Shown piece by piece: positions 1 to 64,000 of a stretch of DNA of 64,000 nt. Position 1 is the stretch's first letter. Each line of letters opens with the position of its first letter. A model generated the notes under the pieces. That model was not told the origin of the DNA. It made no database searches and saw nothing but the letters and a program-made list of their open reading frames with translations. A program made the position numbers and the translations under genes. The DNA is from Neophaeotheca triangularis (lineage: Eukaryota), in contig BAAIJX010000058.1 of NCBI GenBank assembly GCA_054600435.1, forward strand, positions 1-64,000. Direction: 5' to 3'.

Positions 1-119
1 GCCGACCACCCTCGTCACATCTTTTGCCACGCCGTCCCTCGACTTGGCTACCAGCGCCTCGTCGACCGCCAGCCCAACCAAAGACACCAAGTCCGCGAAG
101 CTAGCCGACCACACCACCA

Positions 120-171
120 CCCCCCCCCCCCCCCCCCCCCCCCCGCCCCCCCCCCCCCCCCCCCCCCCCCC
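120..171. repeat. poly-C tract (~52 nt, one G at 145)
   Basis: Directly visible homopolymer upstream of the first gene; it generates the spurious poly-Pro and poly-Gly ORFs. Confidence 0.9.
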
Positions 172-608
172 TCTTCTAGAGCAGGTCGAACGGGGGGAAG
201 GATGCTCGCTTGTTCAAGATCAACAGACACCCGCGCTCTGCTTTCTTCTCTCTCCCTCTAGCACCATTTCCATCACTATTTCCCTGAGATCTTACTGTTG
301 GACCGTTGATAGCTCAGCTGCGTTGGGGCTGCATTGGCAACTCGGCCGCTCGTTGCTGTAATCTTTACGCTAACGGGAGTGTTTGACATCCGTTTGTCGT
401 GACCCTGGAGCATTTATTAGACCCAGCAGTACCAATCAAACCAGGAAAATCTACACGTTGACCCCCCGACACCATCATTTACTTTGAATCGTCATTCGCT
501 TGAAGAGACATAGCAACGCCATATCATTCCTACCCGCAATCTTTGAAGCTTCCCGAACCCCGAGCCAATTCGTCACCACCGCACACATGGACTAGATGTC
601 TTGGACCA

Positions 609-3089
609 ATGGAGCGCCTCAATCCTAACGACGAGTACGGAAATGACTACTTCCGCTCGTCTCAAGATGCTTTCAACAACACCAGCAGAGGCGATCAACC
701 ACCTCGACTGCACAAGAAGGCCTCTGCTGGCGGACGCCCGACTAGATTATCACATCAGCAAATCAATGATCAACATGGAGTAAAGAGTTCAGGACATGAA
801 AACTTTGGCCAACAAAGAAAGGGCTCGTTGCGCAACGTCGTGCGTAGGATCTTCGGCAGGAGGGGAAGAAGCTCCGCTCCTGAGCCTCAGCAACTCGGAC
901 AGAGCATCTCTCCTACCAGACACGCTTGTCACGACAGCGAGCCTCCTCAACAGGCTGTCGCTGAGGCTCAAGACCAGTACGATGAGCAAGTACCGCACCG
1001 CACACTGTCCGCACCCTTGCAAATCACGCCCTCGCAAACGTCGGCTTCTCGGATGCGCTCCCCCTACGCGGTAGAGTTCCCGCAGAGTGCGCGCCTGAAG
1101 CCTTTGAACTTAGGTAACCCCCTCCCGGCTTCTGGCAAGCAGTTGCGACGACGCAAGACTTTACCCAGCGTTTTGATCCTAGATCCAGATGCGGAAAAGA
1201 TCAAGAAGACGCTGGAGGATGCGGCTCATGTGCCCCCAGTACCTAAGCCGGATACTGAGAATGCGCTTGCGCCTGAGGTTGAGCAAGCCGTTCTCAAGAG
1301 CAAGACTTCGAAGAGGAGATCGAGAAGCGCGGGCAATTTGAAGCGGGAGACTGCGCCCAGTGCGCCGCGCAAGAGGAGTGAGGAAATACAGCATTGGCGG
1401 GAGAGCATGCACGACGGCGGTGTCCTACGTGCGAGCGGATTCACGAGTCAGCGATACAGCGAAATGTTCGGAAAGCGGGAGGAACAGGCGATCCAGCCCG
1501 ATCCGCTATACGAACATGAGGACGACACCACCACGCCCACCGCGCAATTACCCGACCCTTTCGCACCGCGATCCGCGCATCCCACGCCTGTGAGAAGCAA
1601 AAGCAGCCCGCGCTTCTACCACCGCTCCGCCGTCAGCGAAGCAGACATCCACTCCGCTTCCCATTTCGGCACGGAAATGTCGCAGGATCTGGAAGACCGC
1701 GTCGCGCGATTGGAAGCCGGGCTGCAGAACTTCCAAACTTCCCTGCAGCGCTTGACGGCGCGGAGTAACCGCAAAACAGTCGTGTTGGGTGCTAACGGTG
1801 GTGTTGGTGAGACGGCCACGAGCAGCACTTCCCGCACCCCTAGCATGCTCGCGGATACTCTCTTCTTGGACGGTTCCGCCGGCGGGCCCAACTACAACCT
1901 CCACACCCAGCAGCGGCCCACGACCTCCCCACCGCCCCCTCAAACCCCGAACAGATCCAGCACGACCAAAACCCGCCTTGCACCCTCCACCACGGCCCCG
2001 ACCTCAACCCCAAACAACCACCGCACCGCACCCCTGGCCTTCCAAACCCGCTCCCACACCGCCCCCAACCCCTCAACCTTCAGCCGCAACCTCAGCAACA
2101 ACCCCACCCCAACCTCCACGCGCCAAACCACTCCAGCCCCTCGACCAAGCGACTTCCCCATCCCGCCATCGCATCCCCACATCCCTCGCCACGAAACCCA
2201 GCACTTCCCACTACCCGAGCCGCAGGGCTCGCGACAGCAGGAGGGAGTGGAAGTCGGCGAGGGTTTGAAAGCACTGTATAGGATGTTGCACTCGGAACGG
2301 CAGGAAAGGCGCGAGGAGCGGCGAGAATTGGTCGAGTTGGTTAGGGGGTTGAGGGTTGAGGTTGGGGAGTTGAGGCGGCGGCAGGGGTGGGGTGGTGGTG
2401 GTGGTGGTGGTGGTGGTAGTGGAATGATGAGGCAGGGTTTCAGCAGTAACAGGGGGTGCTGGGACGGATACGGGCGGGCGGAGGGCGGGTCAGGGTCGTC
2501 GGGTGATTGCTTTGGCCGTGAGGGTGTGGAAGCGGATGGTGGTGGTGATGGTGGTGGTGACGGTGATTCATGCCGCTCGCGCGGTCGTGACAACGACGCT
2601 ACTACCGAAACCGCGGCTTTTGCTTCCGGTCGAGGTGGTCTCGTTGGTTCCGGTGGTTTTGGGTTCGGCCGCGTCGGTGGCGGCCATGTCGGTGGTTTGC
2701 CTTTGACGAGCTATTTCCGCGATTCGGGGACGAGTGTCTGCACGGGCGGATCGGTGGGTTTGGTGGAGGATCGTGGGAGGGAGAGGGAGAGGGAGAGGGA
2801 GAGAGGCGGGGTGACGGGGCAGGTTGTTAGTCGCTTTAGTGGCAGTGGTGCGGGTGAGTCTGGGGAAGTTTCGGTGGATCGGGGGGAGGGGCGTGAGGGT
2901 GAGGGTGCTGGGGTTGGTGGGAGAGTCAACGCTGTCGATGCTTTCGATTACGACGATGAAGTCGCGCCCTCGACGCCGTATGACGCTTATCAAACCCCTG
3001 GCGAGGAGAATGGTGCGACGAGGTTTCCGTTCGAGCTTGGTGTTGGTGTTGGTGGCGCGGATGGGAGGAGGGAGGGGGGAATGTTTTGA
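609..3089 (+). CDS. hypothetical low-complexity protein with a predicted coiled-coil segment (LEDRVARLEAGLQNFQTSLQRL) and Gly-rich tail
   Basis: Long uninterrupted ORF 543..3089; first in-frame ATG at 609; no recognisable enzyme motif. Confidence 0.7.
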   Translation: MERLNPNDEYGNDYFRSSQDAFNNTSRGDQPPRLHKKASAGGRPTRLSHQQINDQHGVKSSGHENFGQQRKGSLRNVVRRIFGRRGRSSAPEPQQLGQSISPTRHACHDSEPPQQAVAEAQDQYDEQVPHRTLSAPLQITPSQTSASRMRSPYAVEFPQSARLKPLNLGNPLPASGKQLRRRKTLPSVLILDPDAEKIKKTLEDAAHVPPVPKPDTENALAPEVEQAVLKSKTSKRRSRSAGNLKRETAPSAPRKRSEEIQHWRESMHDGGVLRASGFTSQRYSEMFGKREEQAIQPDPLYEHEDDTTTPTAQLPDPFAPRSAHPTPVRSKSSPRFYHRSAVSEADIHSASHFGTEMSQDLEDRVARLEAGLQNFQTSLQRLTARSNRKTVVLGANGGVGETATSSTSRTPSMLADTLFLDGSAGGPNYNLHTQQRPTTSPPPPQTPNRSSTTKTRLAPSTTAPTSTPNNHRTAPLAFQTRSHTAPNPSTFSRNLSNNPTPTSTRQTTPAPRPSDFPIPPSHPHIPRHETQHFPLPEPQGSRQQEGVEVGEGLKALYRMLHSERQERREERRELVELVRGLRVEVGELRRRQGWGGGGGGGGGSGMMRQGFSSNRGCWDGYGRAEGGSGSSGDCFGREGVEADGGGDGGGDGDSCRSRGRDNDATTETAAFASGRGGLVGSGGFGFGRVGGGHVGGLPLTSYFRDSGTSVCTGGSVGLVEDRGRERERERERGGVTGQVVSRFSGSGAGESGEVSVDRGEGREGEGAGVGGRVNAVDAFDYDDEVAPSTPYDAYQTPGEENGATRFPFELGVGVGGADGRREGGMF

Positions 3090-3826
3090 ATCTGTTTCGA
3101 CTTTGCTCTGCAAGAGTCTTGTGGTAGTCTTGGATGCTGTTGTAGACGGGCAGCGTAGGGATTTAGCGGCGAGGGATTGTACTGTTTCTGTATTTGTACC
3201 ATGGTGGGAACTGTGTGAGACGGCGTTTGATGGAGAATGGAATGAAGTGGAGTGGAATGGAGGGATTATGTAGGATTAGATACCCTTGATGTTAATGTCA
3301 TGATTATATGTATACGTGAGATGAAGCTACACTTTGTCCAGCTAGTTGGATGGTACTGTCGGCTGGAAGTCTTCCTTAAGTGGTGACATGTCTGTCTCGA
3401 TGGGGAGGGCGAGGTGAAGACTGCGCGTCGGAAGGGGTTTACCCTTTTCTTGAACTACTGTAGTGGTAACTCAAGAAGAACGTTGAAGTTCCGCTCATGC
3501 TTTTGGCGGTGTTTGCTCGGCGTCGAAGTTGTGCTACCTGGACGGGGGCCCTTGAGGCTCTGGGGATGAGAGCACCTGCATCTGTATGCCTACCTATTCT
3601 GAGGTGTCGATTCTGTTTGCCACTGATGTTCGTGGCGTCAATGTGAGGTAGGCGCCCTTTACCTACCTGCCCCGGTGTTACAATGAGTCGACGGGAGGAG
3701 TCTTCCACACCGATAGTCATGACGGTCGGGATATGCGATCCATCTTTGCCTACCTTACCTAAGTAGGTAAGCAATCGGGCTTTGGAGCAGGATATGAGGG
3801 GCGTGGGTCGTATTCATGTTGTCAAA

Positions 3827-3852
3827 AATAATGATAATAATAATAATAATAA
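3827..3852. repeat. (AAT)n microsatellite
   Basis: Visible imperfect AAT run upstream of the transketolase gene. Confidence 0.7.
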
Positions 3853-4246
3853 GGTCCTAAGTTGGTAAGCCGGGAGTAGGAGAGCTGTAACTTAGGCGAG
3901 ATAAGGCCGGAGTAATGATAAGTTGACCGGGTGAAGTCCTGATATCTGAACCAAGACTCGTCCATTTGCCGGGGACGACTATGAGTGGAGGCTGAAAGTG
4001 GCAGAAGTCATCCGCCGGCGGGACTTTGCGAACGAGGGGCGACCTTTGTGCCCCACCAAAAAAAGCGTCATTGGGTGGTCCTCGTCAATTTTCACCGGCC
4101 TCGCCCTTTCGTCACTTGGCCAGTGCAGTCGGGTTCAAAGGTGTTTCTTCCCTCACCACTACCTCTACCACTACGACTACTCTCTCCCTCTACCACTCTC
4201 TCCCTCCTCAACTACACATTTCAATACCATCGACACAATCATCAAG

Positions 4247-6728
4247 ATGGGTTACGGAAAGACTGACGAGTTGGCCATCAACACCATCCGCACTCTCGCG
4301 GTACGTCTTACTTCCCTCCAATGCCTTTTTCCCAATCCGCGCCCAAAAAGAACGTTGAGCCTGAGGTCGCTGTTGGTGGGCTGATCTGGCGGTGGGCAGG
4401 AAGGACGGCGACAACATTATTGAGCAAGAGCAGGAACAACACCACCACCACACCACCACCACGACAGGCACAGCAGACACAGACACAGACACAGCATACC
4501 AATACGGGTGACCTTCTATCCAAAACAACGAGGCTGACGAAACTTTCCACTACAGGTTGATGCCACCTTCAAGGCCAACTCGGGCCACCCCGGTGCGCCC
4601 ATGGGCATGGCACCCATTGCCCACGTCCTCTTCAACAAGTTCATGACCTTCAACCCAAAGAACCCCAGCTGGGTCAACCGTGACAGATTCGTTCTTTCGT
4701 GAGTCCGCCCATGCATACTCCCACAAAAGAGCCGGCACTGGCTTGACACTGGCTCCTCTCAAAACGCTTTCTACGATTTGCAGCAATGCTAACATTTCCC
4801 CAGCAACGGTCACGGATGCATGCTCCAGTATGCCCTCCTCCACCTGTTCGGCTACAAGCTGAGCATGGACGACCTCAAGGCCTTCCGTACCGTTGACAGC
4901 ATCACCCCCGGTCACCCCGAGGCTCACGACACCCCCGGTGTTGAGGTCACCACTGGCCCTCTCGGTCAGGGTTTCGCCAACGCCGTCGGTCTCGCTGTTG
5001 CTCAGGCCCAGACTGGCGCCACCTTCAACAAGCCCGGCTACGATCTGATCAACAACTACACCTACTGCTTCTTCGGTGATGGCTGCGCCATGGAAGGTAT
5101 TGCCTCCGAGGCTGCCTCTGCTGCCGGTCACTTGCAGCTCGGTAACCTCATCATGATCTACGACGACAACGGAATCTCCATCGGTGAGTTGAATCCAATT
5201 CTGAGGTTAGTAAGAGATGTCGAATCTATACTGACATCCGCTCTTAGACGGTGACATCAAGTGCGCCTTCACCGAGAACGTCATGAAGCGATTCGAGGCC
5301 TACGGCTGGCACACTGAGTGGGTCAAGGACGGCGACAACGACCTCGAGGCCATGGAGAAGGCCATCCAGAAGTGCAAGGACGTCAAGGACAAGCCTTCCG
5401 TCATCAGGCTCACCACAACCATTGGTTTCGGCTCCAAGCTCCAGGGCACCGGCGGTGTTCACGGCAACCCTCTCAAGGAGGACGACTGCAAGGCCGTCAA
5501 GTCCAAGTTCGGCTTCGACCCTGAGCAGTCTTTCGTCGTTCCCCAGGAGGTTTACGACATGTACCACAAGCACGCCGACGAGGGTGCCGCTGCTGAGCAG
5601 CAGTGGAACTCGCTCTTCGACAAGTACAAGGGCGAGCACAAGGACCTCGGTGCCGACTTGGCCCGTCGTCTGACAGGCAAGCTGCCCGATGGCTGGCAAG
5701 AGAAGCTCCCGGTCTACAAGCCCAGCGACGCCGCCGTTGCCTCGCGTAAGCTGTCCGAGGCCGTCCTCGAGAAGATCTACGATGTCATCCCCGAGCTCAT
5801 GTCCGGCTCTGCCGATTTGACTGGCTCCAACAACACCCGCTGGAAGGCCGCCGTCGACTTCCAGCCCCCCAGCACCGGCATTGGCGAGTGGAGCGGTCGC
5901 TACATGCGCTACGGTGTGCGTGAGCACGCCATGGCTGGTATGATGAACGGTATGTCGGCCTACGGCACCATCATCCCTGCCGGTGGTACTTTCCTCAACT
6001 TCGTCTCCTACGCCGCCGGCTCCGTCCGTCTGTCCTCCCTCTCCCACCAGCGCGTCATCTACGTCGCCACCCATGACAGCATCGGTCTCGGTGAGGACGG
6101 CCCTACTCACCAGCCTGTCGAGACTCTCGCCCACTTCCGCGCTCTGCCCAACATGATGGTCTGGCGCCCCGCCGACGGCAACGAGACCTCCGCTGCTTAC
6201 TACGTTGCCCTCACCTCTCGCGAGACCCCCTCCATCCTCGCCCTCACCCGTCAGAACCTGCCCCAACTCGAGGGCAGCACCATCGAGAACGGCATCAAGG
6301 GTGGTTACGTCGCGCTCGAGGACAAGGAGGCCGCCATCACCCTCATCTCCACAGGTTCCGAAGTTTCCATCTGCTTGGAAGCCGTCAAGACCCTCAAGGA
6401 GAACTACAACCTCAAGGCGCGTGTTGTGTCTATGCCCTGCGTCGAAGTCTTCGACGCCCAGTCCAAGGACTACCGCCTCAGTTGTATCCCCGACGGGATC
6501 CCGGCCATGTCTGTCGAAGTCATGTCCACGCTCGGCTGGGAGAAGTACTCGCACGAGCAATTCGGTCTCAACCGTTTTGGCGCTTCGGGCGCTTACAAGG
6601 ACGTCTACAAGAAGTTCGACTTCACGCCCGAGGGTATTGCCAGCCGTGCGCAAAAGACTGTCGACTTTTACAAGGACGTCAAGCCCCTGCGTTCCCCACT
6701 TAACCGCGCTTTCTTGAACTTGATCTAG
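4247..6728 (+). CDS. TKL1: transketolase; exons 4247-4300, 4556-4698, 4804-5183, 5248-6728
   Basis: Spliced product [35 protein letters not shown]...[14 protein letters not shown]...; TPP-binding GDGCAMEG...YDDN motif; [16 protein letters not shown]; canonical GT-AG introns with CTGAC/CTAAC branch points. Confidence 0.97.
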
Positions 6729-7986
6729 ATTTTAAGATTTGAGGCGGATTGTGGTTGTGGAAGGTGATGCCTACTTTATTACGAGTATGAAGAAATATGA
6801 GACATTTCTGTCATCTCTCCCTCGCTATGGCTGAGGGGGATTTTGGACAGAATAGGGCAAGGTATAGATAGATATGGAATCGAATCGAACGAAGAATTGA
6901 CACGATAATGCAACCTGCTGCCGTGCGCTGCTTCCCCCCTTTTGCTGCTCCCTTTTCGCTCTGTCGCGCTCTCGTTCGTGAGTGCTGAGTGATGAGTGTT
7001 GGGTGTCGATTCCTTTGAGACGACGGTCTTGTAGGTCTTGGGCTGTGAAGCTATACAAAGCCAGCCACCTTCTGAAACTCGCGGTGCCTGCCTGGTCTTG
7101 TCAACAACCTTCTGTAAAAATCAGTACCAATTTTTGCGTGTGACGAGTCTGTTTTCGTCGACTCCGTTTTGTCTTGAGTTCTTCGTTCTCGGTTATATGT
7201 ACATCTATTTATATTTAGGGGGTCTATAGGTTGTGTTGTTAACAGGAAGAGGTAGGTGGTGCTATTGCTGGCGTTGATGGGTGGGTGAGTGAGTGAGTCA
7301 GTGAGTGGAGGGAGGGTTTTGGGGGTTTAGTGGGTTTGGTGGCTACTCACCTACCTACCTACTTGCCTGCCTGCCTGCCTGCCTGCCTGCCTACCTACGT
7401 ACCTATCTCCCTATCTACCTACATACCAGGATACCTACTGACTTTCCCACGCACCCTTGTCTTTGTCAAACATCCAGGTCTCTACTGAAGAGATAATTTG
7501 GATTCTTGCCGGTGTGTCGAGGCCGGCGTGGGTTGTCTCTCATGTCGAGGTTGTAGTAATTTTCACATCCATGGCATTTTTGGCCGTGTAGTCGTTTAGG
7601 ACGTGATTTCTACGCTGTTTTGGAAACGACAAAGAGCTTTGGAAGGCGGGAAGAGTAGCATAAGGGTGTCATGGTGTTGGACAAATGTTGCATGCGATGA
7701 AGACGGAGCCGTCGTGATCCACTATCGCAGTTCGGAATGCTTGCAAACTATGTATACGCGGAACCCAGGACGCACTTGTGGCCTTCTTTCGCGTCCACTC
7801 AGCCTTATTCAAAGCTTTCGTACTCCTCAACCCTGGGCCTCAAGATTAAGCTCTTGTGTGTGTAAAGAACACAAGAGAAGATACAGATCAGTCAGATTCA
7901 TTTCTATTTTTGCCTCAGTACAAACCCCAACCCCAACCCCAACCCTAAACCCCCTTCTTCCCTCGCACGCCCCCCGTACAAATCTT

Positions 7987-10533
7987 TCACCGCGCAAACC
8001 CCACCCCATCGAACCCAACCCCAGACCCAGGAACCCGACTATGCTCCCTTCCTCGCCCACGAGGGAAACCCCTCCCACTACCGCCACTAACACCAACATC
8101 TCCATCTCCGCCGCCACCCCTACCAACTCCTCCGAGTCCAGTCCCGAACCCGGGAGATCCCAATCCGGGCGAGGCAACCCCAACACTCAACCATAAATCC
8201 TCCCCGCGGCGCGAGGGAGTGAGTTTGGGTTCCCAGAGCGGTGAGGGCTGGGGGTGGTGGATTGTGGAGGTCGAAGGTGTTTGAGCGGGTTTGGAAGTTG
8301 GGTCTGAATGCATGGGGTTGGGTATGGGGTCGTTGATGTTGTCATTGTTGGTGGGAGGAGAGCGGCGGGTTGTACCGTAGCCTTTTAAGGGAGATTCCTG
8401 CGGTCTGGGTCTGGGTTTGGTGTTGTTGGTGGTTGTGTCGCTGCTGCTGGTTTTGAGAGGTGAAGGCTTGGCCGAAGGGATGGGGTAGAAGCCTGCAGCT
8501 TTCTGGGTTTGCTGTTTGTGAGACTGGTCCAAAGCATGGGCGACGAAGAGCTGCCTCTCCAGGTCCCGCGCCGTTCTCGAGCCCTTCTGCTTGACCGCCA
8601 ACGTCGAGCCGCTGAGCGAGGGCGTCGTGCTGGTTTTCTGTCTTTCTGGCGTTATCATAGGGTTTAACGATCGCTGTTCCCGCTGCCACTGCGGTGAAGG
8701 CGTTGCGTTGCCCCTTTGCACCAGCTCGTGAGACTGAAAAGGCGACTGGCGTGCCGAGAGTGTTGGGATAGGGGAGCGCGGCACTGCTTGGTTTGAACTG
8801 CGCGGGACTTTGGGGTAGCGGAGAGCGGCTATGGGTGACTCTTCCACAGGAGAGAGATGCTTGTCGCTTTCTTCTGGTGGCGTGGGTTCGTCAGGATCGG
8901 TACTTTCGAAGGAAGTGTCGGAGGCCGCCGAGGAGCGGAAAGCTTTGGGTTGGAAGGTTGGTTTGGTGACGGTGAGCGAGGGCGGTGCTGGACGGCGGTT
9001 CTGCGGTTCTTCTTCGATGGGAGTTCCGCTGGCTGTGGTCGGCGTGCGGCTTTCGGCCGAGGTGTAGTAGTTGGGGAGGTAGCTGTTTGAGGAGTTGCGA
9101 GGCTGGGAGCTGTGCATTGAGCGGGAGCGGGAGCTGTTGGAGACTGGGCGGCCAGTCGCCGATGGAGAATTTTCTGGGATCGGGGGTGGAGGAAAGGGCC
9201 TTGGTGGAGCCATCTTCGCTCTGTTGTTGTAGGATGGTGGTATCTTGATGGAGAGGGACGGCGGGAGTGCAGCGTCGGGAGATTGTGTCCAGTTATTCGC
9301 ATACTCCGGTCTTGACTGTGATCGTCGTTCCGGCGCGGTGTGGGCGAGCGCAGGTGGCATCGGGAATCTCCCTAAGACTGGACTGCTAAACTTGGGCGAT
9401 CTGTCTTCCTCGAACACAGTCGCCGCGGTAAAGTTGCTCGGTGGTCGTGGTGATTCTTTGGAAGCTGGCAATGGCTTACGCGGTATGGTCGTTGGCTTCT
9501 CCGGTAAGAGTTGAGAAAGAGTTCGCATACTGCCATCGCTTCGATGACTCTCCATCGAGCCACCCGACCTAGTATTCGTTTTGTCTCTCGGATCGGACGG
9601 AGCCGTCTCCTTGTGAATCATACCTGGTAGCGGCCATGCGGTCTTTCTATGTTCCATAGTCGACTCGGTCCTGGTCCCGGGCAACTCGCGCGGTCCCATC
9701 GAATGGCTGTCCCTATTACCGTGATAGAAATAGTTCAACGAAGGCAAGCGGGGTGGAGAGGCATCGACAAAGTCGTACGAGTGTCGAGGGCCCGCCTGCT
9801 TATCCCTGCGACGGCGTCGGATGCAACAGCAGAGAATGATGGCGCCTATGGCCAGTAAAAGCACGCTGATTGCTGCTACTGATATGCCCGCAGCTTGCGC
9901 ACTTGTGAGGTTCTTCGAGGAGTTGTTGTCAGCGGCGACAGCGGGTACAGGTGTTGAACTTGCAGTCTCAGATGCGGACAGCAAAGAATCAGAATTGCTT
10001 TCTGTGTTGGCGATTGGAATGCTATTCGAATGGCTCGGGGTCGCCGATGTCTGCAGCGTTGGAGTGGGCTGCGAAGGAGAAGCAACGGTAGTTGGTCCTG
10101 TCTCCCTGCGCGATGCAGATGGCGGGCTCGCGAAAATAGTCGCCGTTGCTGGCAATGTAAGTGTGCTGTGAGTCGCCTTAACAGCTTCGCTTTCTTCCGA
10201 GCAAATATTGTACAAGTGAACTTTTTTCTGCTCAACGGTCTGACTCTCGCATTGAAGTTGTAGACATGTGTAGGCGAGTTCTCCAAGCGTGAACCCATCG
10301 AAGCTGTACTTCGAGCACAAGCAGGACAAATCGTCCGTGCCGCAGTTCCAGCCATTGCCAGCATGTCGCGAGAGGCAATCTCCTGCGCACTGAGGGATGC
10401 TATTTCGTACCTCCAATGCCTTGGCTTGCCTTGTTCGTACGATGGTAGGATTTGATGCCAGTTCCAGACTGACAAAAGCGGATCGTTGTGTGGTCTGGAC
10501 TGTATTGGATCGTTCACTTTGCCACCAGGGCAT
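7987..10533 (-). CDS. CFEM-domain single-pass membrane protein with a long Ser/Pro-rich cytoplasmic tail (start uncertain)
   Basis: Eight-Cys CFEM pattern PQCAGDC..C.TDDLSCLC..C....C..C, Ser/Thr stalk, TM helix AAGISVAAISVLLLAIGAIILCCCI followed by RRRRR. The first ATG (10533) gives no clear signal peptide, so an upstream exon may be missed. Confidence 0.8.
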   Translation of the reverse strand: MPWWQSERSNTVQTTQRSAFVSLELASNPTIVRTRQAKALEVRNSIPQCAGDCLSRHAGNGWNCGTDDLSCLCSKYSFDGFTLGELAYTCLQLQCESQTVEQKKVHLYNICSEESEAVKATHSTLTLPATATIFASPPSASRRETGPTTVASPSQPTPTLQTSATPSHSNSIPIANTESNSDSLLSASETASSTPVPAVAADNNSSKNLTSAQAAGISVAAISVLLLAIGAIILCCCIRRRRRDKQAGPRHSYDFVDASPPRLPSLNYFYHGNRDSHSMGPRELPGTRTESTMEHRKTAWPLPGMIHKETAPSDPRDKTNTRSGGSMESHRSDGSMRTLSQLLPEKPTTIPRKPLPASKESPRPPSNFTAATVFEEDRSPKFSSPVLGRFPMPPALAHTAPERRSQSRPEYANNWTQSPDAALPPSLSIKIPPSYNNRAKMAPPRPFPPPPIPENSPSATGRPVSNSSRSRSMHSSQPRNSSNSYLPNYYTSAESRTPTTASGTPIEEEPQNRRPAPPSLTVTKPTFQPKAFRSSAASDTSFESTDPDEPTPPEESDKHLSPVEESPIAALRYPKVPRSSNQAVPRSPIPTLSARQSPFQSHELVQRGNATPSPQWQREQRSLNPMITPERQKTSTTPSLSGSTLAVKQKGSRTARDLERQLFVAHALDQSHKQQTQKAAGFYPIPSAKPSPLKTSSSDTTTNNTKPRPRPQESPLKGYGTTRRSPPTNNDNINDPIPNPMHSDPTSKPAQTPSTSTIHHPQPSPLWEPKLTPSRRGEDLWLSVGVASPGLGSPGFGTGLGGVGRGGGGDGDVGVSGGSGRGFPRGRGREHSRVPGSGVGFDGVGFAR

Positions 10534-11401
10534 TTTCGAAGGAGCAATTAGACTACTAATCGTAGCATGATAATAATACACGAGAAATAGAAGATAGATC
10601 GACCAGCGATTAGTACGAGAAAAGAAAACGAAAAGGGAAAATGAACAGAGTTGCTAAGAGGGTGTTCCAGGACGCGTAGTCGTTGAAAGACTACGTCCAG
10701 GACGTGACCTACCCATATACTTGCTGGCCGCGGTGTGGTCGATGTGGTCGTATCTATTATTGTCCTTGACGCCGGAAAAGACCGTCATCGCGCAGGCAAC
10801 GGACAGGTCGGTGTCGATAGTATCGACATTGTTGGCGCTGACGGCGCCGGCCAGTCAGCAGAGCAGAACGTGTCGTCGAATGAAGAGTCTTCGACGTCCA
10901 AAGCTGGGCGCTTAAGATGCAGATATGTGAGCGCACGGGCCAACAAGATGCAGCGCTTCCAAGCATACCTTGGGCAACCTTTGATACTACTGCTACATGT
11001 ATGTACTGCGTATCTCATCACACTTGTTGTAACTGTGCGCCTGGCTGCCTTCGCTACCGCAGGATGAAAGCAATGCGTATTGCAATGATATCAATTACGA
11101 GGACGACTCAAGACTCAAGGAGCGTTAGTGAATCGTGGCCTGAAGAGTCGTCCGCTGTTGGGTATTCGAACTAATATACTACCCGTGCAGCCGGCCAGTG
11201 AGACGCCCAAAAAAAGTCGTAGGTGATGGGCCAGTGCCCAGTTCCGTCCCGTTTAAAGCAATAAGGTCGCTCCCAACCAACGCCTCGCTATCCATGAAAG
11301 GAACCCAGATCCTGTCGAAAACGCCAGACCAAAAACCCAATCGAGCCCAAACCAAAAGATTGAAACCATGCTCATCAAACGTCGCAAAATGTAACGTGCG
11401 C

Positions 11402-12353
11402 TCAAACCGCGACCCCAAACGGCGCACTCTCATTTAAATCCTCCACCAGCTCAGCAACATTACTCAGATACTGCCCGAGCAAATGCTGCTTGTCCTCCAT
11501 ACTCCGTGTATCCGAAAATTCTGCAGCCTCTGCCGCACCGCCACTATCACCCGAGTGCGTTCTCGCGTGCCCCGCATATGCATCGACGACCTTACTGGGA
11601 CTCCGCTGCAAGACAGCCGTATTGGGCGCGCTCGAGCTCCTCATCGGACTATTCACGGGCGCCTCGGGCATGAGGTAGAAGTAGAGGAACTCCAGCGTAC
11701 GCATCTTGACATCGCGGCTAGTGCCGCGGCTCTTGAAGAGGCTGGTGACTGTGAGAAGACCGTCGATGTCTTCAAATGTGCGTGTATTGCGGGGTGTGTC
11801 TAGAAGGGCGGTTACGAGGACGAGGAGAGCTTGCGCTTGGATCTTGGGTGGGTTGGAGGCGTCAAGGAGGTCGAGTAGGAGGTTCATGTAGATTTCGCGG
11901 CTGAAGAGGCTGCGACTTGGTGGGTGGAGAAGGAGAATGCCCTGAAGGAGGTCGAGAGCTGCGAGGATGAGGAGATCGGTTTGTGAGGGGTTCCCCATAC
12001 CCATGAGGCGTTCGAGAGTCGCGATAAGGCGCGATGCGACTGATTGTGCTGTTAGCTTGAGCGATTGGTGTCCGCAGGGTGGATGCAATAGATGTACCAT
12101 TCCATTGAAACCCTTCCTGTAACCTGAAAAATTCTCTGAATGCCGGGTCGTCTCTGAGATCGCCTAAGCCCTTGATGCCATCCTCATCTTTCCCTCCTAA
12201 CGCCGAAGACTTCCTCTTGTGCGGTGATGTGCTACTCGGCTTTTGCAAGCATATCTGTGCGACCAAACCCTCAATCTGCCGTATGCCCTTGCGAATCTTA
12301 GCGCCGTCTTTGCTCGCGATGTGGTCAAAGGATACTGAAAGAAGGGATTCCAT
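11402..12353 (-). CDS. cdc14: Cdc14 septation-initiation-network component (S. pombe Cdc14-type, not the phosphatase); exons 12353-12098, 12039-11402
   Basis: MESLLSVSFDHIAS..KIRKGIRQIEGL, FFRLQEGFQWN|VASRL, LQGILLLHPPSR, LEFLYFYLMPE; GTACAT...GCTAAC...CAG intron restores the frame. Confidence 0.85.
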
Positions 12354-13142
12354 CGTAGGGGCGATGATGACGATGATGTTCTCGTGAGGATTGTCCGGCC
12401 TGTCGCGATCACCGTTACCCGGGGTCTTGAGTCTTGAGTCTTGAGTAGTGTTTGGATATGCAGCTAAAATAGTGCAGCTCTCCGCGATTTCAACGCAGCT
12501 TGACGTTTTTGGTGGAGGCAAATCCACAAATGAACGTTGGCGGGGCAACGATTGTAAGCACTACCTAAGTACTTGGCTGTCGAAGCCTCATTATTACCGT
12601 AAGGTTATCAATCCACCATAACGTTAGTCGTACCTCACGTGTATTTCGAATAGATTCAAGTCTTCTACATGCTACTCTGCCATGGAGGAAACGGACCGAA
12701 AGAACCCGTATAACGCTTCTAGACAACACCTGGGAGCTAACCCGCCAAGTTACTGGAAGCGCCGTGCATGTGAAAAGGGCTTTCTCTTTCTGTGAACGAA
12801 AAAGATGGCATTGGGCATCCTCATTCACGAGTGTTTGCTTCTGTCACATGATTAGAGCAAGAGCCTTCTTTTTGAATACACAAGAACAGCCTCACACCTC
12901 TCATCTTCCTCGCCTTTCCCACTTTTCCAACATTCGTTCCACCTTCGGTCCTTTTTAGACCACCTTGTAGCACGCCCATAAGCTTGCCGAAGAGATGTGG
13001 TATAGCTTTCGAGGACTTGTACCAAGATTGTAAAGTTTTGAAAAAGGTACAACTTCACGGACCGTCCGATCTTCCGCTTACTGACTGTCTCCACCAACAG
13101 ATATTCCCTGGTCCAATACCCTCCCCCTACCCGGCGAGCAGG

Positions 13143-13838
13143 ATGTCTTCTCTATACAACGCTATAGTGCTCCATCCACTGGCCCAGTATGCTCTCGACC
13201 GGATCAACAAGGATGACACCGACCTCCACACTGCCATACACGACCCGAGAGTAACAAAGTACGCCAATCACGCGGCCAGACACAGCCAACCCATGGTCCT
13301 ATGTGATTGTCGTCTCAGTTTCCTGAGCCTTCCCAGCGAACTACGCAACCGAATATACGAACACCACCTCGAGGACCTCATCTCCGACAGGCGCGCGGCA
13401 ATGGCTCTCATTAAGACATGTCGCACCGTATACACGGAGTTCACGCCCATGTTCTACGCCGGCATCGACGTCACATTCGAGGTCAATGACCTCTACTTCG
13501 AAGCCGTTGCCCGTTTCATTCGCTCGCTCGGGAATCTCGCCATCTCCGGGCTGAAGCACAACGCCCGGCTCACTATCGCGATGACTTTCTCGGCGGACGA
13601 TGTGGATACCAACGACATGATGTTGCTCGCGAACTGGCTTTCCTTTTGCCAGCAAGTCCGCATGAGCGGCAAGTTGGGGTGGACAGGCAGGGTCCCCTTT
13701 CAGTATCTCGCTAGGAGCGAAGACATGTTTGCGCACCTGGATGTGGAGAGCAAGGTCGTGCAGCTGAGGCACCTCGGACCGATTAGGGAAGAACTGGACC
13801 TCATGGTTCGGGAGTTCCATCAGTGCCAGGTACGGTGA
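13143..13838 (+). CDS. hypothetical protein with an F-box-like motif
   Basis: SFLSLPSELRNRIYEH motif followed by LIKTCRTVYTEFTPMFY, typical of fungal F-box-like orphans; ATG at 13143. Confidence 0.65.
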   Translation: MSSLYNAIVLHPLAQYALDRINKDDTDLHTAIHDPRVTKYANHAARHSQPMVLCDCRLSFLSLPSELRNRIYEHHLEDLISDRRAAMALIKTCRTVYTEFTPMFYAGIDVTFEVNDLYFEAVARFIRSLGNLAISGLKHNARLTIAMTFSADDVDTNDMMLLANWLSFCQQVRMSGKLGWTGRVPFQYLARSEDMFAHLDVESKVVQLRHLGPIREELDLMVREFHQCQVR

Positions 13839-14813
13839 GGGCGTGGTGGGCTTTATTCTGTCGTGCTTCGCCGGGAAGATCCACCCGACGGGCCCACTAG
13901 GTGCCTGTCGCCTGCTCTCCGGCTACCGTTTTTTTGGCGCAGCAATCCTTGATGCGGCCTCTCCAGCGGTGAAAGTACCACCAGGTCTCGAGATCATCCA
14001 TCGTCATCTACAGCCACATGATGATTGCTAAAGTCCCCGCTCACAATCTTCACAGGCTGGCGACGTAGGCCACTGGCGAAGGCCTTCTTTGCAGCTGTAA
14101 CCGTGATCCCTGCAAGATTGGACAGTACTGATCCAGATCGCCTACAAAAGCGACCCGGCTCACGACAATCTCCTACGGCAGGCGTTAAGTGAAAGCATTG
14201 ATAATGCGCAATACAATCCACAACAGAGCCGTACTTTTCTTGCGGGCATATGCGAACACTTTCTCGATGAAAACCCATTCTCGGACGCTGACGCTCTACT
14301 CGCCCGCGTGAAGAAGCTCGAACTTGCTGTAACATCCGCGTATGGCTCTTTCGACTTTGCGGAAGCGACCACTTCCTTTGCCCTGGACCAGACTGCCAGA
14401 CCCAGAAGTCTTCTCGAACACAACAGCCGAGCGGAGTGCCTTCTGCGAGGGCTTGAACCGCTAGCTACCTGTCTGACCAATACGCCGGAAGAATTTGAAT
14501 TCGCTGTTTCGGGCGAGATGACGGGCCTACTTGGCCATAGCTGCAGATCAGCAGTATAGAAGAGCAAACAGCTTTCCCTCTCCAGTCAATATCTCTGGCT
14601 GCTCGAAAAGTGTAGCGTGTCCAGTTTCATCTCCGCCCCGCGCCGGGATTCCTAGGAGAGCTTGTCTTCACCAATGTAACAGACGTTCTCGGCCACAGCT
14701 AGAGATCGGTGACTGAGACAAGCTTTGGCAACTTGTATACTTAGACCAACTCTTCCGCCACACAAAATACACAGTCCCCTCGTTCCCAGCTCCATTGGAT
14801 GCCGAGATCAAAC

Positions 14814-15548
14814 TCACTGACTCTCCTTGATAATCTGCTCCAACCCCTTTCGATACTCCTCAACCTCCTTGGCACCAGTAAACGTCAAATCCCTCCTCTT
14901 CCCCTCCAGAACCACAACCGGCACAGCATCCACCCCATTCCCCTTCTGCTCCTGTACTGCTCTCTTAACCTCCACCAGCCCCTCATCCACATCCCTCACA
15001 AACCCCCTCGCTTCTTCCTCCCCAACCCCAGCCTCAACACAAGCACCCACAAGCGTCTCCTCGGAACTCGGATGACGCTCCTCCTCAAAATACTTCCTGT
15101 AAAGCGCCGCCACAATGCAATCAGCACACTCGGCACCCCGCGCCTCTTGGAAATGCCCAATAACCCGATGAGCTTGCAGCGTGTTCGCCACCATGCCACC
15201 GAACTTGAAATCTATGCTTTCCGCTTTACCGTAGGCCGTCATGAGCGACGTGTACATTTGCATCTTCTCGTCGCTGTCGCCGTAGCGGGATTTCTTGTAC
15301 CAGGCGAACTTGTCTTCGCCGTCTTGGGAGGCTTCGGGGTAGAGTTGGTAGGGCTCGAAGTGAAGGGTGAAGTTTACCGGGCAGGGGGAGGGGAGTTGGG
15401 TGAGGGCTTTGTGGAGGCGGCGGTAGGCTAGGTAGGTCCACTGGGGGTTGTTAGATATAGCCTATATGATGTGTGCAGTTTGAAAGAGCCAAAGGCGTAC
15501 CGGACAGATAGTGTCTAGAGTGAACGAGATACGGGATTCGTAGGCCAT
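14814..15548 (-). CDS. DSBA/FrnE-like thioredoxin-fold protein; exons 15548-15501, 15440-14814
   Basis: MAYESRISFTLDTICP|WTYLAYRRL, PYQLYP, ANTLQAHR, GVDAVP cis-Pro motif; the active-site motif is CPWT (single Cys). Confidence 0.88.
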
Positions 15549-16053
15549 GGTTGTGGCTTCACTTGGTGTAATGGCTGTTCTGCTTGGTCTCTTGGTTGGT
15601 GATGCTTCGACTGATCGTCTACCTTTTGCCCTTTTTCATGATCCAGAGAGATAACCAATCCTAGTTGGAGCAGTGAGATGAGGTCGCTGGTTCACGAACA
15701 CCTCGGTTCAATGCGCTCCCGATATCGGGCCTGCACCACAGATAGTTGACAGAGCATTGAATAATGAGGTATGAACGATCGTTCATGTACGGCTAGTTGG
15801 TACGCGGACGGCAAGAGAGAGTCTGCATGATCCTTTGAGACACGACTTCTCTATAGGCCTGACCAGGGAATACGATCGAAGGTACCACGACACAAGAGGA
15901 CTCCATTTACTTGGACCCCATCGAAACGGTCGTGATTCAGACTCACTCCCTCCGGCCTCTCCTTGTCGGATTGGATCAGATATTTGGTTTCTAGACCGTA
16001 GTGACCGATCCAATCCAAGAGACACGCCTATTCTCACCTTGCCCAGACTTTTC

Positions 16054-16653
16054 CTAGCTCATATCAACATTATACTTCTGCGCCATCTCCCCAACATCCA
16101 GCGCGACCAGGAACCTACTCACGCAGTTGTACGCCGCAACTGTTGACGTTACCTCCACAACCTCCCTCTCACTAAACGACTTCCTCAAACCCTCAAATAC
16201 ACCTTGAGGAACTACACAACCCCTAGTCATGGCATCGGTGTAAAGCAGGACAGCCCAGTGCTTCTCATCCAGCAACCGCCTCCCCTCATCCTCCTGCTCC
16301 ACCAACCTCTTGCTCCCCTCATCAACCCCAGCCGTCTTGATAAACTCCGTCCCTTCAGCCGTCAAAACCCCACTAGCCTCCAGTATGGGTGCATGCGCAT
16401 GCCATTCATACCACGCTTTATTCAGCACAGCTACCCGGCAGATTGCAAGCTCGCGAATACTGTCCGGTAGAGTCGTTTGCGTACGTATCGAGCGGAGAAA
16501 ACTGTTCCAGCCATCGGCGACGGGTGGTGCGTGGAGGAGAGTCTTGTCTAGAGCTATGAGCTTGCCACCTCGACGGTCTTTGACGCGTTGGACGATTTCT
16601 TGTGATTCCGAGTCTGGCATTTGCGGGTCGTCTGGGATGTAGGGGAGGCGCAT
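16054..16653 (-). CDS. AhpD/carboxymuconolactone decarboxylase-like protein
   Basis: LLHAPPVADGWNSFL, RELAICRVAVLNKAWYEWHAH, TVAAYNCVSRFLVALDV. Confidence 0.88.
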   Translation of the reverse strand: MRLPYIPDDPQMPDSESQEIVQRVKDRRGGKLIALDKTLLHAPPVADGWNSFLRSIRTQTTLPDSIRELAICRVAVLNKAWYEWHAHAPILEASGVLTAEGTEFIKTAGVDEGSKRLVEQEDEGRRLLDEKHWAVLLYTDAMTRGCVVPQGVFEGLRKSFSEREVVEVTSTVAAYNCVSRFLVALDVGEMAQKYNVDMS

Positions 16654-16956
16654 CTTGGCGGGTTCTGAGTTGGAGAGACTGGGTCGGATCGCTGCTTGAT
16701 GGAGGGTGATGTGAAGGGAGATGTCAAATCGGATGTTCTGGCATGCGACTGTAAATTGTGTATCGGTATCTCTAAGAGTCTGTGGTTTTGTTAATGGTAA
16801 CGGTCATTGTTTACTTCCACCCTGATGCCCCTCTACCCCACGCCCACTGCTCCGGAGCCGGCGAGAGCGCGTAAAGAGATGCTGGTCCGAGCGTGCCTTC
16901 CTTTTCTGTAAAACATCTTGACTCGAGGTGAATGTATCAACCAGCCAACACACACC

Positions 16957-18081
16957 ATGGCCAAACCCAAGTCCGAGAGAATAAGACGATCGTCACCGCA
17001 TAGATTCGACGACAGAAAGAAAGCGAGCTCAAAAGAGACCAAAAATCAGCAAAAGAAGAAACCGCAAGCCGAGGAAGAGGGTGCCGAACCCACAGACGCA
17101 TCAGAAAATGTCTCCAACATACCCGCGCCCTTGCAGCAACGCTGTCTGAACATCTTCCGTGATGCTCTACAACTAGGTCAAAATAGCGACGACGTAGCTC
17201 TGCTTCAGGAAGTCAAAGGCCATCTTTTCAATCGCGACTTCGCCACAGCTTTTGGACGTACCGACTACCTGCGTGTCTACGCTTCTCGATGGAGCCCCAG
17301 TAGAGCTCTTGGATACATTGAAATCTTTGCTGGGCTGGAGAACCTACTCAAAGCCGGCGAAGATGTTGCTGCTCCGTCAAATGTCGTTTGTCTTGGAGGC
17401 GGTGCAGGTGCCGAACTTGTGGCTCTAGCTGGTTGGTTGAGCCTGCAAGAAATTCCGACAGAAGCTGGACCATTGCAGACAACCTTTGTCGATGTTGCCG
17501 ACTGGTCGTCTGTCGTTGACGCACTCGCCAGAAGCGTGACGCAACCGCCGGCAATCTCGCAGTATGCTTCGGCGACAGCGAAGGAGGCGAATGCCGCCAT
17601 GCTAGACGAGAGAGCTATGGGAACTACCTTCCAGAAGCTAGACCTGCTGGATCTTGAAGATGCGAGAATGAAGGCTTTGGTCGGACAAGCAGACGTTGCC
17701 ACTTTGATGTTCACGCTCAACGAGCTGTATACCGCATCTCTAGCGAAGACGCAACGAATGCTGCGCCAGCTTACCGCGGCGATGCGGCCGGGCTCTTTGT
17801 TACTCGTAGTGGATAGCCCTGGCAGCTACTCGACTGTCAGCATCAATGGTGCTGAGAAGAGGTATCCGATGCAGTGGTTACTCGATCATAGTCTACTGGG
17901 ACCGCCCAAGAAACCTGATTCGGTTGAGGAGAAAGAGGCACCGGTGTGGAAGAAGCTGGTTTCTGATGCTTCGAGGTGGTTTAGGCTTTCAAATGGGCTC
18001 GTGTATCCAATTGAGTTGGAGAACATGCGGTATCAGATCCATCTGTACGAGAGGCTCGGGCAGGCTCAGGAGGATGATTGA
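16957..18081 (+). CDS. BMT6: 25S rRNA m3U methyltransferase, Bmt6-like
   Basis: YASRWSPSRALGY, VCLGGGAGAE SAM motif, TLMFTLNELY, LLVVDSPGSYS, YPIELENMRYQIHLY. Confidence 0.85.
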   Translation: MAKPKSERIRRSSPHRFDDRKKASSKETKNQQKKKPQAEEEGAEPTDASENVSNIPAPLQQRCLNIFRDALQLGQNSDDVALLQEVKGHLFNRDFATAFGRTDYLRVYASRWSPSRALGYIEIFAGLENLLKAGEDVAAPSNVVCLGGGAGAELVALAGWLSLQEIPTEAGPLQTTFVDVADWSSVVDALARSVTQPPAISQYASATAKEANAAMLDERAMGTTFQKLDLLDLEDARMKALVGQADVATLMFTLNELYTASLAKTQRMLRQLTAAMRPGSLLLVVDSPGSYSTVSINGAEKRYPMQWLLDHSLLGPPKKPDSVEEKEAPVWKKLVSDASRWFRLSNGLVYPIELENMRYQIHLYERLGQAQEDD

Positions 18082-18510
18082 GGGGAAATGGAGCCTAGTG
18101 CCGTGAGTGATATGCTCACCAAAAGAAAGGCTGACGGACGGGAACGCACGCCCATATGATGAGTATACCCTACCATGACATGAGATGAATTGGGCGCTGG
18201 GCGGGGATGCGGGCAGGTGGGATCAATACCTACTATAGGAGGGGTAGAGCGCCGGGTGCGGATGCAAGCTCCCTGAACCTATACCCACCATGAAGGGCTG
18301 AGCGTTGGGAAGGAGTACAAGCCTCACTTCGCATGGTCTCAACTACACCAAAGGCAAAGTCGCGGTCATTCACAGCAAACGAGGGTAGTGGAACATTGTT
18401 GTCGCCAGCGGCCTCACCGCCAATCTCAAACGCAAACGGGTCACTGCAGCTACCCTCCCCATAACTCACCAATTAATACCAAACATCCCCAGCAACCTCA
18501 TCACCCTTCT

Positions 18511-18589
18511 ACGGTTATAGTCCAGAGGTTAGGATATCTGGCTTTCAAGCAGAGCCCAGAAGACCCGAGTTCGAACCTCGGTAACCGTG
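18511..18589 (+). tRNA. tRNA-Glu(UUC) with a 7-nt intron (18548-18554)
   Basis: Hand-folded cloverleaf: acceptor ACGGTTA/TAACCGT, D arm GTCC/GGAT, anticodon stem TCTGG/CCAGA with CT-TTC-A, T arm CCGAG-TTCGAAC-CTCGG; T-run about 30 nt downstream. Confidence 0.88.
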
Positions 18590-19075
18590 ATTTCAGTTAA
18601 TGGGAACCGTAGCTAGCATTTCTTTTTTTGCTGCCTTTTCTTTCCTCTTTAATCTTCCTGCACGATGTGTCGATAGGGTGCCGAGACGGACAAAGAGCGA
18701 CAGGACTCGATGCCGTCGAAGCGTAGCTTAGAGAACTGATAATCGTTTTATTTCTTACCAATCGATGCAAAGGGTCAAACAACCCTGGACTATTGCCCCT
18801 GACATCGTCTCCCAGTAAACAGTGGCCGATTCGAGGGCATGCAGACTTGACAATTGCTGCCCATCCTCCCCGCAGAGCAAATCCGGCGCACACTAGGATT
18901 TCGAACTTTGTCCGACAAGGAATTGCCCCTCCTTCGAGTCGCGGTTTCCATACCTACCGAAAGATGGTTTTACTCGTTTTTCTTGGGAAGGTGCCCTGGG
19001 GTATTAACCTACCGGTCGTGCCTTCCCTGGAGAATTTCTATATAATACGTTGACGTGGGTGGCTAGTATCGATCA

Positions 19076-19171
19076 TCCGGTGTGGTGTACCGGTAACATT
19101 TGTCGCTCTCACCTCTCTCTAGAAGACAGTAAGGCGCCGACAGGCACGGGGTTCGACTCCCCGCACCGGAA
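19076..19171 (+). tRNA. tRNA-Glu(CUC) with a 25-nt intron (19112-19136)
   Basis: Acceptor TCCGGTG/CACCGGA, anticodon stem TGTCG/CGACA with CT-CTC-A, T arm CGGGG-TTCGACT-CCCCG; T-runs at about 19208-19223. Confidence 0.92.
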
Positions 19172-19907
19172 TCGATCCACGGACGACGACGTGGTTCGTT
19201 CCAAGTATTTTTGCCATTTTTTTGCCATTTTATGGGCACTTTTCCCCCTAGGTCTTGCTGGAATCGGTCCGAAGCCAGGTGTTACGGCACCTCTCCGGAC
19301 AAGTATCACTTGCGACAGCTCTAGAAGCTGCCTATTGACTTCCCTTTTTCATACCCTAGGGGATATCGAGTTCTGTAAATATTGTCAAAGAAATGAACAA
19401 CTCTCGCGCGCTCGGGATGTCGTACCAACGTTACTGCAGATATCGCTAGGTTTCTGGCGATGCGAGAGATAAGTTAGAGTTGGTCCACCGTTACAAAACG
19501 TGCCCGTCGTATGGTCCGTAAAGCGAGCTCACACAAGACAAGCAATCGTTTCCAAGGCATCTATTCTAGGCGTCAACATCACAAGATGTACACGTATTCA
19601 TATTGTTCTTTTATCTATTCTGGGTGAGCAGCCCTTCTACACAGCCGGAATCCTTTCTACGACCGGACGAGCGATGCAAGAAATACCATAACCGGTAAAG
19701 TTGGCATCTTCAATGGGCCACCCTGAGATTTCCAGGTCACCGCCTGCACTGCTCTTGTATCTTGGTGCTCTCTTTGTTCGAGAGACGAGGGATCGAGCAG
19801 TATCAGCCCGCGGATAACAGAGCGACACTGCCTCCGGGAAGAGCGAAGCCACCGCCAAAAATCCTCACCCTACCCGACCATGAGCATTTCCAAACGCAGT
19901 CACGCTC

Positions 19908-20708
19908 TCAGAGAACCACATCGATGTTCCCTCCCGCCCACCCTCCCTCCCTCCTCAAAGTCAATACGGTCCACATACCTTCCCTAACAAAATCCCCCCA
20001 AAACTCCAAATCCTGCTGCACAACCTCCATCTCCTCCGGCCTCAACACCCTCAAACCCCCAAACCCATGCCGCTTGTGCACCTCCCCATCCAAACTCGCA
20101 CTGACCGCCATGGTCGTCGCCTCGTGCCGAAAACCCGGCTCCACATCCCAACAAACCTCATACTTGACACCACCAGCAATCTCCACCAAACCCTCAACAT
20201 AAACCCCATACTTGCCCGGCCGCCTTAGATTCGGAGAATCCGGCCTCGTGACACGGATATTGACCATTCGGCCCCCGGGTTTACACCACTTGGCGGCATT
20301 ACGCCACATGGCGTGCAGCTCGTCGGGCGTGGTCGCGTGGTCGAAAACCCAGCAAGCGAGGATAACATCGTAGCCGCCCTCGAGCAGTGGCAAGTGGTCC
20401 AAAGCCTGCGTGGCGTCCGCGACGTGCCAGTTGATAGCACCTTCCCGTTCCAGCTCGGTTTCAATCTGTTTGCCCAGTTCCAGCATCGCGGGGGAGATGT
20501 CGAGACAGTCTACGCGAGCGGCGCCGGCGGTTACGGCTTTGCGGGCGTGGAGGCCGCTGCCGCCGCCGAGGTCGAGGACGGTTTGGTTGGTGCAGTCGCC
20601 TAGGGCCGTAGTTATCATGGCGTTTTCGAGTTGCATTTGCGGGAGGGCGGAGAGGGAGTTGTAAAGGGCGGAGATTGGCTCGTATTGGGTTTTTGGGGCG
20701 AAGGTCAT
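19908..20708 (-). CDS. class I SAM-dependent methyltransferase
   Basis: VLDLGGGSG motif I, LDISPAML, VADAT, YDVILACW, KPGGRMV; intronless. Confidence 0.88.
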   Translation of the reverse strand: MTFAPKTQYEPISALYNSLSALPQMQLENAMITTALGDCTNQTVLDLGGGSGLHARKAVTAGAARVDCLDISPAMLELGKQIETELEREGAINWHVADATQALDHLPLLEGGYDVILACWVFDHATTPDELHAMWRNAAKWCKPGGRMVNIRVTRPDSPNLRRPGKYGVYVEGLVEIAGGVKYEVCWDVEPGFRHEATTMAVSASLDGEVHKRHGFGGLRVLRPEEMEVVQQDLEFWGDFVREGMWTVLTLRREGGWAGGNIDVVL

Positions 20709-23425
20709 GGTTGCTGAGGTGGTGGATTAGTTTGGGGGTGGTTTTGCCTGCTTGTGGGCGGCGAAGGTGTGGAGGGGAGGGGAGTGGGGGCTGGAAAGTT
20801 GCTATCACTTTTGTGAGAGAGGGGTTCAAGCAGACTTTAGCTGAGCGAGTGTCGGGGTGTTGCCCAAAGGAGGGGTGGAACTGATTCTGTAAGACGCCGC
20901 TAGGATCCACCATCTACTATCGCTCTGCATATAACTTACTGCGGAGGAGCTCAGCTCATGAGGTGCAGTTTCTCGAATCCTTCAGTGTTGTATCTCTTGG
21001 CCTACAGCTAGCGCTAGCGTTGTATGCAAGTCAGCGCTAAGGCTTCGAAGCGAAACAAACGATGGAACACTTGAGGCTGGCAATAAGTCTGAGAAAATTG
21101 TCTTAGGACGTTCTCCGTAGCACACGTGGGTAGGATTTCAGCTCCGACACCTCGCCGGGCTGCTTACGTTGATTGCGTTCCTGGCCAGAACCTGATAATT
21201 CGACGAATTCATGTGCTCCCGCAGCAGAGCATCATCTCCGCTGATCAGTAATTTGCTGCACGTCTAGACGCTACATTGCTTTTTTTGTTTCTGAGTAGAT
21301 GGGAGTACATGCTGCAGCCTTGGCCGAGGAAGCGGGAGCATCAGGTTGGAAAGAAGAGGTGTTGATGCGTATGAGATTGGACCCGGGCGGTGGACTTGTA
21401 GAGTTGACAAACGGACTCCGCTATCGTTGTGTGGACTCAGTCTCTGCACACGCACTTCTGCCTCCCCAGCAGAGTCCATCCAGGTACCCCAACAGCGTCC
21501 GGGCATGGGGAAACCATTCGTCGTTGCTTCCTGAACGGACGCAGGGCGCTGAGCGTAAAGCGGCCCCCATCTGTTACGGCACTAACAGGGTCGTTGAGCT
21601 GCTGCCAGCCTCCTCAGCGGCAGATCGTTGAGATAGACCACTGTACTGCCATCGGACTTCCAGTCTCATCATCCTAGATTGTGACATATATTTGAGAGTA
21701 CCCGTGGTAGTGTCGCTGGCATCCAACCTCGGGTTAAGAAGCGTTTTTTACTGGGTGGAATTAGGTCTCATGCTCGGAAGCGCATTGAACGACACGATGT
21801 AGTGAATCTTCGTCCTCGAGCCCCGGTTTCAGTACACCAGCGTCAGGTCGAAGTGAATGACCAGTGAATGAGTCTACTCGGCCTTTGCTTCGAGAGAGGG
21901 GAATGGTTTTGTCGTGCCTCGTAATGGCTATCTGTGGAGGGCTCAAAAGATGCATTGAGAGTCTTTGCGTGATGGTGTCCATGAGAGCTAGGTAGACGTG
22001 AGTGAACGCATGTCCCAATGGTCTACCTAACAGCACTTGTTCATTTCTGCCCCCTGGACCACGAGACGAAGGGGCCAGGAGATGGACGTCTCGCCCTGGG
22101 GTGTGTCAGCATGCAACTGCAGCTTGTCAAGCGGTCGCGACGAGCGTGACGTGAATCAGGAGGTTGACGGGACGAGACTGCATCGGTGTCGCTTTTGCCA
22201 CATATACAAGTGACCGTCAATTCGATGCTCGTCCACTGCCGGATTCCCAGGAGAGACATGCATGGATACGATAAGGTACACAAAAGACGCGTGTACTTGG
22301 CGCGTGGATGATAGTGGCGGTGCAAGCAAGCCAAGACGCACCGCCATACTGCGCCACACCCGAATTCATCACGACCAGCAGGCAAATTGTTTCATCTCGC
22401 GCTGCTGGAAAGTTTTCCGCGGTAAAGCGATGGCGATCCTGATGATCGAAACACCACACACACCACCTCACTTCACTCGCTTCGCCGTCGTTCTTAGGTA
22501 CTTTACGGAACGCTATCGTTAACATGGTCGGGCCTTGTTTTGCATGTTGGGGAAAACGCCTCCAATTGCAATTCGTCCGTGGTTACGACGCTCTCTTCTT
22601 GATCTTGCTGGCCAGACGTATCCATGGATACTTGCTTTAAGGGATGGCGTGTGCCGAGTATCCACAATGTGCCCCCTCGGCCTCAGCCTTGTCGGCGCCA
22701 AGCCGTGAATGTTATTCGAAACCCGTTTTTTCCCTTCCAAGATTAGAACGGGTTGCTCAACTTTCAGCCCTGCAAGGCACTCGACAGTAGTACCTTAACG
22801 TTGGGTAGTCTCTCAGAGTCTGTACTTGCAAGTCTATGTTGCCGTTGCCGTCTCGGTGTCTCGTTGAACAATGAAAGCAATCTAGTATCTACACGTGCAA
22901 TTAGCCAGACATCGGAACGAGACGGCCAGCGATCCGTGAGATTACAAGAGGCGGCCTTGGCTCGTCAGCTGGCAGGGCTGGTAAGCCTGGTAAGGTATAC
23001 ATGGGACTAGTGAAGTGCCTTGCCTTATTATTACTGGTACTTTCTGGTCTGGTCAGGTTTCTTGGTAGGTACCGTACTTACTACCAAGATTATTAGGTAC
23101 CTCTTCCTAGCTAGGTACCTTACTATACTGTATGTACTCTGAGAGAGGACGGGCTGTTCACCTGCCAATGACGTAGGACCTCTTGGTGCTGCCGTTCCTT
23201 GGTACTAGAGTTTGCTTGGTAGGCGGCTCTACCCGACACCTGTACCGTCGCTGTTGTCATAAGTAACAAGCCCCTTCACCTCCTCTCGCATCATCTCCTC
23301 CTTTCGCTGGTCTCACTTCGTCCTCATCGACAACAACAACAACCATTCTCCATCAATCCAAACATACCAATCTAACAGCCTTCATCAACCCCACTTAAAC
23401 CAAACAAACCACAAACACCGTCAAC

Positions 23426-23832
23426 ATGCCTTTCACCGGAAGGTAAGAGTCACCACTGACCCCAATCCACACCATCGCAGCGCGCACGCGACGACTATGG
23501 ACCGCCCCATCAACCGCGGCGGAATCACTTGCAAACCGCCCCCTCCATCATCAAAACCACACAAACTAACGCGTCATCTTCACCTCCAACAGCGACATCA
23601 TCAAGATCATCCTCGCCATCTTCCTCCCGCCCGTTGGTGTCTTCCTCGAGCGTGGCTGCGGCGCCGATTTCCTGATCAACATCCTGCTCACCATCCTCGG
23701 TTACATTCCCGGTAAGACATGACAACCGCCATCAAAATCGCGACAGTCAGGAGAAAGAAGTCGGAAACTGACAAACTCTCTTTCCTCACCACAGGCATCA
23801 TCCACGCCCTGTACATCATTCTCAAGTACTAG
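23426..23832 (+). CDS. PMP3: plasma membrane proteolipid 3 (57 aa); exons 23426-23442, 23593-23711, 23795-23832
   Basis: Manual splice gives [57 protein letters not shown]; absent from the ORF track. Confidence 0.95.
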
Positions 23833-24555
23833 ACGGCTCGCTTTAACGAAACGAGACCGACCATGACCGACGAGCGTGATTGATACCCCTTACCCACCAA
23901 CCGATCACCATTCCGACTACTACATGCGATACCCCAATGTCACCTTTCCCCCGACCACACCATATGCACACACGGCACTCCTCGACACCGACCCGCGCGC
24001 CTGATACCTCGCTCAAGCTTCATCATTGCGGTTTGGGGCTCTTCATGGCAGCGAGCTAAGCCGTACTCAACTCGCTTGCTTGTGGTCTAAGATGCGTGGG
24101 ATTGGTTAGAGGAGCTAGACGGAAGAATGGAGCGAAGCGGTAATGTTTCAGTGTGTTTTTGTATAGTAGCGGCATAATGCAGCGTATGCTTCTTCCATCA
24201 TCAATCTTGCCTCCGTCTCGCAATTTCCGGGTGTCTGACGGTGCCGTCGGTGAATACTGCGGCACCTCTACTACGTAAGTAAAGCAGCAATCGAGTCCGA
24301 CACTGCTCGATAAATTTCTTTCTCTCTTCCGCACCTCCACATTACCTCGACCAACCACCACCAAAGCATCGTGCCACACCCCTTCAACCATGCCAATGCC
24401 ATCCAAACATCTACCCAACACCAGCCCCCACCCACCCACCCAACTCCTACCACCGTCATCGCTAGCCGGCTACCACCCCAACACGACCTCATCTACAACC
24501 CTCAACAAAACAAGAAATTCACCTGGCGCCCTACTTCCTTACCTCCAGACCTCGC

Positions 24556-24557
<2 letters not shown>

Positions 24558-24608
<51 letters not shown>
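24558..24608. repeat. (GA)n microsatellite, about 25 units
   Basis: Directly visible. Confidence 0.95.
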
Positions 24609-24609
<1 letters not shown>

Positions 24610-26430
24610 CAACAACACAATCACAGACAGACGTAGATGCTGCCACCCAGCGCGGGAAGGAAGAAAGGTCTAGTGTCAGACGTTTTGGGCACTATGACGG
24701 CTAAAATGAGTGAGGGAGGTTGGCGAGGTCGTATGGGTTCCAGCTTGCTGGAAACTTGTACTTCAATAGTTTATCGAGGAGGGATGACATCCAGTTCTTG
24801 ATCGACAGAGTCGCGCTAAAGCCACGTTGGTTTGGAGTGCTTCGATCTTGTGCGAAGAGCGGAGTAACCTCGATTCCGACCAGGCGTCTGTATCTTCTTC
24901 GCCACCGGCTGCCTAGAGAACTGGCTCATGTAGCCCTCCTCGGATCAAGAACAGCCTTTCAACGGCCTTCCCGCCTCACCTTGCGGACACGCTTAGAGGA
25001 GGATTTTACTAGCGCTTAGGCCGAGTCCTGCAAAAACGATACCAAAGACCTGACGGGATGCCAAGTCGAAGCCTTTTGCCTCGATCGAAGAGGAAGCATC
25101 AAGAAACATCCCTGAACCCCGCTCAGTAGCACTCCGTGAGCGTCACGTTTGGAAACAAGACCGGAACCACCGCGATGGGATCTTATTAAGCCTGGCAAAG
25201 CACTTTCGGCCATTCCCTGGCATTCGTCGTTTCCACGCCATTATCTTGTGGAACGTTCCAGCCTCCTCGAGTCTTATGACCTGGCTTCGTCCCAGCCCAT
25301 CGTTTAGCTTGTCGGTTTCCGAGGGACTCGTGGTTTCCCAGACTGTTTAGTTCGCTTGGAAGCTGGCAGGTGGCTCGAGTCTTGCTTTGGGATAACAAAA
25401 GTGTAATGGAAAAGATTTTGAATCCCTCGACACCTCCTGGAGCTTTGGGACACGTGACTTGGAAAGGATCAGGAGATGCTGAAGAGAGCGAAAGGTTCAT
25501 GTTACCCAGCAGCTCACCTGGAGATTCCAGCCTGGCTCTCTCGGTGCCCTGCTCTGACATCTGGTAAGAGGACTATACGACTCGTCGCAAATTCGAAGTC
25601 CTTCACACCCACGCTGCTCTATAGGCAAAGCGGGCTTCGTACGAATGCAGTCGCTTCTGCCTAATGGAGCCCGTCATGCTCCGTCGAAGATTCTGCAGCT
25701 CTGCCTAGCGAGCGGTAAATAGCTCTGAAATTTCGACGAAATTCAGCCAAACAACTTGTCCAATGGAATCTTCACCCACTTGGCCCCGACGAGTCTAGCG
25801 AATTGTTTGTGCCTAGAAAGACAGGGCGCCGACTTGACTGCAAGTGTCGCTTTCATGCCAGCAAGCAGCCGAAGCAATGTCCTTCCCGCAGGACACGACC
25901 AGGAGGAAGGTAAAGCCAATGATCTGGCTTTGTTCTTCAGCGAAAACGTCCACTCTTCAGCCGTATTGAATGCTAGGAGCCCGTACATAGCACTTCGGAC
26001 TGGCTTCCACTCATGACAACTGGAAACTCAGTTCTGAGGCAGCGGAGCTCAGCATCATGGAATGAAAGTGAGACTACGGGTACAACATCAAGTACATGGA
26101 TATTGCCCGGGAGGCAGCCTGTGTACTCAGTAGTATACAATATGTAGTGCTACTCCTCCAAAAAATCGATGATGCTGCTCCATGCGCACGCATTTCAAGA
26201 AATCGTCACCGGCAACACGAACTTGTCTTTACGTCTCAACCCAACTGCAGCAAACGATTACTATCTGCAAGATCTACAATGAAAGGTGAGAGCAAAAAAA
26301 TCAACGCCCGTCATCATCCCTCCAATACTGAGACCCGGCACACGCTCGCGCGCAGCACAACCCCGATCCCACTAGAGTCCAGACTCTAGCGCTCAATACT
26401 GATAATGAAAAACCCACTTTAAGGGATATT

Positions 26431-26551
26431 TGACGGCGTCGAGATTCGAACGCACAGCTTTGAGCTTTTCGTGTGTCTGAAGGAGCTCAAAGACCCATGA
26501 CCCTCGGCGAGTGAAACGAACTTCCGAATTGACCACTTGACCGGTGAGGTC
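26431..26551 (-). pseudogene. degenerate tRNA-like / Pol III-type element
   Basis: Minus strand has A-box-like GGTCAAGTGGTCAA and B-box-like GCGTTCGAATC, GAC...GTCA ends, an internal CTTTGAGCT/AGCTCAAAG stem and a T5 run about 20 nt downstream; acceptor and anticodon stems do not pair properly. Confidence 0.4.
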
Positions 26552-26919
26552 GAGAGGGGAGCGGGAAATGTGGTATATATAGTTTTCGTTAGTTGTACAC
26601 AGTTAGGGAGCCAGCTAGTTATGGTGAGTGCTGACTTAGTAAGGGGTTGAGCTGCTCCTTCACTTCAATGTCACTTCTAGAGAAAAGTCTCTTCCTCTGG
26701 ATTCTCTGTCAAGCTTGATGTTTCCACAATAATGCACCGCAGCTCCTTCAAAATCAGCAGCATCTACATAAATCGGAGGTTGGAGAGCGCTCCCCAGCAC
26801 TTGGACTTGACACTCTCAGCTCCCTCCCTATGTAGCACATACAATTGCCAAGGCTCACATCAGAGATGACAGGCCTCGTGGCCACCAAAACCAGTGCCGA
26901 AGAGACGACCATCTAACAT

Positions 26920-29900
26920 CTAGACAGCTCCAACCCCACCGCCCTCGACCTTCTGATATCCCCCGACCACATCTCCAATCTCAATCAACAACGTCAATGC
27001 CGCTCCACCCCGCCCAACCCAAGCCCTAATGGACTTGATACTCCTCTCCCCCCACTGCACTTTATGCTGGATCAACAACCAGCAAACGCCGCTCACATTA
27101 GGCGTCGACAGCATCGCCTCGAAACCGCGACTCCCCGGTAGGAACAAGTACCCAGGCCACTGGCCGGGACGCCCGCTCAGCACGCTCGAAGCCTTCAAGG
27201 CGGCCTCCAGCGTTTCCTTCGTGGCGTCATTGGTGACGGTCTCGCGCAAGACATAGTTGAGGGGTTGGTGATCTGGAGACCTGTCGACTTGGAGGTGCTC
27301 CCAGGCGAGAAAGATGATATCGGACCAGTGCTGCAGGGGCATGAGCTCATTTGGGTCGCGGGCAGTGTTGTAAAAGCGGTAACGAGGGGCGTAGTTGGCG
27401 GTTGCCAAGAGTAGGCCTGCGGCTGGCCAGAAGACATTGGCGTAGTGGTCTGGTGGTAGCTGGTGGAAGCGTTAGTCTTCTTATCGCTCGAGTTTCTTCG
27501 GGTTGCTGACTTACCTCGGCCGTATTGCCGTTCTTCGTCACCGTGTTCGCGTGATCGTACCATACATTAATGCCCTTTGGGTCATGAAGCTCGACGTCGA
27601 TTCCAACCTCCTTGAGCAAGGCACTGTAGGAGCCTTTGGCCACTCGCCCTTCAATCTTTTCCGTCCAACCCTCTTCCGCGAGTTGTTCGTAGCGAGTGAA
27701 AGGGCTCGTGGCGTGGAACTCTGGAGGCGAGCCTGTGCCATCGAGATACGACAGCAAGAGCTTGCCCTTGGCGACAGCGACCTCGAAAGGCTCTTCTTCG
27801 CAAACCGGACCCGCCGTTCCGGTCTCATCTTCATCACCTCTAGCTGCCAAACCCGCATCAAGCGCTGACCCATCTTTAGTAGCTAGCAGCTCTCCTTTAC
27901 CGCCATCCTTCACACTCCTGTCAACATCCCCAATCTCCACCAACAATCTCGGCCAATCAATCCCACTGCCTTCGAAAACCCGAATCGACTTCACCTCCCT
28001 CCGGCCAAAAGCCTCTTGATGTTGAATCAAAAGCCAGCAAACGCCCGTCACGATGGGAGTCGCGAGCAGCATGTCGAAAGTTTTCATTTCAGGGGTAAAG
28101 AGCCTACCTGGCCATTGCTGAAGCTTGTCGTCGGCGAATTGCTCGCTTACCGCTTCTTCAATTGCTTCGGTTGTGGGGGTGTTGAGGATGCTTTCGAAGA
28201 GGATGTGGTTTAGTTTTTTGGGTTGTTGGTTTGGGAGTGGGTTTTGTGGTTGGGAGTGGGTCTGGAGGTGTGCCCAGGTTAGGTAGGCTATGTCTGACCA
28301 GTGTCGCAGCGCTGGGAGGTTGGGCTTGGGTAGTTTGGAGCGCGGGCTGTAGTTGCTGGTGGCGATTATCAGGCCACCTGACGGGTAGAATGTGTTGGCG
28401 AATTCGGCGTTTGTAGGCTGGAGATGAGAATCAGTTTTTTGGCCGGCTACGGAGGGGCTGGGAACGCACCTCGTGATTTAGAAGTTTCCCTTTGGAACTT
28501 TCATGCTGGGTTGTTCTAGAATGAGTCCATTGAATCTTGAAGCCTTCGCCTAAGTGGATGTCGATTCCCAGAGTCTGCAAACCTTTAGTCCATCCATCTG
28601 ATTCGCCCTTTGGTGGTTGTTGGTTTGGGATTTGCTCGTAGCCCCAAGCTGCAAGGTCTTGATACTCCTCAAACTCACTCTTCCTATGTTGCGCAGGAAC
28701 GGTAAGCGGCTGCTGCATACCAAGCCGAAGCAAAGCCCCTTTAGAGGATGATTCTTCGCATGCAAAAGCCGCTTCTGTTCTCGGTTGGACGGCACCAGTA
28801 TATTCCACGGACGAAGGATCTTCGTAATCGCCTATTTGAACAAGTATGGAAGGCGGCCATTTCCCCTCTGGATAATCATTCCACACCTGCAGGCTCTTGA
28901 TCACCTTGTGGCCAAGAGCTTCCTGATGCTGTATGAGAAGATAGCAGATGCCCTGTACGTTGTCGCTGCCTAGTAAGGCATGCCAGCCTATATCATTGGG
29001 AGTGAAGGTTACACCGGGCCATTCTGATGGTACACCGTTCTTGTGTTGTTTCTTGGCCTTTTTCAACGCCATCGAGATGATCAATTGCGTTTCCTGATTG
29101 CTGATTGAACTGCGTAAGATCCATTTGAGGCCTCGGAGTTGGCTTTTCTGCTCCGACTCTGGGTTATCAAAAACTAGTTGCCTCCAGGTCAGAAAGACTG
29201 CATCCGACCATCTGCTCAGTCCAGGAAGAAGGAGTGGATTCACTGGCTTTGGCGTACCATGCTTCGGCCTGTCGCTTCCTGGAGGGTCTGAACCTGGGCC
29301 TACGTTGTTCTCACAGATGATCAAGCCGGCTTTTGGCCAGTAGACGTTGGTGTACACTGCTCCCGTGGCTGGGTATGTCTGTCCAGACAACACCGTGTCC
29401 TCGGAATGCCTCCAACTGATTTCGACGTTACCAATTCTGGCGTCAACGCCAATCGATGCGAGCTGGTCGGCGTCACTATCGAAATTCTTATTCTCCAACC
29501 TCGTCTCCGTCCAGCCCCACTTCTGGAAGGCGCTGTAGTCCTGATGTTGTGTCTCGCGGACGACGCCAGGTGCCTTGAGATCGATCATGGCTTCTTGCAG
29601 TGTTTCGCCTTTGGCTGCACATCGCTGCCATGCCTTTCGGCCTTTGAAAAAACCCCTAGGTCGGAGCTCGAAGTTTGCCCTCGGATGAACAGCAAAGCCT
29701 CCTGGGACGACCGGGGTTTCAGTGACTATACCGTAACTGATGATGCCAGAACTCATGGGCTGATCATCTGGGTGTTCGGCGAACCGGCCTGGACCGTCGG
29801 AGCGCTTACCAAGGTTGTTGGAAATGTCGCGGTGTTCCCCGTTGAGGGTAGGATCGAGAAGTAACAGAAGCCACATTCCCGAGCTTGCCAGTATGAGTAC

Positions 29901-29939
29901 CGCAAAGAGCTGGCGCCATCGGTATCGTGGGACGTCCAT
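26920..29939 (-). CDS. ~970-aa secreted/signal-anchored protein with three tandem copies of an uncharacterised domain; exons 29939-28470, 28417-27515, 27459-26920
   Basis: Two phase-0 GT-AG introns join three ORF-track fragments in frame; N-terminal hydrophobic segment; motifs WSD..(F/Y)L.W, WPG..F.P and G(I/V)C(Y/W)LLIQH each recur three times. Confidence 0.85.
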
Positions 29940-32601
29940 GTTGTGCTTGGGTACCGTGATACGAGCTGTCTAACGTCGTACACGAAGGCTATTTAGATGT
30001 CTTGGGGTTCGGCTAGATTGGTGGTGGAAGATAGAAGATCAGTAAAGAGTTTGAATGTGTTCCACGGCTTTTGATCGAGGCGAACAGCGCATACCCACGA
30101 GCACCGAAGTAGCCTTGTGCCAACGCAACCATATCTGCTTGGTAGTTCTGTCATCTTATTAGGTGTCCTTAAGACACCGAAAGAGCCACGTTACTCCTCC
30201 ACATGTTGTGCTTTGGGCATGTGGAGTCTGTCAGGTCAACTTAGCAGGCGGCATTCAACGCACTACTGTGCAAGTTGGACTGCAGTCCTACGGCTCAAGG
30301 TCTCGAGGAACAACTTCACCTTGTTCCCTACCTACATACCTAATGCTGCCTCACCACCGTGAAAAGGTCTGCTCTTGCACCTACCTGAACCGCCCTGATC
30401 ACGTTGCACTACTCCAAGTGGCAGGCTGGTCCGCTTAAAGCGCGCTATTGCGTTACTGTACACTCAAGCCTCAACGATGTTGCTGAGCAGTGATATCGAA
30501 GCCAGATTGACCGGGATATGCTAGGTCCCATGCCATAGCTTGTCATATCGCTATACCTGTCCAAAGCAGGCTCATGTTCTCAATTTGGCCGGCAGAATCA
30601 AGCAGCGGTCCGGCTGGACATTTAATGCCTTGATCAAACTACATCCCAGCTGAAGCCAACGATCCGGGACCATGGTGCACTTGATTCCAAAGCTTTTGTG
30701 CTGTAGCGCACGTATAGTGCATCTTCGTTTTCGCGGTAGAGAGACCGTAAAAAGTGAACTCAGAAGAAGCGTGCTCGCACGTAGGCCACCATTGAGTACG
30801 TCTATTTGATCGGTTTGGGATTTCCACTATCCGACCAAGGCTAGCCTGGAAGACGATGCCAGCAGAGGAGATGATAACATGTGTATACAGCCTGGGTCCA
30901 ATGTCTTGTGTATGTCGAAGGCAAGTCAGACGGCGAGGACGAAGTGAGGCTGGACGAAACTCAAATTTGTGGGTCACAGAGCCTGATTGGGAAAGAGGGG
31001 TCCAACGACGGTCCAAAACATCATCATATCGACGGCAACGAATAGTAGGTCCTTTGCTGTAGTGTCAGCGCCTCGCTTGCTGCAGCGTCAATCAGGCAGC
31101 TACGTAGGCTTACTCGTGCGAAACCCATCATTCTCACCATCACCGTCTGCTTTCCACCCGCTGGTGGAGCCCCAGGGTTGTTTGGTCCTACGAAAGCAGT
31201 TGTCTGAGCTCGTGGGATTAGTCGTCAGTGTCTTCAACTTCGGTATGGGCTATCGAATTTGTGGAATTGTAGCGAGGAGGGATAAGGTCGTGTACTCGAG
31301 CGTATCCGGTGAATGCTTTGTCGTCCATGATGATTGATAAGAAGAGAGTGCAGTCAACATCGTGAGCACCAGCCACTACTTGACGAAGACAAGAGTCTAC
31401 TCTAAGCACATGCCATTCTGCAGGGAAAGAGAGCTGACATCATGGTAAGCATAGTGACGCTACTTAGGTACGGTCTCGGAGGGTATCTGAGAGGTAAGAG
31501 GAGGAAAGGCTGAAGGACTCCCAAATCATTATCATTGGGTCGGGTGGTACGGGGACTCATCATTATTTTCCAAATGGCCGGCCGATGGGTTGGCACAGTA
31601 CTGAAGTTTGCGAATAGACAAGCTTTGGCCGGCTGGAGGCTCATTTCTGAGAGTATCGAGTGCCGGACCAACTCATGAGTGGACGGCAAGCGCACAATGA
31701 GAAAGTAAAAGCTAAGGTACGAAGTCGCATGTATAGGACCAAGTTCATTGAGATAGCAGCTTATCTGCCATTCCATTCGACTCCATCAATGATCAGTCGC
31801 CCGTATCCATCGGCAGCGACACAGCTGATGTGATATATCGTACATGATGCGAAACGATGCACAACTTGAGCGGGGAAATTTCCCTCGCATCCAAAATCGA
31901 GCATTAAGAAGTAGCATCGATAACGAGAATGAAAGGTGATTGCTATTTTCCGGGTGGAGCGAAGTCTGTTGCGATGGAATCCGTTGCGATGTAGCCCTAG
32001 TCTTAGGACTGACAGCGGAAGCAGACGCGCGATTAAAATTGAGCCAAACTCTGATGAACCCCTGACTAGAACTTCTGGCCTTACTCGGATTTGCTGCCTA
32101 GAAACGCCACGCAGTGCATAGATGACTAGCGCGTAGATCTCCAGAGGAATTGTATGGCGCTTCGAGATGTCGAAACCCCTCGGGAGACGGTCGGCGGGTG
32201 GCTTCTGACATTATGGACCTCCGAGCTTGGCTTTTTTGTGAGCTTCTGTCTAAGCTGGACCCCTAGGTACCTTTTTTCTGATTTCATTTGGACTGGCGGC
32301 GGTGATGGTGGGTTGAATGTCCAGCACCGGTCGGTCTTCTGGGGATTGGTGTGGGAGAATAGGTCGTCGAGGTTTGAAGTTTGCCATGGATGTTGCGATG
32401 ACCCGTAGGTTGGAGGGAGAATGATCCCGTTGCCCCGTTTGTCGCGGTGTATACGTGAAGATGCCAGTAGCGAGGATAAGGTAGGCAGGCGGTTCTTATT
32501 TCCAGTTCCGCAGACGGATTGGCAGAATCACAATAGCGGCCTTACCCCAAACCCAACCAACTAACTTCCAGCACGATCCAAATCGAAGCTGAAAAAAAGC
32601 T

Positions 32602-33659
32602 TCACTTCTCAAAAGAATCATTCAAGTAATCTACAAAAAGCTCCCTGACCCTGCCGCCCGCCATGCCAGCGGCACTCTGCTGCCGATGCAAGCCGACAAA
32701 TTGGCGGCGCAAACGCTGCAATTGCGGAAGACTCGGGACGCCGGTGGCAGGCAGCAGTACTACGAGTTTCGCTTCCCCGTCCCCGCGGCCGATGACAACC
32801 TCCCCACCCCCTTCCCCAGCGTGATCGCTCCCCCACTGCCCTATGGCGCTGATGACTTCGGACGTGATGCGATCGAGTTTGTAGAGGAAATTCTCTTCCC
32901 CAGCCGGTTGCAGAACTGTCGCGGCGTTGGGGCGAATAGTTTTGGCCGCTGTGCCGTCGCTGCCGACGAGGGTCTCCCAGATTGCCGCGTATGGCGGTTC
33001 GGCGTCTGCGTGGGCGATGGCGAACAGGGGTGAGTCCCAGCGGGTCATGGGGTTGGGTTCCTCGTAGCGGAAGATGAGGTTTTCGAAGATTTCAGGGTTG
33101 TAGGGTTCTTTTGGTGAGGAGGAGGGGGAGAAGGTGGTGGAGTCAGCGGGTTCGGGTTGGGATTGGGCTTGGTTTTGGGCTGCGGTCTGCTCGTTTAGTT
33201 CGCGACATGTTGCCACCGGCGTCGCGGTCTGGACGACGCAATTGGGAGTTCGCAGTGCTTTGGCTTCGCAGTAGAGTTGGTAGCGGAAGCCTTTGATGTA
33301 GTTGGGTCCGTCAGCGATGACGATCGTGGTCGGGGAGAGGTGGCGTTTTATCGCGGAGCTGAAGGTTGCGCGTGCGGTCTTTTCTGCGTTGGCGGTTGCA
33401 TAGATGGTGTTGCGGGATTCGGTTAGGTCGTCGCTGTTGATGTGGAGGACTTTGTATTTGGAGACGTGGGGAGGGGCGGACGGGGAGGCGATGAGGTCGG
33501 TGAAGTGAGCGGCTAGTTGAGAGGCCCTGTGGGTCTTGCCGCTGGAAGGGAAGCCGGAGAGGAGGATTAGCTGGGATGGGAGAGGGGTTGGTTAGTAGGT
33601 GTGTGGTGGTGGTGGCGAGGGTCCGCGATGGGCATGGGGGCGGAGAGGCTTACGGGCAT
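32602..33659 (-). CDS. KTI12: Kti12, Elongator-associated P-loop protein; exons 33659-33654 (6 nt), 33570-32602
   Basis: MP|LILLSGFPSSGKT Walker A, NYIKGFRYQLYCEAK, RYEEPNPMTRWDSPLF, LPQLQRLRRQF. Confidence 0.93.
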
Positions 33660-35342
33660 GGCGGTTGGTATGGAGTGGGTGTCGTTGCCAATCGTAGTAG
33701 TCTAACCTTTCCTGGCACCCCGGATGTCTTTCGGAGCGACTTTTTTGATATTCTTGGCGGGTGACGTGAGCAAAGCTATCGCCGGTGTCGGACGGCTTGA
33801 AGCGGAGATTATCCGCAGCTTCGGTAGAAGAAAAAGTGTGGGGGAAGAAGAGACTAGAAAAGACGGGAGGCGGGAAGTGGGAAAAGTGGAGGGAAAGCGG
33901 GAGAGGTTGGACTACCTAGGTACCTCCTAGGTACTGGGCAGAAGGCTCCCTTCGGCTGGATGCACGTGATGATGTTCGATGCGCTTTTGCACTCACCTTA
34001 GAGGCTACCTGGCCGGCGGAGAATTAGGTACCTTACCTTACCACTACCTCTACCACGTGCCTCCTTGGCCATATTTCCCCAAAGTGACTCCACATTCTTG
34101 TCCCGGAGCTGACCTTGACGCGAGCCTCGGGGGGAGGATAGGATGGATGTGACATTCCATCGTCGACAGACTCTGAGCGTTAGAGGTATGAGGTAAATCA
34201 AGAGCACCCTCCCATAGACGAGACAACGCAAGCAAAGCCGATCACAACGTCCAGACTTTGTAAATCACCGCACATCATTACCACGTGTGGTAGGGAAGTA
34301 GTAAGACAGGGCGTCGATGGTGAGAGACGTCCCAGACCCGGGCGCAATTCTACCGATACCACCCCCAAGACCGATCAGACCCACACGACTCGAGTTCTTC
34401 CGCCCCGGCGATAACCTCCGAGGTAGCCCACGGTAGCCTTGGAAGACGACGCCAGACGGGACTCTCGACAGTAGTGTGTGGAGGTGGAGAAGTAGCAACA
34501 ATCGAGAGAGAGAGCGAGAGAGATCCGCAACATCTCCTGGTGCCACCCGGCCCTGACTTTCACCTGATTCCGGCCTCTCTTTCCGGCCTTGTCAAATTAT
34601 TACCTTACCTAGCTACCTTAACTGGACGAAGAAGGACCGAGCAACTCTACATACTTTCTCTTCACCCTCGAGTCTCGACACTACTTTCATATCGACGTCC
34701 TCTGTAAACTCTCGTCTACTTCGCTCAAGACTACTGCACTCCAACTTCCGCAACCGATCCCTCTCTCAACTTTAGCCTTGCGATCGTGACCTATTCCGAC
34801 ACATCTTCCTCTCCACTCTCCACCCCCGCGACCACTACCACCAACCTCCAAGGAAGCTAAACCATTCCCGCGCAGAAATCGCTCGGTTCAGTACTCGCGT
34901 ACTTTTACTTCCTACGTCAGCGAGGAGCTATCTCGGCTGAAGTTGAAAAAGATAACCCACGTTGTGCTACCCAGGTACAACTTCTGGTCGCATGAGCCTC
35001 GGTCTTGCAATACTTCAGACTTACTTTCTCCAACTGCCTTACAACGCTTCTTGTGTAACATAACCTCCTACACACCGTCTTTGGCGTGTTCAAGCGCGTT
35101 CACGAGAATCTTGAATATCGACTGGACGACCATCATCGACACCGCGACGAAAAGAAAATCATCCTCGTCTTTCACGCGCCCAACCCCATCAAAAGCCGTC
35201 CATAACCTAAATCACTGCTACCTACCAACAACCTTCCTCCGAATACGACTACAACCACGACCACAGGCACAACAACCTTGATCCCATTACCAACCTCACT
35301 CCCATCTCACCTCCAATACCTCCTCATAAACCAGGCCAAGCT

Positions 35343-35831
35343 ATGCACCGCCAACAACACCCCACCCTTCACAGCCAACGCCCACCCTACCCGCAAGCAC
35401 CCCACTCATCACCGCAATCCGCCGCCTCGTCCGTCTTCCACAGTTCCGACTCGCTCGCAAGCATAAACAGCATGCCACTCCAACAACAACCCGCACTCGG
35501 AGGAGCCTCGGCACCACTACCTTCGCCACAGCAAGAAATGCAACGACAACAATATTTTCCGAGCATCTCTTCACAGCAGCAGCAACAAGACCAACAACAG
35601 CAAACACAGTCGCAAGGCCAGGCGCAACAATTCCAGGGTCAAGTGCAACAGCCGCAGCAATATCAGAGCCAGCAAATGGGTTCGCGGGGTGCGGGTTTTG
35701 AGGGGCAGACTGGCCAGGGCGAAGTCCCGGCTACGGCGCCTTTTTTGAAGGATTTCAGTTTAGTTGCCGAGGCAGCCAAGAGGGCGCAGATGGCGTGTTT
35801 GATGCGGGATATGGGGGAGTGTGAGTTGTAG
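35343..35831 (+). CDS. small Gln-rich protein with a helical C-terminal motif (PFLKDFSLVAEAAKRAQMACLMRD)
   Basis: 162-aa ORF with coding-like composition and a structured C-terminus; function unknown. Confidence 0.7.
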   Translation: MHRQQHPTLHSQRPPYPQAPHSSPQSAASSVFHSSDSLASINSMPLQQQPALGGASAPLPSPQQEMQRQQYFPSISSQQQQQDQQQQTQSQGQAQQFQGQVQQPQQYQSQQMGSRGAGFEGQTGQGEVPATAPFLKDFSLVAEAAKRAQMACLMRDMGECEL

Positions 35832-36833
35832 AGAGGGAGGGTTTGTCCTTGTTCTGGGTATACCAGGGGAGAAGAGGGACTTCAATTGAATTGAGTGGTT
35901 AGACAGGGGTATTTGGATTGGAGGGCTTATTGGCTGTCTGCTGATGGGCTGGTTGATTCATCGATTGAATGAGCAGGTTTGTTCGGTTGCCCTGCTTTGG
36001 GTATGATTTGGATGGGTGAGAGGGTCAGTTTGGATATCACCTCGTGATTATCGGATGGATCTTGGTTTGAGTATCTTTACCTTTCCGGCGTGCTGCGATG
36101 ACCTGGTTTCTTGATTTGTTTTTTGAGCGGTTTGGCTTTTTACACTGCAGCTTCTATTGGGGGTTTGGGTACATGTTTGTCCGCAACAAAGCGCTTTTGG
36201 GTCGGGCTATTGATTGGGTAGGTTGGATTGAATTGCTGGTATGGCTGCTTCGGATTAAGGTAGAGGGCAACACTTTGCTAGTAGCTAAATGGAAGACGAT
36301 GGGCTAGACGGACAGACTGAGGTCGTCTGGAATCTCTACTCGGGTTGTATATGATTGATTGTGTTGGATTTGTCCTGTTGAAGTGATTTGATGGTATTGT
36401 ATGGAGTAAAGACTACGAATAATCGACGTTTGGTTGAGGTGTTTCATGACCGTGAAGCGATGATATATATGCGTGTCTGCCTGTGGCCCTGTACGTCGTA
36501 CCTCCTATTGAAACCTCAAAGCGGCCCGAAGCAAGCTCTCAAGCACGTGTGCCATGTTCGGAGTCTTGTGGCTGATGCTTCACATGCTCCGGCGATCGCA
36601 GGCAGATACATCGTTATTAATTACTCGCATACCTATAGTACAGTACATATTCATATACATCACGCGATACTCTACTACCTCCACGTCGTCTCTTGCTTCT
36701 GCTGCATCCCCCTCATCTCTTGTATATACCCAATACTCCCCCCTCAAGTACACACTCGTCTCATCCGCTTCCATCCGAGCAATACCGCACTGCGCATCTC
36801 AAACGTACATGTAGAGTACACCAACCCTGCAGC

Positions 36834-38342
36834 ATGACATCCACCACAGCCGCGGCGCCTCGTCTTTATCTCAACGACCACTCGATTCCGACCTTTGACG
36901 AGGGACGTCTCGAACCATCCTCCACGCCGAGCGCGTCACAACCACCTTCCACAGCAACCTCGCCAGGCCGACAGAGCCGTTTCGCTGAAGACATCCAGGA
37001 CACACCCATGGATACCACTTCCACCTCGATTGCGAGTCCGAATGGAGCACCGCCACTTTCGTCGAGTATAGATCCGGCTTCAATACCGACCCGGACGAGC
37101 AGCTCAAAGGCAGTCGCAAACTCCAGAGGTCCCGCCAATGCCATTCCACAGCAAAGACAGCACTCTTATACCCACACACCCCCTCTCGCAGTCCATCCAG
37201 CTGTGCGCGGACTGCCAGGAGAAGAGCAGCAAAACAGCCGCCCAGCACCTCAAGACCAAACCTCCTCCAACCCATCCCTACCCCCAACCGAGCCCACCAA
37301 ACCCATCGGCAACGATCTCATCTACGCCCACACCCCAACCTGGTCCGACTCCAAAGAAAAAATCCTCTTTGGCCCCTACGACTACCTCTACGGCCACCCG
37401 GGCAAAGACATCCGCCAACAAATGATCTCCGCTTTCAATCAATGGCTCCAAGTCCCCACCGACTCCCTCACCATAATCACAAAAGTCATAGGAATGCTAC
37501 ACACCTCCTCCCTCCTCATCGATGACGTCGAAGACTCCTCGCACTTACGGCGCGGCGTTCCCGTCGCCCACGCCATCTTCGGCACCGCCCAGACAATCAA
37601 CTCGGCAAATTACATATACTTTTGCGCGTTGCAGGAACTGCAGAAATTGGAGAACAAGGCGAAATGCATCGAGATTTATACCGAAGAGCTGCTGAACTTG
37701 CACAGAGGACAGGGCATGGATCTCTTCTGGCGGGATACCTTGACTTGTCCGAGCGAAGACGACTACCTGGAAATGGTCAACAACAAAACCGGCGGCCTGT
37801 TCCGGCTGGCCATTAAACTCATGTGCGCAGAATCGCCGTCATACCAACAGGACCTGCAAAACCAGCCCAACCACCAACCGCCCTCTTCCTCCTCAGCGAG
37901 CGAACCAGCCTACATCCCCCTAGTAAACACAATCGGCCTCCTCTTCCAAATCCACGACGACTACCTCAACCTCTCCCTGCCCCCCTCAGCACCTTACAGC
38001 CAAACCAAAGGCACCCATGCCGAAGACCTAACGGAAGGAAAGTTCTCTTTCCCAATCATCCACTCCATCCGCTCCGACCCTTCCAACCTCGTCCTCATCA
38101 ACATTCTCAAACAACGAACGGAAGACGAGGCGGTTAAAAGGCTGGCTGTTGAGTATGTCGAGGGCACGGGGAGTTTTGGGTATACGCGGAGGGTGCTGAG
38201 GGGGTTGGGGAGGAGGGCGGCTGGGTTGGTGGGGGTTGTGGATGCCGGGAGGGGGAGGGGGGAGGGAGTTCTGAGGGTTTTGGACAAGTTGAGGGTGGGG
38301 AGGGGCGAGGGTGGGGGCAAGGAGGGGGATGGGGGAGTGTAG
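36834..38342 (+). CDS. geranylgeranyl diphosphate synthase (al-3/BTS1 type) with a disordered N-terminal extension
   Basis: [30 protein letters not shown] (FARM), [24 protein letters not shown] (SARM), [14 protein letters not shown] at 36834. Confidence 0.93.
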
Positions 38343-39706
38343 ATCAAGTGCGGTTGAGCTGGTTAAATGGGGTTTAGAGGATGTGTATGTCTCTTGGCTT
38401 GGCCTGTGGCGGGGGCTTTTGGTCAGGGGTTTTGCGATGGCGCTAGGGATGCGAAGTCGCCTCAAACCCTTCTTTGAAGGCGTTTCTGTTCCTCTTTCTA
38501 CTTTGGGTCTTTTGGGAAGCGGGAAGTTTTGGATCTGAGAATGATACGAGAATGGATACCCCCTTCCTTTCGCTCCTTTCGATTAATACCGACCGATTGA
38601 TCGAAATGCACGACGGAATTCGAATGCTTCTTTCGCTCTTGCTAGCTTTTGCTCTTGCTCTGCTGATGGCTTCTCACCCACATTTGGGAGGAGTGGTGGC
38701 CACCAATGGAAAGGGAGACGGCGGGGTTGTGGGTGTGTTTCGCGGTCTGTGTATATATATATCTACTTATTTCCGTGTCGATCTGTCTACCGACTTTACC
38801 CGTCTCCTTACCGTAAGCAGTCAGGCAGGCAGTTGATCAGTGAGTCAGTTAGTATAGGAAGCCAGTCCGTAGACAAGTCAGCCGGTCAGTCAGTAGTCGA
38901 AACCCTTCGTTCGTTCGTTCGTTCGTTCGTCCGAACTGAACCTTTCTTTTTTTTTTTTCAAACATTAGTAATGGACCCGTAAGCCACGGGAATCGCAACC
39001 AGGGGATGAACTGAATTGAGCGCTCGGCCTCCGACGCCTGGTTTACGGGGTTTGGGGGTACGTTTTGGGTAACGGGTGGAGGGAGCTAGAGGGTGCTGGA
39101 GGGTGCTTCAAACTGGGTGTATGGAGCTTGGGATAGGATTAGGGGGGAGTGGTGTGACGGGTGAAAGGGCTGAAGGATTGGGAATGAGGAAGAAGGGGTC
39201 CTAGCGTCAGGGGTCTTTCTCGGGCCTTTGGTGGGTTTCGAGTTCAGGTGCTGATGGGACCTGGGAGCGGAGGGTTTGGGAGCTTGGTTTTTCTAATGAG
39301 ATTTTGGGGTTCCAAGGGGAGGAGGGCTCGGGGTTTGTAAGTATGTTAGGGCGTGGCAGGGTTTATTACCGCGTGAGGTATTTTAGCGTAGCACTCGGGA
39401 GCACTGGGAGTTAGAAGGATGGGACAAATATGGTAGGGCAGAGGTGATGTGGAAACGTGAGGGCCGGGCATTTCTGACGGGGTTTCGGTACTGTACAGCT
39501 AGGCACCCTCTAACAGCTACAGCCGTGCTGCAGTAGGGGTGAAAACACGTTTTAACCCTTTTTTGTGTCTCGTGCATTCGCGCCCGTTCCTTCATAAGCA
39601 GCTCCCAAAACGCCTGACGAACGCCACCTCGCCTACGACGAACAGCGGCAAAAGAAAGATAAGACAAAAAGAAGCAACTTCCCCCCAAACCATCTTTACA
39701 CCCCTC

Positions 39707-40590
39707 CTAAACCTTCACAGTCTGCCCCAACTTCAACGCCAACTTGTAAAGCTCCTTATAAGTCTCCTCCCACTCTTCGCTCGCCTCGACCCCCTTCCCA
39801 ACCCCAGGTGTCAACATGACCACACTCGTCGGCCGCTTGGTGCTGCCCGCAGCTCCCAATTCCGCTCGGCTGGGCACGAAGAGGTACGGGATGCCGTGGT
39901 CTTCGCAGAGGACCGGCAAGTGCGAGATTACGTCCATGGGGCTGATGTCGGCGGCTAGGATTACGATGCCGGGGGGGAGAGTGGATGGGGTGAGGCTAGA
40001 GGGGTTCGAGGGGGGCGATTTCCGGACCGATTTGAGGACCTCTTTTACGCCGCGTTTGAGAGATTTGGATTTGGCCGCTGGAGAGAGGGGCATGTTAGTT
40101 GGGACTCTGTGAGGTGGGTGGTTTGAAAGGCGGTGGTTTGTGCAAGGTGGGGATGATCAGAGGAGGGAGGTCAAACTGTGGGCTGGCGGTATGATTGGGG
40201 GCTGGTAGGCGAAGTCCCCCCCAGCGGGAAGATCGTATTCTGGGAATGTGGTGTGTAGGGAGGAAAAAATGACGTACCCTTCTTGACCCCCTTCAAGACC
40301 TTCTTCTGGCTCTTCTCATCACAAAGCGGGTGCGCAAAGGGCACGAGAGCAGCCAACGGCGCTGCAACAGTGCCATCGGCTTTCACGACTGGCTTCTCCT
40401 CAGTAAGATCCTGGGCGGCATCTGCCTCGACCATGGAAACATCAATATCGACGGCAGAGGCATCGAGGGATTTGCGCGCCTTCTTTTCCTTTTTCTTTTC
40501 CGCTTTGGCTACGTCGTCGACGGCGTCGGATTTGCGCTTCTTGTCCTTTTTCTCCTTTTTCGATGGGTCGGTGGTCTCGTGTTTGGCCAT
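39707..40590 (-). CDS. NHP2: H/ACA snoRNP subunit Nhp2 (L7Ae family); exons 40590-40278, 40077-39707
   Basis: VPFAHPL, LKRGVKEV, ILAADISPMDVISHLPVLCEDH, RAELGAAGSTKRPTSVV. Confidence 0.93.
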
Positions 40591-40794
40591 TTTGGGTAAG
40601 TATTTGCTGTAGGTGTTTGTGTGCTGTTGTTAGTGGAGTGAGTGAGGTGGTTGTTGTTCAGGTCGTGTGCGGTCAAGCTTGCGATTGAGACTGTAGCTTG
40701 AACTGTGAGAGCTTGGAGATTTTCCTTTTCGATATTTGTGCACGGACCAGGCTTTTCGGCCTGGGGAAATGTGCATATAATATGAAGAGTCAAG

Positions 40795-40865
40795 TACATA
40801 CATACATACATACATACATACATACATACATACATACATACATACATACATACATACATACATAC
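40795..40865. repeat. (TACA)n microsatellite in the divergent NHP2/NTH1 intergenic region
   Basis: About 17-18 perfect units, directly visible. Confidence 0.95.
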
Positions 40866-40980
40866 GTAAATTCATCTAATCTGCGAGAGGAGGTGGGTTG
40901 TCGATGGATTGCATCACACTTCATTGCCAATAAGGAAGACATCGCGCATATCACGCGACACGGCGCGGATCGTCAAAGCC

Positions 40981-42204
40981 ATGACAGCTCCTTCTTCACC
41001 ACCAAGGCGATCGTTACGGAACTTCAAGCATACCGACAACTCTTCAGCCGAGAATGTGGAACCCAAGGACGAGGAAGCTCCCAGCAGCGAGCTATCCAGT
41101 GCGCCATCGAGTCCAGAAACGAAAAGGACAGCCCGGCATTCCATAGGCAAAAGGAAGCGCGGCCTTACACAAAGCAACCCAGGCACCACCATTGAAGCCG
41201 CCACAACGACAACCCGTCGTTCCACCCGCAAAGCCCCCAAACTAGAACAAGTTTCAGAAGCAAAAGATAAACCCCCCCGGAAACCGGCCAAACGCATCAC
41301 CGCTTCCCCCTCCCTAGCCACCCCACCCCCCAACTGGCAAGAAGTCTACACCACAACCAGGGCCATGCGCCGCAACCTCCAGGCCCCAGTCGACACAATG
41401 GGCTGCGAAACCCTCGCCCAACCCGACGTCCCTCCCCGCGACCAACGCCTCCAAACCCTCGTCGCCCTCATGCTCTCAGCCCAAACCAAGGACACAGTAA
41501 CAGCCGCCGCAATGATCAACCTCCAACAAAACATGCCCGGCGGCTTCACATTACCCAGCCTCCTCGCCATCCCTCCGGAAGACCTCAACAAGCTGATAGA
41601 AAAGGTCGGTTTTCACAACAACAAAACCAAATACATCAAAGCGACTGCCTCCGTCTTGGTAGAAAACTTCGACAGCGACGTTCCCTCCACCATCGAAGGG
41701 CTGACCTCACTCCCCGGTGTGGGACCCAAAATGGCGTACCTCTGCCTTTCCGCCGCTTGGGGTCGGACGGAGGGCATAGGTGTGGACGTGCACGTGCATC
41801 GCATTACGAATTTGTGGGGCTGGCATGCGACAAGCACGCCGGAGGAAACGAGGCGTGCTCTGGAAGCTTGGTTGCCGCGGGATTTGTGGCATGAGATTAA
41901 TCATTTGCTGGTCGGGTTGGGGCAGACGGTGTGTTTGCCTGTGGGCAGGAGGTGTGGTGAGTGCGTGTTGGGGACTAAGGGGCTTTGTCCTAGTGCTGTT
42001 GAGGGGAGTCCGCGGAAGAAGAGGAAGGTCAAAACGGAGGTTGAGGCGGCGGATGGTGAGATTAAGGATCAGGTGGGTGTGACTGTTAAAGTGGATGATG
42101 TCGGGGTTAAGGTTGAGGTTGAAGGGGACGAGGTTGGCGAGGTGGATGTGCTAACGAGTGCTGGCGCTGGCGCTGGCAAGGTACAGGACATCGAGGATCT
42201 GTAG
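40981..42204 (+). CDS. NTH1: endonuclease III-like DNA glycosylase/AP lyase (possible non-AUG N-terminal extension)
   Basis: APVDTMGC, LMLSAQTKD, HhH motif LPGVGPKMA, GIGVDVHVHRI, 4Fe-4S motif C-x6-C-x2-C-x7-C. Confidence 0.93.
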   Translation: MTAPSSPPRRSLRNFKHTDNSSAENVEPKDEEAPSSELSSAPSSPETKRTARHSIGKRKRGLTQSNPGTTIEAATTTTRRSTRKAPKLEQVSEAKDKPPRKPAKRITASPSLATPPPNWQEVYTTTRAMRRNLQAPVDTMGCETLAQPDVPPRDQRLQTLVALMLSAQTKDTVTAAAMINLQQNMPGGFTLPSLLAIPPEDLNKLIEKVGFHNNKTKYIKATASVLVENFDSDVPSTIEGLTSLPGVGPKMAYLCLSAAWGRTEGIGVDVHVHRITNLWGWHATSTPEETRRALEAWLPRDLWHEINHLLVGLGQTVCLPVGRRCGECVLGTKGLCPSAVEGSPRKKRKVKTEVEAADGEIKDQVGVTVKVDDVGVKVEVEGDEVGEVDVLTSAGAGAGKVQDIEDL

Positions 42205-42659
42205 CGAGGGAGATCTAGGCGCATTGTCTGGTTATGAAAGATACCTACCCTTGGCGCGATTTTGTACTATAGCTTGCGCCAAAATAGCGAAACTAGATCA
42301 AAACATCTCGATTAGCATTGCCCTTTTCGATAGTAATCGACTTCTCTGTAACATTTGTAATCTCACACGCTCACACGACAAATCTAGCATGTAGATTTAC
42401 ACCTTAGCGCGTTTTCCCTCGTCTGTAATTAGAGAGGGAACCAAATCCAGCATGAAGTTATTCCTACCAGCCCCAAAGCAATTCGAACCTTCACTCGAGA
42501 CATCCCGACACTAGCGCTCCTTCCATACAGCCAATCACACCCCATTGCTCGCGCAAGCCGAACCTCCCCAAAGGAGAAGCCATCCCCGACCACACCACTT
42601 CACCCACTTTCAAACCACTCAACCTGACACCAAACGCACCCTCTGAGGAAACCCAGGCA

Positions 42660-43188
42660 ATGCCGTCCTCAGACTACGCAACCGCAATCCCTGGCGGTTT
42701 AAAGCTCAAAGGCGCGCCCAAAGATGCCGGCGTCAAGAAAAAGAAAAAGAAGAGCAAAAGCACGAAAGCCTTGGACGGGGATCAGGATTCTGGGGAGGGA
42801 GTGAAAGCAGAGGGCGAAGGGGAGTTGCAGCGCGCGTTGGCGGAAGAGGAGGAGAATGGGGGTGAGAGCGCGGTGATGGAGGGGAAAAGTGAGGTCAAGG
42901 TTGGGGCTTCGGCGAAAACTGAGGCGCAGAGGGAGGCAGAAGAGAGGAGGAGACGGAGGGTGAGTTCTTCTTTATATGTATGGTGTTGGATTGGGCTGGG
43001 TTTGCTGCTGGGAATGCTGGGCTGCGGGCTTGCGGTTTTACGGCTTGGGCTGACATTTGACGTTACAGCTTGATGAACGGCTTAAGCGCGAGGGCGTCAA
43101 GACTCATAAGGAGCGCGTCGAGGAGCTGAATAAGTACCTGGCGGGGTTGAGTGAGCACCATGATATGCCGAAGATTGGGCCTGGTTAA
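42660..43188 (+). CDS. FAM32A/DUF1754 family protein; exons 42660-42959, 43069-43188
   Basis: GGLKLKG, KTEAQ, then after the intron LDERLKREGVKTHKERVEELNKYLAGLSEHHDMPKIGPG*. Confidence 0.9.
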
Positions 43189-45179
43189 GATTACTTCGTG
43201 ACGGGATGTTGCGTTGGGCTGTGTTGCTCCGGGTCGGGTTTAGCGCGGCGTTTGGTGGTGTTTGAGGGCGATACCCATTTGGGTCTGTGATTCTCGCTCA
43301 CCAAAAGAGAGAAAGGGCAGAGGCATGGCAGGGGCGACCGCTGGAATGTGCGTGCGAAGCAGCGTACAGACACTTGCGAACGAATAGCCACCTTACGCTT
43401 GTCCGCTGTTGCGGATATTCGGATCCCAATCCAATCTCACTGCTCCTCGGATGGTTCCCCCCGTACCAATCGGCCACAAACGCGTCTTCAAAGCCTCTCT
43501 GCCCTCAGTATCAGTTTCGTAACCCTTCTTCGACGCCACTTTGACGTGTTACACCTGGACGTTCAACCTTGATCCGAAGGACAAAGCATACAGTATTCAT
43601 CATCGGCAAGATATGCGTGCTGAGGACCGTGCCCCTGCGGAAACCATCGTCGAGGAAATTGTCGCCCGTCCAGAGCTAGGAAGCTCAAGAAGAAATACCT
43701 CGAACGCGTAGTAAAGGTCTTGTCCAAGACCGCTATGTGGTCGATTCTCATGAGATAGTTAGTTACAAGCTCGATCGGATGATACTTCAGCTGTAAGGGC
43801 CCCCTTTTCTGCTTGTGAACAGGCTACACGACGAGCAACTGACTCGAATCCAGTCCAAAGTTCGCCCAGGAGACTAGAGATAGCGGGAGCGGGGCCACCG
43901 TAGAGATTACAGCCTTCAAGCACGGGGTGGCCTATGTGCGAAGGGCACAATAGAGTGGGAGATGAGATCAAGGGGCTGAGGCTGATCTGCGCATCCTGAT
44001 CAGCGCCTTGCGGAATTTGCGAGGCTCCCGTTTCCGCCACGTGCATGCTGAGCCACTGCAACTTGTTTCTAGTGAAAGATGGCTCTATGCTGTCATGGCC
44101 GCTGCATTCACGCCGCCGCCTTCACCAAGACCGTCGAAGGGCTTCCAGAGAGCTCATAACGGCAAGAACCCATCACGATCTTGGTGGGAATTCAACAAAT
44201 AAGGTGTAGTCGCACTTCAGCTGGGAATCGCAGCACAGATGGCAATGCAGGTTGAAGAATGCCCACGGTACCCTTTGCCACCTAGGCCATCACGACACGT
44301 AGCAGGGCCAATCCGTCGTAGTTCATGGGACGTCAGACGCCACCAAAAACCCCTAGTATCGCGATGCTGGTCGCCGATCGAGACGCGGAAATACCTGTCC
44401 GTCAAATCGATTTTCTCGCAACTATGTGTACCCCTGAGCTTTCACGTCTTTGATTTTGGGTTCCAAGTTGACTCCTGGTCTGCACATGCATCGGCCAGTC
44501 TCCACATCGCCTTCGGTGCTTTATTTTGCGCATACTGCGCGCTATCTCTGGCGCGTAACGGAATCAGTGTAGGAAATCCAGACCGGGGGCGTGCTAAAGA
44601 CCTCTTCGTCAAAGGATCAAGGTACGCAGAGATGGGGACTCGGTGGAAATCTAGATCAGAGGGCCTTCGGTCCGTCCAAAATGTTGTGGACGGCAATGAC
44701 ATGAAGGAACAATGGGCTGGGCATCACTTTCCCCCTTCACCGGTCCGGCTACGTACCGCAGCTGCGGCAAGGGATTAAGGGCAAGGCTATCTAGTACCTC
44801 AATCAGGCTTGTGGGCGGATTGAGCCTGGTCGGCATGTGAGCAGTCGGGGTATGTCAGGCTGCCACCCTTCTCCCGCTTCCTATCTGTCGAGAACAATAG
44901 AACACGCATCAATAAAGGACCAACCTTACTAGAAGGGGCATGAACGAGTCACTCTATGTCGTGATTACCCTTCAACAGCTGGAAAAGGAAATCACCACAC
45001 GACAAACCGCAACTAGTGAAAAAGCGCCGTCTAGCTACTACATACACACACACCACGGATACTTTCAATGACGAAAGAAGTGGAAGGAAGAAGGTTATAG
45101 TGTGCCCTGCAAGCAGCGATTGTATTAAATAGCTCTGAGCGAATCCCGAAGGCCCCAACGCTCGCGGTCTGGTCCAGAC

Positions 45180-45208
<29 letters not shown>
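45180..45208. repeat. (CT)n(CA)n compound microsatellite
   Basis: Directly visible. Confidence 0.85.
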
Positions 45209-45210
<2 letters not shown>

Positions 45211-45312
45211 AGCGCGAAAGGGCGTATGGCGACACGCATGACTCACGAAGCGCGCAGTCCCCAGTTTCCTATCCCTGTAGCTGATAATGTCCATGCCCAG
45301 AATTGATCCTCT

Positions 45313-48132
45313 CTAGTTCCCCATCCTCACTACCTCTCCATCTCCCACCCATCTTCGCCCACCCCCTTCCCCCTCGCATTCCCCATCCTCACTACCTTCC
45401 TCCATCCCCCCGTCCCCCCAATTCCCCTCCCAATCCCAACAAGGCCTCCTCGAAACACTTCCACTGACCCCAACAACCCTCCCCCAAAGCCCCCAAAGCC
45501 CCAACCCCACGCTCTCGGCCATCCACCCCCTATCCACCGCCCCAACCAACTCGACCCAGACCAAACCGGCGAAAAACTCCAAACCCAGCGCGAACACCGC
45601 CTGACTCCGCACGCTCAAGCAGTGGGCGAAGTGTACGATTCCTTTTTCGTCGTCGCGGGAGACGTGGTTTAGGTCGATGGAGAGGGGGGTGGAGTAGTTG
45701 AGGGTTAGGATTGTTGAGGTGGCTGTCGGGATGGGAGCATCAGGGGACGATGGGGCTGTTGTGGTTGGCGGGGCGGAGATTGTGAGGGTGTAGAAGACTA
45801 CTTGTGGGAGGTGTGGGTGTTCGTGGCGTTCGAGGGTTGCGTGGCCTGCTGGGGGTGTGGATTGAGTGGCGTGGTGGTGGTTGGGATAGTCGGGAGAGGG
45901 GTTGTCATTAACTGTGGTTGCACAATGGGTGTTTGGCGCTGGATTACTGGCTTGAATAGCTGCGGCGCGGTGGCGGCGGAGTTCTATTACGCCCGTGAGT
46001 TGGGTTGTGGGGTCAGGGTGGCAGAATTCTGTGGTTTGGTTGGGCGGATGTGTTCTGCCATGACTTCTTGATGTCTGCGTTGGGGCTTGCGTACGTCTCG
46101 GGTGGCCGTGAGGATATGTCTGTGGCGATGGTGGCGGCATCGCTTGCCTGGCAACACGATTGGTGACTGCTTGTTCTCGCAGGTTGTCGAGGATGCTTTC
46201 GAACTGTGAGTCAGTCAGATCCGCGAGCGACAGGCCGTAGAATTGTGAGATGTCATCCAAGAAAGCCACGACAGATCCAGCAGGTCGCGGATCTTCAAAC
46301 AGACGGTAGGCTGAGGCGAGTCTACTCGCTACATTGGCGAAGGAGGCTCCCCGGTGCCTTGTGTCTGCCTCATCCTCCTCTACCTCACCAGCTGCAAAGT
46401 CACCAGTCCGTAGAGCCTCGTCAATACAACCCTGTAGCTCAGCCTCATTGATCTCGGAAATCCGTGCACTGAAACGCGCTTCCAATGTCCGAACAGCTGA
46501 CCCGACCGTCCAAGCCTTTCCGATTCCAGTGCGACGCCCGTTCAGTATTGCGGTCCCAATACAAGTCAAGTTCTCAAACATGCGTCGGACTCGTCCGTCT
46601 CCGCGCTCACCGCCTAATGAGTAGAAGGGCTCACGCCCTGCGGCTGCGTCGACAAAGGCATCAAAAACCCTGGGCTCAATGTCGGGAAGTTCGCACTGGT
46701 TCATCCATTCCAAAAGCAAGATGAGTATGTCCGCGCTGACATCTGAACCCGCGTCCTGATGGGAGCAAGCGACTAGCAAGCGTTGAATTCGTAGGTCTCT
46801 TATGATGGCACGAGCTGGGTTGACGGTGTTAGTTTGAAACTCTTCGAGATAGTCTTCCAGCTCCAGCTGTCCGATATTGGCAAACTCCTTGCCGAAATGC
46901 GTTTCCAGTTCGGACACTGTGGTCCTCGCATCTCGAAAGAGTCCGGTACAAGCGGCGGCTGAGAAAGCGCATGTGACTTTGAACATATTTCTGTTGAAGT
47001 CAATGGATTCTTGAAGCTCGCGTGCACCTCCGTCGTACGGGACCGCTCCCTCTTCAGCAAAATGATTTAGAATCGTTTCAAGATCCTCTGAATCAAGTTG
47101 TGAGAGAGGCTTGCGATACTTCCAATGGATGTGGAATATGAGCAGTGCTAATGAAACTGAAACAGAGTTAATCCAGCCACCGACTTCACCAAAATGATCG
47201 ATGATACGTCCAGCGCGTATTCTCGTCGCCGGATCGAGCGTTTCGGCATCGGTGAAAGTACCGACCATGTGTAGCGTTTGCGTTATCGTTAACTCCTTGT
47301 GGCTGAGGTCCGAATGGATTCTGGGGTAGGGGTCTGGCGGTATTGGATTCAGAGTAGCGGGACTGTCCCACTGGCTTTCGTGCTCATCCTGACTGCTTTC
47401 TTGATAGCGACTGCAGTCCTCCTCGTGGTCGTGGCTGTCTTGGTTGTCTTGGCTTCCGTCCTCGTCCTGGCTGCCATCGTCCCAATCATTATCCCCGTGC
47501 TGACTATCTTCCCAATCCAACACCTCATCTTCGCCCCAACCCCCATGTCCACCCCGTTGAACCGCCGAAGAACCCACCCCAAGACCCTCCCCAACAGCCA
47601 ATCTAACCGCCCTCCCCTCCTCGAACCTCTCAACAAACACCCCCCTCAACTCCTCAACAACAGCCGAACAGGGACAATCCAGCTCCGCACTAGCAAGAGC
47701 CACTCCAGCCTCATCGACAGCCGCAAAAACACCTCCGACACTTTCCTAAAACTCCTGGGAACTGCCTGAGACCTCTCCTTCCACCGAACCCGCCATGGTA
47801 AGCGAGTGGGAAGCGAGCCGGTGGTCTGACACCATTCGTGAATGATTATCGAAGAGGTCGGAGTCTGTTGTCATAGCCTCGCTGGGGGTGTCTTCGGTTG
47901 GCGAGCTCGGGGTAGTGGGGTTCTCGTCTCTATCCAAGTGCCAGGATCCAGAAGCAACTTCGTGGTATGGCCGTGAGCTCGGGGTGGAGGGCGCAAAGAG
48001 CAGAGATCCTTGATTGCCGGTGGAATCGGCAATAAAAGGGTCGACATCACCTTCCATCCCCCCGAACCCCGTCCCAAACCCCCAGAACCCTTCAAACCCT
48101 CCCGGCGAAACCGGCGACGAAAGCTCCTCCAT
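45313..48132 (-). pseudogene. hypothetical 940-codon gene interrupted by one in-frame TAG at 47746-47748
   Basis: ORFs 47746..48132 and 45313..47703 share a frame and read ...SSQEF*ESVGGVFAAVDEAGVALASAE...; no convincing intron covers the stop. Confidence 0.55.
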
Positions 48133-48253
48133 CTTACTCTCCCTTCAAGAGTTTCAAGTATGCTCGAGCTTACAAGTATACCTCCTAACCCTCTAACCCT
48201 TATCCTCCAACCGCAAACCAGACGAAAGCGAGCTCGCTGCCTCACAACTGTTC

Positions 48254-49929
48254 TCAACCCCCTCTCCCGGCAGCAAAAGCCCCAGGCGCAACGACAACAA
48301 CGACAACCAAGCTGGCGACGACCAACGCGCAAGCGAGCAAACTGACCAAAACGATGGAACCGCGAGACGCCGGGAACTTGCCGCGAATCACGTAGTGTTG
48401 GGCTTCAAAATAGCGGTGGAAACCGAGGAGGAGGATGAGGATGGCTGCAAGCCGAGCGAAGCGGTTAGCTGGGTGTTTGCCTGTGTTCACTTGCTTCTCG
48501 TGTCTGGGGGTATTACGATGGTGGGACTAGGACATGGGAAGGGAGAGGGCACGTACAGATTCCCAAGAATGTGGCACCGAGGGGTTTTCCCACTTGCCGT
48601 AACTTATCCTCGTTAGCGAAGGGTGGTGCGTGGTCGTGGACTTGTCGTTGTTCTAGTAGTGATGATGACAGTAGTGATGAGGAAGTAGAATGCAAGTTTG
48701 CGGCCGTATTAACTGAAACTTGGTCTTCGGGCTCGTTGAGACTGGTGTTGAGGCGGAAGAGCTGCGTGATGGCTATGCCGATGGAGGCGAAAGCTAGGGA
48801 GGTGCGTAGCCAGGCGAGGAAAGTGCGCTCTTTCCGACCGTTAGTACTGGGAGTAGGAGGGAGTTATGACGGGTGGAGGGCACTTACCCAGTGCTAGATG
48901 GTCTCGCGCGACGGAGCCTTTGTTCTCGAGCTCCACGCTGCCGTATTTGTCTATTAAACTCTTGAACCATCCCTCTTGCTCATTGCTGGCATCGTCGCTC
49001 TCTCTCTCTCGCCCGGACACCTGCGCATCCCCTTGTACACTCCCCCTCCCGCCCACACCAGCGCTCTTCCCTCTGAGACTGGACCCCGCCCCACTCCCAC
49101 CAGCACCGCCCTTTCTCCTCCTGGCACCACCCCAATTCATATCCTCCTCTCCAGCTCCATCATACTCCCCTTCACCACCCAGCGCACCATATCCCCCACC
49201 AGCAGCCCCAACCCCTCTGACTCCACCAGATCCCCGTCGAAAAATTGCCGTATTCTCATCCGCACTACTCTCACCCCCGCCCTCGCCATCCCTATACCCA
49301 TCCCCACCGGCCATCTTCGTCCTCAACTCCGGACTCTGCCTCCCCAGGCCAGAAGATGACGAGGAAACCCAGCTAGCCTGACGCTGTGTAGTTGACGAAC
49401 CCGTAACCCCAGCCGCAGGAGTCTGCGTCTGACTAGGCAAAAAAGTCACACTCTTGGCACTCGCCGCTCTAGACAACTTGCCCTCCTCTCGCTTCCCTTG
49501 AACAGCAGCAGCGGACGTAGAAACAGAGGACGTTGTCCTCCCCGCCTCCCTCTCCTCAAGCTTGCCTTTCCCCTTTCCCCTCCCAGCCCCAACCCCAGGC
49601 CACGGAAACCTCTCCCCCTCTGCCCTTCCCGGGCTCGTCGAAGCCGAAACCGGTAAACTGGGCCGGCTCAGATTATCCACCGTCCTTAACTTAGGATCCG
49701 CGGGCCCGGCTCTAGGAGTTGTGAGGGAGTCGTCCGAGTCCTCCTCTTCCTCTTCCGCCTCTTCCTGAGCTTGTGGTCGTGTGAAGGAGTTGGGGGATTG
49801 CGGGTTTCGAGGTTGTTGGTGCTGTTGGGTCCGCTCTTCGTCGGACGAGGGTGACTGGCTGGGGGGTTGCGAGTAGGAGGCTTCGGATGAGGGCGCCGAG
49901 TGGGAGACTGGGGAGCAGGGGAGGGGCAT
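48254..49929 (-). CDS. DUF202 membrane protein with a long disordered N-terminus; exons 49929-48888, 48829-48557, 48444-48254
   Basis: LENKGSVARDHLAL|ERTFLAWLRTSLAFASIGIAITQLFRL, GKPLGATFLGI, RYFEAQHYVIRGKFPASRG. Confidence 0.88.
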
Positions 49930-50930
49930 GATGGCTGCTTTATTCCTTTGAGCTTGGGCTTGGGCTTGGTCCTGGGCTGCTGGGGTTGGATTAGGGTTTG
50001 GAGGTGTGGGGTTGCGTCGATATTGCTTCCAATGGCTGGCTGGGTGCTCTGGTTGGCTGGATGTGAAAGTGGAGACTGAGATTCGGGGTTTGGGTTCGGT
50101 TCGTGTCGCGGCGGTGATGGAGTGATTTAACGGGAAGATGTCGTGATTCTATAAGATGCGTGGGCGGGAGTTATGGTTGGTAATGGAGCTAGCTCCGTGG
50201 GTAAGGTACGTAGGTGTGGAGAGAGCTTCAAGTAAAGTTTAGGTAGACTTCTAGAGTCAAGGTGGACGGGGTAATGCATAGGAGAAGCGTGGGGTGCTTA
50301 TGAAACGCTGGAGCGTGTATGGAGGTCAAGTGCAAGAGCGTGCTTGGGACGTGTATGTGAGATCTCTGTATCTTGTACCTGATGAGGCGGTGTACGTGAT
50401 ACATCCAAGGCCGTCGGTTGTGCATGAGAGATTGGTGAGCGGCTTTGATAACGATAAACTTAATAAGGAAGAGCTGGGGTGACAGGGGCCAGGGCGATAA
50501 ACGAAGCGAAGCGAAGCTCAGGTGTGGACATGAGGTTGAGTCTACATTGACATGTAGTACACGTAGATGTAGTTTGAGAACTTCGAATACCCGCGACCTC
50601 CAGCCAGCGGAAGAACAAACGAGGGATAAGGAAGCCGATGCGTTCAGTCCGTATTTGAGCACTGCTCGCTTTCACTAAGAGGGTGTAGCTATCAGGTATC
50701 GCAGCCTGGCCAGCAACGGGCTAAGCCCCATCCTCCCTCTCTCACAGAAAAACTCCATGCTCATCTGCAATGCCATGCAGAAACTCATCTGGGGCGAGAG
50801 AATGCCACGCCACAACGCCTTCGCCAAAATGGGAATTTCCCCTCACTAAAAACCGCCGTGGAATCAATCTATGTGTCATTTCTCATGAACTTCTTGATTC
50901 ATTGTCACCTGTGACTCGTCGACGAACCAT

Positions 50931-52586
50931 CTAACCATCCATCATCGGCTCGTCGATGCGGACTTGCTTCATGATCCGCTTCAAATCGTTCTCCATCTGG
51001 TCGTCATCGTTGGGGTCGAGGCGATCGGGTTTAACGCCGAAATGCTGCATGATATTGAAAAACTTGTCGTGATCCTTGCGATTGGCGATGAAAGTGACGG
51101 CGGCACCAGTGCGGCCGAAACGACCAGTACGCCCGATACGGTGGAGGTAGGTTTCGTAGTCGACACCAAAGTCCGGGGGGCCTAGCTCGGGGATGTCGTA
51201 GTTGACGACGAGGGTCACGGCTTGCACGTCGATACCGCGGGCGAGGACGTTGGTCGTAATGAGGACTTTGGCTTCGCCCCTGCGGAAGCGCTGGAAAACT
51301 GCGTCACGTTCTCCGCCTTCAAGGGCGCCCGTGAGGCAGGCCACTTGGTGGCCTTCGCTGGTCATGCGGCGGTTGATTTCATGGGCGGTGTCGCGGCGCT
51401 TGACGAAGATGATTGAGGAGCCGACAGTGGTAAGGTGGTAGATTTTGAGCAGAGACGAGTACTTGATTTCGTCGTTCTCGCAGTCCATGTAGATTTGCTT
51501 GATGCCCTTGACGGTGAGCTCTTCGGTCTTGAGAGTCGTGATATTCGCATTCGGTGCAAACTTGTTGGCAAACTCCAGAACCTGCTCAGGGAAGGTGGCG
51601 GACATGAGGACCTTTTGGCAGTCACGGGGGAGAGTTCCGTTGATGCGCTGACACTGCTCGCCCATGCCTTGAAGGTCGAGCATGTTGTCCGCCTCATCGA
51701 GGGTGAGAATCTTGATCTTTTGCGTGTTGAGCTGGCGTCGGCGGATCATATCGAAGACAGTGCCCGGTGTGCCGGCAACGATCTGCCCAGTGATCTGCTG
51801 TCCACGCTTTGATGGGTCTGGCACAGCCTCACCAACCAAGAGACCCTTCTCGACGACAGTCCCCTTGACAGCCTTTTCCTTGAGACCCTCCTCGGTGATA
51901 AAATACCCCATAGTCAGTGCAACTCCCGCAATCTGCCTTGCCAACTCGCGTGTGGGAGCAAGTACGAGTGCTTGTGGCGAGTGATCGTTGATATCGATCT
52001 TGTGTAGCATGTTCAAAGTGAAGGCGGCCGTCTTGCCCGTACCCGACTGCGACTGTCCGATGTAGTTGGTGTTGTTCCCGCGCAGGAGCAGAGCCAAGGC
52101 GCGCTCCTGAATTTTGCTCGGCTTGTGGTAGCCCATGGCGGTAATACCCTGGAGGAGTTCCTCACGCAGCTCGAGATCCTGAAACCTCTTGACGGAGTAC
52201 AGTGGGTCGTTGGGGTTGCTCTGATGGTCTGCCAATGTCACCTCCACATCATACTCGGCTGGCTCCTCCAATTGCTCGCTGCCATTCTGGTAATGAGTCG
52301 CGCCATCCTTCTGAGCAGCGCCCATGTCTCCCTCTTGCTGCGCAGCTGGCGCTTCGGTCTTCACTTCAGTCGCGGGTTTGGCTTCGTCGCCCTCTGTGGG
52401 TGTGGTGACCTCGTCGGCCCAATTGAACTTGCCAGGAGTAAAGGTAGAGGCACTCGGGTTGGTACCTTTGGAGTTCTGCTGGTCCGAAGGAATGTTGAGT
52501 TTGTTTTCGAAGGTCTTCTCGAGACCGTCTGCGGATTGTGGTTGCTTGCTGCCCTCAGGCGCGGAAGCCGGCGCAGCGTCCGACAT
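50931..52586 (-). CDS. DBP5: DEAD-box RNA helicase Dbp5 (mRNA export)
   Basis: PLYSVKRF, QSQSGTGKT, PTRELA, LDEADNMLD, SAT, TTNVLARGID, YLHRIGRTGRFGR. Confidence 0.93.
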   Translation of the reverse strand: MSDAAPASAPEGSKQPQSADGLEKTFENKLNIPSDQQNSKGTNPSASTFTPGKFNWADEVTTPTEGDEAKPATEVKTEAPAAQQEGDMGAAQKDGATHYQNGSEQLEEPAEYDVEVTLADHQSNPNDPLYSVKRFQDLELREELLQGITAMGYHKPSKIQERALALLLRGNNTNYIGQSQSGTGKTAAFTLNMLHKIDINDHSPQALVLAPTRELARQIAGVALTMGYFITEEGLKEKAVKGTVVEKGLLVGEAVPDPSKRGQQITGQIVAGTPGTVFDMIRRRQLNTQKIKILTLDEADNMLDLQGMGEQCQRINGTLPRDCQKVLMSATFPEQVLEFANKFAPNANITTLKTEELTVKGIKQIYMDCENDEIKYSSLLKIYHLTTVGSSIIFVKRRDTAHEINRRMTSEGHQVACLTGALEGGERDAVFQRFRRGEAKVLITTNVLARGIDVQAVTLVVNYDIPELGPPDFGVDYETYLHRIGRTGRFGRTGAAVTFIANRKDHDKFFNIMQHFGVKPDRLDPNDDDQMENDLKRIMKQVRIDEPMMDG

Positions 52587-53083
52587 GGCGGTGGCACGTG
52601 CTCTTTGAACTGATATGAATGATTGTTATCTGCGGGTTTAGCCGGTTCGTTGCAGCGGGAGTAGTCGACGTGAATGTCAGACAAAGAAGGTGAATGAGTT
52701 GTAACAAGCAAATGAGGGAGCTTCTGGAAATATTTCGGAAAGTTGCAACTGCGTTCGGTAGCGCGCATTGCGGCCAACCAGTAGCGCGGGGTCATGCCAA
52801 GGCCCACTCTTCAGGCATGTCGAGCAGCAACCTCACACTTCGAGATGTTCAATCAAACTCGACGACAATCCAATGGTGATGTGCAAGGCCTTCAAGTGAT
52901 AGTTGCATCGATAAAAATCGGACTGCATTCGAGGATAGGTAAACCTATAACAAGTAGCAACATGTTTAACATAAGACTTACTAGCGCTAGACATCTATAA
53001 TAGTCACTTATTAACCGATAGATCGTTTCACGTTACCTATCTAGACGTACTAATACCTCGACGTCCTAGATCTCGCTAGAAAG

Positions 53084-55145
53084 CTACAACCTAGCACTGC
53101 CCGCTTGTAGTTGTTTCCAGTCCTCACGTCTAAAAGGCAGGTAAGTGTCACTACCCGGCGGGCACCACATAAACACATCCAACCCACCCTCCTTCTCCTC
53201 CGTGCCCAGCAAATCAGGATCCACGCCTTCCTTGCGCAACGGCACCTTGTTCTGCTTGTGGTTATGAATATGCGAGCTGCTCTTGACGACTCGCAGAAAA
53301 ACCGGCACCGCATACCGAGGCAGTCTCTCCCGTGAGTACTTCAGCAACTCTCTGAAATAAGTCTCGTTGGCGTTGGTGTCAACGAGGTTCAACGCAGCAC
53401 ATCCGGCTCTGCCCTCGTGGCCTGGAACCGTGACACCGTAAACGTTCGCCTCGGCTACACCATCGAACTTTCCTAGAGTCTCTGCGACTTCTGCCGTGGA
53501 AACATTCTCCGACTTCCAGCGGAACGTGTCGCCAAGCCTGTCTAGGAAGTACCAGTGCCCGTCCGGCTCGCGGCGCAAGGCGTCACCGCAACGGTAGTAC
53601 AGGTCCCCTTTTTTGAAGACGTCGGTCGCGAATCGTTTGTTGGTCGCTTCTTCGTTGCGCCAGTAGCCGCCGAATGCCTCTTTCTCGGGAATGGCAACCA
53701 AAATTTCCCCGCCCTCCTCGTACGGGGCACGTTGCGCGAAACCAGTCTTGGGATCGCGGTAAATATCACCTGTTTCGAAATCGATGCGAACGGGGACGTA
53801 TGTGTTGCGCATCAGCAACCGAAGCACACCGCCATGGTGGCCGACCGAGGCGCTAAGGTAACGATTTCGGCTCCAGACAAGCAACGCAAACATGCCCTCG
53901 CTGGAATTGAAGAACTCGGCGACCTCGGGAATGTTGAAGCGGTCTTGCAGCTTGTGCCAGACGTCTGGGCGTAGACCGTTGCCGTAGGCGAGGCGGAGAC
54001 GGTGGTCCCGTTCCAACGGATGTGGTGGCGCGGCGAGCAGGTATCGCGCGGTTTCGCCCACGTAAATGAACATGGTGGCCTGTGAGTTGTGGATATCGGG
54101 CCAGAATTGGGAAATGGAAAAGCGGGGGGCTATTGCTACGCCGACGCCGCCGAGGAGGGCGCACGTGGTCGTAATCAGGCCTGTGCCGTGGTAAAGGGGC
54201 ATTGGGCTGTACCAGCAGTCGACGCCACGCTTACCGCCGAAGGCCGGTTGGAGATGGGCACCGAGAAGGTGGGTGCGAGATATTGTGAAGGGGCAACCTT
54301 TGGGCATGCCGGTGGTGCCACCTTGGAAAGCGAATTAACGGGTGGCCAGCAGAAACGCCGTAACATGTGGTACTCACTGGTGTAAATCAAGGCGTATGGG
54401 AACTCGGGTTTCATGCCGCTCCGTAGCTCATCAGGAGGGAGGACGACTTGCTTGGAAGAGATCTCCCGTTGGAAAGCTCGGTCATGAACAACAATCTTGG
54501 CACCAGTACCCTCAATTTCGCTACGACTGTTTTCAATACGACGCTGACACCCTTCTTCCTCGTCGACAATGACGAGCTTGCTGTCAGCAACGGAGAGACA
54601 ATGCAATAGCGCCTGGTTTTCGAGGTTGTAATTGATGAAAGCCGGACCAGCTCCGATGCAAAGCGTAGCGAACATGATCATGATCAGCTCTGCACTGTTG
54701 TTAAGATAGATGGCGACAAGATCACCGGGCTTGATGCCTTGCTCGAGCATCCACTGTGCGTATCGCACCGTCTGGTCATGGAGCTCCTTGAATGTGAAGC
54801 TGCCATCGCGGGTCCAGATTGCTCTGTCGTTGGGCTGGCGATGGCAGACTTCGGCGAGAATGTACCAAGGGGACAGACGATCGGCAGCGACTGGTAACAC
54901 TCATCAGCACCAAAGATACTAGACAGGTTGAGTCGGCCTTGCTACCCACGAGCTTTCTGGTAAGCCTTTTCTGCTTGCTTCAGTCGCCAAATGGTAGAAA
55001 GCTCCCTTCCGATCTGGTATTTGCCATCGAGGTAGGCGGCGGCAGCTGTTCCGCCAGCTATTGCAGCAGCAGCTTGGGGGAAAAGTCAGTGACCGAGTAG
55101 GTAGGCAGGCTATGATGCGCGTTGAACGGTCCTACCGAGAGCCAT
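53084..55145 (-). CDS. FATP/Fat1-like (very-)long-chain acyl-CoA synthetase, probably peroxisomal; 4 exons, the first only 10 nt (55145-55136)
   Basis: AYLDGKY N-terminus, spliced AMP-binding motif IYTS|GTTGMPKG, FATP signature DRLGDTFRWKSENVST, C-terminal PTS1-like ARL. Confidence 0.9.
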
Positions 55146-55443
55146 AGGTGATATCTGTCTGGATTACTCAGACTGAAAGTGGTTCAGAACATGGAGTATT
55201 CTACCCTCACTCTTTTAGCACTTGACTGTTGATCTTTAGCGAAGGCAACACGACGGAGGTGATGTTGGAGTAAGATGTGCTACTGCATAGGTAGGTTTTG
55301 ATTGATTGATTGCTCCGCAAGACGTTGCCGAGGTCCCCATGTTTGAGCCGGGATCCGCACAGGTGCCGTCCGTGGAAAAGCGTGGGGTAAAAAGACGGGG
55401 AAGAAACATTTGTGCCTGAGGCCAAGACATCCATGGATCCTTT

Positions 55444-55908
55444 TCAGCCAAGTTGCTGCTTGCTACCACCCTCTCCCTCTCGCTCCTCTGTCCTTTTCTT
55501 CCTCTTCCCCCCATCATTCTCAAGTACCAGCAAAGTCCCCGCAAAGGCCACGCCAATGCAAGTCGCAGCCATTAGACTGACCCCCACAATGTTGGGTTGG
55601 AAATTGCCTTGCTGCAGGTGTCTCAGCGACGCAAAATACCTCTGCGTACCATGACCCACGCAAAGGCTACCACTTCCGACCAACACTGCCGCCGCAACTC
55701 TAGTGTTGCTATCCTGGAGCTGCAATAGCTGAGGCGACAGTGCAGCGAAAGCCTCGACTTTCTCCAGAGCAATGCCGAGGGCTATGAACCCCAGGCCGCT
55801 TCGAGCCCATGCTAGGAATGTTCGTTCGCTCGCCAGCATGTCGCGCGCTATAGAGCCTGTGTTTTTCATGGGTCCCGCCCGGAATGTTGAGAGGATTTGT
55901 CGAAACAT
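55444..55908 (-). CDS. small DUF202 membrane protein
   Basis: NTGSIARDMLASERTFLAWARSGLGFIALG and three hydrophobic segments. Confidence 0.87.
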   Translation of the reverse strand: MFRQILSTFRAGPMKNTGSIARDMLASERTFLAWARSGLGFIALGIALEKVEAFAALSPQLLQLQDSNTRVAAAVLVGSGSLCVGHGTQRYFASLRHLQQGNFQPNIVGVSLMAATCIGVAFAGTLLVLENDGGKRKKRTEEREGEGGSKQQLG

Positions 55909-56884
55909 GTTGACCTGATTTGCCCGGTTCTTAGCTTTTGTGTTAGGCGGTGATCAGTTTCTGTCAACTGACTCTTCGCGGCGAGGCGAAACCAACACAC
56001 TTTCTGAATCCGAGCTGTACAAAATTACGTGGAAGGCTCCCTCGGGTCAACTGTTGTGTCTTTCCGGATATGTTGCATGGCGTTCGTACTACTCATCATA
56101 GGGTTGAGCTCCGGGAGAAGAGCGATAAGCGCAAGGACCATCCTCAGTGGAGACGGAAGCTGCTAGCATTCGCGTTCATACCAAGGGACAGCGACTACTT
56201 CATCTTCCCCGGTCCGGGTTTACACCCACTAGAAGCTACTAACAGACAAGATGCGGTCAGGGATTTAGACAATACAGATCTGTATAGAAAGGTGGTTACT
56301 GACTCCGAGTCTCCGAGTGCATACGAACATACTAGTTTCGATACGGCGAACGGGCAGTCGATTGCGGCTTTGCGGGCGAGCAGGAGTCGTGTCGAACGTT
56401 TGTGTTTTGATTCTTAACACCGTCAGATAATACAGAAACGATGCCAAAGGACAACCTCACTGGTCGACAGAGGCTTGACATGCCCGAACAGACACAAACA
56501 CGAAACGGAGAGAGATCGCAGCTAGCGCAGGAACCGAAAAAAGCCAATCTGTGTGATCGGAACGCTAATGCGCGCACTATCTGTCTCTACTGCGTCACCG
56601 ATCTCGCTCTTCTTCACGCCTTTCTGACAGATCGCGTGCTAATCACCGGAAACGCGGTACTGTTTGGCCATCACATTGTGACATCTGCATGATCCAGGAC
56701 CTTATTTTGTACTATCGTCGGCGTCACTGCTTGTCACAGCGTCCAGTCGAGGTAAGTAGTCGTCCAGTGGGTGCCCATGGCGTGTTTCGTCTCATTCCAC
56801 TTCCACCTTGCCAATCTACTTTGTTGTCTTTGCCATTCTAGGTCCCTCTTAGGACTATAGCCCCCCCTCGATTCACGTCTCAAC

Positions 56885-58420
56885 ATGTCCAAACCTACCT
56901 TTTCAGCTCCTTTCGAGGTCCTGGACTTTTACTGCGACAGCGACGACAGCTGCGCTCTCACTGCTCTCATCAACAATGTTCGGTTTCACGTCATTGCCGA
57001 AAGCTCCAAAGTGAGAAGTGGCAAGCCAGGTCAGGAATACTCAAAGCTTCTACAAGCTGTGAAAAAAGCGAGTCAAGACGATATGGAGGAAGGAACAGCG
57101 ACCGCCGACAGCGCCGACAGCGGTGTTGAGCTGGGCAACGAAGAGGCAGCTCATTCGGAGGCAACCAAAGATCGTCAGGAAGTCACGCCCAACGCCGAAG
57201 AGAAGCTGCATCGATGGTTACTCAGTCCGCTCGATTCTGATATCGAAGAGCTTGCCCCGCAACTTCAGGCAGAGGACAAGCCGACCCTACAAGACTGGTT
57301 CACCGGAGAAACCCACTACTTCGACCTTGCCTCTTCCGATGGAGGAGTTGTTGCAACCGAACTCGAGGAAGTCGACGAGTTATCAAAACGTCTATCCCGC
57401 CTTCTTCCCGCGATCACCGTGCCAAAATATGTTCGCGAGGTCCAAACACCGTACTTTGCAGCCTCTGATCTCACTGTACTATCCGCCGGCGCAGCCATGG
57501 GACCATACACGCGGCCCACCCTCGTCCGAGACCCAAACGGCAACAAGCGCTTTCTCAAACTCATCGACCCTACCCAACCCGCTCCAACGAAGCGAGAAAT
57601 CTCTCTACTTGCCAAACTCAAGTCTAAGAACCTCCATACCAAGATCCGCTGCCCCGAGCTCACTGGACTCGTAGGCACGACACCAAATACTCGCACGCAA
57701 ATCGCTGGCTTCTTGCAAACCCCAATCCCCGACCCCACGCCCTTGACCGCTAAGCTCGACACCGACGTCCCACAAACTCTCCGCGACGCCTGGGCGGATG
57801 AAGCCGAACGCATCGTCACTACTCTCCATGACCATGGAATTGTATGGGGTGACGCAAAGGCTGACAACTTCATCGTCGACGACCACGACAGGCTATGGAT
57901 CATCGATTTCGGCGGAAGTTACACCGAGGGCTGGGTCGATCCTGCTATCAAGGAAACGGAAGAAGGCGATGAGATGGGGGTCGAGAAGATAGAAAATGCA
58001 TTGCATGATCCTGAGCACAACACTTGGGATCCGGATACGGAAGTTTCGTATGGGGGAAGCCATCGCAATAGCGAGAGCGAAAGCCAAGCCGTGGAGGTGG
58101 CGAATAGCAGGGGAAAGAGGGGTCACGAGGACGTAGACAGCGATGCTGAGACGGATGTGGGAGAAGGTACAAACGAGGTCTCTACTGGAAACAAGCGGCG
58201 GAGGACCAGCTCGCCGCCTGCGTCTCCCCTCGCGTCAGAGGTAGCGGTGAACTGGGAGAAAGAGCAGCCGCTGTACTGCTACTGCCACAAGCCGAGCTCG
58301 GGCCGTATGGTTGGTTGCGATGGAGATGATTGCAAGCAGGAGTGGTTCCATTTTGAGTGTGTTGGGCTGAATCAGGCGCCTGCGGAAGGCGAGGAGTGGT
58401 ATTGCAAGGACTGCGTGTAA
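56885..58420 (+). CDS. atypical protein kinase-like domain fused to a C-terminal ING-type PHD finger
   Basis: RFLK and REI, LHDHGIVWGDAKADN, IIDFGG; YCYC..MVGCD..C..EWFHFECVGL..WYC..C. Confidence 0.85.
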   Translation: MSKPTFSAPFEVLDFYCDSDDSCALTALINNVRFHVIAESSKVRSGKPGQEYSKLLQAVKKASQDDMEEGTATADSADSGVELGNEEAAHSEATKDRQEVTPNAEEKLHRWLLSPLDSDIEELAPQLQAEDKPTLQDWFTGETHYFDLASSDGGVVATELEEVDELSKRLSRLLPAITVPKYVREVQTPYFAASDLTVLSAGAAMGPYTRPTLVRDPNGNKRFLKLIDPTQPAPTKREISLLAKLKSKNLHTKIRCPELTGLVGTTPNTRTQIAGFLQTPIPDPTPLTAKLDTDVPQTLRDAWADEAERIVTTLHDHGIVWGDAKADNFIVDDHDRLWIIDFGGSYTEGWVDPAIKETEEGDEMGVEKIENALHDPEHNTWDPDTEVSYGGSHRNSESESQAVEVANSRGKRGHEDVDSDAETDVGEGTNEVSTGNKRRRTSSPPASPLASEVAVNWEKEQPLYCYCHKPSSGRMVGCDGDDCKQEWFHFECVGLNQAPAEGEEWYCKDCV

Positions 58421-58945
58421 GGCGTCCTATCTTTTGGATGGAGCAGGGCATCAACGCAGAGGCGGGACATCCAGCTTCAGGAACATACATCAGCGCGTTA
58501 GCGCCTGCCTTGCCCGCTATGCGACCTTACAGGCTCACCCTCCTTAGAAAGGACTTCTACCGAGAAGGATGCTAGGGCGAGCTTGCTCTCTCTGACCAAC
58601 CAATTGATCCCAGACCACGACTAACGCCTTTAGTGAACTCTCGAAGCTGATTGCAACCTTCCACATGTCAGCAAGCCAATGCTCTGAACATGCAATCTTC
58701 ATGCCAAGGTCAGCGTCAGCTTGCCAAGCAAAATGCCCGGTACAGTCAGATCTTCTCATGAGGAGTGGGACAATAGTCCAGCAATAGAAGCTGCGGACTC
58801 GGGGAAGCGTTACATAAAAGATGCAGTCCTCTGTACCCGCTTGATCGTGGGTGATGTCGCCTTGCTCTTGTTCGATAGTCTTAATCAAAAACTATAGCCT
58901 ATACCCTCCCCTCCACCTACTGAGCACAAGCCGCCTCTCGCCATC

Positions 58946-60004
58946 ATGTCCAACGATGCAACTTCCCAACTCCAGCCTCTCCGGCTCATGGTCATCGACA
59001 GCCCACGAACAACTTGTCACATGTTCTACAAGCTGTTCCAGTCACATCCCCAGCTCGCTTGGGGTCGCTTCTACCATGGCTTCAACGCACACCAGGCTTA
59101 CGGGAAACAGCGCATAACTACCAAGCTCCGCCATAGACCCGCTGTCGAGCAGGCCATTGAAAAGACATGGATCAAGCCTTACGAAGAAGACGCGGAAATC
59201 CAAAAGACATGGCCACCAAATTTGGAGTCGTGCGTAGCCAACTTCCGCGCCGCAGTTGAAACGAGCGAATCCGAGGGCAAAATCTTCTTCGGCAAAGAGC
59301 ATGCCAACTTCTTGCTCAAGCAAGACCTCATACTTGCCCTCCTGCGATCCAGCGACGAAGACAAGCCCTTTGAACCTCCAGCTGAGAATCCGACACACAT
59401 TCCCGAGGACCTGGTGAAGACGCTGAAGCCCATCTTCATCGTCCGCCATCCCGTCCTTCGGATGGACTCGTTCTGGCGCTCCGAGCAGACTTCTGTGGGT
59501 CTGAACTTGCAGCCCACAGACGAATACTTCGAGTACCTGATGACGCTGAAGTGGGCGCGCGTGTTATACGACTACTTCAACGAGACGCTAGGTATAGAGC
59601 CAGTGGTCCTTGACTCGGACGACTTCGTGTACTCGACGAAAGCCACCATGGACAACTTATGCGCGATGCTCGGGCTCGATCCGGAGGGTGTCAAGGATGA
59701 ATGGGATCCCGTGCCCAAGGAGTCTTGGCCGAAAAGCGAGGTTTCCAAAGTGTTCCTCGGTGATTTGCTCTCGAGCCGAGGAGTCATAAGGAATGCTGAG
59801 GTCAGTAGTTGCTTTCGCGTTTTGTGATCAGGCATCAGGTTGGCTTCTAATACCGAACAGCGTCCGTCATGCGATATCGATGTTCGAACGGAGCAGTGGG
59901 AGGGGCTTTACGGCGCAGAGACGGCAACTGCTTTGAGGAAATCAGTCGAAGCGGAGTTGTCGGACTATGAATACCTTTGGGAGAAGAAGATCAGACCGAC
60001 ATGA
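58946..60004 (+). CDS. sulfotransferase-like P-loop-fold protein; exons 58946-59800, 59861-60004
   Basis: SPRTTCHMF, FFGKEH, PIFIVRHP, PVVLDSDD; the second exon supplies the typical ...DYEYL end. Confidence 0.75.
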
Positions 60005-60170
60005 CTAGGGAATAGCATGGTTATATGCTGACAGGGCGGTGCTTACATCGTTCCTTGATGAAAGTACGTATCATCTCATCATCAGTTTTCATTAGCATGA
60101 ATCAATTCGCAATTTTTGCCAAGTGCTACGATCTCCGAAATCATTCCAGCAACGGCCACACAGCCCAACA

Positions 60171-61146
60171 CTACACCATTACCGTGGTCATCAAAAATTG
60201 TGGGTTTGCAGTCAGTCGTTCCTTGAGGCTGAGAAGCTCATCAACGTCCCATTGCGCCCACACGTAACGCCCAGAGAGGAACTTGGCTTCTGCGCTGGCC
60301 AACCAGACGGCAAAGTCGCCGGGGAGGCTTGCTACGGCACGGTGTCAGCCACATACGATCAAACGGACTGTAAGAAGGATCACCGCAGCCTACCATCTTC
60401 CCAAACTACGACGTCCCGGTCAAAAAGCTGGGATGCCCATGGGGTATAGACGACGCCGGGGTGGAAAGTCTGTATGACAGCGTTGTCATCCGCGTACTCC
60501 ATGGCCAAGTGTTGGATGACTTGATTCATGGCGGCTTTGGACGGGCCATATGCTGAGTCGTTGGCACTACCAGTCTGGCATCTAGCGGAAGACGTGTAGA
60601 TCACGGTCCTTGGTTTGCCCGGCTCCAGAGCGAGAAACTCTTTGATCAAGTGCCAGCTACTGACGACGTTGAGATTGAAAGTGTCGCGAAAGACTTCGGT
60701 GGGCATGTCTTTTGCCGCCATTTCCCCAGGGCCAATGCCAGCATTCGCGACCAGGACGTCGATCTTGCCAATCTCCTTGAGGATGGAGGAGATGCGCTCA
60801 AAGTCCGTGACCGAAGCGGCACGAGTGGTGACTTTCAAGCTTGGAAAGTCGGTCGCAAGGGATTCCCTCACTTTGTCCAGGACTTTCTGTCTGCGCTGGA
60901 TGATGATGACATACTCGACGCCGGCTTTGGCGAAAGATTGAGTGATGCCGAAGCCAATGCCAGTGGCTGGGGGTGGTTAGTACTCGCCAAACGGAGCTTC
61001 TCGGTCAGCCTACCAACCTCCGGCTGTGATCAAGACTGTCTTTCCTGTTCCATCGAATGTCTGTAAAGGCGAAATGCGATCATAAGTCGTATGATGATAG
61101 GTTTTGATCTCGGTAGGCCAAGGAAAGTCAAGCTAGAAAGGTCCAT
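60171..61146 (-). pseudogene. short-chain dehydrogenase/reductase with an apparent 1-nt frameshift after codon 4; introns 61017-60967 and 60393-60332
   Basis: TVLITAG|ATGIGFG, DVLVANAG, YGPSK catalytic motif, [31 protein letters not shown]; the ATG at 61146 is out of frame with the body. Confidence 0.7.
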
Positions 61147-62310
61147 CTTCGCGAGTGTGGAATATTCAAGTCTTTCGGTTGGTGCAGTTGTTTTGAAGCA
61201 AAGGATGAGGGTTGCGATGATCTTTTACGCGATATCTGTGTCGAAGGGATAGAAACCGGCACTGAAGAATCAAGGCGTCTACTTATATAAGTTGGACGTG
61301 GACATATGGAAGGAGAATACGGCTGTATGGTAACCCCGTTCCTAGTCGTGTGATGAGACGTCGCGATGATTGTCTAGAGCTTACAAACATTCCGCAAGAT
61401 GACATGATATGTGCGAGATTCCAGCTGAGAGTGCATATGCGTGTCAGACATGGAATCCTTCGAGTAGATTGTAAAGCAGTCGACAATAGGCAAGCCTGGG
61501 AAGAGTAGTAGTAAGTTGAGGCATGTTGCGAAAGAGAGCGGAACGCGCAGCATAGATGACAACTTCGGCGGTGCAAGTCCGCTCGCAAGTGTAAGCAATA
61601 ATGTGTAAGCACACCGGAATGGGCCTTGGTCAAATGTCGCATGTTGGAGCCTGCATTGTTCAGATGACCATAGCATCCCAAGATGCTACAGGAGTTAGCT
61701 ATACCCCCTATCCCGACTTGTTAGCCTCGATCTTCTGAGAATAATCAATAATCAACATCTTTGGCAGTCCACCCGGCAAAATGTTTCGACGACGGCGAGA
61801 TTCTCGTAGCATCAAAGCCGCCGTATGACCACCAAACAGGCCTTGATAGACGTTCCATGTCCGCCTACGGCCCAAGCTGAACTACGTCTCGGCCGAAAGT
61901 GAAGCTGCCCTTCTAGCAACAGAGTCTATAGTAGCATTGCTTATTCGATGCGTTGTTGGTTGTATAAGAGCGATGCCGACGCCCTCCCCCAAATAGAAGA
62001 AAAGGTCCGTTTGGTACGGCCCTCCATGCCTTTCGTGTGGCCTCGCGAGCGGTGACCTGAGGGGCGAAGCTGCAGTCACCCGTCGAGCGTTGCGCGCGAT
62101 GTCTTGGGTGTTATGCCGATGCTACAAACGGGTTGCTTTTTGGACGTCGTGGCTCGCAGGTCGCAGATAAGTATGGACGAAGAGTTCCATCCAAACCTGT
62201 AAGTTGAAGTGGCAACTTTTAGAACGGTCGGTGGACAACGACAGTGTTTCGTCCCAGCCGAGAAAGACGCGCGAGTGCGAGTGCAATTGCAGTGGTTCCT
62301 GATCAGAGAA

Positions 62311-62460
62311 ATGGCGCCCTCGATCCCAAATCACGACTACTATTCCATCCTTGAGGTGACGCAAAGTGCTACTCGTGAGTTGATCACGAAGTCCTACAGA
62401 CGACTGGCGCTCGAACGTCATCCGGATCGCAAGAACGGCTCCACACAAGCGTTTCAGCTA
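62311..62460 (+). pseudogene. first exon of a J-domain (DnaJ) gene, truncated or interrupted in intron 1
   Basis: MAPSIPNHDYYSILEV...ITKSYRRLALERHPDRKNGSTQAFQL, then a GTACGT donor; the expected helix III/IV continuation is not found downstream. Confidence 0.8.
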
Positions 62461-62779
62461 GTACGTTTATCAATTTCGACTGTCGGCCATACTTACCTTG
62501 GGGACATTTCAGCGATTTCTGAAATTCGAATTCCGAGAACTTGGATTCTTGAATCTCTATATGTTTTACAGGACCGTTAACTATGGTGTTCTTCGTCTCA
62601 ATTCAGCGTACGCGGGGTTTTCAGCTTTATATACTTCCGTTTTTATTAACAACACCACTCTACGATTGCCGAGACAACTCGGTAAAGTCTAGACGAACTA
62701 GGGATAGCGAGACGACTCTTATCGAGATGACTCTACGATGTCGAGACTCCGTTGCATTGTAAGAGGTAAGGTAGTCATA

Positions 62780-63568
62780 TTTTAAGAGGTCGTCGCCGCA
62801 TTTTGAGAGGCCGTCGCATTTCGAGACATCGTTGTATTTCGAGAGGCTATCGTATTTTGAGACATCATCGTATTTCGAGAGGCCGTCGCCGCATTTCGAG
62901 AGGCGGTCGTCGTATTTTGAGAGGCCGTCACATTTCGAGAGGCCATCGCATTTCGAGAGGCCGTCGCCGTATTTCGAGACATCGTTACATTTCGAGAGGC
63001 CGTCGCCGCATTTTGAGACATCGTTGCATTTCAAGAGGCCGTTACATTTTAAGAGGCCGTCGTCGTATTTCAAGAGGCCGTTATCGCATCTTAAGAGGCC
63101 GTCGTATTTCGAGAGGCTATCGCATTTTAAGAGGCCGTTACATTTCGAGAGGCCGTCGTCGCATTTCGAGAGGCTATTATCGCATTTTTAGAGGCCGTCG
63201 CATTTCAAGAGGTAAGGTAGTCGCATTTCGAGAGGCCGTTACATTTCAAGAGGCCGTCGTCGCATTTTAAGAGGCCGTCGCATTTTAAGAGGTAAGGTAG
63301 TTACATTTCGAGAGGCTATCGCCATACTTTAAGAGGCCGTCGTCGCATTTCTAGAGGCCGTCGCATTTCGAGAGGCCGTCGTATTTTGAGAGGCCGCGGC
63401 CGCATTTTAAGAGGCTATCGTTATATTTCGAGAGGCCGTTACATTTTAAGAGGCTGTCGCATTTTAAGAGGCCGTCGCATTTTGAGATGTTATCGCATTT
63501 CAAGAGGCCGTTACCGCTTCTCGAGAGGCCGTCGTATTCCGAGAGGTCGTAGTCGCATTTCGAGAGAT
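62780..63568 (+). repeat. minisatellite array, consensus CGCATTTCGAGAGGCCGT(CGT), 18/21-bp units
   Basis: Dozens of consecutive units differing mainly by C>T and G>A changes. Confidence 0.95.
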
Positions 63569-63772
63569 TATAGTTGTACTAAGAGGTTTTAAGAGGGGTA
63601 TAGCCGACGGTTAGGTATAACTAGAACTTATATAACTATAACTTTGCAAAATAAATAAGAAGATTATAGTATACGTACGAACAAGGTACGAACGAGATTG
63701 CAATGTTTATAAAACAAAAGAGCAAAAGCGCGGAGAAATTCGAATTAAGACGAAAGACGCTATAGTTAACGG

Positions 63773-64000
63773 CGTCGCATTTCGAGAGGCCGTCGCATTT
63801 CAAGAGGCCGTTATCGCATTTCGAGAGGCTATTATCACATTTTAAGAGGCCGTTATATTTCGAGAGGCTATTATATTTTAAGAGGCTGTCGTCGCATTTT
63901 AAGAGGCCGCGAGTCATCGAATTTCGAGACATTGCTGTATTTCGAGAGGCCGTCGTATTTCGAGAGGCTGTCGTGTTTTGAGAGGCTGTCGCATTTTGAG
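63773..64000 (+). repeat. second block of the same minisatellite, running off the window
   Basis: Same unit and orientation, after a ~200-bp AT-rich spacer. Confidence 0.93.

Follow-up and report, generated by a model that had tools for sequence, protein, structure and literature searches.

Hephaestus-family Starships, which have a DUF3435 captain and TTAC direct repeats, integrate at the target TTAC(N7)A, the N7-A being described as part of the target downstream of the element (PMC10104507), and TTAC is given as the conserved direct-repeat core of this family (PMC11162782). For Starships more generally, a captain at the 5' end, a low copy number and a lack of conserved structural features are described (PMC11162782). 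Filamentous ascomycetes also carry non-autonomous TIR/MITE-like transposons degraded by repeat-induced point mutation (RIP), with the Epichloe MITEs as an example of the elements (PMC3227409) and Mycosphaerella graminicola as an example of a transposon landscape (PMC4522978). On the side of the host gene, the closest described proteins are J-proteins of fungi in which an N-terminal J domain is followed by a coiled-coil part and a Cys-rich C-terminus, such as KAK0302490.1 of Friedmanniomyces endolithicus, KAK4508783.1 of Zasmidium cellare, PPJ59568.1 of Cercospora berteroae and TVY85436.1 of Lachnellula suecica.

The locus described here lies at the right end of a 64,000-nt stretch of DNA, which we call the window and which was analyzed over its full length. 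A preliminary description had proposed that a Starship is inserted at the branch point of a J-protein intron, and what it stated of the literature (TTAC repeats, and TTAC(N7)A for Hephaestus) is correct according to PMC10104507 and PMC11162782. Part of its proposal stands, as repeated, probably mobile DNA does start in the first intron and the remainder of the gene is not found in the window. The TTAC, however, is not the boundary, and the visible DNA consists of a multi-copy end and a TIR-bounded, RIP-like minisatellite unit with no captain.

Results

The Window Is Housekeeping-Gene-Dense up to the J-Protein Exon

The window is fungal, and its left 62 kb are dense in housekeeping genes, among them those for a transketolase, a CFEM protein, CDC14/SIN, KTI12, a polyprenyl synthase, an HhH-GPD glycosylase, L7Ae, a DEAD-box helicase, an AMP-binding enzyme and a short-chain dehydrogenase; the nearest Atlas clusters of the KTI12 ORF are from Ascomycota. 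The sole Rfam match above the gathering score in the window is a tRNA gene at 18511-18589 on the plus strand (Rfam tRNA, 58.6 bits, E 4.3e-10). A perfect (TACA)n microsatellite occupies 40795-40866, closely upstream of the ORF for the HhH-GPD glycosylase, some 45 nt near the window start (124-168) form a poly-C run, and DUF202 domains occur in two separate minus-strand ORFs 7 kb apart (48516-48863 and 55447-55953). The features around the junction at the right end are collected in Table 1.

Table 1. Features of the J-protein exon and of the repeated DNA to its right
Feature	Position	Strand	Basis
J-protein exon 1, helices I-II with HPD	62311-62460	+	Pfam DnaJ profile, family alignment
Start of conserved intron, GTACGT donor plus 11 nt, unique DNA	62461-62477	+	Sequence; X1 record 1, 0 differences
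Terminal module of dispersed repeat; holds TACTTAC/TTAC(N7)A (62490-62504) and AG 62511-62512	62478-62573		X1 contigs
Left inverted-repeat arm	62574-62604	+	26/31 complementary to 63742-63772
Subterminal unique and degenerate-repeat stretch (CGAGAC-type units)	62605-62796		Sequence
Minisatellite array 1, unit GCATTTCGAGAGGCCGTC with optional extra triplet (18 or 21 nt)	62797-63566	+	TRF
AT-rich spacer, strongest RIP-like signature	63567-63741		Dinucleotide indices
Right inverted-repeat arm	63742-63772	-	Complementarity to left arm
Minisatellite array 2, unit and orientation as array 1, runs off window end	63773-64000	+	TRF

Exon 1 and the Intron Position of Its Gene Family

The start codon of exon 1 is the ATG at 62311 and the last of its 50 codons closes at 62460, giving the peptide MAPSIPNHDYYSILEVTQSATRELITKSYRRLALERHPDRKNGSTQAFQL, which has MAPS at its N-terminus and HPDRKNGSTQAFQL at its C-terminal end. 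It matches positions 1-39 of the 63 positions of the Pfam DnaJ profile (PF00226) with 46.4 bits and an E value of 4.2e-12, where the cut-off is 27.8 bits, and includes the HPD motif; helices III and IV are not in the window. The clean J-domain exon with HPD that had been reported from the sequence is thus borne out. A phmmer search with exon 1 returned 1430 proteins at E 0.001 or better. In many of the best 150 of these 1430, residues 1-50 align from the protein's own residue 1, with an identity of at most 72% among the matches listed, and fungal J-proteins of 340-460 aa are 60-72% identical to these residues at their N-termini. Exon 1 resembles the fungal J-proteins named above in this alignment from residue 1, in the 60-72% identity and in the same AFQL end point; it differs from them in that the window lacks everything beyond helix II. 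A protein word search with the 50 residues of exon 1 against longer proteins gave four candidates, none of which scored.

For the family alignment, which holds 12 relatives and the window's read-through ORF, 13 sequences were retrieved from the best 150 of the 1430 matches. The string [LI]xxAYETLKDxxxRRxYDLIYP comes after AFQL in eight of the 12 aligned relatives; these eight are full-length proteins of 245-464 aa with a long coiled-coil part that includes a KNSW.TW.LSPLYKK motif, and several have a Cys-rich end. Four of the 12 gene models (P0006, P0007, P0039 and P0062) diverge right after FQ[LM] with a V, i.e., a GTN codon, and in P0039 an in-frame insert of 25 aa follows at the same place. 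The V in these four models probably reflects read-through of a GTN donor, so that the intron position would be a feature of the family. Named members come from the Dothideomycetes (Friedmanniomyces, Cladosporium, Zasmidium, Cercospora) and the Leotiomycetes (Lachnellula, Cadophora and one Helotiales species), and by its sequence exon 1 can be assigned to a Pezizomycotina J-protein family with an intron exactly after AFQL.

The Second J Exon Is Absent from the Window

The GTACGT donor (62461-62466), TACTTAC about 30 nt further on (62490-62496) and the string TTAC-CTTGGGG-A (62493-62504) were all confirmed as previously described. Use of the nearest AG (62511-62512) as acceptor yields a 52-nt intron followed by RFLKFEFREL..., and a scan of acceptors agreed with the earlier statement that this splice lacks the expected J-domain continuation: neither helix III nor helix IV was found in any plus-strand frame or behind any acceptor tested within 400 nt. 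In tblastn searches of the window with 17 family proteins, exon 1 was matched by all 17 (E 3e-16 to 3.5e-11), and the best match other than exon 1 had an E value of 0.051. The downstream DnaJ remainder, for which the preliminary description had proposed to look, is therefore not found up to 64000.

Apparent traces of helix III were rejected. The in-frame read-through (VRLSISTV...) was considered as a decayed helix III, but the DnaJ score is 44.7 bits with the read-through and 46.4 bits without it, and tblastn extensions to 62484-62508 contain only two or three chance identities. The 88-aa read-through ORF gave no candidates in a protein word search. The J gene itself is real, but its remainder is missing from the window.

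Repeated DNA Begins Upstream of the TTAC

We aligned contigs of four sequencing runs (X1-X4) to 57000-62796. X1 is probably the window's own source run, as all sampled words are present in it, and its evidence on copy number is genome-wide but not independent. In X1, a 17,333-base contig (record 1) covers 57000-62512 with 0 differences and ends at 62512. Positions 7920-7960 of a 10,240-base contig (record 2) match 62478-62518 with 2 differences; to the left of this match the contig is unlike the window, and to the right it is alignable only with indels. Record 3 covers 62489-62796 and continues to about 63017, and record 4 has 62489-62533 in common with the window, but with an 8-nt insert after 62512 and then a different arrangement. 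In two X1 contigs the letters before 62478 are loose ends unlike the window. The summed depth at 62512 was 870.8 over about seven X1 contigs, compared with 124.7 for a single contig.

The DNA from 62478 on is dispersed and multi-copy, with its left end near 62478 at other loci too; exon 1 is single-copy, as are the 17 nt with which the intron starts. Because 62478-62518 recurs elsewhere with different left flanks, the start of the repeat is placed about 15 nt before the TTAC. The break or insertion at the TTAC of the branch point that had been proposed is not borne out: the shared sequence begins at 62478 and the TTAC at 62493-62496 lies 15 nt inside the repeated part, so it is not the junction. 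An introner-like element was also considered and rejected, as the shared 62478-62518 neither begins at the donor nor ends at the acceptor. No further copies of either repeat module were found within the 64-kb window, and a scan of metagenome_contigs for the 22-nt repeat terminus gave no match.

Differences of Related Runs from the Window

Run X2, which bears the same organism label, differs from the window by 46 differences and 13 gaps over 829 nt. Its 1767-base contig covers 61621-62449, and its 947 further letters do not align to the 347 nt of 62450-62796. None of the X2 contigs aligned on 62450-62571, and no X4 contig aligned anywhere, an outcome that with this alignment method gives no proof of absence. 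In the relative X2, exon 1 thus appears not to be continued by the window's sequence, compatible with a presence/absence difference. In a contig of X3, a phyllosphere metagenome, which is 80-90% alike, 58420-61068 (2647 nt) is replaced by 2109 other letters with both sides collinear; a related organism therefore differs in content over the interval that separates the PHD/kinase-like ORF from the upstream region of the J gene.

An Inverted-Repeat Unit with an Internal Minisatellite

The two 31-nt arms are detected by blastn with an E value of 1.3e-5, all five differences between them are transitions, and a weaker similarity of the arms reaches about 90 nt inward. The left arm marks the end of a second repeat module, because matches of other contigs begin at 62568-62572 (X1 records 5 and 6 and one X2 contig); these are short stretches of 38-84 nt that are 84-85% alike. 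Terminal inverted repeats and several copies with the same ends are therefore present, as in a TIR DNA transposon or MITE. No target-site duplication was found at the inverted-repeat pair, whose flanks TTTTACAGGA and CGTCGCATTT have nothing in common. Compared with the RIP-degraded, non-autonomous TIR/MITE-like transposons of filamentous ascomycetes, the unit is alike in its 31-nt terminal inverted repeats, its length of about 1.2 kb without an ORF, its several copies per genome, its transition-biased decay and its position in or next to genes, but differs in the missing target-site duplication, the internal 18/21-nt minisatellite and the array beyond the right arm. According to the preliminary description, an array running into a known TIR element would speak against a Starship; in form this is what we observed, but with an element that is not among the named ones.

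TRF reported a period of 18 for both arrays, with 39.7 copies in array 1 and 11.8 copies in array 2, which begins directly after the right arm and has 18-mer matches at 63777-63972. At up to 3 mismatches there are 32 matches to the 18-mer, all on the plus strand, against 0.10 expected from shuffles. The array periods (18, 21, 39 and 96) are all multiples of three, and the length variation amounts to one extra GTC or GCC triplet. The consensus unit is open in all six frames, the CpG-to-TpA variants put stops in the actual array, and there is no sign of coding. A protein word search with a 175-aa minus-strand ORF of the array gave 1045 candidates, none of which scored. The degenerate array pattern had no match in metagenome_contigs or viral_contigs, and its sole match in genome_contigs (L001 1690-1850, on the contig of a cyanobacterial MAG) was dismissed as an unrelated, coding 21-nt repeat; it reads AFQEAAEAKQ... 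and stands at the end of an ORF. In X2, the stretch 62657-62716 (about 59 nt) is tandemly duplicated, with joints back 58 and 60, and the subterminal repeat part therefore varies in unit number between isolates.

Transition-Biased Decay of the Repeats

The variant spectrum was taken from the 40 units that depart from the consensus at no more than 4 positions. Transitions make up 84 of the 92 changes and transversions 8; 78 of the 92 are C>T (47) or G>A (31). By context, CpG accounts for 70 of the unit variants and CpA, the typical context of RIP in Neurospora, for 11. The dinucleotide indices of the two unique parts outside the arrays are also shifted: TpA/ApT and (CpA+TpG)/(ApC+GpT) are 1.12 and 0.59 in 62461-62796 and 1.67 and 0.35 in 63567-63772, where the GC content is 0.335, while the remaining 61 kb of the window has 0.74 and 1.15. 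Both the excess of C>T and G>A and indices past the usual RIP thresholds are thus present. The signature is RIP-like, i.e., that of repeat-induced point mutation or of the deamination of methylated cytosines in repeats, and methylated-CpG deamination would fit equally well, since most variants are at CpG rather than CpA. The pattern of decay is compatible with old, multi-copy DNA.

Starship Hallmarks at the Junction

TTAC(N7)A occurs 72 times in the 64 kb (31 on the plus and 41 on the minus strand), and 6.6% of 60-nt stretches contain it on either strand, 2.9% on the plus strand only; the caution, voiced when the motif was first noted here, that so short a match is weak evidence by itself was well placed. 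Pfam searches covered 181 ORFs of at least 100 aa across the window and 25 smaller ones, namely those overlapping 62079-64000, and found no DUF3435 captain, DUF3723, transposase, reverse transcriptase or integrase. This agrees with the earlier observation that no captain gene is in the window, and the DUF3435 profile search proposed with it, run on the ORFs of the window, gave no match. Among the ORFs tested to the right of 62460, no Pfam family was found at all. Telomere repeats, sought as (TTAGGG)2 on both strands, are absent from the window.

A Starship boundary would lie at the TTAC, but here the shared sequence begins 15 nt earlier, and the copy number at 62512 is not that of a low-copy element. 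The site used by Starships of the Voyager/Enterprise type is 5S rDNA, and the junction lies outside any 5S gene: no 5S rRNA or other relevant Rfam match was found in 61800-64000 at E values up to 10. On the same grounds, CGGCCATACTTAC was rejected as the decayed start of a 5S rRNA gene. The locus shares with Hephaestus-family Starships a TTAC(N7)A near the repeat start, a Pezizomycotina host and a broken gene, but differs from them in having its boundary elsewhere than at the TTAC, in a degenerate end that is present in multiple copies, and in showing neither a captain nor a cargo gene within the visible 1.5 kb.

Discussion

We regard an ordinary repeat/transposon junction, at which the first intron of the J gene is interrupted by the end of a non-coding, multi-copy repeat cluster, as the likely explanation (probability about 0.7). 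A cluster that starts with the terminal module 62478-62573, which occurs at several further loci in this genome, would have interrupted a single-copy J gene of a Pezizomycotina family 17 nt after the start of its conserved first intron. The next part would be the unit of about 1.2 kb, a putative non-autonomous TIR/MITE-like element with 31-nt inverted repeats around an 18/21-nt minisatellite, followed by more of the 18/21-nt array extending beyond the window; the repeats bear C-to-T and G-to-A transitions of the RIP type. They may have entered the intron by insertion or by the spread of a repeat island, probably inactivating or at least splitting the J gene, whose missing exons may lie beyond the window or may have been lost. 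The cluster is not a clean single insertion, because there is no target-site duplication and the array resumes after the right arm, and its visible part is one end only. What was observed directly comprises the exon and where the intron lies, the start of the repeat and its presence in multiple copies, the inverted-repeat pair, the minisatellite array and the spectrum of mutations. Searches of the metagenome, viral and genome contig collections and of proteins returned nothing related to either module, and the window holds no transposase.

It is unlikely that the gene still works, either with exon 2 beyond 64000 across a very long intron or with the 52-nt intron 62461-62512 spliced to a repeat-derived tail (RFLKFEF..., with a stop at 62690-62692). 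Exon 1 is intact in its ATG, HPD and canonical donor, and GTACGT...TACTTAC...CAG has the shape of a short fungal intron, but helices III and IV are indispensable for a J domain and no reachable acceptor provides either, the read-through ORF brings no gain in DnaJ score, and introns longer than 1.5 kb are unusual in fungi. An assembly artefact, in which the contig was misjoined through a short sequence common to several loci and another copy truly follows the J intron, is quite improbable. In favor of a misjoin, the X1 contig with the gene stops at 62512, overlapped by record 3 over 24 nt only, and the same 24-nt overlap is also found in record 4, which diverges with the 8-nt insert. Record 1, however, reaches 35 nt into the shared segment (62478-62512) without a difference, so that the junction between the J intron and the repeat family is real whichever copy follows, and record 3 agrees with the path of the window from 62489 to about 63017.

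We consider it very improbable that a giant element with a DUF3435 tyrosine recombinase is inserted at the TTAC in the intron and that the window contains just its outer 1.5 kb; none of the evidence points specifically to a Starship. The TTAC(N7)A at 62493-62504 does agree with the Hephaestus target published in PMC10104507, the host belongs to the Pezizomycotina by its gene family, the gene is broken with the repeat start within 15 nt of the motif, and a captain could lie beyond 64000. Against this, the motif occurs by chance in 3-7% of such stretches and is internal to a shared repeat that begins at 62478. In Hephaestus the N7-A is part of the target on the downstream side (PMC10104507); at a left junction these letters would come from the element itself, which would make their presence here uninformative. 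Low copy numbers are described for Starships (PMC11162782), but the terminal segment is found at several loci in diverged, indel-ridden copies. The visible part is made up of a TIR-bounded minisatellite unit, with no DUF3435, DUF3723 or other Pfam match in it and neither DUF3435 nor DUF3723 elsewhere in the window. Equally, there is very little chance that the modules form the outermost layer of a large cargo element, be it a Starship or another giant transposon, in the J intron; 62478-62573 would then be the conserved end of the family, with small derivative copies scattered in the genome.

For the ordinary repeat junction that we favor, the modules are unclassified members of a familiar kind, and the significance of the locus is mainly one of annotation. 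A 4-nt motif beside a broken gene is unusable as a Starship signal, and what decides is how many copies there are and exactly where the shared sequence begins. If a captain were found nearby, the locus would add one further Starship insertion to a class with many already catalogued. As it stands, the locus is the border between a stretch dense in housekeeping genes and RIP-like repeat DNA, at which the J gene was probably lost or split.
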